Of a DNA stretch of 63,779 nt, positions 1-63,779 are shown piece by piece. Location: assembly GCA_003427395.1 (NCBI GenBank), contig BFEA01000006.1, forward strand, positions 1,730,958 through 1,794,736, read 5' to 3'. Source of the stretch: Chara braunii (Eukaryota > Plantae > Charophyceae). Every line of letters starts with the position of its first letter. Position 1 is the first letter of the stretch. Below the pieces are notes generated by a model. The model was given only the letters and a program-made list of their open reading frames with translations, was not told the origin of the DNA and did no database searches. The translations under genes and the position numbers were made by a program.

Positions 1-167
1 TCTCTCTGCTACATGTGTCTTCCATGTGGCTTTCCATCAATCAATGCCGTCCACTCTGGTCTCTCTACCATAAAGGGGAGAAGCGTGTAGTGTGCTGTGT
101 TGTTGTTTTTTTTATCCCCCTTAACGTGGAGTGTGTTGTAACAGTCCATTTTGTTTTGACTTGCCGG

Positions 168-614
168 CAGGGTAGTTCTGGCACCTACGGCCGTAGGCGG
201 TAGGCGTGCTGCGCCTACCAGTCGGGACGACCCATAGGCGGACCCGTCGGCGGTCGGCAGACTGCCTTGCAATTTTATTTCATTTTTCTGATTACGTGGT
301 CGTGCCCGGCTTGAGGAGAGCAGCCGAAATCCGCAATAAATGGTTTTGGGGGGTTATGGGGGGTTGTAGAGGGTTAAGCGGGGGTATGACGGTGTTAGGG
401 GGAGGTATTGGGGCGTTGGGGGGGTGTATGGGGGTGTTGGGAGGGGCTATGGGAGTGTTGATGGGGTTAGTTGGGGTTCTGGACCCAAAAGAAATAAAAA
501 AATAAAAAATTGCGGGGTGCCGACTGACCTCCGACCAGAAGGTGCCTACCAGTCTGACGGTTGGCTGGTCGGCCCCCGACCAATCCATGGGTGCCAACCG
601 GCGGCATGACTATG
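168..614. mobile_element. Possible non-autonomous DNA-transposon remnant (CAGGG...GACTATG ends)
   Basis: Starts CAGGG and ends GACTATG, with GC-rich short subterminal repeats. The same pair of ends brackets 1841-1941. No TSD found. Confidence 0.25.
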
Positions 615-1167
615 CTTACAGGTGGGAATGCATATGGGAGGCAGAGCCATAAAGCTCTTTTTAAAGTATTGGTACAGGAAGCTCAATCTTGGACGTTTTT
701 GCTTTCGAGCATGGTTGCGGCCTAAGGCACAGCGCAACGAAGCGCACCGCACAGCGCAACGAAGCGCACCGCACTGGAAAAATTAGGTCCAAAAAAATAA
801 ATAGGGGTTTTGTCATTCCTTAGGCCCCCCAACTCGGCAAAAATGTTAAACTCACCACGCTTGCTCGGAAACCGGCCGCGCCCCCAGCCCGGATGTTTTT
901 TTTGGGTAAGGGCTGCCAAATTTTGATTTCCGCAGGCCCTACCCCCAGAAGTTTCAAAATGCCGAAGCATAAAATAGGGCTTATTCCCCCTCCCTTCTGC
1001 AAATTCCACGCTGTGTGGGGTACGTTCGCAAGAAGGGGGTAATCGTCTAGTACCAACCTGCCTCGTGAAGCTTCGCAGAAGTCACAAGTTGCATTTTCCA
1101 CGGCCAGTCGACCACCAATATATGCTGAAGATGGCGTTCAGGTCTGCATGTCGGCAGTTATGGGTTA

Positions 1168-1525
1168 GGATGACGATGCCGGTAGCTCTCTCGTTTTTCT
1201 GTTTTCGTTTTCTTATGAATACGTAAAGTGGGGCCTGCTCCACTACTCACCACATGCTCAAAAGAAATAGCATGTGGCGGTGTGTGGTCCCATGTTTTAG
1301 CAGAAGATTCATTCTACTAATATTACATACATTTGGTGAGTGGGGGGAGGATGAAGATGCCCGTAGCTCTCTCGTTTTTGTGTTTTTGTTTTCTTACGAA
1401 TATGTACAGTGGGGCCTGCTCCACTACTCGCCACATGCACAAAAGACAACATATGGCGGTGTATGGTTCCATGTTTTAGCAGAAGATTCATTCTGCTAAT
1501 ATTATATACATTTGGTGAGTGGTGG
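1168..1525 (+). repeat. ~180-bp tandem duplication
   Basis: GGATGA(C/A)GATGCC.GTAGCTCTCTCG...CATTTGGTGAGTGG occurs at ~1168-1345 and ~1349-1525. Confidence 0.9.
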
Positions 1526-2449
1526 AGGGAGGCCCTGAGTATCACGTGGAGATATGAACAAGCTCTAGGTGAATTGGTGACCCATAACTGCCGAGCTACA
1601 TCCCTGAACTCGTATCCAAAGCATGTATTGGTGGTCTGCCCCACCTTTTCCACAGATGACGAGGCCCTCAATGACTCCACATATATTGTAGGAGCTATTC
1701 GAGGTACCCGCAGGGCCCCTCAAATTGATGTGAAGGGGACCCTTTGTTTTTTTTTTCTCTCTCTCTCTCTCTCTCTCTCTGTGGGACCTGATTTTTAATA
1801 TTTTTTTCAATTTTTTTTATTTCTTTTTCTTTATCGTGCACAGGGCACACCGCACTGTGCACAGTGCGTGCGGTCCGTCCAGCGCACAGCGCAGTGCGCA
1901 CCGCCCCGCACCACACTGCGCACTGGTGCGCCGCGACTATGCTTTCAAATTATTTGGCTCTCTGTGTGGTCTCTGGTTCTGTCTGGGTCTGGGTCTGGGT
2001 CTGGGTCTGTCCCTGTCTGTGTCTCTGTCTGAGAGATCAGATGGCTAACTGGGGGCTGGATATTCGTTGTTTTGCTGGCAATTTCGGTGCAAAACTCTGC
2101 AAAGTTTTCAAAAGCAAACGATATGGGCCCATACTGCAAACATAAAAGAAAAAAAAGGCCAAAAAAAACGGAAAAAAAACAACAAAAAACAAAGCCCTAA
2201 CACAAAACACTTCCCATGCTAAAATGAAGCGTCCAACGAATTCAATGGAATGCCAACTTTTCGATTTTGATCCAAACATGTAAAAACTGGATATATGACA
2301 TAACATAAAACGTATGTCACACAAAAGGACAAACAAGGGGAAAAAAAAAAAAAGTCAGGACAATATTACAATTTCCGTGCAAAATTTGCGGAAAATAATA
2401 TCCCTGGTTAACCACGTGTGTCTCTCTCTCCACTCCATGTGTCTTTCAT

Positions 2450-5400
2450 GTCTCTCTCTATTCTCTCTTCATCTCCTTCACGTATCTCCCAAGTCTCTTT
2501 CGATTATTCAGGCCCACTCGGTCTTGTTTCTCTTTCTCTTTCCAGGGAACATTCTTGTATTGCTCTAGAAATCTTTCCAGTTATGATCCAGGAAGATCAA
2601 TGTTGGGCATTTGATTGCTGTCATATGGTTCGGAAGAGGAAGCTGTTAATAGATAATTGAAGGCTAGGTTTCGTAGTGCACATCGAATCTCATTTGTCTA
2701 CAGATTGGCAAACAAGTGTGGAACAACTGGACAAGGGTATGCGTCATATTGGATTCCACTTCCCTTTTGAGTTTTGTGGTGATATATCTTGCACAACTGT
2801 CTTCCGAGATGCAGTTATGCAGAAGCTTGTGTCATTTCTTGGTATGTAAATGTGCTTCGGACTTGCTGTTGACAGGTCTAGTAAGCTGCTGACAGTGCCA
2901 AGGACACCACGCATTCGGCCATTGTCTTGCAGAAACGGACTCCACATGCATAACTCGCCAGCATCGGTATCTCCATTCCCTTGGCGTTCGAAGAGACGTT
3001 GATCATCATTTCCGCCCTGCGAGGCTATGGTTAGGTGTTCCTGAAGTGCGCCTGCGCTTAGTTCTGTCAATGCGAGGATCTTCAATTGCTGGTATCTATG
3101 GGGTCCATGCTGGAAAATGTCACATCTGCATGGAGAGAAACTTGGACGGCTCCTTGATGGCTTTGTTGTATGCAAATTCTTGTGCTGAACAAAGAGCCAA
3201 TGCGTCTAGTTCTCTTAGGTCGCTATCACCATCCCTACGTCGGATAAGGTATGTGGAAGTGGTGAGTGGTGTGTGGGTGGTGTGTCACACCAGCTGTGAT
3301 CCTGGCCTGAAGGCAAGTGAGGGCATGCATATCATCATCTTACATGCCAGGTCAAGGACCCCCGGCTGCTGGGCCTCCTCGAAATGGTCAAGGCGACTGC
3401 TTGGCACAGCTCACGCCAGGTGAGTGAGTGCACGCATGTCATCATCTTATATGACAGGGCAAGGACCCTTGGCAGCTGGGCGTAAGTGAAACCGATCAGG
3501 GCATCGCTCGTCACAGCCATGAGCCTGAAGGCAGAAACCAAGCGCAAGGAGCTTCCATGGGAGGGAAGTCATTTTGCTTGCACACTCACTTCCTTGTGTA
3601 CAGTAGTTAGTGTGTATATTCTATGATGGCTGCAGTGGCTGACCTGCTGTGGTTTCCTGCACATGGCTTGCATTAAGGCGGTATCGTAGCTGAAAGAGAG
3701 GTCAAGCTTTTTTTCTAAAGCATGTGGGAGGAGTCGGAGGATGATATGGGTGTGAGAAGAGCACATCTCGGTTAGCAAAAAGGTCATCAAGGTATGTGTC
3801 TCCAGTGCATGTTTTACAAGGATGGATCTTGAACTGGTGGATTGTGAAGCAGTTGTTTGTCGAAGCTACTGATGAAGTGAGCAGATCATTGCCTTGTACA
3901 GCCCTTCTTAGCAATGATCCTCAAAGAAACAACCAGCTGCAGAGATGACATGCTTGAATTTGGAAAACAGCTGATGAAGCCAGACAGGTAATAATTGTGG
4001 GCTTCTGCATACGCTCTTGCCTCTGACCACCTGGTTAGTCCTGCACGAACTCTTAGAAACAGGTTATTTCTAGTTCATGACTTGCATCCCAGACAGTTCC
4101 AATTTGAACTGGCTAATGCACATGACCACTGCAGAGGAGAACTTCCTCGGTCATTTTACATTGGTTTGTTTTCCAGGCTGGATGGCCTCGTTAACCGTCT
4201 TGTTCCTGGGATTGACGTCCATGCGATGATTCAAGCGGTTATGCAGTTTGAAGCTTGAGCTGTTGCTATGTTTCGGGTTCTATCTCATTATTATTTTAAG
4301 TCGGAAAACTCGGCACGCCAATGCCGTTGCCCTTGCCCCCCCCTCCCCCCAAATCGTTGACTTTCTACTGATTTACAACTCAGGGATTTGTACCACAATT
4401 CCAGGGTATAATTCACCAGTCTGGCGGAACTTGGGACGCAGTACTTAGGTAGGTTTCATAGGTCTCTGTGCTGTAGAAGAGACTGTTGTTGAATTGGCGG
4501 CCCGGTTCTTGCCGAGGCCAACCTCAAGAGTGGTGAAGAAGGGCTTGATTGTTCGGTAGTGCTTGATTGTTCAGCATTGAGTACATAGGTGGGAAGAGTA
4601 GTGCTGTCTCAGAAGTCTGCACCGTTTGAGGGTCAGAGTCTGTTTTGGTGGAAAGGACGGCAGTGCTTGATTGTTCATCTGGAGAAGGTAGTCTGCAGTA
4701 TACAATGTAATGATTCTGCCAAACAGATCAACTTGTTGGAATTCTGGTCATACTCCACGCAAGCAGGTTTGGGACCCGATCAATACAAAGACGAACTTGG
4801 GTTTTTGGCTGTGGTTGCATTGATGCCTGTACATGTTCTGTCAAATCATTCTCCTAATCGTGGAGGGCCTGCGATTTTAAGAAAAGCTCTTGAATGCTTA
4901 TGGTCAATGTCTTTCGAGGAAGTGCACTTTTCTCTCTTCATGGGGAAGGTCTGAAGTTAAAATGCTCGGATCAGTGGACGTCTTGCTTGCACAAGTCAGC
5001 ACTAGTCATCGTTCCGCACTGCGGATTGACAGCATCCCAGCTTTAGAACTTGAAAGCATCTGTACCTGGATTGTTTGGACTGTGTAAACAGTGTAGTGTC
5101 TGCACTGGATTCAGTTGAAACTTCCACGCATGATAGTCGGTTTGGAGTGTGCCTTTTTGGACGCAGAACTTGTACTACTATGATTGTGATATGGTTGCAG
5201 ACAAACATTTGCATCCGATCAATTGTCGAGTCTCTTTCCTAACTGTTCATTGCTTGCTTCTCTTGCCTGCCTCGTGTCCACTCCTTGATGAATAGGAGTC
5301 CTGCCACTGCCAGGTCCTTGGAGAAATTGTGTTCTCTCTCTTCTCGTACCTGTGACCTTTGTATGAAATTGCCTTAGTACTAAGGCACATTTTGGTAATC

Positions 5401-5450
5401 GTACACGTACTTCAGACTTAAAAAGTTTTTTTACAACAAAAAAGGGCAAT
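2450..5450 (-). pseudogene. Highly degenerate reverse-transcriptase-like relic, possibly Penelope-like
   Basis: Frameshifted minus-strand translations give 'LGKNR', 'AEAHNYYLS', 'LLTEMCSSHTH' and 'ALALCSAQEFAY' in the order expected for RT motifs of Penelope-like elements. The match is weak and made by eye. Confidence 0.3.
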
Positions 5451-5477
5451 GGCCTTGACTACCTTGAGATGTAATCT

Positions 5478-6067
5478 TTGAACTGACCGGCTCCAGGTAA
5501 TTCGGAATGGCATTGTTCTGTTCATCTGTTAGTGCCTTGAGTCTGTATTTCAACCGCTCATACCAACTGAGCTGGGCCCGTTGGTAGGAGGTTGTCTTTT
5601 CATTGCTAATGAAGAGAGGAGATGACGTGGCATTTTACTTTCCCTTTCCATTGTCACAGCTTGGCATTTTGCTTGCCCTGAGGATCTCAGTGTATGATCT
5701 GCTGCACGTTGCATCTTCTTATGCAGCCCTCTGGGCTGTAAGTTGTCCTAAACTGTTGACATCCAGATCGTTGAACTGACCGGCCCCAGGAAATTTAGAA
5801 CGACTTTGTTCTATTCGTCTGTTAGTGTCTGGACGCGAACTTGAGTCTGTGTTTCAGCCGTCATAGCTGTACCAATGGAGCTAGGCCCGTCGGTAGGGAA
5901 TTGTCTTTTCGTTGCTAATCAAGAGAGCTGACGGCAATTCTACCTTGGCATTTTGCTTTCCCTTTCCTTTATCATAGCTTGGCATTTTGCTTCCCCTGTG
6001 GGTCTGTTGCACCTTGCATCTTCTTACGCATCCCTCTGAGCTGTAGGTGGTTCTAATCTGTTGACAT
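5478..6067 (+). repeat. ~295-bp tandem duplication
   Basis: TTGAACTGACCGGC...CTGTTGACAT occurs at ~5478-5762 and ~5771-6068. Confidence 0.85.
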
Positions 6068-6705
6068 GTGGACCTGCTTATCTACTGGATGTGGTGGTAA
6101 GAAATCCCTCGTCATTTCAAACAACCAAAGAGGCATTCCTGCAACTGTCTCTCTGATTAGGTAGTCGGCTGCCATCATCTCAAGCCAAAAAGTGAGTGAA
6201 GCTGTACAGCAGATGGGTCATGATGGCCATCAGAACATGCTAATGGGAACATGAAAATACCGGAAGGTCCTGTTGCTCTGAAGTTTGAAGACTGATGCAG
6301 TGATCTCTCACATTTTGCACATCGGCAGACCGTTATGAACGCACAAATTTTGTCAGTCTGATAGTGGGGACGAAAATGGACCGTTGAGTCCATTTGTTCT
6401 GTAATCGTAGCTTGGCTGTAGGTGTCTATCTCACAACTCTATCTGAAGATTTGATTATCCTTGTCAGCGCCGAGTGAAAATCTGATGTGCGGAATTGAGA
6501 AGCAGCATCGTAATATGTCCTCAACTCTACCCTGTTATGCCATTTTTAGCACACATCTTTGTCAGTGTCTAGTGACTTCACCTTGCCTTCTAGTGGCTTT
6601 ACCTTGCCTCCAATCTTAAAGAGAGGTTTATTTCTTAACATAGCAGGTTTGCAGCCCTGTCTGCAAGTTGAATAATTCAGTGCCCAAGGTAACCGCAATA
6701 TAATA

Positions 6706-6708
<3 letters not shown>

Positions 6709-6804
<96 letters not shown>

Positions 6805-6812
6805 AGAGAGAG
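6709..6812. repeat. Compound (GT)n(GA)n microsatellite
   Basis: Seen directly. Many other (CA)n, (TA)n and (CT)n tracts occur across the window. Confidence 0.95.
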
Positions 6813-7045
6813 ATTCCAGGTGACCCCGACGGAAAAGTTGTTCAGTTTTCTTTTTTTTTTCCTTTTTCTTTTTGTTTCTGGGACCTTCCTGGGCCCTTGC
6901 AAGGCTGGGCGGTGCGGGCAATCAAGGTGACCCAGGCCTTCTAGCTGGTAACCCTCGAGTATCACGTTTGGTAACCCGCTGCGCAACACATTTTTGTTCA
7001 ACGACTTGCTTTGTCCATGCAGATTACAATATAATATTTCCCTCC

Positions 7046-7163
7046 TCACCTTAGATACGGTACGTGCAGTCTTCCCCCCCTCACCTCCGATACGCTACCT
7101 GCAGTCTTCCCCCCCTCACCTCCGATACACTACCTGCAGTCTTCCCCCCCTCACCTCCGATAC
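7046..7163 (+). repeat. 35-bp minisatellite, ~3.5 copies
   Basis: TCACCTCCGATA at 7081, 7116 and 7151; unit C(G/A)CTACCTGCAGTCTTCCCCCCCTCACCTCCGATA. Confidence 0.9.
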
Positions 7164-7599
7164 GCCCATGCCACCTGCAAGCATCATTTGTGCCCATGCC
7201 ACTAGCAGTCGACCCCCTCATGACTCGGTTCCCCCCTTCTAGCATCGCAGGTTCACCTGGACAATTTTCCCCCTCACCCCGAATACACCCATGCCACCTG
7301 CAACCGTCCCTGATGCCCCTGCTACCTGCAGCCGTCCTCCTCCTCACTTCGTTTGCCCCCTCCCGTCGTTGCAGGTTCACCTGGACAGTCGCAGTCCCTG
7401 ACGTTGCACATGCACGTCTTTTCAGCCGTCCCAACTCGTCCCTCTCCTCCCAACGATGCAAACCCATTTGATCAGTCCATGTCCCTCTTCCTGATCGCCT
7501 CCCCACCTCGTCCTAACTCATCACTCTTCCTCCCAACGATGTACCTTACTCCTTTCTCACCGAAAGCACCTGTCCTCATATGACCCTCACCCGTCTCTT

Positions 7600-8830
7600 C
7601 GGCCTCCTGTCCCCAGGGGCAACCATACTCAGCATGTCTATCGCGCCCTCATACAAGGTCGGCCTCGCTGTCTCTGGCCAGGTCAGGGGTCTGCAACCTT
7701 CTCGAACTCCTCCCAAGGCACAACATAAAGGACATGAGGCGGCCCCTCGACGTAACAGAGGAGGCTCGACCAGTTTCAATGTCGGTCACGATTTACGTAG
7801 ACTGGATTGCAAAATGACAGCGGACAAGCGCTTCTCGGCGGATGTGTTCTGGGACAACACGGCAACTCGGCTGCATGGTCCACCTCTACGAATCCCGCAA
7901 CAAACAGCTCAGGGAGATCGGATCGATCATCATTGTCACCTAACCCAAGTAAGCAAGAAAGTTGTTTTATCTACGCATGTTGTCAAAGGTGTGCGCACTA
8001 CCTTTGACAAGGATAAAACAGTCACGCGAGAGATGAACTTCTGTGTCCTCGAAAAGTGTCCCTTCGTTGCAGTTCTTGGGTTGGGATGACTACAGTCCCA
8101 ATGCAAAAGAACCAAGTGGAAGGAATCACTCTTCGAAATACATGATGCTAAGGGGAACGAGCGTCCTGTTCTCTTGGATGATAAGGACGAATCCCCAGTG
8201 ACTTTTCTTTATGCCATGCAATTCTGCAAGAAGTGGCGCAAAGACAATAAAGATGAACAATTGTATGTTGCCTTTGGTCGTCCTACTCATGTGCGTTCTT
8301 CTTTTGCTGCTAGTACTAGTTCTAGTTTGCACGATGTGCCTATCTTGTGCTTCTACTCTACCCAAATGGTTCTACTTCGAATTTGGTGGCCTTTGCTGCT
8401 AAGTTGTGGCCTGGCTTGCTTGACCCTTGCTCTGATCCTCCACCCCCGAAAATCCCAGCAAACTTCTAGAGCCTGCTCAACCGATTTCCCTAAGTTCTAG
8501 CCGAACGGCGTCGAGTCCCCCCGTGATCGGTCAAGCATACGATTGATTTGATTGAAGGCGTTGTTCCTCCGAAGGGATGTGTGTACCGTATACGACCCGG
8601 TGAATTGGAGGAACTTCGGAGGCAAACTGATGAGATCATTTACAAAAGGTGGAAGTGAATCTGAATTTGGTGCTCATGTTTTGTTTGTCCCAAAGAAAGG
8701 AGGTAAGCTCCGGATGTGTATTGATTACAGCGGTCTAAACTGCATCACAAGAAAGAATGCGTATCCATTGCCACACATCGAGAACTTGCTTGATGCTGCA
8801 GGTACCCAAGGTCGTCTCGAAGATCCACTG
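7600..8830 (+). pseudogene. Ty3/Gypsy pol fragment (aspartic protease to RT N-terminus)
   Basis: 'ADVFWDNTAT' (degenerate D-S-G-A protease motif), then '[19 protein letters not shown]...ELEELRRQ' and '[42 protein letters not shown]'. Stops and frameshifts present. Confidence 0.85.
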
Positions 8831-9636
8831 GGTGTCCTTTCAACGCTCGGGGTTGCAGTGAAACAGGCGTTAAAACCAATCCAATCCCCCAGAGCCGCAT
8901 TGAATTCTCGTTAAACGAAAAAATGGCGGGCTCCCGGCTTTTCTGCAAAAACATGACAGGTGAGCAGGGATTCAAACATGTGTGGCAACACGCCCCCACA
9001 CTAAAAATATATTTTTCTCCTTTTTTTTATGCACACCTCCCCCCTGCAAGCCAACCCACCTTCTGCTCCCCCCCCCCCCCCCCCCAATAACCAATTCAAT
9101 CCCCCAGAGCCGCATTGAATTCTCGTTAAACAAGAAAACGGTGGGCTCCCGGCTTTTCCGCAAAAACACGACAGGTGAGCAGGGGTTCAAACACGTGTTG
9201 CAACACTCCCCCGCAATAAAAATACATTTTTCTCCCTTTATCATGTACACCTCCCCCCCCCAAGCCAACCCACCTTCCCCCCTCCACCCCCACTCCCCGC
9301 TCCCTCGACCAATCCCCACCCGGTTCCCCATCACCCCCACACCGCTCCCAAAGACCCAACTGCACCTTTTAGGGTCCACGGCTATATAGGCAAGAAAATA
9401 TTCAAAGACCAACTGAACTAGCCCAACCCCCCAACCACCCCCATACCCGAACCCGCTCAAGCCCAGCAAAAGGGGACATGGACGCATATAAAAAATATAT
9501 ATATATTAGAAGAAAAACAATCCTTTCAAGCGCACTTCCACCTTCAGAACAAAAGAAAAAAAAACAAGGCCAACAATGGTCCGGACTCCGTATACTCCGT
9601 AGCACACAGATAACAACTGCCAAAGAAATGGAGGGG

Positions 9637-9668
<32 letters not shown>

Positions 9669-11549
9669 AAGAACAACGAAGAAAGGAAATGAGTGACAAG
9701 ATAACCGCTAACAAAACGCATATGCCGATGTGAGAGTTTGAACTTTTGTCTCTGCATCATCATTATTTCCTTTGCATTCTTGATCTTTTGTCGTCTTTTG
9801 GGTAGGGGTGGGTTAGCTATTGAGTAACGGTTTAAGGGGATTGCCGGCCCTTCATTCCTAATTACCGGGTACTTTGATAGGCTAGATACACAGTCATGAT
9901 CGGATTAAATAGGGATGGCCACGTTAGGGTTATAAGAGCAGCAGGTTAATCCTCCCCTGGGGGAGTAATCAATGCCTCTTCTCCGTAAACGATATACACA
10001 GTCATGATCGGTTTATATTGGGATGGCCGCGTGGCCTATCTACATGATTTCCATTTCATCATATCATTGTACAGGGACGCTGGACCCGATTTCCAGCAGG
10101 TGCTGCTCCCCACCAATAGATGGAGCCTTCGCTGCAGGGGTCACTTGATGAGGATGCTCTTATCACCTTGTCAAGTGGACTTCCTACACTTGAAGTTTGC
10201 AAAAAAAAAAAAAAAAAGATTAACATGTCGCACAACATCTGCTAAGCACAATATAAAAGTACCAAAAAAAGAAAAACCAAAATTGTATATGAATTTATTA
10301 TGAAACTTAATGAAAGCGCGATATATCTACCATGATGCATACAGGTGCAGCTGTCATGGTGCACAAGTGAAGACTGTATCCTAATGCCATACAAAAATGC
10401 CGACGACGACTACTGAGTACATCGAATGCTGAGCACCACAACAAAAGTACAAAAATGGAACCATTGGCGGAAACGCGAAGCAACGCTTGTCGACCGAACT
10501 ATCATACCCATCCCTTAACCTTTCCTCGTTGTGTCTGATGCGAACTGGACGCCCACTTCTTCCCCTTGCCCCCAGTAGCCCGTGTACTCGCCACTCCTGT
10601 TGCACGTCGTCATCGTGATGGCGGTTGAGGGGGGAGCGTATCGTTGTCGTCGTTGTCCTCCTCCTCCCCTTGCTCGTCCTCCTCGTCCTCGTCATCCTCC
10701 TTGTCGTCCACATCCTCCTAATCCTCGTCCTCCTCGAGCTCGGAGGGATCCTAGTCCTCCTTGAGCTCGGAGGGATCCTCGTCCTCAATAGGGACACAAT
10801 GACCCCCGAACCAACCTCGTGCTCACCGTGAGCCTTGTATCTGAACGTCCAGACGCACGCGGCATGCCCATCCCATGCGCCCTTGAGGACTCCCCGAGTG
10901 CCGCACCACCATCTGCAGGCCGTAACCGTGGCATTGCAGACCACCGTGGAGTCTCCTTGCATACGGCTCGGGCTGCGAACCCGTGCCATGTGCATGACCC
11001 CGCTATGTCCCCGGCTCCGCTCCCGTGTAGGCGTCATCCCCCAACCCCTCGCATTCGGTACCTGCCACTTCCCTCAGCCCACTTCTTTGGGATCCTGTAC
11101 TGCCCAACCTTGGTTGCCGGCGAGCGGTGTGATCGGTCTCCCTCCTCTGGTCGTTGAGGTCAATGTCTATCCAGCCGTATAGATGCTGGTTGGGACTAAT
11201 CTTCGTCGTGTTCAGCTGTCTCAACCTGCTCGACCCCGCTGATTTCACTGGCGACGGCAAGTGCGGCCGTGCTGCGAGGAAACGACGCCTCTGTCTTGCA
11301 CCTTGTTTAGGGGAGGCGGCATATCAATCGAACGAGGTTGCGTTACCTCGTGCCCTCCTATGGCTGCGCCGCTAAGCACGCTATGAACTCCAGCTGTGAA
11401 TGCCGAACGTGGAGTGGGCAGCACTGGTGACACGAGGTCCATGACAGCATCTGCTACCAGTGGGGGTGGCGCTCGCCACAGCCTCGCAATACACGACTGT
11501 CCAGTTCAGTGACTCAGTGACATCGTGCACGGTGGATGCTCTAAGCTTG

Positions 11550-11850
11550 TCAACATCGAGTTGATTGAAGACGTTGTTCCTCCAAAGGGATGTAATATGG
11601 GACCTGGAGAATTGGAGGAACTTCATAGGCAAATGAACGAAATGATTGACAAAGGGTGGAAGTGCATCTGAATTTGGCGCTTATGTTTTGTTTGTCATAA
11701 AGAAAGGAGGTAAGCTCCGAATGTGTATTTATTACCCCGTTCTAAACTGCATCACAAGAAACAATGCGTACCCATTGCCACACATCAATCACTTGCTTGA
11801 TGTTGCAGGTATCCTGTTGCAGGTATTCAAGCTCGTCTCCAAGGTCCACT
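11550..11850 (+). pseudogene. Second copy of the Gypsy RT N-terminal fragment
   Basis: '[48 protein letters not shown]'. Confidence 0.85.
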
Positions 11851-12022
11851 GGGTGTCCTTTCTATGCTGGGGGGTGCAGTGAAAAGAGCGTTAAAACCCA
11901 TTAAATCCTCCAGAGCCGCGTTCAATTCCCGTTAAACGAAAAAACGGCAGGCTCTCGACTTTTCCGCAAAAGCACGACAGGTGAGCAGGGGTTCAAACAC
12001 ATGTCACAACACCCCCCTCCAC

Positions 12023-12064
<42 letters not shown>

Positions 12065-12067
<3 letters not shown>

Positions 12068-12176
12068 CCTCCTGATGAGTCGGTGAAACTCCGACGAAAC
12101 AGTTTGTCACAGCCCCTCGTTTGTTGTCCTCTTCTCCCTCTCTGCCTACGGGTTTACCGGGCAGTTCTATTTGACG
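12065..12176 (+). mobile_element. 5'-truncated hammerhead-ribozyme retroelement inside (TA)n
   Basis: CAGCCTC-CTGATGA-GTCGG-TGAAACT-CCGAC-GAAAC plus the shared 3' tail. (TA)n on both sides. Confidence 0.85.
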
Positions 12177-13681
12177 ATATATATATATATATATATATAT
12201 ATTCTGCCCCCCTCCCCCTCCCCTCGATCAATCCCCAACCCGATTCCCCATCACCCCCACACCGCTCCCAAAGATCGAACCGCACTAACCACTATTCAGG
12301 GTCCACGACTATCTATGCAAAAACCCATTCGAAGATCAACTGAACTACCCCAACCCCCCAACCGCCCCCATACCCCAATCCCCCTCACGCCCAGGAAAAG
12401 GAGACATGGACACATAAAAAACCAAAAAAAATCATAGAAGAAAAAACAATCCTTTCAAACAGATTTTCACCTTCATAACAAAAGAGTAAAGGCCAACAAA
12501 GGTCCGGACTCATATAGTCCATAGCACACAGATAACAACAGGGAAAAAAACAAAAAACAAAAGAAAAAAAACAATGAAGAAAGGAAATGAGTGGCAAGAC
12601 GAATGCTCACAAAATGCATATGCGGATGTGAAAGAATGAAATTTCGTCTCATTATGATTAACATGTTGCACACCATCTGCTCAAGTACCGAAAAAGGAAA
12701 AATCAAAATTGTATATGAAAGTGTGATGAATCTACCATGATCTACGTACAGTTGAACGTATCATGGTGCACAACTTAAGATTGTATCCTAATATGATACA
12801 AAAATATCGATTGAGGACCACAAATAAAGTAAAAAAATAGAACCGTCCGCAAAAATGCATAGCAACGCCTGTCGCGCGAACTATCGCGAGCTGGACGCCC
12901 ACTTCTTCCCCTGGCCCCAATAGCCCGTGCATTTGCCACTTCTGTCGCGCGTTGTCATCGTGATGGTGGTTGAAGGGGGGGGGGGGTATCGTCGTAGTCG
13001 TAGTCCTCCTCGTCGTTCTTCATTCTCCTAATCCTTGTCCTACTCGCTTTTTTAGGGATCATCATCCTCAATAGGGACACGACCTCGTGCTCACCGAGAG
13101 TACTGTATCTGAACGTCTAGACGCACGCGGCATGCCCAACCCATCGGCCCTTGAGGACTCCCCGAGTTCCGCACCGCCCTTTGCACGCATAGGTCATAAC
13201 TGCGGTATTGCAGACCGTCGTGGAGTCTCCTTGCGTACGGCTTGGGCTGCGAGTCACAAAGCCGGCTGCAAACCCATACCACATGCATGACCCCGCTCTG
13301 TTCCCGGCTCCGCAGCAGTCACTTTTGAGAGTTTTTTTAATGCATCAGTAGTTAGCATTCTTGATTAAGTCTCTGAGCTCCTGACTCTTTCTTTCTCTTC
13401 TTAGTGTTTCAAGAACATCATAGGTTCATAAGACATACTTGAGATCAAGCCTGATTCTCTCCAACAGTAATATCAATCTCCTTCTCCAGTCGAGTGTGGT
13501 ACCTCACACAAGGAAAGATAAGACTCAGTTAGCAGCTAGGCTTTCCAAGAGAATAATGACTCAAGAAAGATCGCAAAATTAGTCTGGAAAATTCAGAAAT
13601 TGTCAACAGTTCTCAGGGCCTAATCAAAGCTCAAAGTTGTTTGTTGACCCAGGCTCGTTCCGGACACGAAAATGTTTCATG

Positions 13682-13699
13682 TCCCCGGTAACGGCGCCA
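13682..13699 (-). promoter_or_regulatory. Primer-binding site, tRNA-Asp type
   Basis: Minus strand TGGCGCCGTTACCGGGGA, one mismatch to the complement of the plant tRNA-Asp 3' end; lies 4 nt after ...TGCGACA. Confidence 0.85.
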
Positions 13700-14442
13700 T
13701 TTTTGTCGCACTTTTTCCGGTGGGGCCACTTCGGGAGACCAGAAAGCCAACAGGCTCTCACGCAGGATTTTGGATGATGTTTATCCCCGGTCTTAGGAAT
13801 CTTTTATAGTAGCTGCATGCATCAGAGCTGATACTGGGGTAGGGTGTCCGGTAACCAAGTATGGAATCCTATTTGTGCGGATTTTCCTACAACTCCAATA
13901 AAGAGTAAACACAAATAGTAGTTAGTGCATGAATTTTCATATTAAAAAAAGAAAAAAAGGGTTCCCACACAAAGGCACTAGCACAAGCAAAAATGGTTGA
14001 TTTTTTATTCGGAACAGCAAGATCATGCAAATAATTATCATACAATTCTGGTCTGTCATGCATCAATTTGCCAATTTTATAATATTGAGAAGTGTGACAG
14101 AATCATCAAAGAAAGCAATCATCAACAGAGCAGTGCAACGAAGCAAAACTGACAGACTCGAACACAGACAAAATTAAGGAAGGGGAGAATGAAAACTCAT
14201 AATAGTCTCAGAAAGCACACATGTAGAGAGCATGGTCAGCACCAGTTAAGAGTCCTCACTCATCCCTCTGAATCCTCACACTCAATCTCTCATTTAACTA
14301 TCGGTCTCTCGTGCTTTCGGTCTTGTCTCCGCACTTTCTGAGGTCGTGGTCTCTATATGTAGAGCCACTTGAAGCCTGCGAGCTCTGAACACTTTCATCC
14401 AAGGTACATGATCGGAAAATCAATCATGGAGCAGAACTCTTC

Positions 14443-14946
14443 TCATAGTGTAGGTAGATAGAGTCTGGAGAAGATTCCCCGTCTGAGATGCTCGAACTCT
14501 GAAGGCTCTGTCAAAGCCTGACAGTCAATTTGTGTTGGCGAGATGTACCTCTTTGCCAAGTCTATCAAGTCGCCCCAGCTAGAGTCGTCCGTGAGGAAGA
14601 AAGGGACTGGCGATCTGGGATAGTCAAAATAGAGCTTGGGTCCGAAGCTACGAATCAGTTTTGTCCCACCCTTATCAAGCTCTTTTTCTCTCTCCTCAAG
14701 ATACCTGGTTGCTGCATCCCAGACTGAATCAAAGTGTTCATGGGTCTCCTTCCCTTTCTTTACATAAGGTCTCAAGTCCCGAATGGTTCCTTCGGCGAAC
14801 TCAATGTGAACCACAAAAATTGATAGCTCGTTTCGCTTGAAACCAGTTGCCGTGACGTACCGAGACTGAAAAGCTTCCTTGGTGGCAATCTGATTAAGGT
14901 TGGTCAAAACTGACCTCGCAGCTGAAAAGGTCTGGACTGTATTCAT
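14443..14946 (-). CDS. LTR-embedded hypothetical protein ORF-B (167 aa)
   Basis: Open ATG-to-stop ORF with a clear homologue at ~49703-50187 (+), e.g. FGPKLY.DYP..PVPF.LTD.S.W.DL.DLAKRYISP. Confidence 0.7.
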   Translation of the reverse strand: MNTVQTFSAARSVLTNLNQIATKEAFQSRYVTATGFKRNELSIFVVHIEFAEGTIRDLRPYVKKGKETHEHFDSVWDAATRYLEEREKELDKGGTKLIRSFGPKLYFDYPRSPVPFFLTDDSSWGDLIDLAKRYISPTQIDCQALTEPSEFEHLRRGIFSRLYLPTL

Positions 14947-15584
14947 GTGGCAAGTCGGGTGCTGAAAAACGACCCGTCTCCTTTTTGTGGCTTCTGGTCA
15001 ATGATTGATATTGAACTCCGACACAAAACAAGGATGGTTGTGAGTTGATGGAATGTTGGCTGAAGATACAAATAAAAGTGACAGAAAGTAGGTTGACTCT
15101 GACTGGAAATTTTCTAGTCACTCGACTGACTGTACGTTAATTGAACCCTGACCGAGTGCTGGTTAAATGTTGATTGGTCCTAGTTGAAACTTCCGTATAG
15201 TTTGAATACTTGATTCATAATCATGTACAAGCATAAATGTCAGAACCAATCTTCAACGTCTCCCACTAAAAGTACTGTTTGATTCGTACTGAACTCAGAT
15301 ACCGGTGAAAAACGACTGGAAAGATGATAGACCTTTGTTGATGTCTTATAAAAACTCCCCAGAAGGTGTGGTGTTGTTGTTTTGGCGGAATCATTGAACA
15401 TTGATTGCTCGGCAACGTACCGAAAACTCGTTTACTTAGTAGGACAGCAAGGTACCGTTTACTTGGCAACGCAACACTAAGTGTTGATCACTTGGTAACA
15501 CGGTACTGAGTACTGTGATGTGGGGGACTGAACGCTGCTTACTGGCCGGGCATGCTGAAGAAGAGGGAAAGGGTCTGAGCACAT

Positions 15585-16050
15585 TCACGCTCTTTCAATC
15601 TCTGTCCTGGCCAGTTCAATCGTTTCTAGGAACGAGTAGATATTGTTCAACTTTTCGTTAGGCCTATAGGAATATATGATGTATTTAATGTTTTTCTGAG
15701 TTTTCACTACCGTCAGTGCGTGTTCACTCATTAACCTTATGTGGCACTGAAAACTCTCAGGTGCTTCCTCCCCCAAAGTTTTCACTTTATCTTGGTAAAG
15801 TGCGTAGGACACCAATAAGGTGTCTTCACCCCCCATGTTTCCTCTATTTTGCAGAGATTCTCAAACCACTGCCCCAAGTAGAGAGCTTGAGAAAACATAC
15901 TGAAGGAGTTTAACTGCAGTGTCTTTCCACCAAGGATAGGTTGCCAATCTTCGGTGTCGAACAAGCATCCTACGGCCGGCTAGAGTTTGAGATCACTAGT
16001 AACGGTCCACTGCCACAATAAATGACTGCCCTAGCTGTAATGGCAAGGGT
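15585..16050 (-). pseudogene. LTR-embedded hypothetical protein ORF-A (frameshifted)
   Basis: C-terminal 83 aa align with 49092-49337 (+): LLVSYALYQDK/LVIKYSLSRDK and KLNNIYSFLETIE/KLYNAGSFPETVE. Confidence 0.6.
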
Positions 16051-18717
16051 CTCTCTGCTTTAGACCGCCAGCGTGGGAGACAGCCTATCCTCATGAGGTG
16101 TACCCGGTATGATAGCTGGCATAATTTGTCAGATAGCAGGTGTGTCTAGATAAGCCCCTAATTAGAACCCTTCACGGGGTCATTAGTCTCTCTAGGCTAG
16201 GCACACAGACAATCAGCAGTAGTCCCGTAGCCTTGACAAAAAATTAGAAACCGAGGAGATTGGTTCACCCGCCTCACACTTCTGTGAAGACAGGCTCGCG
16301 TCCCCTCAGATAATGCTTGAGAGAAACAGGTCGTGCGTGCCACCAGAGACCTGAGACGAAGGATTGTTCTCTCTCCCCCTTTTTATTTTTATTTTTTATT
16401 TTTTTTGGCATGCATAGGCTCACATACACATCATTCCACTTTTCACAACCGAAGTGATCAAACTGATGCAAAGAACCGCCTCCCTTCAGGAAAGGGGCTC
16501 AACCCTGTCGGGTTTTGACAATTGGGTCATGACCAACGTTGATCAAGGAACGGGCCATCGAATTTTCTCCTTCAGCTAGCCAGAACTGCTAATACTAGTC
16601 TCCGTCCGGTAAGAACTTAGCAATCAAATAAGCAACATTTTTTAACTGTTTTTTCCTTCCCCTACAACTCATTACTCAGGGTCAGCACGCACGGGGAGTT
16701 GATCCTAATCACACTTTTAGAGTCAGCGAGTGTGAACGTTTATAGGCTAGTATGATCTCACGCTCGTGCAGTCACACAGATAATCACACAAATCATGCGG
16801 TAGCACGAGTATCTGTGGGCTCATAAGATCACACACACATATGGTCGTAGAGTTTTGTCACAGGTGTCATACCTGCCAGAGAGATAAGTTAAGACTGTTA
16901 ATGACACCTTTCCTGTTTCATCGTTGATAACCAGTAGAACTGCAGTAATCAAGTAAAGCATCCCTCTTTTTATGCTCCGGTGACATCATCTCGTTTGACA
17001 CACATTATTTTTTCCCACATGGCTTTAGATCACACTAAGGTCATTTTATTTGTATTGACGGGAACCGGCGGCGTCATGCATCTTGCTCGAGGCCAAACCA
17101 CCTTACCTCAGCGAAAAGTGTCCAAGGCCCGTTTGACTTCTCAGTTTGCTTGCCAGTCATCAACATACCTAGGTTGTCTCAGTACCTAGTACATCTCGTG
17201 GAGGGAAAAACAGTTTCTCATCTACTAATAACTTGTACCTCTGCTAACCTTCTACTCGCCTTAGTGAGCAATAGTATGCTCGAAACCATACGACTCACCG
17301 TAGAATCGGATGCGATTGCCCATGCTATCAGTGTAGGCTTCCTCGCTCGAGTCTCATACAAACAGCCCTCAACAAGGGAACACATGATACCTAACGAGAG
17401 CATCGAAGTAGTTTCCACAGGTTTCTAGTGCAGATTTCACTCCTCAATTTAGAGCTCACTATATGCTCACGCACGTCCCACTGGCCACATACAGGTTACA
17501 CAACACGCACACGCATAGTCTTTCTCATCAACTCGTTCAAGGAGAATATGGTGACGACAACCCTCTCACGCGCTGGCAACCCCGCTTTATGGCAAAGACG
17601 AGACAAGGGATGATCACCAGACAGAACATATGAGCCAACCATCCAGCGCCCATAAGGCCTCCCTAAGGGCAATCTCTCTCTTGATTGATGACGCGTGTGT
17701 TTTGATAGCAACTGCTGGGTAGACTCAGACCCACCGCCTGGACCATCTCGCACGTCATTATCCCAGGGGTGGAAAGACACATGCCACGCAACTATACAAG
17801 ATGCCAATCAATAAAAAAAAGAAAAGAAAGGAGGAGCTTCGTCACCTATCATGTGCTAGACTCCAAACTGCTCTCCCTTGGTCCCCCTTCCTCATACGTT
17901 CACAAGGGCTGGAGTGCTTTCCCACTAATCGAACTTGAAGTTCGCATGATGCACTTGCAGGTCCTTTCCTCTTCTGCTTACTCAAGAAGCTATGTCGCTT
18001 GGTACAGGTTCAGAAGGCACGCGCGCTCCCACTAAGGCAGGGACAAAGGCGAGACGATTCCCGAGTGCATGATGAAAGCCTCAGGCACGACTGGAGCAAC
18101 GAGTGGATGGTCCCACCTCTTCCGGATCGCATCCGACTCAGGCATGCCGCACCTCATCACCTACTAACTCTCCCTTAGAGACTCGTTAATACCCATTGTC
18201 TCCCGAGCCTCTCCCCTTTTCGATCCTAGTCGCAACTGTCACGGGCATTCTTGGTCTGTGACTGCCCACCCTCTCAGTTTTCCATCGGTCAACTCAAGGC
18301 AGCTAAACTCGTCATGGTTGATCTGAACGACGTCACCATCCGCGACTCTTCGTGACCCTAGCTGCGCTGCGTTCTCCATAACCGTTCTTGCAAGTTGACC
18401 CGAGTCCCCCGTCCAGTGGTCCTGATCCCTTCGCCGCCATGAGCTGGCTTTTTTTTTTTTTTTTTTCACCCCCGAGCCCATGCTCAAAGGTGCCTATCGT
18501 ACTACGATGATCGTCCCTGATCGCATGGACCACACACACAAAGTATCTTGTGTCCGCTTGCTCGGCGAGCCCACATTGATGCCCACCACTTTTGTCGCAC
18601 CTCCCAAAAAAAGGCACACACTTCTCCCTAATGACCAAGCTGAACTCATGTTCATCAGTCGCATGACGAGGGAAAGCACAACCCGGCCTCCCTCACTTGT
18701 AACTGCCTCTTGCCCTC

Positions 18718-19098
18718 TCACTGCTGACACGAACTGGCCTCTGGGCCTTCCTCTACAAACTCGGTCGGCGGATGCTCTCTCCGCCACTGCTCCAGTCCGT
18801 GCCAGGACTGGGTCTGAGCAGCGCTGGCCTCGGACTCAGCATCTGAGTCTCGGTCCAACTCTTGCTGTTCTCTCTCGGTCGTGCTTGTGGAGGTCTCTTC
18901 TTCGTGGTAAGTAATAGTTAACTTTAAACTTGCAGTCACTCCATCCCTCCTGAACCTCCGCTCGGCTCGGTTACGAGTCTCCGTAATTTCGCCCCGGACC
19001 TTTACATCCTCCCTCATCTCCTGCTCCTTCTCGCCGTAGACGTTGATCTTCAACTTAGCCACCCCGTCGCTCTTGCTGTAGCTTAAACAGGCATCCAC
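18718..19098 (-). CDS. LTR-embedded acidic hypothetical protein ORF-C (126 aa or more)
   Basis: Homologue at ~44748-45133 (+) with many synonymous third-position differences. Confidence 0.65.
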   Translation of the reverse strand: MDACLSYSKSDGVAKLKINVYGEKEQEMREDVKVRGEITETRNRAERRFRRDGVTASLKLTITYHEEETSTSTTEREQQELDRDSDAESEASAAQTQSWHGLEQWRREHPPTEFVEEGPEASSCQQ

Positions 19099-19365
19099 GA
19101 CCTATATCCAAAAAGGTCATTGCTACGTGCCATATCCACGCCCCGTTCAACAGGCCCTGCTCTGCGCCAAGCCGCTTGCCTTGAATAGCTCGGTGCTCTA
19201 CGAGCACTCCCAGCGCCGAACAAACCTCGACCCAAGCCGGTGAGCCCACGATATAGGTGAGGTACCGTCGCGCAGCTAGCCACAACCAGCACTTCACCCC
19301 CTAGGCAATGAAGAGCATCTCTAACACCAGCCAATAGATCCCTAGTCAAGTGGCTATCTGCCACT

Positions 19366-19372
19366 ATTTATA
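19366..19372 (-). promoter_or_regulatory. TATA box of the putative LTR promoter
   Basis: CCTATAAATAGTG on the minus strand upstream of ORF-C; CCTATAAAAAGTG at the equivalent position (44441, +) in the second copy. Confidence 0.55.
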
Positions 19373-19821
19373 GGCTTTCCATGAGATCGTGACCTCTCCG
19401 CACTAACTGAGAGGTGACTGAGACCTCCCACTACTAACCAAGTGACCCGCCAATCTGCACCTACCGCCTTTTTAGCCTAACCTGAGGGGTCTGGCCCGAC
19501 GCGCAGTGATCCCATAACGGGATCCCGACCAAGTCCTCCCTTCCTTCATAAGGAGCCGTCGAGCTACTACAAGCGGGTGCCCACTTCCGATGGCAAAGAG
19601 GGGGTTTATGACCTGCCACGGGAGGTGATAAGCCTCCTACCGATGCGGCCGTGGGTTGCCCCTCTTTTGGGGTCCCACTGCGCAGCTCAACCGGACCGCT
19701 CAACCACAGAGTGACACGTGAGGGGTCGGACTAGTCTAGGCCGCAAACCGTAACCGAGTTCGAAGTTCGAGCCGTTGGCCTTCCCGCGAAATGACGGCTG
19801 AAAAAAACTGAAGAGAACTTA

Positions 19822-19857
<36 letters not shown>

Positions 19858-20647
19858 GTAATAATAATAACAAAGATAAAAATAAAATCGAAACAAAAGA
19901 AAAGGAAAAGTCACAGCGACACTACAACTTGAGGCCACCCATTCACCTCAGGCGAAAATAGCGAACAGTCTCGAGGTACAGACTCGGCATGCGACTTTCC
20001 CCTTTTCCCGTTTCTCCTCTTTTCTTCTTTCCTTTTTTTTTTTTTTTTTTTTTTTTTTTCTTTTCCTTTGTACCTAACCCAGATCACGACCTTCGGGCCC
20101 CGGTGCACGACTGAGTGGGCCTTGCCAGACCCGACAGTCACTTCAACTTCAGACCCACTGCAAGGCAGGGAATCGAGCCTACGCAACACCACCGGGAAGC
20201 CCAACAACCGTGTCAGTTCCGCGCGACCCTACAAACTGATGCCTGGCCTGCAGCGAACGCAGTTTTGAGCATCTAGCCCATAACCCGACTAGGAGGCATT
20301 CGGCGCAGTAGAAAAAACTGAGTCAGTCCCTCTGTCTTCGCGTCCCTGGGCGATCCCGGCGGCTACCACGACCACAGGCCGGTAGTGCTCTATTGTACAG
20401 CAGGGCGCCGAGCCTGCATGGACCAATGGAAAGTCCAGTGGCGCACCCTTTTGCTGAGGGCAGGCGCCAACTGGGCCGATTCATAGTAGGGTATAGCCCG
20501 TCACACTAAGTGGGCCTTGGAGGTTTGGGAACTATCCGACGAGCCGCAAGCGTCAAAGCGAGGAGCTAGTATTGAGCAGGAGTCAAGCACAGAGGAGGGT
20601 CGGAACACCTCGCCCTCCGACAGCTCGCAAACATCCGCGCACAATAC

Positions 20648-20715
<68 letters not shown>

Positions 20716-21571
20716 ACACACACACACACAATCAGTTTTATGTTTTCCAGTCTTTTTCTCTGTTGTCTGTTCTTCCGGTGATTTTTTCTAACTTCTTTTA
20801 TGTGCCCTACTGAGCACCCTTAAGTAGTGCCAAACAGTCGGTGTCCCTCGTTTGGAGTGCCAACTGCATTCTTAGGGGGGCTGCTCGGTTCGGGGCGTCT
20901 GTGTTGCCTGTCGGTGATGACGGATGTTCGGCGGAGTGACTCCCTGGCTCATTGGGTGGTGGGAACCAACAGTCTGCGGTGTTCACCCGTGATGTGAGTA
21001 GGTCATGTGTTGCTTTGCTCCGTGTTGGATGTGTGGGCTGCCTTATGCTGTCTGCGCGTCACCGTTGCCTTGCTGCCTATCCTGCTTGGGTCACGTGTTG
21101 TTCAGTGTGTGTTGTTACGTTCGCTGTGCAGTCTGGTTGTGGTAGTCGTGTTGCCTTGTGCTTCGCCGCGCTGCTTCCAAGCTGTCCATTCATGTGTCGT
21201 GCCTTTTGGGTTCCTTACTTGTGTGTCGTGTAGTGTGGTGGTCGTGTGGTTGTTGCCTTGTGCTTCATTACATGGACACTGTGTTGTGCCTCCACTTGCG
21301 GTGTTGTTCCTTGCAGTCGTCTGTGTCGTTCTGAAGTTGAGTGACTTCTGGTGCGTGGCCTGGTGCTTCGCAGGGTTGTTTCTCGTTGTCGTCCGCCGTT
21401 TGACGTGTTGTTCCTTGCAGTCGTCTTTGGTGTTGTGCGGTTGAGTGGCTTCGGGTGTGTTGCCTGGTGCTTCACACGGGTGTCGCTCGCTGCTATGTTC
21501 CGCTTGTGGGCAATCTGCCTTCAACAAGGGTCAAAGGGTTCATGACCCAAAACATCCAAAACCAGTACTCT

Positions 21572-21631
21572 GCAAATTGTCGAGGGGTCAACCTCCTGAT
21601 GAGTCGGTGCATTTCCGACGAAACATTCTGT
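21572..21631 (+). ncRNA. Type III hammerhead ribozyme (variant family)
   Basis: GCAAATT-GTC/GAGG-GGTCAA-CCTC-CTGATGA-GTCGG-TGCATTT-CCGAC-GAA-ACATTCTGT: intact core, perfect stems I and II, stem III with two mismatches. Confidence 0.9.
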
Positions 21632-22094
21632 CATCGTCACTTTTTATTGTTTTATTGTTTTCACTACTTTTTTTTTTCAACTTGCTCTTTATGTCTCTTC
21701 GCTTGTTGCCTTGTGTTGTTTGTATGCCCACCCGCCTCCCCCGCGCCATCCACCCTTCGTGCAATTGGTTGTTGTCTAATGCCTTGTTGCTTGTTGTCAT
21801 TCGCTTCATGTCTTGCCTTTGTAGCCTTCGTATGACATTCCATGGGTATCGGCGACGGACGAAGGAAAACATATGGTGCTGGCTATTATGCCAGTGATGA
21901 TGATGGTCTTGCTATCAATCTCACGTGTTTTTTCTTCGAGGGACCCACTTTATTCCTTTGGTCTTGTCTATGGGGATTGTTGGTTCGTGGCATTAGTCAA
22001 TTCTACGGATGGGTAATGCAGTGCAAGCAGCATGTGAATGGATCTAGGTGGAGGTTCCCATGTTTTCGGGTTGCTATGGTTGCTGTTGCACTTC

Positions 22095-22164
<70 letters not shown>

Positions 22165-22567
22165 CGCGCGCCACACACACATACCTACGCGCGCCACATT
22201 AACTCATTTCTTTAGGAAACTTTTTTCGTTGATTGGTTGATTGATTGATGGATTTATTGATTGATTGCGAGGGGTAACCCACCCCCCGCCTCCTCCTCAT
22301 GTGCATGCGCACACACGCACGCGCGCATTCACACACACACACATCCAAACTATTTTTTTGTTTTCTTTTATTTATTCTCACATATACAGGACCACGTTCG
22401 CAATCCGATCACGGAGGGAAAAAACATAGGAAAACTTTGGCGTTCGGCCGAACGCGGACCGAGGGGGAGGGGGGCGAACGTTGGGTTGTTCGGACTCGGA
22501 CAAACTTCGGTAACCCTGTTGTGTAAGAGGTTTTTTTTTCTCCTCGCTTGTATATATTGCGAATTGG

Positions 22568-22875
22568 AAGACCTCAACCACTTAATACATCTAGAGCGTT
22601 CGAATAAACCTCTCCTTAAAGTTAGGAGACTCTGGATAGCCGCCGCCTAAGGGTTAGTGCAATTTATTTTTTGAGTTGAGGGTTGGTCCTAGTGCCACCT
22701 CCCGACATGGGCCAATTATTTTTTACTGGCCCTTCAGACGCCTTGTCCCGAGCCTCAATCATTTAAGGACACAATAAAAGAGAGAAACAAAGTCAGGCGG
22801 CCTCTATCCAGAGTCTCCTAACTTTAAGGAGAAGCTTATTCGAACGCTCCAGATGTACTAGTAGTCGAGGTCTTT
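22568..22875. mobile_element. MITE-like element with ~80-bp imperfect terminal inverted repeats
   Basis: 22568-22648 (...ACATCTAGAGCGTTCGAATAAACCTCTCCTTAAAGTTAGGAGACTCTGGATAG...) is the reverse complement of ~22795-22875. Confidence 0.8.
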
Positions 22876-23201
22876 CAAAACAAAAATTACGTACGTGGTT
22901 TTTTAGTTCTACACTTATAAAAACATTTATTTTACTAGATGGAGAAAGGTATGTAGTATTTGAGACTACAAGTGCAGTGTATGAACACATATTGCCGCAT
23001 ACATTTCAATAACCTATACAATTTATTTATTTTTCAATCTTATATGCAAAACTATGACTTTGTTTTTCTTTTTTATTTTGCAATTTATAAAAGCAAAAAC
23101 AATGGATATATCTCTCCTCCATCATTTCTCTCATTACCGATATCGACTCCCTCTCCTTTTGTCCTCTTTCTCTCTCTCTCTCTTTATATATATATATATA
23201 T

Positions 23202-23281
23202 GACGAAACAGTTTGTCACAGCCCTTCGTTTGTTGTCCTCTTCTCTCTCTCTGCCTACAGTTTACCGGACAGTTCTGTTTG

Positions 23282-23284
<3 letters not shown>
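23202..23284 (+). mobile_element. Heavily 5'-truncated copy of the hammerhead element inside (TA)n
   Basis: GACGAAACAGTTTGTCACAGCCC...CAGTTCTGTTTGTGA, flanked by (TA)n on both sides. Confidence 0.8.
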
Positions 23285-23354
<70 letters not shown>

Positions 23355-23412
23355 CCTCTTCTCCCTCTCTGTAGGCAGAGAGGGAGAAGAGGACAACAAA
23401 CGAGGGGTTGTG

Positions 23413-23472
23413 ACAAACTGTTTCGTCTGAGTTTCACCGACTCATCAGGAGGCTGAACCCTCAACAGTCTGC
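23413..23472 (-). ncRNA. Full type III hammerhead ribozyme
   Basis: Minus strand GCAGACT-GTT/GAGG-GTTCAG-CCTC-CTGATGA-GTCGG-TGAAACT-CAGAC-GAA-ACAGTTTGT: 9-bp stem III extended by GAGGGG/CCCCTC, one stem II mismatch, GUU cleavage site. Confidence 0.9.
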
Positions 23473-24165
23473 AGAATCCCCTCACTGATTACGCTGTAAA
23501 TGATAATCTACCTTAACCAAAATCAAAGTAGACTATCACTCACCACACACACACACACACACTATATATATATATATATATCATTCTGTGTGTGTATATG
23601 TGTGTGTGCAGAATACTCGATTCATTTTTTTGTGATTCTCCACCTAGGATTAAGAGAAAATGAGACATTGAATCTCAATTTGTCAGTCTCTCTCAATTCT
23701 TCTCTATATAAGTGTGTACCTGTTCTTTGAGATATGTTCGTTCATGTGTTTGTAATGCTATTTGTTTATTACGTGAGCTTTGTTATCCGTTTGTGATAAT
23801 TTTTTTGATGAAGCAGAGAAACTTCAGAATCTCCTAAAGTGGTCCACTACAGCAAAAGCATTACTATGAATATAACCGTTTGTGTGAGATTAAGGTATGT
23901 AGAAACTTGTATGACACGTATCATACTTGTTTTATGAATTCTCAAATTCACATGCGGCACAACTTATATATTCATTTGCTTCTTAATTAAGGACATATCA
24001 TACAAACGTATAGCATTATGTTACAAATAGTGATGACATTCTTTGTTTATTCCAACATTCATAACCTTTCCTCTATAAGGTACTAACATCACAGAGTTCA
24101 AACTTCGTTCTCCTTTGGAACAGGTTATATCTGATGTTCTTTAACTACGTAACAAAGTTGGCTAC

Positions 24166-26920
24166 ATGGAGAATGATGACTTTCAAACGTGCGACTGCGG
24201 TCGTCCCTTTGGCAGTCTTCGTGTATTAAATTCGCACCGTGCAAGACCTTGTATTGCCACCGTCACAGCAAGGGAAGGAGAGTCTCATAAAAACTTCAAT
24301 ATTGTAAATTCAGTAATAGACGTTTTCAATAGTTTATCCAACATCAACAACGATCACGAAGAGAATAACAATTATCATGCAGTATCTCATGACAATAACC
24401 ATGATGACATGCAAATGGACGAGTTGAAAACCATTTCTCTTTCGAATCGTTTCGAATCAGGACGTAGACTTGCAACTCTAATGGTATCTGCAAGAGGGGG
24501 GATTAAGATGTCAATTATCGATATGGATGCTCTTTTGAAGATCATTAGTCATCCCCAATTCGACCCCCACTCGATTCCATATCGTACAGCTCGAGAGTGC
24601 CTCAAATGGGTAAGTTCGCACGCAGGGGAAACAGGGTCGCAAGAAAGAGATCTCGGTGAGAGTGATTGGCCAGAAGATGCTCATGCAATACTTCTGTGGC
24701 GTGATTGGACGAAGACGTTTACGTTATTAGTGCAACATCGGTTATCCTCGGAAAACAAACTTATTGTAGAGGTACCATCAGACATTCCCGACGAGCCAGT
24801 TATAACAGGTGCCATCACAGGGAAACTTTGACGATACGTGCAAAATGTTATCCGCTGCCACAAAGGTCTCGATAGAAATGAAAGGGAACGCTATGTAATA
24901 CCTTTTTGTTTGTATTCAGATAAAACGCATCTTGATGGTCGAATGAAGTAAACGGCATATCCTTTGACGATGTCATTGGGTGATAGGGCAGCAGAGGCAA
25001 CGTTGTTGGCTTATCTGCCCATTTTGACCCATCGCCCTAAGGACAAAGGATGGTTACAAAATTGTTCGTCTTTAAGAAAACGCAAAAACATAATGCTGCA
25101 TTAAGCATTGTCAAGTGCATTACAGTCAGCAAAGGAAGCTTCGCACAATGGTATTCAAATTGCGACAAAAGATGATGGGGAAATGACAATTTATCCGTTT
25201 ATGTTAAATTATATTCAGGATTACCCGGAGAGATGTGCCCTTGCAGGAGTGAAGTTCGGACGTTGCCTAACGTGCATCGTACGGAGACATGACATGAATG
25301 TCCTTGCTGAATTTGATGATAATTGTCGGACAGAAACAGTTAACAGAGCGATCATACAAGCGTTTCGAAACCCCAACGATGTCGTGACAGCGCAAGAGAC
25401 AAGAGAAAAATTAACAAACTGGGGTCTTCACGGTGGAAGAGAATGGGTTATGTTTTTTTTTTTAAAGGGCCAAGAGCTCATGACTCAGCGCTCGATTATC
25501 ATCTTGCTCTCAACCGGACCATATCACACCATTGAGCATGGTATTTTTTTTGCATATTATAGATGTTTTTCGATCTGCAGTCAAAGATAAGTTGTCAAAT
25601 GTTGCATACAGAGAGGTATTAAATGAGTCAGATTCCAGATTGTACGTAATAAGTGTCCGTTCTGTGAAAACATTTATGAAGCTCGTTTTGCCTGTCTTTA
25701 CAGGAAGCGATTACTTCTCAAGGGAGGGTAGATTTGAGGCAAAGCAGAACCGCTCTGTGATGACGGTATGTGTCTTCATTGTTTACAATGTCATAGGGAA
25801 CAGAGCTGGACGAAGATTAACAGAGTGTTTTCGCAATTAATTAGAATATTATATAGTTGTATTTCGATCCACTTCACATACAAGTGTTAGTCTTGATCGA
25901 TGTGATGAGTTGTTGATTTAGTTTGTGAATTCTATCAACAGAGATATGAAGCAGTATCCGACCTCCCGTTGGAGAATTCCAAAGTTGCACGATCTAAACA
26001 AAAGTCGGAAATGCATTGAAAAATCCGATCTCCCTGACTCGTTTGCGGCGGATGTTTGGGAACACCACCATAAACAATTCTGCAAGCGACCATATCAATC
26101 TTCAAACCGTCGTAAAACTGAAAATCAGATGCTCGACCATGTCCGTAGATGTATTGCATTGGAAGAAGATACAAAAATAGTAAGGCGATGCAGAACAAAA
26201 AATGCAGAGAATTAATCATGTATTACGCAAGCGGAGACAACTGGGACCAATATCATAAATGCGAGGGACACAGCAGTATTGCGCGTCCAGTGGTTCTCGG
26301 TGAACGATCTTTCTCCAGATCTCATTGTTGGCAAGACAATGAAAGTTGCGAGAATTCTTGAAGAACTACCATATAAACCAGATTTCACTGTAGCATTGAC
26401 ATAATATATGGTTGGAAACGAGTTGCAAGCCCCGACATCCGATACAATAATAAGAGTTCGGACGCAAGTGGCAATAGCGTGCATTGTTGATGGTACAGTG
26501 AGGGGGGCGACAGTACAGATAGCAAGAGCAAACCCTCAATTTCACGGTCGTCCCATCCACTCAGATATAGCAGTAAGAGCTGCAGAAAATGTTTTATGGT
26601 GTGCGTCTCGCACAATGTTTTTCGTTGTCGAAGGAGTGAGCGAAGGTCTCCCTGCACGATATGACTTTGCATATGTGCAGTGGTACAAAGAAATTGAAAA
26701 TAGTCCATGCTATGTAACAGCCTGCAAGGTTGTAAAATGAGAAAAGGTGCACGGTCAACAACACAACAACGTCATTTCAGTGAACACCATTGTAGACACC
26801 GTCCACATTGTGCCATGTTTCAAAAAGCCAAGGTGGGGAAGTAAACAATTCGCAACAGTCAGAGACGACCAATGTTACATTAACAAAATATGTGATGTGA
26901 GTATTTTGTATTCACGCCTT
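24166..26920 (+). pseudogene. Plavaka-like DNA transposase pseudogene
   Basis: Ordered motifs 'LYSDKTHL...AYPLTMSLG', 'YIQDYPERCALAGVKFGRCLTCIV', 'WRIPKLHDL...WEHHHKQFCKRPYQSSNRR', 'NPQFHGRPIHSDIAV', 'FAYVQWY', 'VISVNTIVDTVHIVPCF'; N-terminal C2H-type finger; several stops and frameshifts. Confidence 0.75.
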
Positions 26921-27153
26921 TTGTTGAACTATGTCTTATTTTATTCATTTATCTTACTATTTTTTTAATGCCCACTAATAATGTCGACCTTTGTTTATCT
27001 CACACCATAGTGAATGAGAACTTATATATATGAAAAACAATATGAACTATAAAGAAACGTAATGAAATTAACTACACAGCTGAAATGGTGCAGCATTCTC
27101 TCTATGTTAATAAGATTATATCCATCAGTAAGAGGGAGTTGCTCTCTCTCTCT

Positions 27154-27240
<87 letters not shown>

Positions 27241-28101
27241 TAGGAATTTGTGTCTTTCTATTTCAATTGTCCTCTCTCTTCCTCTTTCTCTCTTTCTCTG
27301 TGTCTTTATCTCTCATCGAATTTCTTTTATTTTTATTTTTAGTTCGATTTTATTTTTCCTCTTTTCCCTTTTTACCTCTATCTCCTTTTGTCTTCCTGAT
27401 GACTTTCTTCATATTCTATAAATTATGTGAAGTAGTAAGTACCTTCGAAAGTGCATATGCCTGATATTTTTCTAATATGCTTTCCTCTTTTGGTTATTAA
27501 GCATAGATTCATAATTAAAAAAATGAAAAAAACTAAATGTCCCTCCTTGGTCATTTATAAAGAGAGTGACAAATAAGAATAAGTGGTATGACACTTTAAC
27601 ACGATAGATATATAATATGTTATTCTTGGTGGGGATAAGAAGACTTGAATGAATCCTTGACATACATACATTATTTATTTATGGCACTGGTGCATTGCAA
27701 TAGGAGACGGTGGGCGTTAATATCACTCTCTATCTCTAGCGTTATTCTTGGAAATCGGAATTGCAACCAACTTGCATTGCAATGAAACAACCGCAAAATA
27801 CACACAAAATAAAACATAAAAGCAACGTGGCACATCGAAGTAGAATTGATATATGAAGCATTAAAATACAGTGTACCTTTACTCTCTCTCTCTCTCACAC
27901 ACACATGAAATGCAAAGTTTCCAAATAACAATCTTGAAATCGAACAACCGTAGAAGTATTCAGCAAAAAAACATATTTTGAAGATGCACAAGGTACGTAC
28001 TACTTTCACCCACAAGTGATTTATTCAGGGTTGAAATACTGCCTACCCTTTTTCCCTATTTTTTTTTCGTTCTCCCACTTTTTTCGTCTCTCTCTCACAC
28101 A

Positions 28102-28198
<97 letters not shown>

Positions 28199-28236
28199 CT
28201 GTCTCTTATACACATCTAGATGTGTATAAGAGACAG
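28199..28236. other. Nextera mate-pair junction adapter (assembly artefact)
   Basis: Exact CTGTCTCTTATACACATCT-AGATGTGTATAAGAGACAG, i.e. two back-to-back Tn5 mosaic ends. Confidence 0.97.
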
Positions 28237-28241
28237 GTATG

Positions 28242-29574
28242 CAGGGTTGCCGGCGTTCAGGATGGGCCAAACGCCCGAACCCGAACGCCCGAACGTACGA
28301 AACCCCTTCGGAAGGCGTTCGGCCGTTCGGGCCGAACGCGGACCAAAAAAAAAAAAAAAAAAAAAACCAAAGTTTTCAAACAATTTCCAAAACAACATAT
28401 GTTGTGGAGAAAACTAAACTTAACAACATTTGCCTGGGCACTACATCCAAATTCTTTACCGAATTCGAATTAAGAATCAAATACAGAAAATAAACACTAT
28501 GATAAAAAAAAACAAAACAAAAGTGAATTAAAATGAGAGAGTGTGCCAGCACCTTTTCGACACCGCCATCTTTGCCGATTTTTAATTATTTTTTGGCATT
28601 GACAAATGCCCTGAAAATTTACAAATATGTAGTTTACATAATCAATAACTCATTAAAAAAGTTTCAAAAAAATAATAAAGTTTTTTAGGCCCCGAAATAA
28701 AGTGAAAACAAAAAGTTAAAAGTGAAAAAAAAAAAATAGTGAGTGGGTGAGCACGTTTTGACACCCCCATCTTTGAAGATTTTTAATGTTTTGTTGGCTT
28801 AGAAGAATGGCTTCAAAATTAATAGGTGTGTATGCTACATCATAAAGAGCTCACAAAAAAAACTTCAGAAAAAAAAACTTATTTTAAGGCCCTGAAATGT
28901 TTTTTGGCGGGGGTCGAACCTGGAGGTGTTCGGGGCCCGAACGGGACCCCGAACGCCCGAACGTTCGGGGACCAGCCCGGGGACGTTCGGGCGTTCGGGG
29001 TCCCGTTCGGGCCCCGAACACCTCTAGGTTTGGCCCCCGCCAAAAATGTTTTTGGGGCCTAACAGTAAGTTTGTTTTTCTGAATTTTTGTTCGTGAGTTC
29101 TCTATGATTTAACCTACACACCTCTAAATTTTGAAGCCATTCTGCTAAGCCAAAAAAACATTAAAAATCTTCAAAGATGGGGGTGTCAAAACGTGCTCGC
29201 CCACTCACTATTTTGTTTTTTTTCACTTTTAACTTTTTGTTTTCACTTTATTTCGGGGCCTAGAAACTTTAATTATTTTTTGAAATTTTTTTAACGAGTT
29301 ATTGATTATGAAAACTACATATCTGTAAATTTTTAGGGCATTAGTCAATTCCAAAAAATAATTAAAAATCGGCAAAGATGGCGGTATCGAAAAGGTGCTG
29401 GGAAACTCACTCATTTTAATTCTCTTTCTATTTTTTCTTATTTTTATCATAGTGTGTATTTTCTGTATTTGATTTTTAATTCAAATTTGGTAAAGAATTT
29501 GGATGTAGTGCCCAGGCAAATGTTGTTTAGTTTAGTTTTCTCCATAGAATTTGTTTTTTACCAGGATTTTTCGA

Positions 29575-29614
<40 letters not shown>

Positions 29615-29715
29615 TCCGCGTTCGGCTCGAACGACCGAACGCCTTCGGAAGGGGTCCCGTACGTTCGGGCGTTCGAGTTCGGCCGTTCGGCCCGTCCCGA
29701 ACACCGGCAACCATA
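28242..29715. mobile_element. Foldback made of two ~735-bp non-autonomous DNA-transposon units
   Basis: The whole span is an imperfect palindrome centred at ~28975, with ends CAGGGTTGCC / GGCAACC and CCGAAC subterminal repeats. Confidence 0.8.
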
Positions 29716-29732
29716 TATATATATATATATAT

Positions 29733-29852
29733 AGGGTTCAGCCTCCTGATGAGTCGGTGAAACTCCGACGAAACAGTTTGTCACAGCCCCTCGTTTGTTG
29801 TCCTCTTCTCTCTCTCTGCCTACGGTTTACCGGGCAGTTCTGTTTGTGACGC
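29733..29852 (+). mobile_element. Hammerhead element inside (TA)n, starting at the cleavage site
   Basis: (TA)n-AGGGTTCAGCCTC-CTGATGA-GTCGG-TGAAACT-CCGAC-GAAACAGTTTGTC...GTTTGTGACGC-(TA)n. Confidence 0.88.
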
Positions 29853-29999
29853 TATATATATATATATATATATATATATCATTGTCTGTATAAAAGTACG
29901 ATCATTGCAAAATGACGAGTACGCAATAAGTTTGAGCTCTCCCACGTGTAAATCTGGATACTAGTTGTTGTATGATACTATTCTTGTTCTTCCCCCCCC

Positions 30000-30057
<58 letters not shown>

Positions 30058-30843
30058 TTTGTTTCTGAGTGTATTTGTCCCTAGCAAACCCGACTTATAG
30101 ACGAGAAAAAAGAGAATGATATTCTCTTACTCCGCGAACCAAAAATATGACTTTTGAAAGGAATATGCGTTGTTGAAAGTAAAACAAACATAAGTTTCAT
30201 ATATCTTAAAAAAAAAACTCTTCTTAGCTATATTTATGTAACTTTTAAAACCTATTTACATGAGTACGTGCGTTAAGGGATCCAAAGTCATCCGTTGTTG
30301 ATTCATTCTGCAGACAGTTATGTTTTCATATCTTAGCGGCCGAACCGTGTTCTCGATGAAATTTCAGGATCCCCATCCTCCAAGGATAACAGGCGCATGA
30401 ATTGTAGCTCGGAATAGGAACAAGAGCCACAGGAATTGCATCAAAGTATAAAACGTTGTCATGGGGCGAAGACAATGATAAGCGATAAGGACAAGGACCA
30501 AATTTCTTATGATGTGTGTAATGCAAGTGGAAGTTCGAAAGAAGATATCGAAGGCAGAGTTGCAACATATGGTGTAACAAGACAAGACATCAACAACGAA
30601 CTTATCAAGAAATGCAATGAGTTTTATGATGCTCATTTTATTATCATGGAATCAACAAAAAATATCGAAGTTGACAATCTTCATGAGACTTGTGGGATGA
30701 CTCTTGCACGATCCTCGTTCTTACATAATGACCCGTGGTATGCGGAGATATACTACAATTGTCCATGGCGTAAGAAGCAGTGGGGACAACGCTATGTCGA
30801 GGCTCTTAGGAATGCAAGGGCAAATCAACGCAAATAATGTGTT

Positions 30844-31872
30844 GTGTCAAGGAAGGGTATGACAACAGACACAACATGCGTCACAGTTATGGAAGAAGCA
30901 GCAACGGAAAATGTCGAAGCGCACACTAACCAACCTGCCAATGAAGAAAAAAAGAAGACGACAATCACCGATGTTGGATCACTATTTCCGTGTAGTTACC
31001 ACAATCTGGTGATCGGAGGCATAAACATAACTCTCGAACATGTGAGAGTTGTGGGAGTTGGTGGATGGCTAACAGATGAGATTGTCAATTTTCTGTTGCA
31101 ATGGCCGTTGGAAGCACTGATGCGAAATCCCACTGTTCTCAACATTCATGTGTGCTCTACTTTTTGGTATAAGGTTTTAGAAAAGTACCAAAAACTTCAA
31201 CAGCGTGGAAAGGTAGGGTCAACCAAAGACGAAAACAATTGATAACTGTTGCACGAGACATGTGGGACTCCAGGCTGATTCTTATCCCATTGTGTCAAAA
31301 CAAACATTGAACCTTACTTTTGATGGTGAACATGGGCTCATTTGTAAAAAATGAGTTACCAAACGGATCTTTTCCACCAGTTATCATTCATCTCAATTCA
31401 TTCCAAAAGGCATGTCAGGCTGATTGGAGCGTTATATGCGCATTTGTTCGTGACGAGTTCCTTTTACACAAAACACACACAGGCACACGGTCAACAACTA
31501 GTGTGGCAAAATCATGGTCAAATGAGCAGAAGCATCGTAATGACGAGGAAAGAAGAAATGAATATTTTCCAACAACAGAACGAGGATGATTGCGGTATAC
31601 ACGTATGTTTGTACGACCAAACTCTAATTAGGCACTTTAGCACGTGTGGAAAGGAGGAAGAAATAAGCGGACCTCTTCTTATGAAAATAGTAAGCGGACC
31701 TTTTGTTATGAAAATAGTTTGTAAATTGTGCGTGAGTGAGGACGTAATCAAACGAAATCGACATTTGTTCGTGGACCAAACAACAGTGATGATGGCAACA
31801 TTGCACGGAATGGGGAATATAAACATTCAGTGCATAACTGAATATATAATGCAAACACCGATACATATATGA
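30844..31872 (+). pseudogene. Ulp1/SENP (peptidase C48)-like pseudogene, probably transposon cargo
   Basis: 'GWLTDEIVNFLL', 'IHVCSTFWYKVL', 'LILIPLCQNKH*TLL', 'IIHLNS', 'QQQNEDDCGIHVC'; frameshifted. Confidence 0.75.
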
Positions 31873-32053
31873 AAAGAATAGTTATCAGGATGCAAGGGAC
31901 GTGGATACGAGACCGGGTCGACATTTGATAGCATGATCTTTGCTTATATAATGTGTGGTGAGTTGGTGTCTGGCAAGACAGAAGGGTTGAAGAAACGTTT
32001 CAGAGAGAAGAGTAAAACAAATGTTTATATACATTTAGTCGACCACTAGATCA

Positions 32054-34288
32054 TTGACAAGCATGGTTCCCAGGATTGCAAATAAGGATGTCTGCGGATC
32101 ACACAGTCAGCGCAAGATGCAAAAAATTAAGAAAACAAAGAGCAAGAAAACGAGCACAAGATATTCCAAGAAGGTTGGTGTTGAAAAACTTTCGCTTCGC
32201 ATGGAGAAGAGGAGAAGCACCAAGTATCTATCAAACACAACGGTAAAAGTATCAAGAAACTAAAGGGTTGCACATACCACATCCCAATCTACCTCAGCAC
32301 ATGGAGTGTTGCAGACAGAAGAAGAGGTTAACACGACAACACAAGCAACAAAAAAAAGAAAGAATACAAGAAAGTTTGCGAGACGTACGGAGGACGAACA
32401 AGAATATGAAAAGAACCAACGGGCAAAAAAAACAATGTTGCGCATGAAAAAAGAACTACGCAAAAGGAAGCGTGCCGTATCTACATCAGACACAGAGAGC
32501 GGACCTTTGAATGGCAATGAAAATGGGTCAACGTCTCATGAAGAGGACTCCAATACCGAACAGTCCCAAAGTGAAGAACCGAATTCGAAGTCTGCCTCGA
32601 ATGACAGTGACAGAGCCAACGATGAAAGTGAAGACGGAGATGAAGAAGGAGAAATTCGTAGTGAAGATGATCGACGATGTCTTCAAGAAAAAACATCAGA
32701 CAAAGGTAACTATGCTGCATATTTCATTAACCAAAACTGATACATACTATTGTTTATAATAAAACGAGTGTGAGAGTGTGCGATATATCGAAGTGAACAT
32801 TATTTTGATCTCATCATGATAATAAAATTTGGATGCCATGTCAAATTTAATCACACGACTTGTACACAATTTTTCCCCTTTTGTCCTTCGGAGAGGAAGT
32901 TGTGCGTATACACATGCGTGGTTGCCCAACCATGAATTTTGTGAAAGCTTACATAGAAAGATCCCTTCTAGACCCAATTTATTTTCATTATAAGTAATCA
33001 TGACTTCTTTTCCTCCACCATTTATGGCAAAAACTTTAAATAATTAGAGTGGAATGGAAAAATGACGTTCGAGTTTTGCACACACCCTTTCCCTCTCCTC
33101 TCTCCCTCCGCCTTCTCTCCTACCGAAAAAGTCTGAATTTTTTTTTTTTAATGAATTTTGCATGCAAGGGGTGTCTTATCTAGAAGGGTGCCTTATCGAG
33201 GTCACCCTTGAGCAATAGGCAATGGTGCACACCCTGTAGTTTACGAATATGAGTTTGCATCGGTTTTCGTATCTTGTAGACCCTATGGTGCACGCCCTAT
33301 TGTGCAAATAGTCAACGAATATCAGTTTGCTAACTTTAATTAATGTTTTTTGTTAAATGTATGACATTATGGAAATATTGCAGGAACATGGCAATTGGTA
33401 TGTGCGGAGAAAGAAGTCATCCTGGAAGGAGAAAGAAAGAATGACAAAAAAAGAAAAATATGAGGAAGAAACAACATGCAGCATGTTTTCACAAAAAAAG
33501 AAAAAGCCAGGTTGTTACGATAAGTGGCAAAAGCATACGCATTCTCATCAGCGCACGACGCAACACTCTACCCATTAGAGGACACATTTTTGACTACAAT
33601 GAAATCCACCGTTGCGTTAATAAGTAAGGAGGTGGAAGAGGGGTTTGTTGATTATGTCACGGATCGAGGGATAAGATCAATTGTTGTAGAGTGCAATCAT
33701 GCGATGACAACAATTAGAGGGGAAATCACCTTCAACTTGTGACATTGGTTCTGGGCAAAAAAAACATGTCCACTGGTGAGAGCTAAACAAATAGATAAGT
33801 TGAAGACTTAAAGGAGTGATCTTAGGAAAGAAATGATGGTCAATGACAGCTGGAGGAGAAAGGGAAATGAGCCATGGGGTGAACCTGCTTTTCAGAAAGC
33901 TCTTCTAATGGTCTTCCAGCATGGTAGAGAAAGGAACAACGAAAAATGGGTTTCTCTGCAGCAACTAACATTCACTGAATTGTCCATCAAACAAGATATC
34001 CAAGGAACGAAGAAGTCTACAAATATTCGGCAGAGAATCAAAGAACTTGCTGGTACAAAACACGACATTGCTGCATCGGTCCGGGCAAGAGACAGTGTGA
34101 TGACGTTCTCTGTCCTCAAATTGGATAGTACGACATCTGTGGCCGATTGCGGGAGGAAATATTTCCTAGTGGGACAAGATCCAACAAAGGATGAAACAAG
34201 AAAGAGCGATTTGTTCTTCGATGATGATTATACTTTAGAGATCACCGCATCGACTCTCGTGTCTCGTAGAGGTGACAATGACAAATAA
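32054..34288 (+). pseudogene. Fragmented hypothetical coding region (charged low-complexity part plus a globular-looking C-terminus)
   Basis: Co-oriented ORFs 32306-32740, 33524-33742 and 33833-34288 with protein-like composition. Family not recognised. Confidence 0.35.
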
Positions 34289-34977
34289 ACATCAAAGTGA
34301 ATAGTTTTGTTGTATCACGTGTACGTGTCAAGAATAAGTTTTGTAATGTACTGGACCTCATTGCTTCTTGATTAACCATTACTGCCATGTACTATGTACC
34401 ATGTCTAATAGGCTAGATGTATCCTTATACAAACAGATAAAAAACCAATAACTAATGACACCGACCTACAAATAACTTAAATTGGACAGTTGGACCGGAC
34501 GTGTCTGATAGATAGAGTGTGCGATAGGCAATAAATATTTGCAAGTGTCTGAGTTTTTATTCTCTTAAGCAATGGTGTATAGTCTAGTGTGTGCACATTT
34601 CTATGTATTTATTTATTATGAGAATAAAATACTACGCTTCAACGAAGTGGGAGAGAAAAAAAAATATGATGAGCTCGATAGGAGATTGCAAGGACATTAA
34701 TATCGAAGGCCGCGTATTCTTAATGATACATCTAGAAAAACGTTAGAGATTACGAATTGTGTCACATCGACATATTGTATCAAGTGTCATAGTTATAGTT
34801 TCTATATGGTTTAAATTGAGATGATGACTTCGTGATTTGCTTAGACGAAATTGTGTCAAACAGTTATAATATGTGTGCAACTATCATGAATTTTTTATAC
34901 CTCTACAGAAAAAAGGCTACATATAACCCCACCCTTTCTTTCCAACGATCTTTATTTATTTATTCTCTCTCTCTCTT

Positions 34978-35071
<94 letters not shown>

Positions 35072-35218
35072 ACACACACACACAGAGTGTTCATATCCGT
35101 TTCTATCAATCAAAAGGGTAAACAGCATGCGATGAAATCCAAAATCCAAAATCAAAATTAATACGTAGTACTTTGATCCACAAGTGATGCAATAAGGGTT
35201 GAAATACTACATACCTAT

Positions 35219-35273
<55 letters not shown>

Positions 35274-35457
35274 GTGTTCATATCTGTCTCTATAATTCAA
35301 AAAGGTAAATAGCATGCAATGAAATCCGAAACCCGAAAGCAAAATTAAAAATTTTGGTATCTGTTTTCCTTTAAGGATCTACAAGGAACGTAGAACTTTT
35401 AGCTCCAACTGATGAATGTGGGTGTAAAAGAATATGTGTGTGTGTGTGTGTGTCTGT

Positions 35458-35494
<37 letters not shown>

Positions 35495-35828
35495 CATATC
35501 TCTATAAATGAAAATGGTTAACAACTTGCACTGAAACTCATAACACGTTGAGGCAAAATTTATTTGAGCCCGAACTGCTGCATTCGAGGAGAAAAGACAA
35601 TGTACCTTTCTCTCTCTCTCTCTCTCTCTCTTGTTCCTACCGGTCCCGAAATGATCAACATTGACAACAATATTAACTACAGTCGAACAATCACAAAATC
35701 CTTAGACAATAAACATTTTGTAGAAAGACAAGGTACGTAGTACGTTGAGTCACAAGTGATATGTTAAAGGCAAAAATACAACGTACTTTTGGTTGTGCAT
35801 TTGTGTGCGTGAGTGTCTCTCTCTCTCT

Positions 35829-35888
<60 letters not shown>

Positions 35889-35901
35889 CATTGTCTGTAT
35901 A

Positions 35902-36758
35902 NNNNNNNNNNNNNNNNNNNNNNNNNNNNNNNNNNNNNNNNNNNNNNNNNNNNNNNNNNNNNNNNNNNNNNNNNNNNNNNNNNNNNNNNNNNNNNNNNNN
36001 NNNNNNNNNNNNNNNNNNNNNNNNNNNNNNNNNNNNNNNNNNNNNNNNNNNNNNNNNNNNNNNNNNNNNNNNNNNNNNNNNNNNNNNNNNNNNNNNNNNN
36101 NNNNNNNNNNNNNNNNNNNNNNNNNNNNNNNNNNNNNNNNNNNNNNNNNNNNNNNNNNNNNNNNNNNNNNNNNNNNNNNNNNNNNNNNNNNNNNNNNNNN
36201 NNNNNNNNNNNNNNNNNNNNNNNNNNNNNNNNNNNNNNNNNNNNNNNNNNNNNNNNNNNNNNNNNNNNNNNNNNNNNNNNNNNNNNNNNNNNNNNNNNNN
36301 NNNNNNNNNNNNNNNNNNNNNNNNNNNNNNNNNNNNNNNNNNNNNNNNNNNNNNNNNNNNNNNNNNNNNNNNNNNNNNNNNNNNNNNNNNNNNNNNNNNN
36401 NNNNNNNNNNNNNNNNNNNNNNNNNNNNNNNNNNNNNNNNNNNNNNNNNNNNNNNNNNNNNNNNNNNNNNNNNNNNNNNNNNNNNNNNNNNNNNNNNNNN
36501 NNNNNNNNNNNNNNNNNNNNNNNNNNNNNNNNNNNNNNNNNNNNNNNNNNNNNNNNNNNNNNNNNNNNNNNNNNNNNNNNNNNNNNNNNNNNNNNNNNNN
36601 NNNNNNNNNNNNNNNNNNNNNNNNNNNNNNNNNNNNNNNNNNNNNNNNNNNNNNNNNNNNNNNNNNNNNNNNNNNNNNNNNNNNNNNNNNNNNNNNNNNN
36701 NNNNNNNNNNNNNNNNNNNNNNNNNNNNNNNNNNNNNNNNNNNNNNNNNNNNNNNNNN
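35902..36758. other. Assembly gap (also 37917-38786 and 45953-46017)
   Basis: Runs of N. Confidence 1.
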
Positions 36759-37074
36759 GAACGCATCCCCAAGGGGTCCCATACGTTTGGGCGTTCGGGT
36801 TCGGGCGTTCGGGTTCGGACGTTCGGGTTCGGGCGTTCGGGTTCGGACGTTCGGGTTCGGGCGTTCGGCCCGTCTTGAAGGCTCGTTACCCTGTATATAT
36901 ATATATGTATATATATATATGGATATATATATATGTATGTATAAATCAATAGAATCTCAAATATTCTATTTTTTATTTATTTATTTGATTACTAATTCAA
37001 TTCATCAAATAAAAATAAGATTCTTCTTTTTTGTTGTTGATTTCATTAACACTTATATAAAAAAAATAATCACC

Positions 37075-37103
37075 ACTATAATTATTTATTATAATAATGT
37101 CAA
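37075..37103 (-). promoter_or_regulatory. Plastid PEP-type promoter (possibly psbA) within the NUPT
   Basis: TTGACA-17 nt-TATAGT downstream of trnK exon 2. Confidence 0.6.
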
Positions 37104-37180
37104 TTTTTCCTGAATTTCTATATTGGAATATAGAAATTCAGAAAAAATTGATATTGAAGTTGATTATCACGTTCAAGTAA

Positions 37181-37215
37181 TGGGTTGCCCGGGATTCGAA
37201 CCCGGAACTAGTCGG
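37181..37215 (-). pseudogene. trnK: Plastid trnK-UUU 3' exon fragment
   Basis: CCGACTAGTTCCGGGTTCGAATCCCGGGCAACCCA preceded by an intron end ...TACTTTCAT. No 5' exon. Confidence 0.85.
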
Positions 37216-37250
37216 ATGAAAGTATATATATCGTCATATATATATATATA

Positions 37251-39092
37251 CAGGGTTACCTGACCGAACGTTCGGCGGCCCCCGGGCTGGCCCCCGAATG
37301 TTCGGGCGTTCGGGGTCCCGTTCGGGGGCCGAACACCTCCAGGTTCGGCCCCCTCCAAAACATGTTTCGGGGCTTAAAAATACTTTTTGTTTTGTGAATT
37401 TTTTTTTGTGAGTTTTCTAAGATGTAACCTACACGCCTATTAATTTTGAAGTCATTCTGCTAAGCCAAAAAAACATTAAAAATCGTCAGAGATGGGGGTG
37501 TCAAAACATGCTCGCCCACTCACTATTTTGTTTTTTTTCACTTTTAACTTTTTGTTTTCACTTTATTTCGGGGCCTAAAAGATTTTATTATTTTTTGAAA
37601 AACTTTTAATGAGTTATTGATTATGTAAACTACATATCTATAAATTTTNAGAGCATTTGACCAGGCCAAAAAATAATTAAAAATCGGCAAAGATGGCGGT
37701 GTCGAAAAGGTGCTGGCACACTCACTCATTTTAATTCTCCTTTTATTATTTCTTATTTTTATCATAGTGTTTGTTTTCTGTATTTGATTTTTAATTTAAA
37801 TTTGGTAAAGATTTTGGATGTAGTGCCCAGAAAAAGTTGTTTTGTTTATTTTTCTCCATAGCATATTGTTTTTTCGGAATTGTTTGAAAACTTTTTTTTT
37901 TTTTTTTTTTTTTTTTNNNNNNNNNNNNNNNNNNNNNNNNNNNNNNNNNNNNNNNNNNNNNNNNNNNNNNNNNNNNNNNNNNNNNNNNNNNNNNNNNNNN
38001 NNNNNNNNNNNNNNNNNNNNNNNNNNNNNNNNNNNNNNNNNNNNNNNNNNNNNNNNNNNNNNNNNNNNNNNNNNNNNNNNNNNNNNNNNNNNNNNNNNNN
38101 NNNNNNNNNNNNNNNNNNNNNNNNNNNNNNNNNNNNNNNNNNNNNNNNNNNNNNNNNNNNNNNNNNNNNNNNNNNNNNNNNNNNNNNNNNNNNNNNNNNN
38201 NNNNNNNNNNNNNNNNNNNNNNNNNNNNNNNNNNNNNNNNNNNNNNNNNNNNNNNNNNNNNNNNNNNNNNNNNNNNNNNNNNNNNNNNNNNNNNNNNNNN
38301 NNNNNNNNNNNNNNNNNNNNNNNNNNNNNNNNNNNNNNNNNNNNNNNNNNNNNNNNNNNNNNNNNNNNNNNNNNNNNNNNNNNNNNNNNNNNNNNNNNNN
38401 NNNNNNNNNNNNNNNNNNNNNNNNNNNNNNNNNNNNNNNNNNNNNNNNNNNNNNNNNNNNNNNNNNNNNNNNNNNNNNNNNNNNNNNNNNNNNNNNNNNN
38501 NNNNNNNNNNNNNNNNNNNNNNNNNNNNNNNNNNNNNNNNNNNNNNNNNNNNNNNNNNNNNNNNNNNNNNNNNNNNNNNNNNNNNNNNNNNNNNNNNNNN
38601 NNNNNNNNNNNNNNNNNNNNNNNNNNNNNNNNNNNNNNNNNNNNNNNNNNNNNNNNNNNNNNNNNNNNNNNNNNNNNNNNNNNNNNNNNNNNNNNNNNNN
38701 NNNNNNNNNNNNNNNNNNNNNNNNNNNNNNNNNNNNNNNNNNNNNNNNNNNNNNNNNNNNNNNNNNNNNNNNNNNNNNNNNNNNNNAAACAAAAAGTTAA
38801 AAGTGAAAAAAAACAAAATAGTGAGTGGGCGAGCATGTTTTGACACCCCCATCTTTGACGATTTTTAATGTTTTTTTGGCTCAGCAGAATGACTTCAAAA
38901 TTTATAGGCGTGTAGGTTACATCATAGAGAACGCACAAAAACAAATTCAGAAAAAAAAAGTTATTTTAGGCCCCGAAAACGTTTTTGGCGGGGGCCGAAC
39001 CTGGAGGTGTTTGGCCCCCGAACGGGACCCCGAACGCCCGAACGTTCGGGGGCCAGCCCAGGGGGCCCCGAACGTTCGGTCATGTAACCCTG
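37251..39092. mobile_element. Further inverted pair of the CCGAAC-rich non-autonomous transposon (spans a gap)
   Basis: TA|CAGGGTTAC...GTAACCCTG|TA. Same family as 28242-29715; other fragments at ~22430-22518, 36759-36893 and 39100-39445. Confidence 0.75.
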
Positions 39093-39297
39093 TACAGATG
39101 TATAAATTTTCATGGCATTTGTCGAAGCCAAACAAAAATGAAAAATCGCCAAAGATGGTGGTGTCAAAAACGTGGTCGCCCACTCAATAATTTTATTGTT
39201 ATTATTTATTTTTCATGTTTAATTTTTATTTCAAATTTGGTAATCAATTTGGATGTAACGTTGGGGCAAATGTTGTTCAGTTTATTTTTCTGCTAAA

Positions 39298-39358
<61 letters not shown>

Positions 39359-39789
39359 TCCACGTTCGGTTAATTGACCGAACGCGTCGAGACGGGGTCC
39401 CGAACGTTCGAGCGTCCGGGTTCGAGCGTTTAGTCCGTCCCAACAATGATTTTATCCAAACTTGGAAGCAATTTATATAGTAGAGATCATACTAACTAAT
39501 TGCAAAAGCGTAACTATAAAAAAATATATATAAAAAACAGCGAGGAAAAAATACACTTTCAAGAGACCTCGTCAACATTTAGTTTCAGAAATCTTGCGAA
39601 ATGTCAAAAATCTCAGCAGAAGAAATTCAAATCCTCAAAGTAAGACCAAATTTGATACACCCAAACCTTGAACCAAAACAGAACCAGAAAAAAAAAAAAA
39701 AAAAAAATTCCACAAAATTTGATCCCTAAACCCTAATTTCAGTTTATAGGTCTGTTGCATCAGGATCTGGAAATGAGGGTTCCCATTAA

Positions 39790-40522
39790 CCATTGGTGCT
39801 TTCTCTCCCTCTCTGCTCCTACGATTTCCAAACGATAAAAAGTGACAATATCATCCACTGAAATCGAAAAAACACAAAACCTTTGATAAAAAGGAAAATA
39901 TTATTTTTAAGAAAGACAAGGTACGTAGTACTTTGAGTCATAAATGGTATATTAAGGGCAAAAACACTACGTACCTCTGCTTTCTCTCTCTTTCTCCCTC
40001 TCTCACACACACACACATAGACACACACACACACTCCTGCATCCCACACAGCTCCACATTGTCAAACACACACTCACACACACTGAGTCCAGTATATTGT
40101 AAAATGGCGACAATGCAATATCTTTAAAAAAAAATCGATGACTACAACCACTGTTATATACTTAAGGGGAGGGTGAGAAGGGTAAGGAGGGGAAGGGGTG
40201 CGACTAGTGTGTGATGAATAAGAATATATATATATATTTTTTGGTTCTTTCATTTTTGTTTACAAACACAAAATATACAGATGGTTAGCATCAAATATTC
40301 AATTCCCAACAGATGATCAATACATTACCAATATATTATCAACATGTAGCCAACATAGTAAGGCTCACATACATATATATATCTACCAATGTTGACTTCC
40401 TTTAGATCTCCTACAACCACATAAGAACCCGTATAAAAACAGATGAAAAAATGAAGCAACCACCAGATATACATAAACCCCTATGATAAACTCAATAATT
40501 TTAAGGCTGTATTTTTTCTGTT
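39790..40522 (+). repeat. Dispersed repeat with an inverted copy at 51829-52745
   Basis: Collinear reverse-complement match ending at TTTTTTCTGTTG / CAACAGAAAAAA. The AAGGTACGTAGTACTTT module recurs near 27990, 35160 and 35730. Confidence 0.8.
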
Positions 40523-43279
40523 GAAGGGAGGGGTTGCCGGTCCCTTGCGCCACCAAGAAGGAGAAAGGAAAACCCTTGAGGATTTGGGAAGACAAAGTCA
40601 TTAAGAAAGTGGGAGAGTGAGAGTTTGGCACAAGGTCAGTTGACTCAACCATTTCCCCCGAGTGCATGACTAAAGAAAAGGTATGGCTTGACTGTGGAAA
40701 AGGAGGGAAAGTCGAAAGAACCATGGAAGGGAAAAAACTTAGGCTTGCGGGAAGGTCAATGCGTTGACCCCAGTAGGGGATTGTATCGATCTTTGTTTTG
40801 TATGGGATTATGCAGGTGAGTAGCTTGGAATGACTTGAGCGGGACTGGGTCAGGGGTACGCAGGCGAAAGGGGAGAAAGAGGATCGGATAGGAGGGCCTT
40901 AGGCTCTAGGGTAAACTCCAACGCGGCGGGCCTTCGTATAGGGTGCTTTGGAAAAATAAAATCGGAAAAGGGGTATGGCATTGCATGATGAACGCGTGTA
41001 TGAATTCTTTGTATGCAATATGGAGGTCCGAAAGGACTAAGGGCAGGCAGCGGAGTTATGCATGGGATGCATGGACCAAAAAAATATATATATATAGGGG
41101 CTAGGGGAAGGACGGCGCGGCTGCACCCCAATGATGTCGTGAGACTGTTGTGTTATTAGAAAAATGGTGCGTGGCCTAAGGATGACGCTTAACCTACGCA
41201 CAAAAGAAGAAAAAGTCTCAATAAAACCCCCCTGGACTACTTGTGTATTGGAAGGAGCAATTGCCTGGCCACATCTAAATGAATCAAGAAAGCGCCGCGA
41301 GTCACCATAAAGCTACCATCTAGCGCGAGAGCGGAGCTACATCCCCAATGTCAAAACTCTCTCGCAAACGGCCTATCCCCATCCATTTCATAGCACTAGG
41401 TGGGGGTGCCCCTGTGAGAAACGCTCCGCGCCTTGAGCTTGAGCGTGGGTGGAGCAGAGCCAACCGGGACCCGCAGTGGGGTCGACACAGGCTCAAAAGT
41501 CTATCAAGGTACGACCCTAAAATGTTCAGGGAATTCACGAGCAAAATGGGGTGGAAGAAAACAAAAGAGATTAAATAATCTAAAAACAAATCTAAATAAG
41601 AAAAATCTAAGGTCAATCTGAAAGAAGGAATCTAAAAAAAAATTAAAAACAAAGAAGAAAAGAAAATCGAAAGAAAAAGAAAAGAAAAAAAACTTCAGCA
41701 GAAGAAAAAACGGTCGCCCGTTTTCACGGGCGACTGTCTAATGCACTAGGGCTTGAAACGCCCCAGACACTTCTTATAACGCCACCCGATGCTTCCCATC
41801 TTAGTTAGTTTTTTGTTTTGTTTTCCCCTAAATGCGTTGGCTTATGCCAACGTTCATTATCACTTGGTTTTTCAGCCACTTCTTCTGAAATGCAGACCTG
41901 AGTTCGAGTCCTTCAGGACTTTTATTGATTTGTGCGTGTCATCCTTGTGCATGGCCTGTCTCGGCCTCGCGCGGCTAATTGCAGTCGTGAGATCTCGCGG
42001 ATCGCACGACAATCGACCGCGCCGGGATACTCCTCCGCAATGGCCAACCCCAAAAGAGCTAACCCAGTTGGGCATAGTCGGATTTGTCACCTGCATCTTC
42101 TGCATGACAGTCTACTGTGTTTACCTACTGGGCTAGCTCCTTTTACAAGAGCAGAAACAACAACCCTTCTATTTGAATGGTTGTGCCCAGTAGGCCGCCC
42201 CCCACCTGTGGCTCAGCAGGCTTCGCCTACCTAGGTGATTTGCCCCGACAACGGTAACCTCTTCACCGTAAAAGCTCGAAGAGAAATCAGATTTCAAGAT
42301 GGTGAGAGGTCAAAGTTAATGGCAGACGAGAAAATTGAGAGATAATCCTTCTTAAATTTTATTTGGTGGCTGACAGAGCGACCTGGTTTACTAGAAACAT
42401 GCATCCCCGGCCTCGAGGTATTCAAACTCTTAAGCTTGGGACGCTATGAAGTATGGAATAGATTGAGAAATTAAGAGAAGGGGAAGACTCAGAAGTACAA
42501 GGACAAGACATCGTGCTTATGTAAGATATAAAAGAACAAACATTAACTTTATGTGGACCAAAGCAAGAAGAAAGAAAACACAACAGAGGGTGCAACTGTT
42601 GAGTTGGAGCAGAGAGGGAGCCACGCATGAAATAGAGGGTCAAGGAATACGCACTAATGCCTTGGTTGCCACATGGGTGGTAGGCGCTCTAGGGGAGTAT
42701 GGAGGGGAGGAAGTGTTGGGAGAGTAGTAGCGCGCCTTGTTCTTCTTCTTGTACTATTCCATCCTCGTTGGGGATGGAGTCCTCTCGTACCATTCGGGGA
42801 ATGAATGGCGTGGGTAGGCCCTTGAGTGGGTCCCATACCCATACCCATACCTCTCCTCTTCCTCCTCCGAGGTGACGTGTTGTCTGGCACGTGGTGTAGG
42901 CTCCTCAGGAGCTTTTCCTCCTCTTCCACCTCTCCCTCTTCCATGTCCTCTACGTGCCTCGGGCATGGTGCAAGAAGAGTTGAAAAGAAAAGAGACGCGC
43001 GGTGATGGGGATCGAGACTGAGGGGGCACTGCAAGAGTAAGAGGAGTATACTACTAAAGAATAAAAAGAGGAACGACTATGGATCACGCAGATCGGTTGC
43101 CCGGTGAAAGAGGAAAAGTGTGCTGCAAAAAAAGAAAAGTGCTAGTGCAGGTCCGCTCTGTGAGAACCTCACTGTGATATGCAGTGAAAATGAATGAAAG
43201 TATAAACAATTGCCTTTCTTTTATACTGCCCACTGCCTCGTTTTGGCCCAGCGGGGACGCTGGGCGGGGGTTTGGTATC

Positions 43280-46017
43280 ATGACGGAGGGCGCGGTATCC
43301 CGGCCCTCCGCTGAGTACCCAATACCTACTCAAGGACCCGCTACTTACATGTTACCAGCTCGGGGACCTGTGTGCCACATGGACCTTCTCGGGGTACTGC
43401 CAATGGATTTCTGCAGTGCGCCAAGCATACCCAAGGCGGCGCTCTGCTGCAGGCCAGTTCAGTTGGCGCTTCCCGTAGCAAAAAAGGGGGTGCACCACTG
43501 GACTCTCCTTTGGTCCACGCAGGCTTGGTGCCCTATTGTACGGCAGAGCACTACTGGCCTGTGGCCACGGTAGTCGTCGGGCTCACCCAGGGACACGAAG
43601 GTAGAGGGACTGGTGCGGTCTTTTCTACCGCGCGCCAAGTGTCTCTTAGCTAGGTTATGGGTTAGATGCACAAGCTTGCTGTCACATTCGAACAAGAGAA
43701 GATTAGGGAAGGAAAAGGAAAAGAAAATAAAAAAGTGAAAGGGAGTTATGTGTCAGATTTGCGCGTTGATCTGAACTCGCCTTAGTTGGGATGATCCAGC
43801 GGCTTCAGACCGCAGCGACGTTATAATTCTCTTCCTTCTCTTATTTTTGTTGCTATTATTATTAATTTTATTAGTTGATTCTTCAGACGCTGCTTCCACT
43901 TTCAACTTTTCGTCACTTCGTGGGAAGGAGTGCAAACGGGGTTCGATTTCAAACTCCGATTGGAACTCGGTGGCCTAGACTGGCCGGACCCTTCGCTTAT
44001 CACCCTATGGCTGACCTGTCTGGCTGAGCGCTGCACAGTGGGACCCCAAAAGAGGGGCAACCCCTGACCGCATTGGTAGGAGGCTTATCACCTCCCGCGG
44101 AAGGTCATGAGCCCCCTCCTTACCATCGAACACGGACACTCAATAGGAGTAGACCAATGGCGTGTTTCGAAGGGAAGAGTATGCTCGTCGGTATCCCGTT
44201 ATGGGACCACTGCTTCGGGCCTGTAGTCACTTCACGAGGACTAGCGGTTGGCAGTAGCGCAGTGAGTTTGCTCGTGCCCTGACCGTCGAGATTTGGCCCC
44301 GCGCTTTTCTTAAATTGTTTGATTTACTTTATTTTATTATTTCTGGAACTCTATATTGTTAATGTGAAGAATTTGAAAACCGTCAAGGGGCTATTTGGAT
44401 TTTTGATTTAGAACGCAGGGATCTCGATAAGTAGCGATCCTATAAAAAGTGAGGGGGGATAAGTCAATTGGCTATTGGATTGTCGGTGAAGGCCAGACGC
44501 GCTCCCCACTTTCTAAGAGTTGGGACACTGGCCCCGGCCAGCTGCTTGGTAATATCCCGTCTGCACTATGAGCTCTGGCAGAGAATGGCACGTAGAGTGG
44601 TGCGCTATTCGAGGTTGACGGCCTGATACCGTGCAGTCTATCGAACGAAGTCTGACTATGATGCGTAGCAATGGCCTTTTCGGCTGTAGGCCAAGCCATT
44701 TGAGGTTCTACTGAAGATGGGAGTCTATGTGTGAAGAGGGGGCTACAGTGGACGCTTGCCTGAGCTACAGTAAAAGTGACTGGCTGGCAAGACTAAAAAT
44801 AAACGTCTACGGATGGAAAGAATAGGAGATGAGGGAGGATGAGAAAGTGCAGGGGGTAGTCACCGAGGCTCGCAACCGAGCCGAACGGAGGTGCAGGAGG
44901 GATGGGGTGACTATGGCCCTGAAGGTTACGATCACTTACCATGAAGAGGCGACCTCCACGAGTACTACCAAGCGAGAGCAACAAGAACTAGACCGAGACT
45001 CAGAGGCCGAGTCTGAGGAAAGCGACGCTTAGACCCAGTCCTGGCAAGGACTGGTGCAGTGGAGAAAAAAACATCCATCGGCCGAGTCAGTAGAGGACGG
45101 GCCCGAGGCTACTTCGAGTCAGCGGAGGGATTGAGACTGTGAGCAACAGTTATGTGCGGTCGGTGTAAAGCCGCAAAAGAAGAAAAAGGAGGAGAGTGAC
45201 GGGCATGCACAGTGAGAGTCGGAGTAGAGAGAAGGCTATTCGCGCCCGCGTGGCTCTGTTGATGACGCCAATTCCGAGCGAGTTACGGTCGTGACGCGTA
45301 CGTACTCGGCGGATGGGTCGAGACACGGGCACACTAGTGAAGGTTGACGCCAATAGCCCTCCTGCCCTATCTGTATTTTGATGAAGTCCATCAAGCCTAC
45401 TCGGGAGATAACGAGATGAGAGAGAGACAGAGTCCACGCGAGGTGGCTACGAAGAGACACACACGAAAGTCAGACGTGCTCTGAAGGAAGGTCGTCTCAA
45501 TTTTTTTTCGTTTGTTGACGTCTTGGGATATTACGCCTCGCGCAATTACGGCCAAGGACATAAGCACTCGTGCTTGGACTGGTTGTGATCATAGTAGTCT
45601 TCTCAAAATGTGCGGATAGAGACTAGGTGTGTGTGCTTTGTGCTGTATATGTATGATTAACGTGAACTTGCGTTAACCATCGTCGACGCAGAAATGATAA
45701 GGAGTTGTGCATGTCGGAGAAAGCTATTACTTCAAGAAAGTGGGATCAAGACAATGCCTGCAAGGGGGGGGGGTATTCAGAAGCAGTAAAGTTAGTGACG
45801 ATGAAGATTGAGGGGCAAGCCACGCTACGGCCGTCGGTGAGTCCGGAGCGAACGAGAAGTGAGAAGGAGCTGACCATCCATTCAGACGACATACGATGAT
45901 TAGAGCGGTGCGACCACGTAAGAGGGGAGCTTACTCTGAGAGAGAGAGAGAGNNNNNNNNNNNNNNNNNNNNNNNNNNNNNNNNNNNNNNNNNNNNNNNN
46001 NNNNNNNNNNNNNNNNN

Positions 46018-46091
<74 letters not shown>

Positions 46092-49000
46092 CAGTGTTTT
46101 TGTTGTTGAGGTCGGCCCTCGACAGTCATATCAAAAGAGAAGAGGTCATAATCAAGAAAGGGAGTACATGAGAAGCGAGGACGAGGTCGTCTTGGGAGCT
46201 GTTGAGGTCATTTAATAATCGCAACGTCGGTAGCTTGGTTGGGCGCTGGCTCGGAGTGTTGGGTGGCGGTTAGAGTAAGATCCTCCCGTGCGACCTGGAC
46301 CATTGTCATGTCCTCCGTGATACGCAGGCATAAAAAAGGGACGAGTATTCTCACCTGAGATGCTAGTGTGACGGCGGCTGCACATATTTGGCGCCCTGTA
46401 TTGACAACCGTCCTGCATCACGCTTCACTAGGACCGAAGCATGCTCAATTGTACAGGGGTGTGAATTGGCAGACATCCCCTTTGCCACCGTACTCTGGTT
46501 GTCAAACACCATTTGTGCTACTGAGTGATATCAGTTTTTGGTTCGTGCGCGCGCTTGGGGGTTTTACTAGCCAGTGTGTGATTTATAACAAACAGGAGCG
46601 AGAAGATAATGACCGTACGTCAACCGGTTTAATAGTCGAAGTTAGACAAGGGAACTAAGCATGCAAGGTGGACTATGAGCGTCCGTCGAGGTTCTTCGTG
46701 GTTTAATCTACACTCGAAGAGGCGACTTTGCAGCTAATTTCAATATGAAAAGCAGGTGTGGAGGTCAAGTATCAGCTAAGTATACTTGGGACATGAATTG
46801 CTCTAACGTTGTTGGGAGCTAAGGGGAATCTTTTAGTTGACCATCACTCCGAAGGACTTTAATTGGGCCAGAGCAATTGTCTCATTATCCCCTTCAGCCC
46901 AAGTTTTCCCTTAAAGAATTACTGTTGGGATAAAGGAAACGTCGAGATGAGAATGATGAGTGGCTATTAATAATGATGTATTGATGATATATGAAATGAC
47001 TGTGAGTTTCGATTGGGGGAACCTGGTCTGGCGTGGACTGTTATTCCTGCACGTGGGTTTTGACTGATGCCCTCTCACTTGTTGCAATGGGGACTGAACG
47101 AACTTGATTGTGAGCTTGCATCATCGTCTCGTAATCATGGGGTGGGGGGACCTTAATGAGAATTCCCTTTTGATTATTAGTTTGGAATAAGCAGGCTCCT
47201 TATTAAGATAAATCACTTAAGTTCACAACGAGTTTTCGCCTCTTAGTTGATGAGCAGGCGAAAGTCGGTCTTGTGAAAGGTAGCATACCTTTTGGCCAAA
47301 TATTTGCTTTATGGGGATTAGTGAGCTCTTTGTCACGGTTTGACCTTGATCGGAAGAAGGACGAAGGGGCATGATCGAAACTAATTTTACTCGGGTACTA
47401 ACCAAAGAGTGATAATTGAAAGTGTGTGTATCTGATGAAGTTTTACGTCGATCATGCTTTGACAGTTGAAACTCCATCAGGGTTAAAACCTATCTCTATG
47501 GGGGTCAGTCCCTTTTCGCGCCAACCCGTTGGCTTCAACAGTGGAGCACGGAAACCTAAAGCAACATTTTTGCGAACGTATACGCGTGTATTTGTTTATA
47601 CAAAAAAAATGTACAACTCTCAACCCCCGCCTGCTCATGGTATATACTCGTTAGACCATGGGAACATACTCGCGTATCTATGTAATGCGTGAGCAGGGCG
47701 TAAAGTGAGTAAAGTTCCCCACAAAGTTTGAGTGAGTAATGTTGAGGTAGCCTCATCGTGGGCGGCAACTCGTGTTGTGGTAGACGAGGCAGCACTCCGT
47801 AGTCAACAAATGAGACTTACGCTACTTTGGAGTCTTGCCGCCCTCTATGACATTTGTTAACGATCTGTGTGGAGTCCCTTTGCTCCACTACTCATATGAG
47901 CCTCTCTATGATAAGTAGTACACCCAGTACGCTATCCTGGTAAGGTCGTCAAATTAAATTGGTGATCGAGTCCGGAAAGCTACTAGTTACCTCGGATACT
48001 CGAGAGCCATACGACCCAGGGTGGGTCATGGCAAGTACAGTGGGCCAACCTTGTAGCCTGAGTACATCATAAATACACATCCCCGATTAGGACAAACTTC
48101 ATAATAATTCCTAATTATTTGTAGATTTTAAATACATCCAGCCGCTTGAAAATCCTGTCTTGCAGCGACCCCCACCGTCCGAGGACAGATCATGGTCCGG
48201 CTTAACTGAGTCAGAACCGCTCCCGACATCTCCGTAAAATCTTGAAGTATAGATTGTATGTTTGAGCATCCGAGGTACTGAGTTAGAGTTGTAGGGTTGA
48301 GTAAGGGTTTGTCCCTTACTTGGTCTTGTCGCTCCAGGGTTAAACCGTTTCTCATAACGAGTGACCTTCCCCATATAGGAATGGTCGAATGCTCTTGGGT
48401 TTGCATTGAGCACATAATACTCAGGTAGATTCAAGGGGTCTCGGGCCTCTGCGAACTACGAATATTCCTTGTACTTAAGCCCAAACTAGAAAATGTGCTG
48501 GATTTTAAGTTTAGAGTTTGCCATGCCGAATGGGATCGTGCACTGGTGATGGGCCTATCTGATCTCTCTGCGGACTGAAACATAACGAACCCCGACAATG
48601 AATGATCATAAGTGAGCCTAAAGAACATAAGAAAACTCACACGTGAGCTCAATTTCTATCATTCTATAACACCTCCAGGGGAAAATTGTCTCCTATGTTT
48701 CTGCAAGTCGACTTTTGGAGATGATTATCCTACTGCCTCCGTCGATTCGTTTGCGGGAGATCCCCATTTGCTTTACTCAGTACTTGATCTAATCTCAATC
48801 TTAATATCAAATTAGCCCGTAGATACGATTCGGTCGTCTTCGACTCTTGAAACAATAATGAATGCCTCAACAAATCACTATCTGGTGGCGGTTAGCCTGC
48901 AGAACGGACCCATCTTAATGCTTGAACAACCGTTGCACTGGAGTTAAAAATACTCAGCAGTTACAAGACGCTCAAACCAACTTCGACAACCCCGAGTTAA

Positions 49001-50447
49001 GAAAAGTCCCCTGCTTCGTGTGTGAAGCTCACTAAGCATATTTGCAAGTTATCCTATCCGCGGTCTGGTTGATTGGAAGTGCAACAAAATTATGAAGAGG
49101 AAAGGGATTCTCGTAATAAAATACAGTTTGAGCAGAGATAAGAAGAAGGGATGGGAAGAAGAAGCATGTCGAGACATGGTCTTGCATAGACAAATTCAGA
49201 GGGAGCAGGCAGTCCAGATAGTCAAGGAAGAGAAACATATCGAGTATGTAGCCTACTTTTATAGCCACGATGGCAAGCTGTATAATGCAGGTTCATTTCC
49301 AGAGACGGTGGAGCAGACCAGGGCAATGCTCATGTGAACGCATGCATACTTTGTTTCCTCTCCTGAGATACCCAGCAACACTTCAAATATTAAACACCAA
49401 CCAATAAACAAACAACTCTCTTAGCGTTCCGCAGTTAAGTGACTAGTGTTCAGTGACTTATTATCCTAACATCATCCAATCATCTGAGTTGCTATAAAGC
49501 CTCAATCGATAGTCAATCAACTTTCAATCAACAATCAGTCAACACTCAATCAGTACTCAATTAACATTAATTCATCCGAGGTACGCGAAACTCCCTGTCA
49601 GAATCAAGCAGCCATCGTTTATCCTATTTTGCCTCATCAGATATATAAGCATTACACACATAGAAAAGCGGAGAGATCAGTTCCAACAACTAGAATCAAC
49701 ACATGAGTGCAATGCAATCATTTTCAACCCAGGAGACTATCATAGTCAGTCTCGACAAGATAACTTTCAACGATGCTTCCAGTACTGGTACATCAGTGCA
49801 ACTGGCTTCAAGCAAGGAGAGTTATTCATCTTTGTAGTTCATACTGAGTTCTCAGAGGGTATTATTCATGACTTGAGACTCTATCTGAAGAAAGTCAGCG
49901 AGACTCATGAGCATTTTGTTTCAGTCTTGGTTTCAACAAAAGAGAAAGAGTTTGATGAGAACGGAACAACGCTGATCCATGGCTTTGGACCAAAGCTCTA
50001 CACAGACTACCCCAAGCCTCCGGTCCCCTTTACTCTCACAGACGGTTCCTGTTGGAGTGATCTTGTGGATCTAGCCAAGAGGTACATTTCACCTGCAGCG
50101 ATCGACTATGAGGCAGTCACCAAACCATCAGAGTTTTAACATCCCAGGCGAGGGATCTTCTCTCAACCATATCTTCCTACTCTATAGGAGGAGTTTTGTG
50201 CTCTGGTTGACTTCCGAATCATGGGACTTGGATGAAAATGCTCGGAACTTGTAGGCTTCAGGTGGCTCAACATCCAGAGACCACAGTCTCAAATAATACA
50301 GAGACATGGCTCAAAGCACAAGAAAACGCACAACAAAATGAGAGATTGAGTGTGTGGTTTAGAGGGATGAGTGAGTTTCTTGACTAGTGCTGACTATGCT
50401 CTCTTCGTGTGTACCTTCTGAGATTATTATGAGTTCTCATTCTTCCC
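43280..50447 (+). mobile_element. Second, diverged and 3'-truncated copy of the ORF-bearing putative LTR
   Basis: Homology blocks 43455-44230, 44740-45130, 49092-49337 (protein level) and 49700-50447 match 13.7-20.5 kb in the same order. Confidence 0.7.
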
Positions 50448-51199
50448 TGGCCGCTTCGAGATATTCCCTCACATCTACGTCCGTTGTCGTCCGGCCCCGT
50501 AGGTGCGGCCTCTCGTTTCATGACGCGCTATGAACATTTCGGTACGCGCGCCCCTCTGCGCACTCCTCCGCCCTGGATCGCATTCATCTACCGACCCTCG
50601 TCAAAACTTCAACCTCGAACCCGGCGCGCAGCGGACCACCGACCTCCCTCCACGGCCAATGCTTCTTAAGGGATAGGATTGTTATTGTTATTATTATTAT
50701 TACTAATTACTGTTTTTATTGTTCTTATTGTTCTTATCCTCTTTGCCTATTGTCGCTTATTTTGATAGGATCGGAAACATGATAAGACATGTGCACATGA
50801 ACCTTGTGTCCGGCTAGAACCATGTCCGGGTTCACATATGTTGATCCGGATCAAGTCCAAGTGCACGCACAATCATCTAGGCGGGAGAACATGAAGATGC
50901 AAGGAAAAAGTAGAGAGAAGGAAGAATGAAGGAGACAAAAAGGAGAATGAAGAAAGAGATAAGGGGAAAGTTTGAGGAAAATGAGAAGAGAGTATAAAGA
51001 CACGAAATAAGAAGATAAACGAGGTTTTTTTCTGATTCTCGTCCTACAAACGTTTGTTTGTACTACCCTCAACTGTTTTATATCTGATGAATATATGGAT
51101 GTAGAATAGTGATACAGAACGGGTGATAAGATAAGGCTCATATATGAGGAACATTCTATTACTCGTCTGTACGTGTATATATATCTTAGATTGTTAGAT

Positions 51200-51805
51200 T
51201 GACGAACAAGAAGTGGGATACCCCTGTGCGAGTCATCCTATTATTTGTCTAAGTCTAAACCAGTTGGATTAAACAAGTGGCAGGATACCCTTGTGTGGGT
51301 CATCCTATTGTCTGTCTAAGTCTAAACCAGTTGGACTACACAGGTGGTGGGATACTCATGTGTGGGTCATCCTATTACTTGTTTAAGTCAGACTGTGCAA
51401 TATTCAAACGATAGTAGGTGACTCCAGTGAGGGTCAACCTATTATCAGTTTGAATCTAAACTAATTGACAGAGGAAAAAGGAGGTAGGATACTTATGTGT
51501 GAGTCATCATGTCGCTTGTTTCTTGCTTACTTACGTACAATCTGCTCAAACAGGTAGTATGAGGCTCCCGTGATGGTCATCCTATTACTTGTTTGAGGTT
51601 AGTCTGCATAATACTCAAAAGGTAGTAAGGGGTTCTTGTGAGGGTCATCCTATTGTCTGTTTGAAGTTAGCCTACGCGATATTTGAACGGATAATAGGGT
51701 ACTCCTGTGAGGGTTACCCTATTACTTGTTTGAAGTCATCTGCGCGATATCCAAAGGGTAGTAGGAAACTCCTATGAGGGTTATCCTATTATTTGTTTGA
51801 AGTTA
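51200..51805 (+). repeat. Tandem array of 9 ~67-bp units, each a long hairpin
   Basis: GGGTCATCCTATT-like core near 51231, 51297, 51364, 51431, 51501, 51574, 51642, 51711 and 51778, each preceded by a complementary arm. Confidence 0.88.
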
Positions 51806-52357
51806 GGTTGCGCAGTGTTCAAGAGGTACAACAGAAAAAATGCAGCCTGGAAATTACTAAATTATTATAGGGATTTATGTATATCAGGTGTTTGTTTTAT
51901 TTTTTCATCTGTTTGTATGGGGATTTTTATGTGATCGTAGGACCTCTGATGGAAGTCAACATTGACACATATAGATATGACAGTCTTTTGTTGATTATAT
52001 GTTGAGAATGTGTTGGTAATGTGTTGATCATCTGTTGGGAATCGAATATTCAGTGCAAACCATCTGTATATTTTATGTTTGTAAAGCAAAATAGAACTAT
52101 AAAAAAATATATATTTTTATTCATAACATACCACTCACTTTGTTTCGTAACTCATTCCCAAATCCCTCTACTAAAACCCACCCCTTCCCCTCCTCACCCT
52201 TCTCACCCTCCCCCTAGGTACATAACACTGGTGGTTGTCATTTTTTCCCCCCAAAATATTGCATGTTCGTCATTTTACAATGTTGTACTCTTACAGGCTA
52301 GTGTGGTTATGTGCGTGTGCATGCGTGTGTGTTTGTGTGTGTGTGTGTGTGTGTGTA

Positions 52358-52394
<37 letters not shown>

Positions 52395-52569
52395 TATCAA
52401 AGGTACGTAGTGTTTTTGTGCATAATACATTAATTCGACTCAAAGTACTACGTACCTTGTCTTTCTACATAATATCTTTTCCTTTCTTTTGAAGATTTTG
52501 TGGTTCTTGGATTTCAGTGGATGTTGTTGTCAACTTGTCACTTTTTTTTATCATTTAAGGGATGAGAGG

Positions 52570-52603
<34 letters not shown>

Positions 52604-53422
52604 AGAGAGAGAGAGAGAGAGCAAAGGTATGTAGTATTTTTGCGTATAATACATCAATTATGACTCAAAGTACTACATACCTTGTTTTTCTACATAAAAT
52701 TATTTTCCTTTTTTTTTAAGATTTTGTGGTTGTACGACTTTAGTGGATTTATTATCACGTGGCCTACCCATACTGTTTAGCCATGTGGCTGCGGCTGGGT
52801 CGGCCATCGAACCGGGTAAGTCTTGGCATTGGCCTATCGCCCCCAAGGCTCGACGTCAAACCCCGCGTCCTGCGTCGCGGCCCTATACCCCGCACAACCC
52901 TTTTTTTAGCCCGCTTAAGTCCTGATATTATTTTGGGTAGAATAGGTCTAGTTTTATTCTTTCCATGAGTGCGCATCCCTCCGATCTCGTCGGAGATTGC
53001 GGACGAGTCAAAACTTTCCATAAGCACGTCTCGTTTTCATCAGACCAATTCTCACAAACTTACATCAAGATTCGGACTTCGTCCGACATCGAAAATACAG
53101 GGCAGATACCCTTGTTAGGGTTTCTGTCCCGACAACATTCCCAGGCTACATTGAATGACTTCCACGTCATTGAATTTTATCCAAACACAACATCAGAGGT
53201 GTTTACCAGAAAATCCTGGCAGACAACCTCCCCTTTCCATCAATTATGAGCTCAGACTTTTGACCTGATGCATTAAATTATTGTGGATTTCTTCCCGGAT
53301 GGTTCCAGCATCATCCCACTGGCGGCCATTCAAAATTTTGTCTCTCAGAATGGTACTGGAAGCCCTCCAGCTATATCCAACATAATCCAATCGATTGATA
53401 CTGCTATTTTCAATTGGGGAAT

Positions 53423-53567
53423 TCCCTTGACTGCCGGGAATCTAACCCGGGTCTCTTGAGTTTACGGGGATGCTCTTCACAACACCTCGACGTACACAAC
53501 GCCGCCAGGAATTTAACCTTGGTCTCCCATATACACAAAGATACTCACATTATACTATAGTCAGGGA
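53423..53567 (-). ncRNA. Nested double tRNA-Asp-like structure
   Basis: Two tandem tRNA-Asp-like sequences whose acceptor and anticodon strands pair crosswise (see findings). Confidence 0.7.
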
Positions 53568-54399
53568 GACATCAAAACAAAAAAGGCCTCAAGTATTTCA
53601 TCATCATTCACTGAAAACTTGCGTTTAACCTTATCCTCCAAATGAGTCAGGATTAACCCCTGACAGGTCTTTCAAAATGTATCAATTCTTGGGTTTTAAC
53701 CATTCATGAGAGAAACCATCCATCCACTTCTTCTTGTCATTCATCCAACAGAGTGAGCTCATCTTTCTAATACTCGATAACCTACCATGCAGGACTATTT
53801 TGACTTTGATGTGATTAGCGTCGAGGAGTGGTGTAATCCTTTGAAGGACAATATCCCGACATCAAGCCTCGCTTTAAATTCGGGTCTCACCACCTTCCCT
53901 CCGATTCCGATTTTATGACCCTATCATTCTGCTGCCAATAGAATAGGACAGCCTTGTCCACACAACCCAAGGTTGGTTAGACCTTAGTTATGAGGACAAG
54001 GTGACCCTACCTACTTCAAGGTTAGGAGACCAACCCTATCCTTGCAGTAAATCGTGGTCACCTACTCTACAGACAACGCCCTGATAAAACCACAAAACTT
54101 CCTCCATTTCAACGGTAATGTAGTCACCCCCTTCCTCAAGGAAGGTGACAACATCCTGCTATGGACCAGGAACAAAGTTCCGACACGGGTCTCATTACCG
54201 CCTACGGGGCTCACATCTTTTCAGAATTTTGAACTGTTCAGGAATCACAAATGCCTCTAAATAAGAAAACAAAAAGAAGTTACTACCTAGACTAGGTTTT
54301 CAGCATTTATTTCTCAGATGAAAAATGACCAAAAGTGATATATTTTACATAAATAATAATAAAAACGACTACTGTCCTCAATCTCTTTGAATGAACTTT

Positions 54400-57300
54400 T
54401 GTAAATGAGACCCAGAAACCCAATTTCGACCACGTGCCCCATCCATTTCTTCGATCTCATATGCCCCATGATCTGACTCCTGATAATGCGATATGGTCCC
54501 AAGCACCAACTGTCCAATTTCCTTGACCATTATTTTTCCAGGGATGAATCGTAGAGGAGAATAATATCGCCAATTTCCAATGGCTCCTTACGGACTCGAG
54601 GTCGCCTATCCCATCTCTCTTTATCTGCCTGTCTGCTTTCTGCAGTTGAGGCAGCGGCCTCTTCAATCTTCTCATCTGTGATCATTATTTGTTTTGCTTT
54701 GAGATCAAGTAACTCCTCTGTGGAAAGTTTAGTCTCCAGATCCTGCTTTTGCCAGGTGGTCAGAAAGCTCTCGATTGGGAGCGTCGCATGTCGACCAAAC
54801 CATAGAGTTACAGGAGCGTACCCAGTTATCCGCTTAATGGTAATGTTCTTTACGAACATCGCCGTTCTCAGATAAACATGCCATTTTGATGGATCGTCTG
54901 CACACCATTTTACCAATAAATTTGTTAGAGTAGCGTGGCCTCGTTCAACTGGAGCGTTGGCCTGTGGATGAACTCTAGTGGTGTAACTGTAATTTACACC
55001 GACCTTTCTGAAAAAGACTTGTACATTATCTGCACGAAATTTCCCTCCTCGATCCATCACAAATTCGCGAACAAATGGATATCAAAGATAGAACTCCTCA
55101 ATACATCCGGCCAGGATTTTCCCAGTTCGTTCACGGATTGCGCATCCATCGACAAAGCCAGTCAAGTTATCTCTGGCATCAAAGATATATTTGTATCCAT
55201 TAATTCCACGTGCCATCACCAATAAATCGAGATGCATCACAGCTCCTGACTCTACCACATATCGAGGACTAAGAGGTTCAACATACCGAAGATTTGATCG
55301 CTTTTGACAAAGAATGCAGGAATTACAAAATTCAACAACCATTTTTGCCATTCCTTCCCAGAAACAGAGATGCTGAATCTTTCGTAAGGTAACTCGTGCC
55401 GACTTGTGACCACCGGCAACTCCATCATGTAGTGCGGCAATCACGTCAAGTTGTCTCGTCCTCCCACATACCACTGTCCTAGGGACACCATTATCAGACT
55501 TTTTGAAAGGATGACCATATCTGATAACAAAATATTGACTCTTCAAGCGAACTTCTGGTTTCACCTCATTTTCATCAACTTCCCCATTCAACCATAACCC
55601 AATCTTCTCATAGATTCCATCATATTCATTCTTACGAAAAACTTCTCCAATTTCATTGCTTCCTCCTTCGGCCATCATCTTAAGACGATCCTCCTGAATT
55701 AAGGAATTAACAAGAAATAACAAATTTCCACATATTCTAAAGGCTTTATGAATTTGCTCGTGACCTCCCTCAATTGTCAGAGGTTCGTCTGTAATGTTGA
55801 CTGAGTCAGATAATGCTAAACTCATCATTTGCTCTGCAGTTCTCTCTCCCCAAGGATCTTCTTTAACAAAAACTTCACTCGTTACCAGTTCATAACGCAC
55901 TTGATAAAAATTTGGCGCGTTCCAAATGGATTTTCCAGATCGGGATGAAGCATCTTCCAAATAGCTAATAAAATTAATAGTCAATCGATACTCCCTCTTA
56001 TCCAGAAAATTATCCACAGGGATTGAATCCTCGATCTGGTCCTTAGATGAATCCCATTCGATTCGACTCAATCCATCAGCCCGGTTTTGTGCACCCGAGA
56101 TACACCCAATCTCAAAATCAAATATCCAAATATACGTTAACCATCGAGCAACCATTGGATCCGAACGAGAGTAATTCCTCAGTGATTGAGCCAAAGCTGT
56201 CGGAACACTCTCAAAACAAACCTCCTTCCAAATACGTAATTCATGAATGTACGAAGACAATGAAGGACACCCAACGTTTCCTTTTTGAATTGAGAATAAT
56301 TACGCTCGGCGGTATTCAAAGTTCGACTTTCAAATCTCAACGGTCGTTCTCGCCCTTCCCTGTCTTTTTTAATTAGGACACCACCCAGGGTTGTAGAACC
56401 TGCGTCTGTTTCCACAATGAAGGGTCGATCCGGATCGTTGTCAAAACAAGAAACGTCGAGGATCATCCCACCCTGCCAAAATGCAGCCTTTATATCATTC
56501 ACTGCTGCCTGTTGCCTGGGCCCCCATTCACAATCCTGATTTTTTAGTATCAATTTCCTCAAGTGTTTTACCCTTGCTGGAAACCTTTGGATAAAGATAC
56601 GCCAAAATCCACAAGTCCCAAGAAAACTCCGTACATCCGTGATAGATTTGAAAGGTGTCGGCCATTCCAAAATTTTATTCATTTTTTTTTGCGCCCGGCC
56701 TACGACCTTTCTCATCACATAAAAATCCCAGAATGGTCGCCTCTTGCATGCAGTGTCTGGACTTGACACCACTAGCTGTGAGGTTATATTCTTTTAGCTT
56801 TCGCAGAACCTTTTCCACATCGCGTACATGTTCCCAGAAAAACCTGCGAATACCTGATAACACTTTTGTCTCATCTTTCTCACGAGGTCCTTGAATAGCC
56901 AAATCATCGATATATGGAGAGGTCACTTCAGGACAGAGTGACTGCATGACCCTCATCATGTACCGTTGTACAATTGCGACGACATTTGTCCAACCTTGAG
57001 GTGCTGAACACATATGAATCAATCCCCTAGGCGTATGCATTGCCGTCATTGGTCTATCTGCTGTATACAAGGGGAATTGATCATAACCAGAATACAAATC
57101 AATCAATGTTATGATAGATCTACCTGCACATGATTCCGACAGTAGATCTGCATGTGGAAGCCCACCTACATCTCGAACCGTCACTGCATTCAACCTTTGC
57201 AGGTCCTGGACCCATCTGAGGACGCCGTTCGGTTTAATAAAACAGAACCAAGGAGATGCATATGGCCCATAAGAATAGTCTGCTACTTTCGTTTGAATCT

Positions 57301-58908
57301 TCCCGTCCAGATACTCAATCACTTTCCGGTGATCATCTGGATTCGGATATCGCGGACCTCTTACGTTCTATGGCTCATGCGGTACTGTACGTATCCTGAT
57401 AATTGGAATCATATCGACATCCAACCTTCCTCGCTCGTTATCATCAAAGGCATCCAGATGTGAATCCTTTAAAGTACTTACGAGGAAGTCAGTTTCTGCC
57501 TTGGTAAGAAATTCATCATCTCCAATGATCATTTCCTTGATTCTATCTTCTGTTAATCGACATGGTCCTTCTTCTGCCTTTATCTTCATTGTCTTGATCC
57601 ATTTTCTCTCCTCTTTGTAATAAATCTCTTGGTCCTGGGTGATCAAGACAGGCACGGGCTGCGTTTTTACCCCTACTTTCTTATGCTTGCACTTCGATCC
57701 CGTGACCAACTTCCGTCCTCTAAAAAGGACTCTGCTTGGATGCAGGAGTAACCAGTGTACTTGCCTCTGGAGGTGCGTCCAAACGATATGTTAAGGTCAT
57801 GTTCCCTGCGCCTTCCACATCAGATATCACATCAGCCAAATCCTGGATCAACTGAGGCTTCTGTCGAAAGAAAATCTATTGCCTGCGAGATGTTGGGAAG
57901 GGCAATAGAGAATTCTCTCGGTTCATCATAACCCTCAAATGAATCTTTCTCTCGCCTTAGCTTTTCTGATTCCAAGAAAGAGTAAGATCCCGGATTGAGC
58001 CGATTTCTGGAATTTGCTGGCCCTGTGTTTTCACATTTTCAAACTTCATAATATCCACACACAGGGTCACACAGGGCGACAAACATTGAGCCATCATGCT
58101 TATTGATGATGATGCTCTCAGTTCGGCACAGAAAAGATCTTCCCAATAATACCTCGTGTTCTACTCTGGGTAGAACATAAAAGTAGCTTCGAGCTTTCAC
58201 CTTTCCTACCGCGACTGTGACATCACTTGCCGTGCCACAGAAGGGAGTCGATCCACTCGCGCCTATTAGAAATCCAGTATCAGATCGATAGATCCGGATT
58301 CCTGCCTCGATTGCTTCTTTCTCTCGTATGATATTCATTTCTGCACCATCGTCAACGAGAGGAGGGAACTCACCTTGTCTTACGTGTACCTTCAACAGTC
58401 CAGTGGCAACGCATCGCCAATCCATCTTAGTTCCTGCAGGTGCCCAATTGGCTTCTGGAGAAATAATGTCTCCAATCTTGATAGTCATTATCTTCCTCCT
58501 CGTCAATCGTTGCTTGAGCTTGTCACGGATCTTTGGAGATGCGGCCAAAAATTTCTTTAGCGTGACTAAGTCACGCCGACTCTCCAAAATCCGGTCGACA
58601 ATCTGCTCAATATCAATCCCCTTTTCAATAGGGATTGTATAAACGTTCTTCTTTCGTCGCGGCTCTTCTTCCTCGACAACTTCCTTCTCCTTTTCAGTAT
58701 CGCGCTCAGAAGTACACTGTTTGGCTTGCTGTTCGGCTTGCTGTTCATCCTCGACATGCAACCTTTCGTCTTCCTTCTCAGAGTCGCTTTCTTCTTCGTC
58801 TGGGATGAGGACTTCTTCGACAGGTTCCTTGGAGGCGCCTTCTGCCGCTGTTCTTTTAGTGAATGTTCTCCGGGCCTTTCGTATATGTGGTAATGTTGCC
58901 GGAGCCAT
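54400..58908 (-). pseudogene. Ty3/Gypsy pol (PR-RT-RNase H-integrase), degenerate
   Basis: PR 'LVDDGAEMNII'; RT 'YASPWFCFIKPNG.LRWVQDLQRLN', 'IDLYSGYDQ', 'YIDD'; RH 'IVETDAG...ERNYSQFKKE'; integrase HHCC 'LHDGVAGGH...CNSCILCQ', core 'DRGGKF...HPQANAPVERGH', then 'GPYRI'. Many stops and frameshifts. Confidence 0.95.
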
Positions 58909-60425
58909 TTATTTGAAGACTGACCGTGACATTAATGTGGCAGCCATGGGTCTTGGACCATGCGAAGATTCTGGTGTAGCTGCAGGAGCATTGTCTGACT
59001 TATCCCATCCTCCAAACAAATATACATTTGGAAGGATTGGCCATTCCTCATCCATATCAAGACATAACTGGACAATTTCATCTCGACATTGTCTCATTTT
59101 CTTTGTGACTTTCTTCGTTCTCTGGACAAGTGTCGTGCCCTGTTCTGTCAGTTCCCCCAATTCCATTTCCGGCTCATCAATTTGCAAGGACTGAAATGCC
59201 TCTTCTAATTAAAAGCATTCCTCTTCTTCAGGCGAGGCCATCCTGAAGGTAGCAGGTATGCTGCGACTCATGCGCCGGAAGGCTTCTTTTCTGATACCCC
59301 CTTCGATGTTGGGGTCAATGAAATTCCCCTTAAAATCGAAGACCTCCGCGCGAATAGTGGTGAATACGTAGCCATCAGCCTTGTTTTTAGCAAGGATCTA
59401 ACAAAATCGCATAATATGCCCCTTTTGATGACAGTATTTGCACGTGAAGTCCTTATCCCAATTCCCGCGTCCACCAGAATTCTCTTGGCCTCGTCCTCGA
59501 CCTCCCTCAGCTTGTCGCTGGCTTGGTCTGGGATGGGGTTGTTCTAGTTGCGTCTGGTCATTTCCACCATTCCCTCTATTCTTTCCCTGCTTTTTGAACA
59601 TCCCCTGACCTCCTCGAAGTTGATTTAAGGCTTTTCTTTCAGCCTTCGTCAATTTCCTTGGAGGCTCCTCTTGCTCGCTTTCACTTTCACTACTACTCCC
59701 AAGAGAAACTTATTTTCCTTTTCTTTTACTTCCTTTCGCTTTAACCATCATCAATTTGAACTTCAAACGTTCTTCACGCATATCGGCTATCATTCCCCTT
59801 ATTTCTGATAGGGTTTTGAAGACTTCGCGATCCTTATCCTTACCAACATCCTTCTTTTCGCGGTCCTCCTTACGCTGCTTTAATAACCTGTAAAGCATCT
59901 GGTCAAAGCTTCCTGCCAGGAGATTGATTTTTATCTTTGGCCAATCATATTTCCCCTGCACGTCCTTCATCAACTCTCTCTGCTCAGCCTCTGAAAAATT
60001 GTCTAGGAATATAAGACATTTGTCCTTATCAGGCAAGTCAGATATCAGTCGAGCAACTCGTTCAAACTCTCTCAAGAATTGCTTGGCTGACCCGAATTCC
60101 CGCCGAATGAGGTCAACTAAATCTAGTAATTGATCTTTCAGTTGCTATTTATCCAGTAATTTCTTCTTGAAGTCATCCCAGTCTTTTGACTCGTTTACCA
60201 GGGCTACCAATTCCTCCTTATATCCTACCTTACAATATCGTTTCACCTTCTGTCCTTATCTGTCCATTCTCGACAACTGGCTAACTGCTTAAACTTTTCG
60301 ACCCAACCTGATGCGTTATTGCCATCAAACAGTGGCACATCCACTTTTGGATTTTGATCGCGTTGCATGGCTGATTCTTCAATTGCCTTGGCTAGTTCCT
60401 TGATGTCTTTCCTCCTCTCATCGTC
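58909..60425 (-). pseudogene. Gypsy gag, degenerate
   Basis: 'KVDVPLFDGNNASGWVEKF' and a CX2CX4HX4C knuckle 'CKYCHQKGHIMRFC'. Confidence 0.85.
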
Positions 60426-60619
60426 ATTCCCGTTCAGCATCTTGAGTGACACAAAAAAAAAAACATCACACATTCATATTTCAATTAATTTTTCTTTTTT
60501 CTGTAAATTTTTAGTGACCTTCCATCTGGAAAAAACAAAAACAAGCCTTGGTTGTAATTTTCTTAATATTTTCTTACCCGAGTGTCGTTCAGCTAGAGAC
60601 AAATGGTAGTTTGCTGTTA

Positions 60620-60637
60620 TCCCCGGCAACGGCGCCA
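60620..60637 (-). promoter_or_regulatory. Primer-binding site, tRNA-Asp
   Basis: TGGCGCCGTTGCCGGGGA, 2 nt after ...CTCGACA and upstream of gag. Confidence 0.92.
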
Positions 60638-60639
60638 CC

Positions 60640-63600
60640 TGTCGAGCGCATCGGCCCTCGTGTAAACGAGGGCCCTCCCGACCATGTCACGCAGGAGAAA
60701 AATCAGAAAACATAAAGAGAGACAACTCGGAAGCGACACATAAGTAATCCCGCGAGCCGCCGAGACGGGTGCGCGGTCGCGTCGATCCTTCGCTGCTCTA
60801 GCCGCGTGCGCCAGCTGTACTTCCCGCGGTCCCCTACGACAGGATAGGTTTCCGAAGGGCATGAGTTTGTCTTCCCGAAGGGGCTGTCACCACCCTTAGG
60901 GGCGTATCCCTACCGAGCTACCGATCCACATGCGAAAGCTTTTAAATGCTATCACAGAGGTGGATCAGCCGAGGGCGTTTGCTCGTACGCTGTAGTATAG
61001 GTATACGTGATTAAACGTCTGTTGGACACGGACGTCGTCCGTCACTTAGGGCGCTGATCTCCTAAGGATGGAGCGTACGCCGGTCGACTAGAACAGTTTT
61101 TAATCAAGTATAAAGACAAACAACAATTTCACTCTAGTCCCTTGCTTTTAGTTTCTACATACAAACACAGATATATCTATAATTTATTCAGACGAAAATC
61201 ACTAAACAATACACATAAAGTTATTCTTTCAATCATCCAACTTGACAATTATAACACAACTTTTTTATAGGTTTTGGTATGATGAAAAGAGGTCATGCTT
61301 ATGGTTTTTCTTCCCGTTGTTAATATAGCAAGCTTATTTTATAAATTGACGTTTAAATTTTTTTGCCTTTCAAGATCATATTTCAGACGCCTTTCGGCTT
61401 ACTTTTATTAACTTTTTCCTTACCTCTGTATTTACACCTCAATGCCAAAGCATGATAGTGAAATCATCGGGGTAGTCCGAATACTATCCATCCGGCGGTC
61501 CTAACTACACAAAGTGTGTTGTTTTGTTTTTAGATTACCTCGTGAAACCATAAGTTATATGGTTTCCTTAACGGGACTGAGTCCATGCGAAGTATTTTTT
61601 GAAATCTGAGTAAGATTTCAGAAGACAACGTCTAACCCTGGTAAACTTGTCGCCCGCCACGCACCTAGGCCTCCAACAAATCTAAACGTGTCAGCTCGTC
61701 GTCGTCGAAAATCAGGGTAGACACTCGTCCACATCGCATTACAGAAGGAGGTCATCCGAGAGGCTAACCTCCAAACTATAACTCGGAGAGGTCGACTAAG
61801 TCCAAATAGGTGTCGAGTCTCTGTGGCCCGGATCCGGACGATGCCAAGACACCTGCCGGACGAGGTAATCGTAATACTCACAATGACTCGAGAAAGACAT
61901 TGGAGGTTACTCGCGCGGTCGAAATACAAAGTATGTTCGTAAAGCTCGTCGGGAGTCCGAGCCGTGTTGGCTCGGAAATCCGCGCGAGTATTAGGGAAAA
62001 ATCCCTCGCCATTTTGAAGCAGTCCAATGAAGCCGAACCAGTCGATAGGAGATCCATCTCAAACTCGTAAAAGTCGCGCCACACTCCTGATGAGATCCTC
62101 TTCGTGTATATCACGAACCAGCAGATACCTCGGGATTGTCAGGTCTCGTTGTGCTCGAGGCATCTGCATATCAGAACGAATCGAAATTAGTCGCGTAAGA
62201 ACTCCTCGAGTTCTTCAGCTTCATCTTCCAAATTATCATCATATAATGCTTCGACTCCTACAATAGCGAACCTATTGGCAAGTACCCGCTCTGCGTAGTA
62301 TATGCCAAAGAATGAACCTTGTTGAACGTCAACCTTATTTCAGGTATCTCGTCCACCCGTGGATTGAGTTCGTATGGCTGCAATATCACCAAGTTCATAT
62401 TAACGAAGTGACGTTCGGGCAAAGGCGGCGCGAACTCGTAGTGAATAACATCCAAGCCGACCGGTCTCCTGAAAATAAGCCGTCTGGGGGGTCTCTGCGC
62501 ACTGCTATCCCAAAACCGTGGAACGTCCTCCTCTGAGTACAGCTCTGATGGGTTATAAACAAGTCGACCTATCCTTTCTACTCTTTCTCCATTACGCCTT
62601 TGAATTTCAACCCTTTCGGCCGCCGAATTGCGGTCGTAGAAAAAAAACAAGTCCATGGATCAAGAAAAAAGATGACGAATGTGATCAAGTTAAAACTAAG
62701 TATCACTTAAAACATTTGTTTTCCTTCTGGCCCGTGCTTCTTATGGCACGACCAGCCACGTCGAGAGCGTCTAAATACGCCCCGTTTGGCTAGTAGGATA
62801 CGAACTGAGCTGCTTGTGGCACCAGTTCCCCATATGTCAGTGACTCATAAAATGACCACCAAAGGAATGCTATGGCAGTTCCTCCTTACGTAAGGCACCA
62901 AGAACCTTAATTCCATCCGTGCAGACACTTTTGTCCATCCCCCTAGGAGGTGGTCTGGGATACTCCTCCTCCTCGCCCGAGCACAAGACTCGGATTTCAG
63001 AAGTCGGGCCGTCTCCACCGAATCGGCATGGTACCCCCCCGCAAAACGGTCCACTCTTAGTCGATAACAGGGCCGGCCCCTAAGGCAACGAACCCCCGCC
63101 CCAAATGCCTCCTAGAAGAAAGGAAAAGTACCTACCCGGCGGACGAGCAAAATCTTGCCGCCTAACGTCAAGAGTAACTTAGAAGACAGAAAGGAAGAAT
63201 ACTGAAGAGAAAGTCATTCAGACAGACGGGCATAGACAAAAGAAGGTCATTCGAGCAAGAATAGGTGACCTCGGAAGAAAATCTATGTCCATCCGTGTTT
63301 CTCTTCTTTGTGGTCGCTTATCTTTTTGTCGTCTTCTTTTCACTTTAGTTTACACACATCCATAAGCATAGAGATGAGAAGACAACCATCCTTTCACCAT
63401 CATCACCATCATCCATTTCAGCCCACACGCCGTACCTGCAGTCAAAACCCAACGACACACAGATCACCATGCAATCATTTTCCATTGTCAGACTCCCTGT
63501 CATACACGCAAATGCACACATTCTCTTCCCTTTTTCAATGAACATTCAGTAAAAACAGGTCAAAGCAAGTTTGAGTTCACTCAGGTGTGAAGGGAACTGA

Positions 63601-63779
63601 GTTAATTTAACTGACCTTGAGTGAAGTTTTAACGGTACACCCAAGAAGACCGTATAAATTTTACGCTTTCCTGACGAGAAGGTTGTCGTACCCAGTCGTC
63701 ACCAAAGTGATCTACACCACTCCCTTGTGACGACGCCTCCTAGAGCACCCTCTCAGCACTCAATCACTTTCCACTAATC
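60640..63779 (-). mobile_element. 5' LTR of the Gypsy element (start not located; may run beyond the window)
   Basis: Ends CGACA next to the PBS. No matching 3' LTR found in the window. Confidence 0.5.
61540..62656 (-). pseudogene. Frameshifted hypothetical ORF upstream of the PBS
   Basis: ATG-initiated 132-aa ORF (62258-62656) followed by protein-like fragments on the same strand. Confidence 0.4.

What the first reader, a model, noticed from the sequence alone, without database searches (positions are those of the whole stretch)
53423..53567. A tRNA inside a tRNA: nested, circularly permuted double tRNA-Asp mimic in the 3' region of a tRNA-Asp-primed Gypsy element
Seen (minus strand): TCCC-TGACTA TA GTAT aatgtga GTAT C TTTGTGTATATGGG agac CAAGG ttaaatt CCTGG CGGCGT tgtgt ACGTCG AG GTGT tgtgaaga GCAT C CCCGTAAACTCAAG agac CCGGG ttagatt CCCGG CAGTCA-AGGGA. 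Both halves resemble eukaryotic tRNA-Asp, but neither folds alone. The 5' acceptor strand of half 1 pairs with the 3' strand of half 2. The 3' acceptor strand of half 1 closes a hairpin with the 5' strand of half 2. The anticodon strands pair crosswise into one 14-bp helix (12 of 14 paired). The result is an outer cloverleaf whose anticodon loop is replaced by a circularly permuted second cloverleaf, with no anticodon. The D-stems covary (GTAT/GTAT vs GTGT/GCAT). Both T-loops have A at the normally invariant C56, which should disable the Pol III B-box; the outer D-loop has U at position 19, which could pair with it, and the inner unit has A8/U14. Inference: an RNA-level selected cis element. 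It might be an RNase P/Z processing site, a translation element for the ORF-like relics on either side, a nuclease block, or a Gag/RT-binding primer mimic. Simple decay of a tandem tRNA capture would not be expected to give crosswise complementarity. I know of no description of this fold.
Basis: partly seen in the sequence, partly recalled or inferred. Interest (0 to 1): 0.92.

Follow-up and report, generated by a model that had tools for sequence, protein, structure and literature searches.

The report
Two-headed primer-tRNA mimic in retrotransposon tail
A family of jumping genes in the stonewort alga Chara braunii carries, just before its downstream repeat, two fused and remodelled copies of the same aspartate tRNA that primes its copying; they fold together into one long RNA rod that evolution has kept, although what it does is unknown.

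Summary
Window 53567-53423 (minus strand) is a 145-nt tandem pair of tRNA-Asp-derived units. It lies in the 3' untranslated region of a decayed Ty3/Gypsy element of Chara braunii, 290 nt before the 3' LTR. The element has a 19-nt tRNA-Asp primer-binding site.

I fetched six more copies from related elements. All seven lie in the same ~400-nt part of the 3' UTR, and none was found elsewhere in ~335 kb searched.

The nested fold (outer stem, 14-bp cross helix, inner hairpin) is 15-48 kcal/mol better than two separate cloverleaves in every copy. Substitutions keep the cross-unit helices paired more often than chance (17 of 20, 12.6 expected, P~0.002). No such excess exists for the independent fold. 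Five pairs show double compensatory changes.

- In younger copies each half can still close its own acceptor stem, and half 1 scores 26.8 bits as a tRNA.
- The cross helix follows partly from duplicating a near-palindromic anticodon arm.
- The module lies on opposite sides of a conserved motif in two lineages.
- Sister lineages lack it, so it is dispensable.

Function is inferred only. Other first readers of this scan noted similar tRNA-Asp mimics elsewhere in this genome; those notes are unchecked.

The parts
53423..53567 (-). Whole module: tandem pair of tRNA-Asp-derived units that fold as one nested domain
53499..53567 (-). Unit 1 (half 1), orthologous to unit 1 of the other copies (79% to L001 unit 1, 55% to L001 unit 2)
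   Evidence: CM R1 64.9 bits
53423..53493 (-). Unit 2 (half 2), orthologous to unit 2 of the other copies (73% against 55%)
   Evidence: CM R1 67.8 bits
53559..53567 (-). Outer stem, 5' strand (pairs with 53432-53423)
   Evidence: three pairs of this helix show double compensatory changes between lineages
53423..53432 (-). Outer stem, 3' strand
53541..53555 (-). D-arm-like hairpin of unit 1; this arm plus its linker is 89% identical to the site-A consensus
53526..53539 (-). Cross helix, 5' strand (former anticodon arm of unit 1)
   Evidence: 12/14 paired here, 12-14/14 in other copies
53505..53521 (-). T-arm-like hairpin of unit 1, loop TTAAATT (no C56)
53488..53504 (-). Inner hairpin: 3' acceptor strand of unit 1 paired with 5' acceptor strand of unit 2, 5-nt loop
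   Evidence: paired in all copies, one A-U to G-C double change
53470..53485 (-). D-arm-like hairpin of unit 2
53455..53468 (-). Cross helix, 3' strand (former anticodon arm of unit 2; cannot form its own stem in any copy, 2-4 of 5 pairs)
53434..53450 (-). T-arm-like hairpin of unit 2, loop TTAGATT (no C56)
53646..53673 (-). Motif M: AGAC plus T-arm-like hairpin. It lies upstream of the module here and downstream of it in the six other copies
53700..53715 (-). Anchor U (TTTCTCTC..ATGG), shared by nearly all lineages checked (not matched in L005 and L009). The module follows it directly in the other six copies but not here
53305..53327 (-). Motif Q, a 23-nt block found in 8 of the 12 fetched loci (both module-bearing and module-less lineages); downstream anchor of the module-bearing region
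53154..53171 (-). Covarying hairpin a few bases before the purine tract and the 3' LTR
52760..53134 (-). Start of the truncated 3' LTR (begins TGTCGGGACAG at 53134)
54390..58908 (-). Decayed pol: protease, RT, RNase H and integrase relics with stops and frameshifts
60619..60637 (-). Primer-binding site, 19 nt, complement of the 3' end (with CCA) of tRNA-Asp

Best explanation
The module descends from two tandem copies of the element's own primer, tRNA-Asp, taken into the 3' UTR once in an ancestor of one Chara braunii Ty3/Gypsy clade.

Origin (inferred): reverse transcriptase most likely switched template onto tRNA-Asp packaged in the particle. That route gives a sense-oriented insert.

Remodelling (shown): the pair has become a single RNA domain of the Pol II genomic transcript.
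- The acceptor strands pair across the units, giving an outer stem of 9-12 bp and a 5-6 bp inner hairpin.
- The two anticodon arms have lost their loops and form one 14-bp helix.
- Every T loop has lost C56.

Constraint (shown with modest statistics): the cross-unit helices are kept by pair-preserving and compensatory changes. The D and T arms are kept in sequence.

Function (inferred, my odds about 0.3 for this step): the domain is a protein-binding platform that exploits primer mimicry. It would bring the tRNA-Asp-binding part of the replication machinery (Gag-Pol RT/IN or a host tRNA-Asp-binding protein) to the genomic RNA for packaging or primer placement.

Limit (shown): it helps but is not essential, because sister lineages without it have also multiplied.
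For: - tRNA ancestry: L001 unit 1 hits Rfam tRNA over the full model, 26.8 bits, E 7e-4. The T-stem and acceptor 3' strands match the complement of the element's own PBS at 10-11 of 16 positions. The D-arm string is that of eukaryotic tRNA-Asp (my knowledge).
- Same-tRNA priming: the PBS is seen in the window and in seven fetched loci.
- Single origin of the dimer: unit 1 and unit 2 are orthologous between lineages.
- Family linkage: seven of seven copies lie between pol and the purine tract, none elsewhere in about 335 kb.
- Fold: the nested topology is the minimum-energy fold in all copies (z -2.6 and -3.9). Constrained nested folds are -30 to -47 kcal/mol, against +5 to -30 for two cloverleaves.
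- Constraint, whole structure: nested 93.9% paired, 5 pairs with double changes, covariation score 0.249 against 0.199 in shuffles (0/500). Independent fold 86.1% paired, score equal to the shuffles.
- Constraint, nested-specific helices: 17 of 20 substitution events keep pairing, 12.6 expected, P 0.0018. Independent-specific helices: 12 of 16, 11.5 expected.
- Between lineages: stem strands are 33-54% identical yet paired, while the arms are 79-89% identical.
- The module is among the best-kept parts of the 3' UTR, 0.86 mean pairwise identity against 0.70 and 0.62 for the flanks.
- Precedent for primer mimicry: the HIV-1 tRNA-like element binds LysRS (PMC5113203, PMC5689005).
Against: - There are only seven copies, six of them closely related, and most are dead copies decaying neutrally.
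- The shuffle control does not correct for relatedness.
- The 14-bp cross helix has no double compensatory change, and part of it is inherited from the tRNA.
- In site-A copies the independent acceptor stems also pair, so the two folds are told apart mainly by the window copy and by energy.
- Stems do not evolve more slowly than loops (0.33 against 0.28 events per column).
- D and T stems show no pair-preserving bias.
- L002, L006 and L007 lack the module and form a multi-copy lineage. L005 shows none before the inverted element that interrupts its 3' UTR.
- The anticodon, the main AspRS identity element, is gone.
Confidence: 0.45

Rival explanations
1. It is a neutral fossil. A tandem tRNA-Asp capture is decaying slowly. 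The nested fold is a by-product: duplicated stems pair crosswise automatically, and the tRNA-Asp anticodon arm is nearly palindromic. The similarity between copies reflects descent only.
For: - Both own-acceptor stems still pair in six copies.
- Half 1 is still tRNA-like.
- The cross helix has no double change.
- Substitution rates are equal in stems and loops.
- T2 stems are decaying.
- Lineages without the module multiplied.
Against: - The pair-preserving excess is specific to the nested helices (P 0.0018).
- The outer and inner stems of the window lineage changed on both strands yet still pair, while its own-acceptor pairing fell to 2/7 and 4/7.
- C-to-T changes in unit 1 are matched by G-to-A changes in unit 2. 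This turned the cross helix into Watson-Crick pairs while destroying unit 2's own stem.
- The outer stem extends into non-tRNA flank, reaching 12 bp.
- The module is better conserved than most of the 3' UTR.
Confidence: 0.25
2. It is a transport signal. The tRNA-like domain in the 3' UTR promotes nuclear export of the unspliced genomic RNA or cell-to-cell movement of the RNA. It would resemble retroviral constitutive transport elements in position and the tRNA-like motifs reported in mobile plant mRNAs in kind.
For: - It lies in the 3' UTR 0.3-0.65 kb before the 3' LTR.
- It is an extended hairpin with two repeated sub-domains.
- The D and T arm sequences are conserved.
- Both analogies rest on my own knowledge.
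Against: Nothing here tests it. tRNA export receptors need free mature ends, which an internal domain lacks. Lineages without the module exist.
Confidence: 0.1
3. It is a processing site. RNase P and RNase Z cut at the tRNA-like units, as at MALAT1 mascRNA, and make a shortened RNA or a small tRNA-like RNA, possibly a self-supplied primer.
For: Half 1 of L001 is close to a tRNA (26.8 bits). A weak mascRNA-model hit of 13.6 bits overlaps it.
Against: - The outer stem continues 5 bp beyond a 7-bp acceptor, so the cleavage sites would lie inside a helix.
- The nested fold is far more stable than cloverleaves.
- Cleavage would remove the PPT, U3 and R from the genomic RNA.
- The acceptor 3' strands do not match the 5' half of the PBS, so the product could not prime.
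- The mascRNA score is far below the gathering score of 42.5.
Confidence: 0.07
4. It is an independent small mobile element, a dimeric tRNA SINE or a MITE-like element with terminal inverted repeats, which inserted separately into two Gypsy lineages.
For: - The module lies on opposite sides of motif M in the window and in the six other copies.
- Its ends form an inverted repeat.
- The trinucleotide TAC flanks the L001 copy on both sides.
- Tandem tRNAs inside a Culex Gypsy element were likened to the Twin SINE (PMC3286476).
Against: - No copy was found outside this 3' UTR in about 335 kb of repeat-rich Chara DNA.
- There is no tail, and no target duplication at the window copy.
- The B box is disabled in all 14 units.
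- The 'empty' sites are not clean excision or insertion alleles.
- Differential loss within an array of tRNA-derived hairpins explains the order equally well: five T-loop-like motifs cluster at 53701-53447.
Confidence: 0.08
5. It is a Pol III transcription unit, or a TFIIIC-binding boundary, acting at the DNA level.
For: An A-box-like string is present in unit 1.
Against: C56 of the B box is missing in all 14 units. No T-run terminator follows the module.
Confidence: 0.03

Closest known systems
HIV-1 tRNA-like element (TLE) next to the PBS (PMC5113203, PMC5689005)
   Same: A retroelement genomic RNA carries a mimic of the very tRNA that primes it. In HIV-1 the mimic binds a protein that also binds the primer (LysRS).
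   Different: The HIV TLE is in the 5' UTR beside the PBS. It imitates the anticodon arm and is not derived from a tRNA copy. Here the mimic is in the 3' UTR, is a recognisable tRNA derivative, is double, and has lost the anticodon loops.
Ty3 bipartite 5'-3' primer-binding site (PMC5371799)
   Same: It belongs to the same superfamily, and a 3'-terminal RNA region takes part in primer-tRNA biology.
   Different: The Ty3 3' segment is complementary to the T and D arms of the tRNA and lies in U3. The Chara module has the same sense as the tRNA and lies upstream of the PPT. A crude duplex test against the 5' leader gave nothing.
Tandem tRNAs in Culex cqgypsy_1 and the Twin dimeric tRNA SINE (PMC3286476)
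   Same: Two tRNA-related units lie head to tail inside or beside a Gypsy element.
   Different: The Culex units are intact cloverleaves of two different tRNAs with CCA ends, at the 5' LTR/PBS border, in one element. Here both units come from the primer tRNA, are remodelled into one fold and are inherited by a clade.
Helenus/TRIMp3 and Cassandra: LTR elements with tRNA- or 5S-like sequence in the LTR (PMC10886601)
   Same: A small-RNA-derived sequence is carried and spread by LTR retrotransposons.
   Different: In those elements it lies in the LTR and is read as a Pol III promoter. Here it is internal and the B box is disabled.
Retroviral constitutive transport element (MPMV CTE; my knowledge, not checked here)
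   Same: A structured element of about 150 nt between the last ORF and the 3' LTR, forming an extended hairpin with two repeated sub-domains.
   Different: There is no sequence relation, and the CTE is not tRNA-derived. Function was not tested.
Anticodon-anticodon dimer of tRNA-Asp (GUC is self-complementary; my knowledge)
   Same: Two tRNA-Asp bodies are joined tail to tail through their anticodon arms.
   Different: Here the two bodies are one covalent chain and the loops have been replaced by a continuous 14-bp helix.

Membership tests
tRNA gene or pseudogene (Rfam RF00005) | Cloverleaf scoring at or above the gathering score (29 bits), or an ARAGORN call | tested here: not met
   The window gives no hit even at E 10. 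L001 unit 1 scores 26.8 bits, just below threshold, and unit 2 gives nothing. ARAGORN finds none in the eight loci scanned (L001-L008).
tRNA gene or pseudogene (Rfam RF00005) | Anticodon stem and 7-nt loop within each unit | tested here: not met
   The arms are 14-15 nt instead of 17. Unit 2's own stem has 2-4 of 5 pairs, and unit 1's is almost entirely G-U (four of its five pairs).
tRNA-derived SINE (including dimeric Twin-type) | Intact internal Pol III promoter (A and B boxes) | tested here: not met
   C56 of the B box is absent in all 14 units.
tRNA-derived SINE (including dimeric Twin-type) | Dispersed copies with a tail and target-site duplications | tested here: not met
   All seven copies lie in one Gypsy 3' UTR context, none elsewhere in about 335 kb. 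There is no tail or duplication at the window copy. The whole genome was not searchable.
MITE | Terminal inverted repeats plus a target-site duplication | tested here: inconclusive
   The ends are inverted repeats of 9-12 bp. TAC flanks the L001 copy only, and there is none at the window copy.
Primer-tRNA mimic of a retroelement RNA (HIV-1 TLE type) | Mimics the tRNA that the element's PBS matches | tested here: met
   The PBS is the complement of the tRNA-Asp 3' end. The module is tRNA-derived and shares 10-11 of 16 positions with the PBS complement. Isotype assignment of the D arm rests on my knowledge.
Primer-tRNA mimic of a retroelement RNA (HIV-1 TLE type) | Anticodon-like loop that binds the cognate synthetase; location beside the PBS | tested here: not met
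   The anticodon loops are lost. The module lies about 7 kb from the PBS, in the 3' UTR.
Primer-tRNA mimic of a retroelement RNA (HIV-1 TLE type) | Binds a primer-binding protein | not testable with these tools
   This needs EMSA or CLIP.
mascRNA-type RNase P/Z substrate (RF01684) | Match to the family model; unpaired leader and trailer at a 7-bp acceptor | tested here: not met
   The score is 13.6 bits against a gathering score of 42.5. The outer stem runs on to 12 bp.
Helenus/TRIMp3 | tRNA-like sequence inside the LTR | tested here: not met
   The module is internal, 540-650 nt before the PPT in six copies and 290 nt before the LTR in the window. It is absent from the 5' LTRs.
Ty3-type 3' PBS segment | Complementary (antisense) to the primer tRNA arms | tested here: not met
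   The module has the same sense as the tRNA.

The most novel reading that the evidence does not exclude
Chara Ty3/Gypsy elements have repeatedly captured their own primer tRNA and domesticated it into 3' UTR RNA domains. This nested, two-headed version would be a selected cis element that recruits the primer-selecting machinery (RT/IN or a host tRNA-Asp-binding protein) to the genomic RNA. That would make it a 3' UTR counterpart of the HIV-1 tRNA-like element, but one made from the primer itself and shaped like a covalent anticodon-to-anticodon tRNA dimer.
Probability: 0.3. Interest if true: 0.8.

Novelty: new variant of a known kind. Interest (0 to 1): 0.62.

Why it matters
Retroviruses and LTR retrotransposons must select one host tRNA and place it on their RNA. 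How LTR retrotransposons outside yeast do this is largely unknown. A clade that carries a remodelled double copy of its own primer, kept by compensatory change, offers three things:
- a natural experiment on primer mimicry;
- a clear case of host-RNA capture by reverse transcriptase becoming a structured cis element;
- an RNA architecture (two tRNA bodies fused through their anticodon arms) that I did not find described in five full-text literature searches.

It also warns annotators that tRNA-like hits in Chara can be retrotransposon parts. If the module is neutral, it is still a clean example of how tandem duplication of a hairpin-rich RNA creates an alternative super-fold that can then take over.

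Tried and rejected
- Metagenome scans with two degenerate patterns from the module found nothing. The bacterial and viral collections were not scanned, because they cannot hold Chara DNA.
- The last contig look-up (L012) gave a copy truncated inside integrase, with no 3' UTR. L005's 3' UTR is cut by an inverted element just after motif M.
- Long-range pairing of the module with the U5/PBS leader: RNAduplex gave z -1.7 to +0.3 against shuffles in four elements. The method is crude on long inputs, so this is no support and no strong evidence against (one search timed out).
- A coding explanation: no conserved ORF of 45 aa or more covers the module on the sense strand in L001 or L010.
- T-arm hairpin census of the 3' UTRs: only patchy results.
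- The middle of the rod: RNAalifold pairs the D1 strand with the T2 strand instead of forming two hairpins. Substitutions favour neither version, so this part is left open.
- The weak R1 hit at window 54151-54227 (10.6 bits) lacks a D arm and was dismissed.

Full report
WHAT IS THERE. The genome is Chara braunii: the neighbouring ORFs hit only Chara proteins of assembly GCA_003427395.1. On the same strand lie decayed protease, RT, RNase H and integrase relics of a Ty3/Gypsy element. A 19-nt primer-binding site at 60637-60619 is the complement of a tRNA 3' end with CCA. From my knowledge of plant tRNAs and from earlier follow-up notes of this scan, that tRNA is tRNA-Asp. The 3' LTR begins at 53134, after a small hairpin and a short purine run. 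The module therefore sits in the 3' UTR, about 820 nt after the end of integrase and 290 nt before the LTR. ARAGORN and Rfam see no tRNA in the window.

IS IT MORE THAN CHANCE. The other strand is weaker. The stronger argument is comparative. Using Chara proteins related to the window's integrase, I fetched twelve loci. Six of them (L001, L003, L004, L009, L010, L011) hold the same two-unit module at 69-77% identity to the window copy (BLAST against three of them). A covariance model of the single unit (R1) found nothing else convincing in about 335 kb of Chara DNA on both strands.

ORIGIN. Unit 1 of the young copy L001 (LTRs 97-98% identical) matches the Rfam tRNA model end to end, at 26.8 bits and E 7e-4, just under the gathering score. 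The T-stem and acceptor 3' strands of the units agree with the complement of the element's own PBS at 10-11 of 16 positions. The D-arm string is the hallmark of eukaryotic tRNA-Asp (my knowledge). Unit 1 of the window is 79% identical to unit 1 of L001 but 55% to its unit 2. Unit 2 behaves the same way, 73% against 55%. The dimer therefore formed once, before these lineages split. The insert has the sense of the tRNA. I therefore infer that reverse transcriptase switched template onto packaged tRNA-Asp during minus-strand synthesis. This step is not shown. An earlier follow-up note reading U6 snRNA fragments in Chara LTR elements as such captures makes it plausible.

THE FOLD. I aligned the seven copies (A5) and wrote down two structures. 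The nested one has an outer stem, a cross helix, an inner hairpin and four D/T arms. The other has two independent cloverleaves.
- Cross helix: 12-14 of 14 pairs in every copy, and mostly Watson-Crick.
- Unit 2's own anticodon stem: only 2-4 of 5 pairs everywhere.
- Unit 1's own anticodon stem: almost entirely G-U (four of its five pairs).
- Energies: folds constrained to the nested structure reach -30 to -47 kcal/mol, and those constrained to two cloverleaves +5 to -30. The unconstrained fold of L001 is -55.5 kcal/mol, z -3.9.
- Outer stem: in the six site-A copies it extends into sequence that is not tRNA-derived, reaching 12 bp.

IS THE FOLD SELECTED.
- Whole structure, nested: 93.9% of cells paired, 5 pairs with changes on both sides, covariation score 0.249 against 0.199 in column shuffles (0 of 500 reach it).
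- Whole structure, independent: 86.1% paired, and a score equal to its shuffles.
- Events among the six site-A copies: 17 of 20 distinct substitutions in the nested-specific helices keep the pair, against 12.6 expected when the same mutation types are placed at random (P 0.0018). The independent-specific helices give 12 of 16 against 11.5. The shared D/T stems give 4 of 12 against 3.9.
- Between the window and the site-A consensus: the strands of the outer and inner stems are only 33-54% identical (the inner 5' strand is 80%) yet remain paired. The arms are 79-89% identical.
- Within site-A 3' UTRs: the module belongs to the best-kept block, 0.86 mean pairwise identity against 0.70 upstream and 0.62 downstream.

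These results point to constraint on the rod helices for pairing and on the arms for sequence.

1. Crosswise complementarity is what a tandem duplication gives for free. Each 5' stem strand of copy 1 pairs with the matching 3' strand of copy 2. In the six site-A copies both own-acceptor stems still pair, 6/7 and 7/7.
2. The cross helix shows only one-sided changes that pass through G-U. Relative to a canonical tRNA-Asp arm, C-to-T changes in unit 1 face G-to-A changes in unit 2, which is suggestive, but the ancestor is inferred.
3. The module is not fixed in place. Site-A copies read anchor U, module, motif M, motif Q. The window reads U, M, module, Q. L002, L006 and L007 read U, M, Q with no module.
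4. Motif M itself looks like a variable-loop-plus-T-arm relic. Five T-loop-like motifs cluster within 255 nt of the window, out of 16 on that strand of the whole window. The region may therefore be a turning-over array of tRNA-derived hairpins. Differential loss explains the changed order as well as relocation does.
5. Lineages without the module have several copies, so it is dispensable.

FUNCTION. Nothing here tests function.
- Pol III use is unlikely, because every one of 14 T loops lacks C56 and no terminator follows.
- RNase P/Z processing is unlikely, because the outer stem runs past the acceptor, the nested fold dominates, and cleavage would sever the PPT and LTR from the genome.
- A self-made primer is unlikely, because the acceptor 3' strands do not match the 5' half of the PBS.
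- A crude test for pairing with the U5/PBS leader was negative.
- What remains is a protein-binding or transport role. I favour primer mimicry, by analogy with the HIV-1 tRNA-like element that binds LysRS (PMC5113203, PMC5689005). Against AspRS itself stands the loss of the anticodon.
- Ty3 uses its 3' end in primer placement, but through antisense pairing (PMC5371799), which is not the case here.

COMPARISON AND NOVELTY. tRNA-derived sequences inside LTR elements are known: Helenus TRIMs carry them in the LTR as Pol III promoters (PMC10886601), and a Culex Gypsy element has two intact tRNAs at its LTR/PBS border (PMC3286476). I found no description of a clade-wide, remodelled double copy of the primer tRNA in the 3' UTR that folds as one nested domain (five full-text literature searches). 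I rate it a new variant of a known kind.

OTHER NOTES OF THIS SCAN. Other first readers noted single and tandem tRNA-Asp mimics in the 3' UTRs of other Chara elements. Those notes are unchecked and were not used as evidence. One weak single unit in the distant locus L008, 155 nt before its LTR, fits them.

LIMITS. The genome could be sampled only through twelve protein-anchored loci.

Noticed in passing
window 28199-28236: Back-to-back Tn5/Nextera mosaic-end sequences form a perfect palindrome beside a (CA)n run. This is most likely library adapter left in the assembly, so the join there may be artificial.
   Followed up: partly
window 53171-53154 (-); L001 about 15995-16015; L006 about 16960-16980; L008 about 16515-16535: A small hairpin lies just before the purine tract and 3' LTR in every lineage. 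It covaries (stems GCGAC/GTCGC, ACGAC/GTCGT, ATGAC/GTCAT) around a GGGAC-like loop, so it is a likely cis element of plus-strand priming.
   Followed up: partly
window 53327-53305 (-), and eight of the fetched loci (L001-L004, L006, L007, L010, L011): The 23-nt block GGCCGCCAGTGGGATGATGCTGG is kept almost unchanged in the 3' UTR of eight of the twelve fetched loci, both with and without the module. Its function is unknown.
   Followed up: no
window 53701-53447 (-): Five GGTTA[AG][AT] T-loop-like motifs lie within 255 nt, out of 16 on that strand of the whole window. Motif M (53673-53646) is AGAC plus a 6-bp hairpin with loop GGTTAAT. This suggests an array of tRNA-derived T-arm relics beyond the two recognised units.
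   Followed up: partly
L005 13692-13740 and 922-970 (minus strand): Two tRNA-Asp PBS copies lie 30 nt apart at the edge of an inverted element, and the arrangement occurs twice in the locus. A doubled PBS is unusual.
   Followed up: no
L008 16316-16396: A single weak tRNA-Asp-like unit (R1 15 bits; no Rfam hit) lies 155 nt before the 3' LTR of a distant Gypsy lineage. It has the same 5' string as unit 1 and GTC in a hairpin loop.
   Followed up: partly
window 12065-12154, 21589-21678, 29739-29828: A repeat family carries a hammerhead-like core (CTGATGA, stem, GAAAC) next to (TA)n. Other first readers have already noted it.
   Followed up: no
window 51200-51805: An array of 67-68-nt units with hairpin potential lies downstream of the truncated 3' LTR.
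   Followed up: no
window 35902-36758, 37917-38786, 45953-46017: Runs of N (assembly gaps) lie inside repeat-rich sequence.
   Followed up: no
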